Origin: Octopus sinensis
Taxonomy: Eukaryota
Direction: 5' to 3'
Length of the DNA: 10,554 bases
NCBI RefSeq assembly: GCF_006345805.1
Contig: NW_021827329.1
Coordinates: 1-10,554 of the forward strand
A program made the translations under genes and the position numbers. Positions 1 through 10,554 of this stretch are shown piece by piece (the first letter of the stretch is position 1; every line of letters starts with the position of its first letter). The notes beneath the pieces are model-generated. The model ran no database searches. It worked only from the letters and a program-made list of their open reading frames with translations, and had not been told where the DNA came from.

Positions 1-68
1 TCTCGGGATCGAAAGCACGATGTTGCGATCGAGAGCGCAACACCCTAACCACTAGGCCACGCATCCTC
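1..68 (-). mobile_element. tRNA-derived SINE head (family A), truncated by window edge
   Basis: Minus strand reads GTGAGGATGCG-TGGCCTAGTGG (Pol III A box)-TTAGGGTG...ATCGTGCTTTCGATCCCGAGA (degenerate B box); the B-box region matches ATCGCGGTTTCGATTCCCAGA of the copy at 4486. Confidence 0.72.
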
Positions 69-220
69 ACATACATACATAGATACATACATACATACAT
101 ACATACATACATACATACATACATACATACATCATACATACATACATACATACATACATGCATGCATGCATACATACATACATACATACATACATACATA
201 CATACATACATACGTACATA
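69..220. repeat. (TACA)n/(TATG)n microsatellite
   Basis: Near-perfect tetranucleotide array between two SINEs; lies 3' of SINE B on the minus strand. Confidence 0.97.
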
Positions 221-545
221 GGAGCACTCCGTCGGTTTCGACGACGAGGGTCCCAACTGATACGATCAACGGAACAGCTTGCTCGTGAGATTAACGTAAA
301 AGTGACTGAGCAATCCATAGAGACGTGTACCCCTAACGTAGTTCCCAGGGAGATTCAGCGTGACACAGAGTGTGACAAGGGTGGCCCTTTGAAATCCAGG
401 TACTACTCATTTTTGCCAGCTGAGTGGAGTGGAGCAACGTGAAATAAAGTGTCTTGCTCAAGGACACAACGCGCCGTCGGGAATCGAACTCACGACCATA
501 CGTTCGTGAGCCGAATGCCCTAACCACTAAGCCACGCGCCTTCAC
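221..545 (-). mobile_element. Full-length tRNA-derived SINE with CORE-like central motif (family B)
   Basis: Minus strand: A box TGGCTTAGTGG (524-534), B box GAGTTCGATTCC (480-491), then GTGTCCTTGAGCAAGACACTT (447-467), which resembles the CORE-SINE motif GTGACCTTGGGCAAGTCACTT; a second copy aligns over its length at 4820-5117. Confidence 0.88.
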
Positions 546-800
546 ACATACGTTCGTACATACATACATACATACATACATACATACATACATACATACA
601 TTCATACATGCATACATACATACATTCATTCATACATGCATACATACATACATACATACATACATACATACATACATCATACATACATACATACATACAT
701 ACATACATACATACATACATACATACATACATACATAACATACATGCGAGCATACACGTATGCACACGCACGTTCACGCACACACACATATATGTATGTA
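546..800. repeat. (TACA)n microsatellite decaying into CA/TA repeats
   Basis: TACA array to ~745 with TTCA/TGCA variants, then degenerate CA/TA. Confidence 0.95.
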
Positions 801-839
801 TAAATTAGCTATACATTTATACGGAAAAGGTAAAAATGA

Positions 840-972
840 AGCTACTTTCTCGAGTCATACCGACTCATAAGGGCCGGTTTTGCGGGTTCCATGGCGTCTA
901 AAATCTCCACCTGGACGGGATGCCGGTCCGTCGCATTTTTCCCAGCTGAGTGAACTGGAGCAACGCGAAATA
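840..972 (-). mobile_element. SINE 3' fragment sharing family B central block but with a different tail
   Basis: Minus strand TTTCGCGTTGCTCCAGTTCACTCAGCTGGGAAAAATG matches family B TTTCACGTTGCTCCACTCCACTCAGCTGGCAAAAATG, then diverges (GACCGGCATCCCGTCCAGG...) and ends near a GAGTC-GGTAT-GACTC stem-loop (852-866). Confidence 0.65.
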
Positions 973-1417
973 CTATTTATATGTCGATGTATATACATAT
1001 ATAGTTAGTGAGGCATAGCTGTGATATGGATAGGGTAGCGTTAAATTTCTCACTTTCTGTAAAATCTTAGTCGAGAAAATATGGGATCGATCAGTATGCT
1101 TGATTACTGCCTCGCAGTGTTTTAGAATTTGCCAGTCTATCCGAAACGTGCATAAGCTGATTAAATAAAGCTTAATTCTTCATTCTTTTGTGTATCTTCT
1201 CTATGCCCTGTAACCTTACATTAAATTTATCTTACGTTTGAACTTTGAAATTACAAATGGGATAATCAGGGGAAAGTAATTTTATGGCCTAAGTAGAGTC
1301 CAATGGTTTTCACTGGACAATTTAGTTAGCCAAGTTTGATCCCTACAGAGTGCTTATAAAGTATTCGCCTGGATTTTTAATTCCTTTTTTCCTTTTTAAT
1401 ATGCATTTATATAAATA

Positions 1418-1488
1418 TGCGTGCATATGTATGTGTATATGTGTGTATATATGCTTGTGCGTGTGTGTGTGTGTGTGCGTTTGTGTGT
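1418..1488. repeat. Degenerate (TG)n/(TA)n microsatellite
   Basis: Alternating purine-pyrimidine run including a pure (GT)n stretch. Confidence 0.9.
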
Positions 1489-1605
1489 TCATATACACTC
1501 CCAAGTCGTCCCATCTGGTATAAATTATATTGGCGAATTAAGAAATAATTTGAACAAATTGGCGCTTGGGCTTGCCCCTTCGTGTATGGACGGCTTCTAT
1601 GGAAA

Positions 1606-1615
1606 CATCATTATC

Positions 1616-1660
<45 letters not shown>

Positions 1661-1682
1661 GCCATTACCGTCGTGATCGTCC

Positions 1683-1714
<32 letters not shown>

Positions 1715-1725
1715 ATCATCATCAT
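1606..1725. repeat. (CAT)n microsatellite, interrupted
   Basis: Two ATC arrays separated by GCCATTACCGTCGTGATCGTCCT. Confidence 0.95.
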
Positions 1726-1971
1726 GAATAGCAGCAGCATGGAGCTGACGTGGGAATCACTACCCGGTCGCTCGCCTTTACAAGAAATAGCAGCTAAATC
1801 CCTCTCCCTCCCTCCCTCTCTCTCCCTTTTATTACATGTTGCCGTTTTAAAACAGGACACATCGTATAATGTAGTTCTACACAGACAAAAGGGTAAAAAG
1901 AAAAATAATAATATCAATTACTGAATACATTCGCTTGCAAGTCTGATCCATCAGGATTCGCCCAGGGTTAA

Positions 1972-2895
1972 ACAACAGAATCAACAACAACAGCAACAAC
2001 ATACGCACTATCCCTATTGTTACTACTGCCACTATCACCACAGACACCACCAATTACCGCCATTTGCAACAATAATATATGCGCAATTCCAATTATTACC
2101 ACCACCACCTTCCCTGCCACTAGCACTACCCTGTCCACCACTCCACCACCACCTCCCTTCCTACCACTTTCCCCACCACCCTCACTACCACTCACTCCAT
2201 CACCCTCTCCACCGCCACCACCACCCTCTCCACCACCACCACCCTCTCCACCACCACCACCCTCACTACCACCCACTCCACCACCTTCTCCACCACTCTC
2301 ACCTCCACGACCTCCATCACCCTCTCCACCGCCACCACCACCCTCTCCACCACCACCTTCTCCACCACCCTCACTACCACCCACTCCACCACCCTCTCCA
2401 GCACTCTCCACCACTACCACCTTCTCCACCACTCTCACCTCCACGACCTCCACCACCCTCTCTACCACCACCACCCTCTCTACCACCACCACCTCCAACA
2501 ACATTGTCATCACCACTCTCTCCACCACTACCACCACCAACACCGTCGTCACCAATAACAACAACAATAACAACAGTTCTAGCACAACGCCAGTAACAAC
2601 ATCCTGTCTCTCCTCTTCTATACTTCAGCGCCACCTCAACCACCTCCACCACCGCATACGACAACAACAACATGAAAACAAATAACAACAACAACTGAAG
2701 CATCATCTTCATCGTCATCACCGTCGTTAATCAACATCATCATCAGGATCCTCACCACAACCATCATCAACATCATCATCATCATTACCATCATCATCAT
2801 CACCATCGACACCAGAGCAACCGTCACCACCCACTCCACCATCATCACCACCACCAACAACAACAACAATAACAACAACACCAGCAGCACTATCA
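1972..2895. repeat. Compound C/A-rich triplet low-complexity region (AAC/ACC/ATC) with internal minisatellite
   Basis: ACC/CAC/ATC/AAC triplets; CCACCACC(ACC)CTCT units and re-used longer blocks at 2195/2312 and 2286/2422. Confidence 0.92.
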
Positions 2896-3360
2896 ATCTA
2901 CCCGAGATGCCATCCCAATTTGAACGCTGATATAGACATACATACCTCTTCCGGTGTGTATGTACAGGGACAGGAAGTAGGGGGTTGGAGATAGAATTTC
3001 GGGGGGATTTCTGGGTAATTAATATTGTCTTTGATGATGATAATGAATGATGACGACAGCCAAAACGGTGTCGATGATTATGATGATGATGATGATGGTA
3101 ACGATGATGATGATGGTAACGATGATGAGGAGAGGACGGTTAAGGAAGAGGAGGGTCAGCAGGAGGAGGAGGAGGAGGACAACGATGACGTCGATGAAGG
3201 AGAAAATAAGGGATGATAGATTACTTAATGATGATGATGATGGGATATTAATTATGTCTTTATCAAGGGAATAATAATGATGTTGGTGGTGGTGGTGGTG
3301 GTGATGATGGTGGAGTGGGTGGTGACGGTTGCTGTGGTGTCGATGGTGATGATGATGATG
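2789..3360. repeat. Inverted repeat: 67-bp arms (2789-2855 and 3294-3360), 438-bp spacer
   Basis: CATCATCATCATCACCATCGACACCA[G/C]AGCAACCGTCACCACCCACTCCACCATCATCACCACCACC on plus at 2789 and on minus at 3360-3294; 66/67 identical. Confidence 0.93.
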
Positions 3361-3385
3361 AGGAGGAGAAGGAGGAGGAGGAGGT
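3029..3385. repeat. Compound (GAT)n/(GGT)n/(GAG)n low-complexity region
   Basis: Same triplet classes as 1972-2895 but on the opposite strand. Confidence 0.92.
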
Positions 3386-3825
3386 GGAACCACATAACGA
3401 AATGCTCAACTGTTCCTCGGACATAAAAATTTGTCCACAACTTCAACATTACTGACACCTGTCTCACCCCCCTCCCAGCCTCAGCCTTTCATTCCTGGGG
3501 ATGAGCCGCAGTTAAACAACAATAACAGCCATCACAACTCTATTACCCTCACACCACACACTTGTATACACACACACACACTTGTATATAATTCTTTCGG
3601 GGAACGTTGAATCTTGAAGCACGTAAGCTCTAAATATTAATGTAAATATTGGTTAAGACAACCTTCATATGGAAAGGGTCGAAGTCTGTCCGTAGATCAC
3701 GAAGCAACATCTCCATTAAACATGAGAGGCTTTCTGCTATTGGACCAAAGTAACACTTAAAGTGTCTCTATCCATTTTAGAAGCTTTATTCTTAGCAGTA
3801 ACAATGGTATGTTGTTTTGTTAACA

Positions 3826-3880
3826 ATACATACATACATACATACATACATACATACATACATACATACATACATACATA
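3826..3880. repeat. (TACA)n microsatellite
   Basis: Perfect array. Confidence 0.97.
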
Positions 3881-4000
3881 AATGTAAAAATCTGTAAAAC
3901 TTTCCTGAAGTTTATCATTTAAATATTTATGAGCATATCTAGATAAGCAACTATATGCATGAGAATACATACATAAAATAAAACATAGCAATCTGCTCAT

Positions 4001-4076
4001 ATACATACCTACCTACCTACATACATACATACATACATACATACATACATACATACATACATACAGACAGACAGAC

Positions 4077-4107
<31 letters not shown>

Positions 4108-4125
4108 TACACACATACATACATA
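4001..4125. repeat. Compound (TACC)n(TACA)n(GACA)n microsatellite
   Basis: Successive tetranucleotide variant blocks. Confidence 0.95.
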
Positions 4126-4169
4126 AAAAAATACCCCGTTTTGATGTTGAAATTCCAATGAAGGAGCTC

Positions 4170-4425
4170 TGGATCTAGGTTAGAAACCGGCTCTTTCTCT
4201 ATTGGCAAGAAATCTTGAAATAAAATTGAACAATGATACACATGCGCGCGCACGTACGTACGTATACACACATATATGTATTTATGTATGTACGTACATA
4301 CATACATACATAAATACATATATGTGTGTATACGTACGTACGTGCGCGCGCATGTGTATCATTGTTCAATTTTATTTCAAGATTTCTTGCCAATAGAGAA
4401 AGAGCCGGTTTCTAACCTAGATCCA
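4170..4425. repeat. Perfect palindrome: 123-bp arms (4170-4292 / 4303-4425), 10-nt spacer
   Basis: Base-by-base check shows 4303-4425 is the exact reverse complement of 4170-4292; explains the twin ORFs 4199-4393(-) and 4202-4396(+). Confidence 0.97.
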
Positions 4426-4426
4426 A

Positions 4427-4484
4427 TGTATTTATGTATTTATGTATGTATGTATGTATTTATGTATTTATGTACGTATGTACG
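4427..4484. repeat. (TATG)/(TATT) microsatellite
   Basis: Interrupted TATG array directly upstream of SINE A. Confidence 0.92.
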
Positions 4485-4485
4485 T

Positions 4486-4760
4486 GTGGAGGTCGTAGGA
4501 TCGCGGTTTCGATTCCCAGACCGGGCGTTGTGAGTGTTTATTGAACGAAAACACCTAAAGCTCCACGTGGCTCCGGCAGGGGATGGTGGCAATCCCTGCT
4601 GTACTCTTTCGCCACAACTTTCTCTCACTCTTTCTTCTCTTGGCCTGCTCGCTTAGCCAGCAGGATGGCGTCATTTGAAGGCTAAAACAATGCGAAGCGC
4701 ATTGTGACCAGCGATGTGTAACAACATCTGATGGTCTGGTCGGTCACGGTGATCACGGTG
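4486..4760 (+). mobile_element. tRNA-derived SINE (family A), A-box region deleted
   Basis: GTGGAGG joined directly to TCGTAGGATCGCGGTTTCGATTCCCAGACC (B box); about 35 nt containing the A box seen in the 1-68 copy are missing; ends ...CACGGTGATCACGGTG then (TATG)n. Confidence 0.75.
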
Positions 4761-4812
4761 TATGTACGTATGTATTATGTATGTATGTATGTATGTATGT
4801 ATGTACGTATGT
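4761..4812. repeat. (TATG)n microsatellite linking SINE A and SINE B
   Basis: Interrupted TATG array. Confidence 0.95.
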
Positions 4813-4819
4813 AAATGAC

Positions 4820-5117
4820 GGTTAGGGTATTCGGCTCACGATCGTGAAGTCGTGAGTTCGATACACAGCAGTGTTGTGTCCTTGAGCAAAACACTTTATT
4901 TCACGTTGTGCTGACTCGGCTGGTAAAAATGCGTAGTATCTGTATTTCAAAAGGTCAGACTTGTCACATCGTGTGCCTCGCTCAATCTCTCTGAGAACTA
5001 CGTTAAGGGCGCACGTGACTGTAGAGTGCTAAACCACTTACACGTTAATTTCATGAACAGGCTGTTCTGTTGATTGGATCAATTAGAACCGTAATCATCG
5101 TAACCGATGGAGTGCCT
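4820..5117 (+). mobile_element. tRNA-derived SINE (family B), 5'-truncated by ~20 nt
   Basis: GGTTAGGGTATTCGGCTCACG...GAGTTCGATAC...GTGTCCTTGAGCAAAACACTTTATTTCACG...ACCGATGGAGTGCCT aligns colinearly with the reverse complement of 221-525. Confidence 0.88.
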
Positions 5118-5126
5118 ATTATCATT

Positions 5127-5168
<42 letters not shown>
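5118..5168. repeat. (ATC)n/(GAT)n microsatellite
   Basis: Near-perfect triplet array; probably the 3' tail of the minus-strand element to its right. Confidence 0.95.
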
Positions 5169-5171
<3 letters not shown>

Positions 5172-5450
5172 TGTTTTAAATCCGGGTTTCGACCCCGTTA
5201 ACGGCGGTGGCCGGATCTACCTCAATGCCATAGCAATCGGGTTAGGCAGATGCAGCCCGCTCCAACCTTTAGGCTGGCTGGTTCCCATTCTCCTTTACTG
5301 GATTTTCTACGGGGAACATGCTCTTGCTTACCCCCAACCTCAGTTTCTAGACGAGTGGTCCCGAGACCATGGCCTCTTCTATGATTTTAAAGAAATGTGG
5401 TGGAAAACTAGCTCGGGAAGGCAGAGACGCTACTTCCTGAGACCCCTTTC
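5169..5450 (-). mobile_element. Unclassified (GAT)n-tailed retroposon-like fragment (possibly RTE-related); may extend to ~5850
   Basis: GC-richer island whose minus strand ends ...CCCGGATTTAAAACACTG-(GAT)n, a simple-repeat tail of the kind seen in RTE-clade elements; no recognisable ORF. Family assignment is inference. Confidence 0.4.
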
Positions 5451-6206
5451 GGACTACCATGTTATATATGGTGTATATAACATAAATCTACGGTATATAA
5501 CATTAGAGTTATTGTGTCCCCTACCATCCATAAACCAGACCTGCACCATCTAAGATAGACATTTCTATATCCCTTAGAATATTATCCTTCTGAGATCCCA
5601 ACCTCCGTTAAACCATGCTTATCCTACGGCCGTCTGTTTGCAGTAATTCATGAACATCAACCCCAATCTCGCCATCCTCGAGGGCCTTCAAAAGCCATGT
5701 CTCTGACTCCTTCTTTCAGGCCAAACTGTAACCCCTATCTCCCCAAAAGTGTCCCGTAGGATATTATTTGCCAGAGATTTGACTTTATTTCTAGCAGATT
5801 CACTGACCACATAGAGGCTTCTTCTCAGCTCAATAACAAATGTATTTCATTATAGTTCGAGTTAAATTCTTTAAAATTTAGTATAAAATTTTAATTATAT
5901 GTAAAAATTAATACAATTTAAAAATTAACAATTTTCTTGGAAATCTGTATGAAAAAAAAAACAATAACATAATAAGTAATTGAACTTATTCACCTAATTA
6001 GCGAAAAAATAATTACAATTAAATCTAGTAAGACGTGATACTTAGTTTTAATTATCAAACAAAGAAATCCTATAAATTTGAGTAAATAAGGATTTTTTAA
6101 AAAAACAATTGAGTTAAGTTTGTTAATGTTAATTCCTCTTAATTAGGTAATTGGGATTTTTACATAAATAACAAATTATAACAACGGAGAATATTTCTGA
6201 GACTTC

Positions 6207-6207
<1 letters not shown>

Positions 6208-6255
<48 letters not shown>

Positions 6256-6276
6256 GGGGTGGTGGTGGTGGTGGTA

Positions 6277-6326
<50 letters not shown>
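6208..6326. repeat. (TAG)n with internal (TGG)n microsatellite
   Basis: TAG arrays flanking a TGG block. Confidence 0.96.
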
Positions 6327-6327
<1 letters not shown>

Positions 6328-6379
6328 CTGGTGGGGGTGTGATTATCTGAGGGAGATTGGAGGGGCGACAGTCAAAAGT

Positions 6380-6677
6380 AGAGACGGCAAAAGAAAGTAG
6401 AAGAGACAGCAAGGAAGTGATAGAGATGAAGAACGAGAGAAAGACATAGAGAGGGAGAAAACAGCAAGAGAGAGAGAGAGAGAGAGAGAGAGAGTAAATA
6501 AAGACAGGGAAAGGTAGGAGAGAGACAGACAGAGAGAGACGAAGACAGAAAAAAGACAAAGAAAGAGTAATAGGGAGAGAAACAAAGAGACACAGAGTGA
6601 ACAACAGCGAGAGAGAAAGATACAGAGAAAGAGAGAGAGAGAGAGAGAAAGATACAGAGAAGGAGAGAGAGATGAAC

Positions 6678-6732
<55 letters not shown>

Positions 6733-6964
6733 CGTAGAGAGATAGAGAGAGACAGAGATTAAGCGATAAGGTGGCAAAGAGGCTAAAAGTGAGGGTCAAA
6801 GAGAAAGAGCCACAGATGAGAAGAGAGAGCGAAAGCGAGAGAGAGAGAGAGAGAGAGAGTGACAGACAGAGAAATAGCAAGAGATAGCTATTAGAGGGAA
6901 TGAAGGGGAGAGAGAAGTGTGTGTGTGTGTGTGTGTGGTGTGTGTGTGTGTGTGTGTGTGTGTG
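6380..6964. repeat. AG-rich polypurine low-complexity tract with (AG)n, (AT)n and terminal (GT)n
   Basis: Multiple (AG)n runs, (AT)n at ~6683-6707, (GT)n at ~6917-6964. Confidence 0.93.
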
Positions 6965-7330
6965 AAAAAGTAGATTAACAGAAAAAGAACTGAAAGACAG
7001 ACCAAATGTGACGAAATATGAAAGTTCTTTAAAAAGATCCTTTTTCAATTGCTATTTCGGTTCTTAATAAAACGAAACAGAAAGATATAATGATTTCTAA
7101 CGTGATAATAATTACATTAATTAACAATAAAGAACTAATTAGACCGAAATTAATAGTAATTCACAGTAAAGAAATAACTGTTCAAAGAAAATATTAATTT
7201 GATTAAAATTCAGTGAATTTTGTTGTTTTGTTGTTTTATATATATATTTTTTTTTTTGTTGGAGAGTTTATAATACGATTCTGTTATTAATTGAATGTTT
7301 GGTATTCCGTAGATAATATTCGAGATGTCT

Positions 7331-7736
7331 AAGGCGGTGAGCTGGCAGAATCGTTAGCACGCCGGGCGGAAATGCGTAGCCGTATTTCGTCTACTGTTAC
7401 GTTCTGAGTTCAAATTTCGCCGAGGTCGACTTTGCCTTTCATCCCTTCGGGGTCGATTAAATAAACACCAGTTACGCACTGAGGTCGATATAATCGACTT
7501 CATCCGTTTGTCTGTCCTTGTTTGTCCCCTCTGTGTTTAGCTCCTCGTGGGTAGTAAAGAAATAGGTATTTCGTCTGTCTTTTACGCTCTGAGTTCAAAT
7601 TCCGCCGAGGTCGACTTTGCCTTTCGTCCTTTCGGGATCATTATGTACCAGTTGCGTACTGGGGTCGAGCTAATTGACTGGCCCCACTCCCCAAATTTTT
7701 GGGCTTTGTGCCTAGAGTAGAAAAGAAAAGAATATT
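7331..7736 (+). mobile_element. tRNA-derived SINE (family C), internally duplicated (dimeric) form
   Basis: Starts AAGGCGGTGAGCTGGCAGAATCGTTAGC (A-box-like TGGCAGAATCG); the unit GTATTTCGTCT...CTGAGTTCAAATT(T/C)CGCCGAGGTCGACTTTGCCTTTC occurs at 7382 and 7566 (184-bp offset); A-rich end. Homologue at 10066-10203. Confidence 0.87.
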
Positions 7737-7739
7737 CGG

Positions 7740-8040
7740 GATGTCTGGATATCTTGTTGATCTGGGTGGTCAAAGATGGATTGGTGAATATCACATCGGT
7801 TGAAAGAAGTTTGGTTCAGAATCAAGCTTGAAGTTGGTGTTCACTGTTCACAGTGCACCTTCTGCCGACACTTTATCTAACAAGCGGATTTGTATCCCTT
7901 TATTTGTTGGCCATCATGTTGAAATAATTATTTGAGCGGATGCAAATAGTGCATTTGTGTCACTATTGTTACATTTGTGCAATATAGCTGTTGCCAGGAT
8001 CGAATATCAAGTAAACTAGTGTTAACATTAAAATTAAAGT
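7740..8040 (-). pseudogene. Possible heavily decayed LINE AP-endonuclease remnant
   Basis: Across frameshifts the minus strand gives NVTIV/DTNA (GDFNA-like, 7950-7972), HPL, PTNKGIQIRLLDK, DSEPNFFQP and STDVIFTNPSL (7771-7797; IDLIFT-like) in the order expected for APE domains; several stops and frameshifts; weak. Confidence 0.3.
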
Positions 8041-8058
8041 GCGTTAAGCATATACACT

Positions 8059-8215
8059 GGCGTGGCTGCGTGGTAAAAAGCTTGCTCTTCAACCACATCA
8101 TTCCGGGTTCAGTCCCACTGTGTAGCACCTTAAGCAAGTGTCTTCTACTATAGCCTAAGGCAGACCAAACCCTTGTGAATGGATTTGGTAGTCGGAAACT
8201 GAAACAGTCTCGCCG
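8059..8215 (+). mobile_element. tRNA-derived SINE (family D), 5' half
   Basis: GGCGTGGCTGCGTGGTAA (A box)...CCGGGTTCAGTCCC (B box)...GCACCTTAAGCAAGTGTCTTCT (CORE-like)...GGATTTGGTAGTCGGAAACTGA; aligns to 8807-8945 and stops at the internal TA/TG microsatellite. Confidence 0.85.
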
Positions 8216-8301
8216 TATATATGTATATATATATAATATATATATATAATATATATATATATATGATAATATATTATATATAATATATATATATATATAT
8301 A
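8216..8301. repeat. Interrupted (TA)n microsatellite
   Basis: TA array with single-base interruptions. Confidence 0.95.
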
Positions 8302-8409
8302 GTCAAGTAAAAGTAATAAACCTCATTGAGGGATCATAAGTCCAATGAAAATACTGGTTAGTTCCAGTCTATAGAAAGTTCAACTTTAAGGTAACCATAT
8401 AAACCGTGG

Positions 8410-8412
<3 letters not shown>

Positions 8413-8465
<53 letters not shown>
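8413..8465. repeat. (TA)n(GA)n compound microsatellite
   Basis: Pure TA run followed by GA run. Confidence 0.96.
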
Positions 8466-8520
8466 AGAGGGGGGATGTATATATATAAACAAAAGAGAAA
8501 ATGGAGAGGTAATTAATAAA

Positions 8521-8806
8521 ATCATTTATTAATTATAAAATATGACAACATCTCTGACAGCTGTTTCGATTCAGAAATCTTTTGATGATTAATTTATAAA
8601 ATGAATCTTTTCATAGGTAGTAAAGATATACCGATTAGAAATACATGTTGAGATAACGGCTATAAAACCGTTTACTGATAGCATATATATACAAAAAGAG
8701 CCGGTTATAGAAGGACTCAATCTTACATAGGGGGAGAAGGTAAATGTAATATCATAGGGTATTGAGAAAGAGAAAAAGAAAAGGAAAAATGGAAACAGAA
8801 AAACGC
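8521..8806 (-). mobile_element. Hammerhead-bearing repeat, copy 1 (Penelope pLTR/retrozyme-like), catalytic core mutated
   Basis: Reverse complement aligns to 9339-9717 (about 9 differences in 98 nt for 8615-8712 vs 9512-9610, manual count); hammerhead reads ATGAAAA-GATTCA-28nt-TGAATC-GAAA-CAGCTG-TC-AGAG (8614-8552). Confidence 0.75.
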
Positions 8807-9171
8807 TGCTAACCAACCACATGGTTCCGGGTTCAGTCCTCCTGCGTGACATCTTGGGCAAGTGTCTTCTGCTATAACCCCGGGCCGACCAATGCCTTGT
8901 AAAGGGGATTTGGTAGACGGAAACTGATAGAAGCCTGTCGTATATATGTATGTGTGTGTGTTTGTGTGTCTGTGTTTGTCCCCCTAGCATTGCTTGACAA
9001 CCGATGCTGGTGTGTTTACGTCCCCGTAACTTAGCGGTTTGGCAAAAGAGACGACCGATAGAATAAGTACTGGCCTTACAAAGAATAAGTCCCGGGGTCG
9101 ATTTGCTCGACTAAAGGCGGTGCTCCAGCATGGCCGCAGTCAAATGACTGAAACAAGTAAAAGAGTAAAAG
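8807..9171 (+). mobile_element. tRNA-derived SINE (family D), near full length, 5'-truncated
   Basis: CAACCACATGGTTCCGGGTTCAGTCC (B box), CTTGGGCAAGTGTCTTCT, internal (TG)n, 3' part CTTGACAACCGATGCTGGTGTGTTTACG...CATGGCCGCA...GAAACAAGTAAAAGAGTAAAAG; matches 8059-8215 and 9787-10016. Confidence 0.88.
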
Positions 9172-9174
9172 TGT

Positions 9175-9312
9175 AATCCAATATAGGGAGGGGGCAGGTA
9201 GTGTATAATTTGTGTCTTAAATAAAAAGAAAAGAAGAGATTAATATATTAGAGGGTACTGAGAAGGAAAAAAGATACAACATATACGCTACCTGCGCCCC
9301 CTATGCTGGATT
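9175..9312. repeat. Two further fragments of the hammerhead-repeat 5' region (9175-9273 minus; 9281-9312 plus)
   Basis: Reverse complement of 9175-9245 (ATTAATCTCTTCTTTTCTTTTTATTTAAGACAC...CTACCTGCCCCCTCCCTATATTGGATT) matches ~9399-9465; 9281-9312 ATATACGCTACCTGCGCCCCCTATGCTGGATT matches the same motif in sense. Confidence 0.65.
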
Positions 9313-9338
9313 GTGGAATTATATATTTATAAATATAT

Positions 9339-9717
9339 GCGTTTTTCTGCTTCCATTTCCCTTTTATTTTTCTCCTTCTCAATACACTATGATATTACAT
9401 TAATCTCTTCTTTTCTTTCTTTAAGACATATAATATATACTACCTTCTCCCACTATGTTAGATTGAGTCCTATATATAATATATATAGTCCTATATATAA
9501 TATATATTAACTTCTATAACCGGCTCATTTTTGTATATATTTGCTGTTAGTTAACGGTTTTATAGCCTTTATCTCAACGTGTGTTTCTGATCGGTATATC
9601 TTTACTACCTCTGAAGAGATTCATCATATAATGATTTTAATTTTATAAATTAATTATCTAAAGTTTTCTGAATCGAAACAGCTGTCAGAGATGTTGTCAT
9701 ACTTTAGAATTAATAAA
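9339..9717 (+). mobile_element. Hammerhead-bearing repeat, copy 2 (Penelope pLTR/retrozyme-like)
   Basis: Inverted homologue of 8521-8806; ends with the hammerhead, AATTAATAAA and an (AAT)n tail. Confidence 0.75.
9604..9693 (+). ncRNA. Type I (minimal, probably dimer-acting) hammerhead ribozyme motif
   Basis: CTGAAGA (9611-9617, CUGANGA core), stem II GATTCA 9618-9623 / TGAATC 9669-9674, GAAA 9675-9678, palindromic stem III ACAGCTGT 9678-9685, GTC cleavage triplet 9684-9686; stem I only 2 clear pairs (CT 9609-9610 / AG 9687-9688). Confidence 0.75.
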
Positions 9718-9718
9718 A

Positions 9719-9783
<65 letters not shown>
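9718..9783. repeat. (AAT)n microsatellite
   Basis: Perfect array directly after the hammerhead repeat. Confidence 0.97.
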
Positions 9784-9784
<1 letters not shown>

Positions 9785-9786
9785 CA

Positions 9787-10016
9787 TGTGTGCGTGCGTC
9801 TTCGTGTCTGCGTTTGTTCCCCTACCACCGCTTGACAACCGGTACTGGTGTGTTTACGATCTCGTAGGTTAGCTGTTCGGTAAAAGAGAGCGATTGAATG
9901 AGTACAGGGCTTTAAAAAAATAAGTCCTGGGGTAGATTCATTCGACTAGGGAATTCTCTAATGCGATGCTCCAGTATGGCCGCATTATAATGCCAGAAAC
10001 AAGTAAAAAATAAAAG
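9787..10016 (+). mobile_element. tRNA-derived SINE (family D), 3' half
   Basis: TG-rich start then CTTGACAACCGGTACTGGTGTGTTTACG...AATAAGTCCTGGGGT...GCTCCAGTATGGCCGCA...GAAACAAGTAAAA; aligns to ~8950-9171. Confidence 0.85.
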
Positions 10017-10065
10017 GTACGCGTGTGCATGTGCGTGGGTTCAGGATAACCAAAAAGCAGTTCGA

Positions 10066-10203
10066 AGTACTTACTCTATCGACTCTGAAAGGATGAAAGG
10101 CAAAGTTGACCTCGGCGGAATTTGAACGCAGAACGTAAAGACGGATGAAATGCCGCTAGGTATTTTACCCGGCATGCTAATAATTCTGCTAAGTCGCCGC
10201 CTT
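10066..10203 (-). mobile_element. tRNA-derived SINE (family C), single unit, 3'-truncated
   Basis: Minus strand AAGGCGGCGACTTAGCAGAATTATTAGCATGCCGGG...CGTTCAAATTCCGCCGAGGTCAACTTTGCCTTTCATCCTTTC aligns with 7331-7465. Confidence 0.87.
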
Positions 10204-10554
10204 ATTTCTCTAAGTATTGCCAACATGGAACTTCTACCGAGCGCATTGCGCCTGGCGATATTCAAGGAACCAGACACCAAAGTTTTTCTTGATCTAGAAT
10301 TTCAGTTCTATCAAAGTGAAGAACTACGAAAAGATATGCCGTATAACGGAGAACAAGTTGGCTCCCCGTCCAGAAAAATCTATTGGTCGCATAGCCCCGG
10401 CACAGCTGCATGATCAGCAGTCATGGCATGCCAAATCTGCCTTCCACGGGGCTTTGGAAAAGGATGGACCGCCTCACCAGTAAAGAGCATCCTTTTCAAA
10501 GGAAGTGAAAAAGTAAACTCTCCAGTCTGACCAAACGATAACAAGGGCAAGGAA

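What the first reader, a model, noticed from the sequence alone, without database searches (positions are those of the whole stretch)
9604..9693. Intact type I hammerhead ribozyme core in an AT-rich repeat
Seen: all conserved core nucleotides (CUGAAGA, GAAA, GUC), a perfect 6-bp stem II and a palindromic ACAGCUGU stem III, followed by AATAAA and an (AAT)n tail. Known: minimal type I hammerheads with a short palindromic stem III self-cleave as dimers (newt satellite 2) and mark Penelope-like element pseudo-LTRs and non-LTR retrozymes, which yield small circular RNAs in metazoans. Inference: this is a cephalopod retrozyme or non-autonomous Penelope-type family, possibly undescribed. Caveats: stem I has only 2 clear pairs, and stem II has a 45-nt loop with a copy-specific 17-nt insertion forming its own ATCAT/ATGAT hairpin.
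Basis: partly seen in the sequence, partly recalled or inferred. Interest (0 to 1): 0.85.

Follow-up and report, generated by a model that had tools for sequence, protein, structure and literature searches.

The report
Hammerhead-like motif in octopus repeat
One copy of a short AT-rich mobile repeat in an octopus genome spells the core of a hammerhead self-cleaving RNA, but the neighbouring copy has lost that core and a competing fold is better supported, so it is probably not a working ribozyme.

Summary
Stem I has only 2 contiguous pairs and loop 2 is 45 nt. Rfam's Hammerhead_1 model aligns full length but scores 18.3 bits against a threshold of 34. That is unlikely in one window (about 7e-4), yet roughly 170 such hits are expected by chance in a 2.7-Gb genome.

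The motif sits 31 nt from the 3' end of a 280-380-bp interspersed repeat of octopod DNA. The window holds three copies or fragments: A 9339-9717(+), B 8806-8525(-) and C 9292-9177(-). Copy B has AUGAAAA, so essential C3 and G8 are lost. Both changes are compensated in an alternative helix, P1 (9610-16/9702-08), which buries the box (p about 0.001-0.002). The hammerhead fold is about 1e-10 of the monomer ensemble.

The window shows no tandem arrangement and no RT or GIY-YIG ORF. Copy A ends in AATAAA plus an (AAT)24 tail.

Best reading: the structured 3' domain of a non-autonomous retroposon, with the hammerhead likeness a coincidence or a relic. A Penelope-type minimal hammerhead is not excluded (about 0.3). 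The decisive family-consensus test could not be run, because no further copies were reachable.

The parts
9339..9717 (+). Copy A of the interspersed repeat (about 379 bp). It starts GCGTTTTTCTG and ends AATTAATAAA.
   Evidence: Alignment with copy B; blastn and nhmmer of the element against the window.
9611..9617 (+). CUGAAGA, which matches the hammerhead CUGANGA box (C3-A9).
   Evidence: Sequence; descriptor scan; Rfam Hammerhead_1 alignment.
9618..9674 (+). Stem II / P2: GAUUCA 9618-9623 pairs with UGAAUC 9669-9674 (6 WC bp), closing a 45-nt AT-rich loop. About 17 nt of the loop (9623-9639) is absent from copy B.
   Evidence: The helix is identical in A and B, so it gives no covariation information.
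9675..9686 (+). GAAA (9675-78), palindrome ACAGCUGU (9678-85, the candidate helix III) and the putative cleavage-site C17 (9686).
9610..9616 (+). 5' strand of the alternative helix P1 (UCUGAAG). It overlaps the hammerhead box.
   Evidence: MFE fold. All 7 pairs are kept in both copies, with 2 compensatory changes.
9702..9708 (+). 3' strand of the alternative helix P1 (CUUUAGA).
   Evidence: In copy B, C9702>U and G9707>U compensate G9616>A and C9611>A. Simulations give p=8.5e-4 and 2.1e-3.
9678..9697 (+). Alternative hairpin P3: 9678-82 and 9684-86 pair with 9690-97 (8 bp, 1 bulge, AGA loop).
   Evidence: MFE fold. Identical in A and B.
9712..9781 (+). AATAAA followed by an (AAT)24 microsatellite tail.
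   Evidence: A candidate 11-bp target-site duplication is ATAAATATATG 9329-9339 / ATAAATACATG 9778-9788 (weak, because the context is AT-rich).
8525..8806 (-). Copy B of the same repeat (about 282 bp), about 92% identical to A where alignable. Its box reads AUGAAAA (8614->8608), P1 is UAUGAAA 8615->8609 with UUUUAUA 8540->8534, and stem II is 8607->8602 with 8573->8568.
   Evidence: (I3, I6). No hammerhead hit.
9177..9292 (-). Fragment C: the 5' part of the repeat (about positions 1-130), inverted and head-to-head with copy A across a 46-bp spacer. It is cut off by the 3' end of a SINE and has no hammerhead region.
   Evidence: blastn and nhmmer; alignment.
8799..9176 (+). Context: a composite tRNA-derived octopus SINE (5'-truncated head with B box, (TG)n, body) lying between copy B and fragment C.
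   Evidence: (D15, D16, D18, D20). The same head/body pairing occurs in O. sinensis and O. bimaculoides loci. SINE peptides are 84-87% identical to O. bimaculoides proteins.

Best explanation
The 90-nt segment is the 3'-terminal domain of a short (about 280-380 bp), AT-rich, non-coding, non-autonomous interspersed repeat of an octopod genome.

Shown:
- The repeat is a discrete unit with a shared 5' end and a shared 3' end (AATTAATAAA).
- Three copies or fragments occur within 1.2 kb, in different orientations.
- Copy A carries an (AAT)24 tail.

In copy A the domain spells a complete hammerhead core, but this is most likely not a working, selected ribozyme. The box CUGAAG is one strand of a 7-bp helix (P1) with CUUUAGA 85 nt downstream. 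Together with stem II (P2) and a hairpin (P3), P1 forms a three-way junction just upstream of the tail. The sister copy has lost two essential core bases yet keeps P1 through two compensatory changes.

Inferred, not shown:
- The element spreads through a Pol II-type RNA copied by the reverse transcriptase of an autonomous LINE.
- Dong/R4, which targets (TAA)n in molluscs and is the most recently active LINE group in Octopus vulgaris, or RTE, is the obvious candidate partner.
- The structured 3' domain serves as the recognition or priming handle for that enzyme.
- The hammerhead likeness is then either a coincidence or a relic of an older hammerhead-bearing module that is no longer needed for propagation.
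For: - Repeat structure and ends.
- Copy B box AUGAAAA (C3>A, G8>A). No hammerhead hit for B.
- The MFE of copy A pairs the box in P1.
- All 21 pairs of P1/P2/P3 are kept in both copies, with 2 compensated double changes, both in P1.
- Probability of that under random substitution: 8.5e-4 for the MFE pairs; 2.1e-3 for any helix in any register.
- Hammerhead-compatible folds reach -4.2 kcal/mol against an MFE of -17.8, an ensemble fraction of about 1.6e-10.
- Helix I has 2 contiguous pairs, and the flank duplex is no better than shuffles.
- Rfam Hammerhead_1 scores 18.3 bits against 34, with about 170 chance hits expected per genome.
- No tandem arrangement.
- No RT or GIY-YIG remnants among the window ORFs examined.
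- AATAAA + (AAT)24 tail and a candidate 11-bp TSD.
- Dong targets (TAA)n in molluscs (PMC7998251). Dong-R4 is the most recently active LINE group in O. vulgaris (PMC13282606).
Against: - Only two informative copies exist, so the covariation rests on a single pairwise comparison.
- P1 in copy B is weak (-1.5 kcal/mol) and is not in B's MFE.
- Neither copy folds more stably than shuffles (z = -0.13 and +0.26).
- A complete core, a perfect 6-bp helix II with G10.1-C11.1, an 8-nt palindromic helix III and a GUC triplet are together an unlikely coincidence for any one structured element. This architecture also matches Penelope-type minimal hammerheads, which are expected to be common in octopus genomes (31 recently active PLE families).
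- No LINE partner sharing the 3' end was identified.
- Copy B has no clean (AAT)n tail.
- T-runs and the lack of A/B boxes mean it is not a classical Pol III SINE.
Confidence: 0.5

Rival explanations
1. This is a genuine Penelope-type minimal type I hammerhead. The repeat is a non-autonomous or truncated derivative of a Penelope-like element (a solo pseudo-LTR-like unit). The motif cleaves weakly, as a dimer through the palindromic helix III, when two units lie on one transcript. Copy B is a decayed copy. P1 is an inactive alternative conformer, or the compensation is a coincidence.
For: - The core is intact in copy A.
- Rfam Hammerhead_1 aligns full length.
- The motif is improbable at window level.
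- The architecture (helix II 6 bp, palindromic helix III, helix I 2 bp) equals that described for PLE min-HHRs, especially D. virilis Penelope, and those also cleave poorly in vitro (PMC4209133).
- PLE motifs mostly occur as single elements, and dual motifs on opposite strands 100-700 bp apart are reported. Here A and B are divergent, about 1 kb apart, with about 370 bp of later SINE between them.
- Fragment C lies head-to-head with A, and PLE insertions often carry adjacent inverted copies (PMC8557442).
- Cephalopods have PLEs and Rfam-level hammerheads (235 in giant squid, PMC6962438).
Against: - The core is broken at two essential positions in the only sister copy.
- Those changes are compensated in a helix that buries the box. 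If the changes arose in active source copies, the family propagates without an intact core.
- Loop 2 is 28-45 nt in both copies and helix I is missing in both, so the common ancestor of A and B was already non-canonical.
- The score is 16 bits below the Rfam threshold.
- No RT/GIY-YIG and no tandem or pLTR arrangement were found in 10.5 kb.
- The AATAAA/(AAT)n tail and the shared precise 5' end are not typical of randomly truncated PLEs.
- The hammerhead fold is about 1e-10 of the monomer ensemble.
Confidence: 0.3
2. This is pure chance in neutrally decaying repeat DNA. The 3' domain has no selected RNA structure at all. The hammerhead letters in copy A and the two compensated pairs between A and B are both coincidences.
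For: - About 170 chance hits at >=18.3 bits are expected per 2.7-Gb genome for Hammerhead_1 alone.
- A/B divergence is uniform at about 8% along the element, with no clear excess conservation of the 3' domain.
- Fold energies are not different from shuffles.
- P1 in copy B is only -1.5 kcal/mol.
- All four P1 differences are GC(A)/AT(B), as AT-biased decay would give.
Against: Two compensated double changes in one helix have p of about 0.001-0.002 under random substitution. That helix was predicted from copy A alone, before copy B was examined. The motif also has extras beyond the minimum: a G10.1-C11.1 pair, an 8-nt palindrome and a GUC triplet.
Confidence: 0.15

Closest known systems
Minimal hammerheads of Penelope-like elements (Cervera & de la Pena 2014, PMC4209133), especially the Drosophila virilis Penelope variant
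   Same: Type I topology. Intact CUGANGA/GAAA/GUC core in copy A. Long helix II (6 bp). Small palindromic helix III that would extend in a dimer. Very short helix I (2 bp). Mostly solitary genomic copies.
   Different: Loop 2 is 45 nt (28 nt in copy B) rather than a few nt. [quoted passage not shown] No pLTR/RT/GIY-YIG context was found in the window. The core is not conserved in the sister copy. The element has an AATAAA/(AAT)n tail.
Metazoan non-LTR retrozymes / newt satellite 2 (Cervera & de la Pena 2020, PMC7229834)
   Same: Unit size of about 300-400 bp, low GC, type I motif with a weak palindromic helix III.
   Different: Retrozymes are head-to-tail tandem arrays with one conserved, canonical hammerhead per unit (6-bp helix I, loop-loop contacts). 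Here the copies are dispersed or inverted and tailed, with no helix I and no tandem arrangement.
SINE-like elements carrying hammerheads (Schistosoma Sm-alpha; from general knowledge and as cited in PMC4209133)
   Same: A short non-autonomous retroposon with a hammerhead-like motif in its body.
   Different: Sm-alpha has a tRNA-like Pol III head and a canonical, active, conserved hammerhead. This element has no A/B boxes, has many T-runs, and its motif is sub-threshold and not conserved.
Structured 3' tails of LINE-dependent SINEs, i.e. stringent 3'-end recognition such as the eel UnaL2/UnaSINE1 stem-loop (general knowledge, not tested here); Dong/R4 LINEs targeting (TAA)n (PMC7998251)
   Same: A branched stem-loop immediately upstream of a short-repeat tail. 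A helix is maintained by compensatory change. An (AAT)n=(TAA)n array sits at the 3' junction of copy A.
   Different: No partner LINE with the same 3' end was found. Copy B lacks a clean (TAA)n. The structure is weak and AT-rich.
'HHR_half_core' cases in Naiad PLEs (Craig et al. 2021, PMC8557442)
   Same: CUGANGA and GAAA boxes are separated by an unusually long spacer (35-50 nt there; 57 nt in A and 40 nt in B here) near a 3' end. Naiad remnants exist in Octopus, and Naiads prefer AT microsatellite targets.
   Different: Those authors did not regard them as canonical hammerheads. No Naiad coding sequence is present here, and sequence relatedness could not be tested.

Membership tests
Hammerhead ribozyme, type I (Rfam RF00163) | Conserved core C3-U-G-A-N-G-A9 ... 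G12-A-A ... A15.1-U16.1, H17 | tested here: met
   Copy A has all positions: 9611-17, 9675-78, 9685-86. Copy B has A3 and A8 instead.
Hammerhead ribozyme, type I (Rfam RF00163) | Covariance-model score at or above the curated gathering score (34 bits) | tested here: not met
   No hit at gathering thresholds. 18.3 bits in a 103-nt search. Nothing for copy B.
Hammerhead ribozyme, type I (Rfam RF00163) | Helix I of several base pairs starting directly at N1.1-N2.1 | tested here: not met
   2 contiguous pairs. The CM deletes or mismatches 4 of 6 positions. The flank duplex is no better than shuffles.
Hammerhead ribozyme, type I (Rfam RF00163) | Core and helices conserved or covarying among family members | tested here: not met
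   1 of 2 copies has the core. The hammerhead helices never vary, and the only covariation supports a competing helix. With n=2 this is provisional.
Hammerhead ribozyme, type I (Rfam RF00163) | Self-cleavage 3' of H17 | not testable with these tools
   Needs in vitro transcription. Thermodynamically the hammerhead-compatible ensemble fraction is about 1.6e-10 in the monomer.
Penelope-like element minimal hammerhead | Architecture: helix II 6-8 bp, short helix I, minimal or palindromic helix III suited to dimer action | tested here: met
   6 bp / 2 bp / ACAGCUGU palindrome, compared with the description in PMC4209133. The 45-nt loop 2 is atypical.
Penelope-like element minimal hammerhead | Location in pseudo-LTRs flanking, or truncated from, an RT + GIY-YIG ORF | tested here: not met
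   No such coding remnant is apparent among the 120 stop-free stretches of >=45 aa or the ORF list. The 20 pieces scanned against Pfam gave no RT/GIY-YIG hit. This covers only 10.5 kb.
Metazoan non-LTR retrozyme | Head-to-tail tandem repeats (150-450 bp units), each with a type I hammerhead | tested here: not met
   No tandem array of the unit. The copies are inverted or dispersed and separately tailed.
Metazoan non-LTR retrozyme | Expression as about unit-length circular RNA | not testable with these tools
   No expression data were accessible.
LINE-dependent non-autonomous retroposon (SINE-like) | Discrete unit with the same 5' and 3' termini in independent copies | tested here: met
   A, B and probably C start at GCGT...; A and B end at AATTAATAAA; the flanks are unrelated.
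LINE-dependent non-autonomous retroposon (SINE-like) | A-rich or short-repeat 3' tail and target-site duplication | tested here: inconclusive
   Copy A has (AAT)24 and a 10/11 match over 11 bp flanking the element plus tail, but the context is AT-rich. Copy B has only a degenerate A/T tail and no TSD was seen.
LINE-dependent non-autonomous retroposon (SINE-like) | Internal Pol III promoter (tRNA/5S/7SL head) | tested here: not met
   No tRNA-like region. No A/B boxes, and several T4-5 runs from position 4 onward. A Pol II-type transcript is therefore inferred.
LINE-dependent non-autonomous retroposon (SINE-like) | 3' end shared with an autonomous LINE partner | not testable with these tools
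   No match to the tail was found in 110 kb of cephalopod DNA fetched. No octopus LINE library was available.

The most novel reading that the evidence does not exclude
An octopus family of tailed, dispersed, LINE-mobilised (not Penelope or retrozyme) short retroposons carries a functional minimal hammerhead with an exceptionally long loop 2 and almost no helix I. A competing helix (P1) that buries the CUGANGA box switches its activity. Subfamilies differ in whether the ribozyme is on (A type) or lost (B type).
Probability: 0.15. Interest if true: 0.55.

Novelty: new member of a known kind. Interest (0 to 1): 0.25.

Why it matters
If the motif were a conserved, active hammerhead, it would add a cephalopod family. 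It would also be an unusual architecture (long loop 2, 2-bp helix I, competing helix) for the ribozymes tied to retroelements, and it would link hammerheads to tailed, dispersed elements rather than tandem retrozymes.

As the evidence stands it is mainly a cautionary case. A complete hammerhead core with a good helix II can occur in a single repeat copy without family-level conservation, so sub-threshold motif hits in large repeat-rich genomes need a consensus and covariation check before being called ribozymes.

The small positive result is a candidate structured 3' domain, the P1-P2-P3 junction, in an undescribed octopus repeat.

Tried and rejected
Searches for more copies of the repeat, all empty:
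- Exact-pattern scans with a 5' anchor (ATCGGTATATCTTTACTACC) and a 3' anchor (GAATCGAAACAGCTGTCAGAG): the 3' anchor in viral contigs, both anchors in metagenome contigs and genome contigs.
- A protein search with the repeat's longest open frame.
- An exact look-up of 10 window ORFs.
- A full-text k-mer search of papers.

Octopus DNA was reached indirectly, from SINE peptides to O. bimaculoides proteins to FAM98 orthologues to NCBI loci. About 57 kb of Octopus and about 53 kb of other cephalopod-like DNA contained no copy. UniRef-only proteins were not on record. The supplement of PMC8557442, which holds PLE consensus sequences, is not held.

Alternative readings that were rejected:
- A type III permutation or another register. 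A second stem III register (ACAGC/GUUGU, C9698) exists but has a 1-bp helix I.
- An 8-bp helix I displaced by 7 nt (9596-9603/9687-9694). It is not adjacent to the core and is no better than shuffles.
- MITE or Helitron: no terminal inverted repeats or diagnostic ends.
- Classical Pol III SINE: no promoter, and T-runs are present.
- A and B as arms of one inverted duplication: the flanks are not homologous.
- Rfam snoRNA and miRNA hits at E of about 4-10 were treated as noise.

Full report
OBSERVATION.
The region reads ...ACUACCU-CUGAAGA-GAUUCA-[45 nt]-UGAAUC-GAAA-CAGCUGU-C-AGAGAUG.... A descriptor scan of both strands finds exactly one hammerhead-like site in the window:
- box 9611-9617;
- 6 Watson-Crick pairs in stem II (9618-23/9669-74);
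- loop 2 of 45 nt;
- GAAA 9675-78;
- A15.1-U16.1 closing the palindrome ACAGCUGU (9678-85);
- C17 at 9686;
- 2 contiguous pairs in stem I.

AATAAA (9712-17) and an (AAT)24 array follow.

IS IT MORE THAN CHANCE?
- None of 3000 dinucleotide shuffles of the window reproduces box + 6-bp WC stem II + GAAA + stem III. With stem II of >=4 bp the rate is 0.014 per window.
- Rfam finds nothing at gathering thresholds, and no hammerhead at E<=10 in a 501-nt search.
- In a 103-nt search, Hammerhead_1 (RF00163) aligns over its whole length (9607-9692) at 18.3 bits against a gathering score of 34, E=0.028. The score is penalised by the roughly 46-nt insertion in loop 2 and a poor helix I.
- Rescaled, this is about 7e-4 per window for that family alone, but about 170 chance hits in a 2.7-Gb genome.

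The motif is notable in one window and unremarkable at genome scale.

WHERE IT SITS.
The window is octopod DNA. Peptides translated from its SINEs match Octopus bimaculoides proteins at 84-87% identity. The same SINE halves occur in O. sinensis and O. bimaculoides loci.

The motif lies 31 nt from the 3' end of a discrete repeat:
- Copy A is 9339-9717 (+).
- Copy B is 8806-8525 (-). It is about 92% identical to A where alignable and lacks three segments (39, 41 and 17 nt).
- Fragment C is an inverted 5' fragment at 9292-9177, head-to-head with A.
- A 5'-truncated composite tRNA-derived SINE (8799-9176) lies between B and C.

A and B share both termini (GCGTTTTTCTG ... AATTAATAAA) but not flanks. 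A has the (AAT)24 tail and a possible 11-bp target duplication. B has only a degenerate A/T stretch.

The unit has no tRNA-like head and has T4-5 runs from its fourth base. It is therefore not a Pol III SINE.

No unit is in tandem with another. No RT or GIY-YIG remnant is apparent among the 25 ORFs of >=70 aa or the 120 stop-free stretches of >=45 aa, and the 20 pieces scanned against Pfam gave no such hit.

THE SISTER COPY.
In copy B the box reads AUGAAAA. C3 and G8, both essential and paired with each other in the active fold, are both A. B gets no hammerhead hit even in a 93-nt search. Stems II and III and the 2-bp stem I are identical in A and B, so they carry no covariation information.

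A COMPETING FOLD.
The minimum-free-energy fold of copy A was predicted before B was examined. It does not form the hammerhead. UCUGAAG (9610-16) pairs with CUUUAGA (9702-08) as helix P1. Stem II is kept as P2. Positions 9678-86 pair with 9690-97 as P3.

Between 9590 and 9717 the two copies differ by seven substitutions. Four of them are the two box changes and their exact P1 partners:
- C9611-G9707 becomes A-U;
- G9616-C9702 becomes A-U.

All 21 pairs of P1/P2/P3 hold in both copies. Random placement of seven substitutions gives two or more compensated pairs in A's MFE structure with p=8.5e-4. It gives two compensated pairs in one uninterrupted helix of any register with p=2.1e-3.

Hammerhead-compatible folds reach only -4.2 kcal/mol against -17.8 for the MFE, an ensemble fraction of about 1.6e-10.

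Caveats:
- Only two sequences are compared.
- P1 is -5.2 kcal/mol in A but only -1.5 in B, and it is absent from B's own MFE.
- Neither region folds better than shuffles.

INFERENCE.
If the four changes arose in active source copies, which is the usual way subfamily differences arise, then selection kept P1. At least one lineage also propagated without a hammerhead core, so the ribozyme is not needed for this family's spread. If the changes arose after insertion, the compensation is a 1-in-500 to 1-in-1000 coincidence.

Either way, nothing here shows selection for the hammerhead itself. The common ancestor of A and B already had a loop 2 of >=28 nt and no helix I.

I therefore favour (0.5) a structured 3' domain of a LINE-dependent, Pol II-transcribed non-autonomous retroposon. 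The (AAT)n=(TAA)n tail points to Dong/R4. Those elements target (TAA)n in molluscs (PMC7998251) and are the most recently active LINEs in O. vulgaris (PMC13282606). RTE is the other candidate. This partner assignment is an inference. No partner was found.

THE RIVAL.
Penelope-like elements carry minimal type I hammerheads with long helix II, short helix I (2 bp in D. virilis) and a small palindromic helix III. They act as dimers, cleave poorly in vitro, occur mostly as single truncated copies, and sometimes occur as pairs on opposite strands (PMC4209133). PLE insertions often have adjacent inverted copies (PMC8557442).

Octopus has active PLEs, and the giant squid genome has 235 Rfam Hammerhead_1 hits (PMC6962438). 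The architecture here fits that description apart from loop 2. A complete core plus a palindrome is an unlikely accident for any one element. I give this reading 0.3, and pure chance without any selected structure 0.15.

RETROZYME MEMBERSHIP.
This is not met. Retrozymes are defined by head-to-tail tandem units with conserved canonical hammerheads (PMC7229834).

WHAT COULD NOT BE DONE.
The decisive test is a family consensus from many genomic copies. It was not possible because:
- pattern scans of the three public collections were empty;
- the protein and ORF look-ups were empty;
- the about 110 kb of cephalopod DNA fetched through FAM98 orthologues holds no copy.

VERDICT.
The ribozyme, retrozyme and PLE interpretation is only partly supported at the level of motif architecture, and it is weakened by the sister copy, the competing helix and the genomic context. 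This is an ordinary, apparently undescribed octopus repeat with a sub-threshold hammerhead-like motif in one copy. Interest is low to moderate.

Noticed in passing
L004:14757-14790 (-), context 14735-14900: An ENA contig with a cephalopod-like FAM98A (64% identity to Octopus) holds a compact hammerhead-like motif: CCACA-CUGAAGA-GUUCU-GAU-AGAAC-GAAA-CAGGUCUGU-C-UGUGG, with helix I 5 bp, helix II 5 bp and the same ACAG/CUGU helix III as the window motif. It lies directly after a tRNA-like SINE head (A and B boxes) and before a long (TA)n. Rfam gives sub-threshold scores (Hammerhead_3 26.6 bits against 48.5). It may be a hammerhead-bearing SINE.
   Followed up: partly
window 4170-4425: A 256-bp near-perfect palindrome: arms of 127 nt, 99% complementary, with a 2-nt spacer. 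It is flanked by (ACAT)n/(ATGT)n arrays. It could be a foldback element or an assembly artefact.
   Followed up: no
window 8799-9176, 8075-8226, 9779-10018; L001 34660-35161 and 15281-15566; L002 3300-4269: Two apparent SINE families are the halves of one composite element: a tRNA-derived head with a B box, then an internal (TG)n/(TA)n microsatellite, then the body. The same pairing recurs in O. sinensis and O. bimaculoides loci.
   Followed up: partly
window 9177-9338: Fragment C of the repeat lies head-to-head with copy A across a 46-bp spacer. On the minus strand the order is C(1-130), SINE, B(1-379), and the SINE's 5' junction falls exactly on B's first base. C and B may once have been adjacent in the same orientation, with a deletion at the SINE insertion, but this is unproven.
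   Followed up: partly
window 7370-7464, 7579-7639, 10071-10165: A third short repeat family (GAGTTCAAATTYCGCCGAGGTCGACTTTGCCTTTCATCC...) is present in three copies, one of them inverted.
   Followed up: no
window 1600-3400: Long, imperfect, coding-like trinucleotide arrays ((CAT)n, (CCA/CCT)n, (GAT)n, (GGT)n) are arranged as inverted partners, for example 2789-2868 with 3281-3360 at 95% complementarity. They give long spurious low-complexity ORFs on both strands.
   Followed up: no
window 224-425 and 4914-5115: A 202-nt inverted repeat pair (77% complementary) 4.5 kb apart, which is another dispersed repeat family. D19 (394-446/920-972) shares part of it.
   Followed up: no
L001 7299-7739 and 8844-9284; 12130-12843; 18557-21303: The O. 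sinensis FAM98A locus contains a duplicated 147-aa ORF and several non-LTR reverse-transcriptase fragments in introns and flanks. None shares the 3' tail of the window repeat.
   Followed up: no
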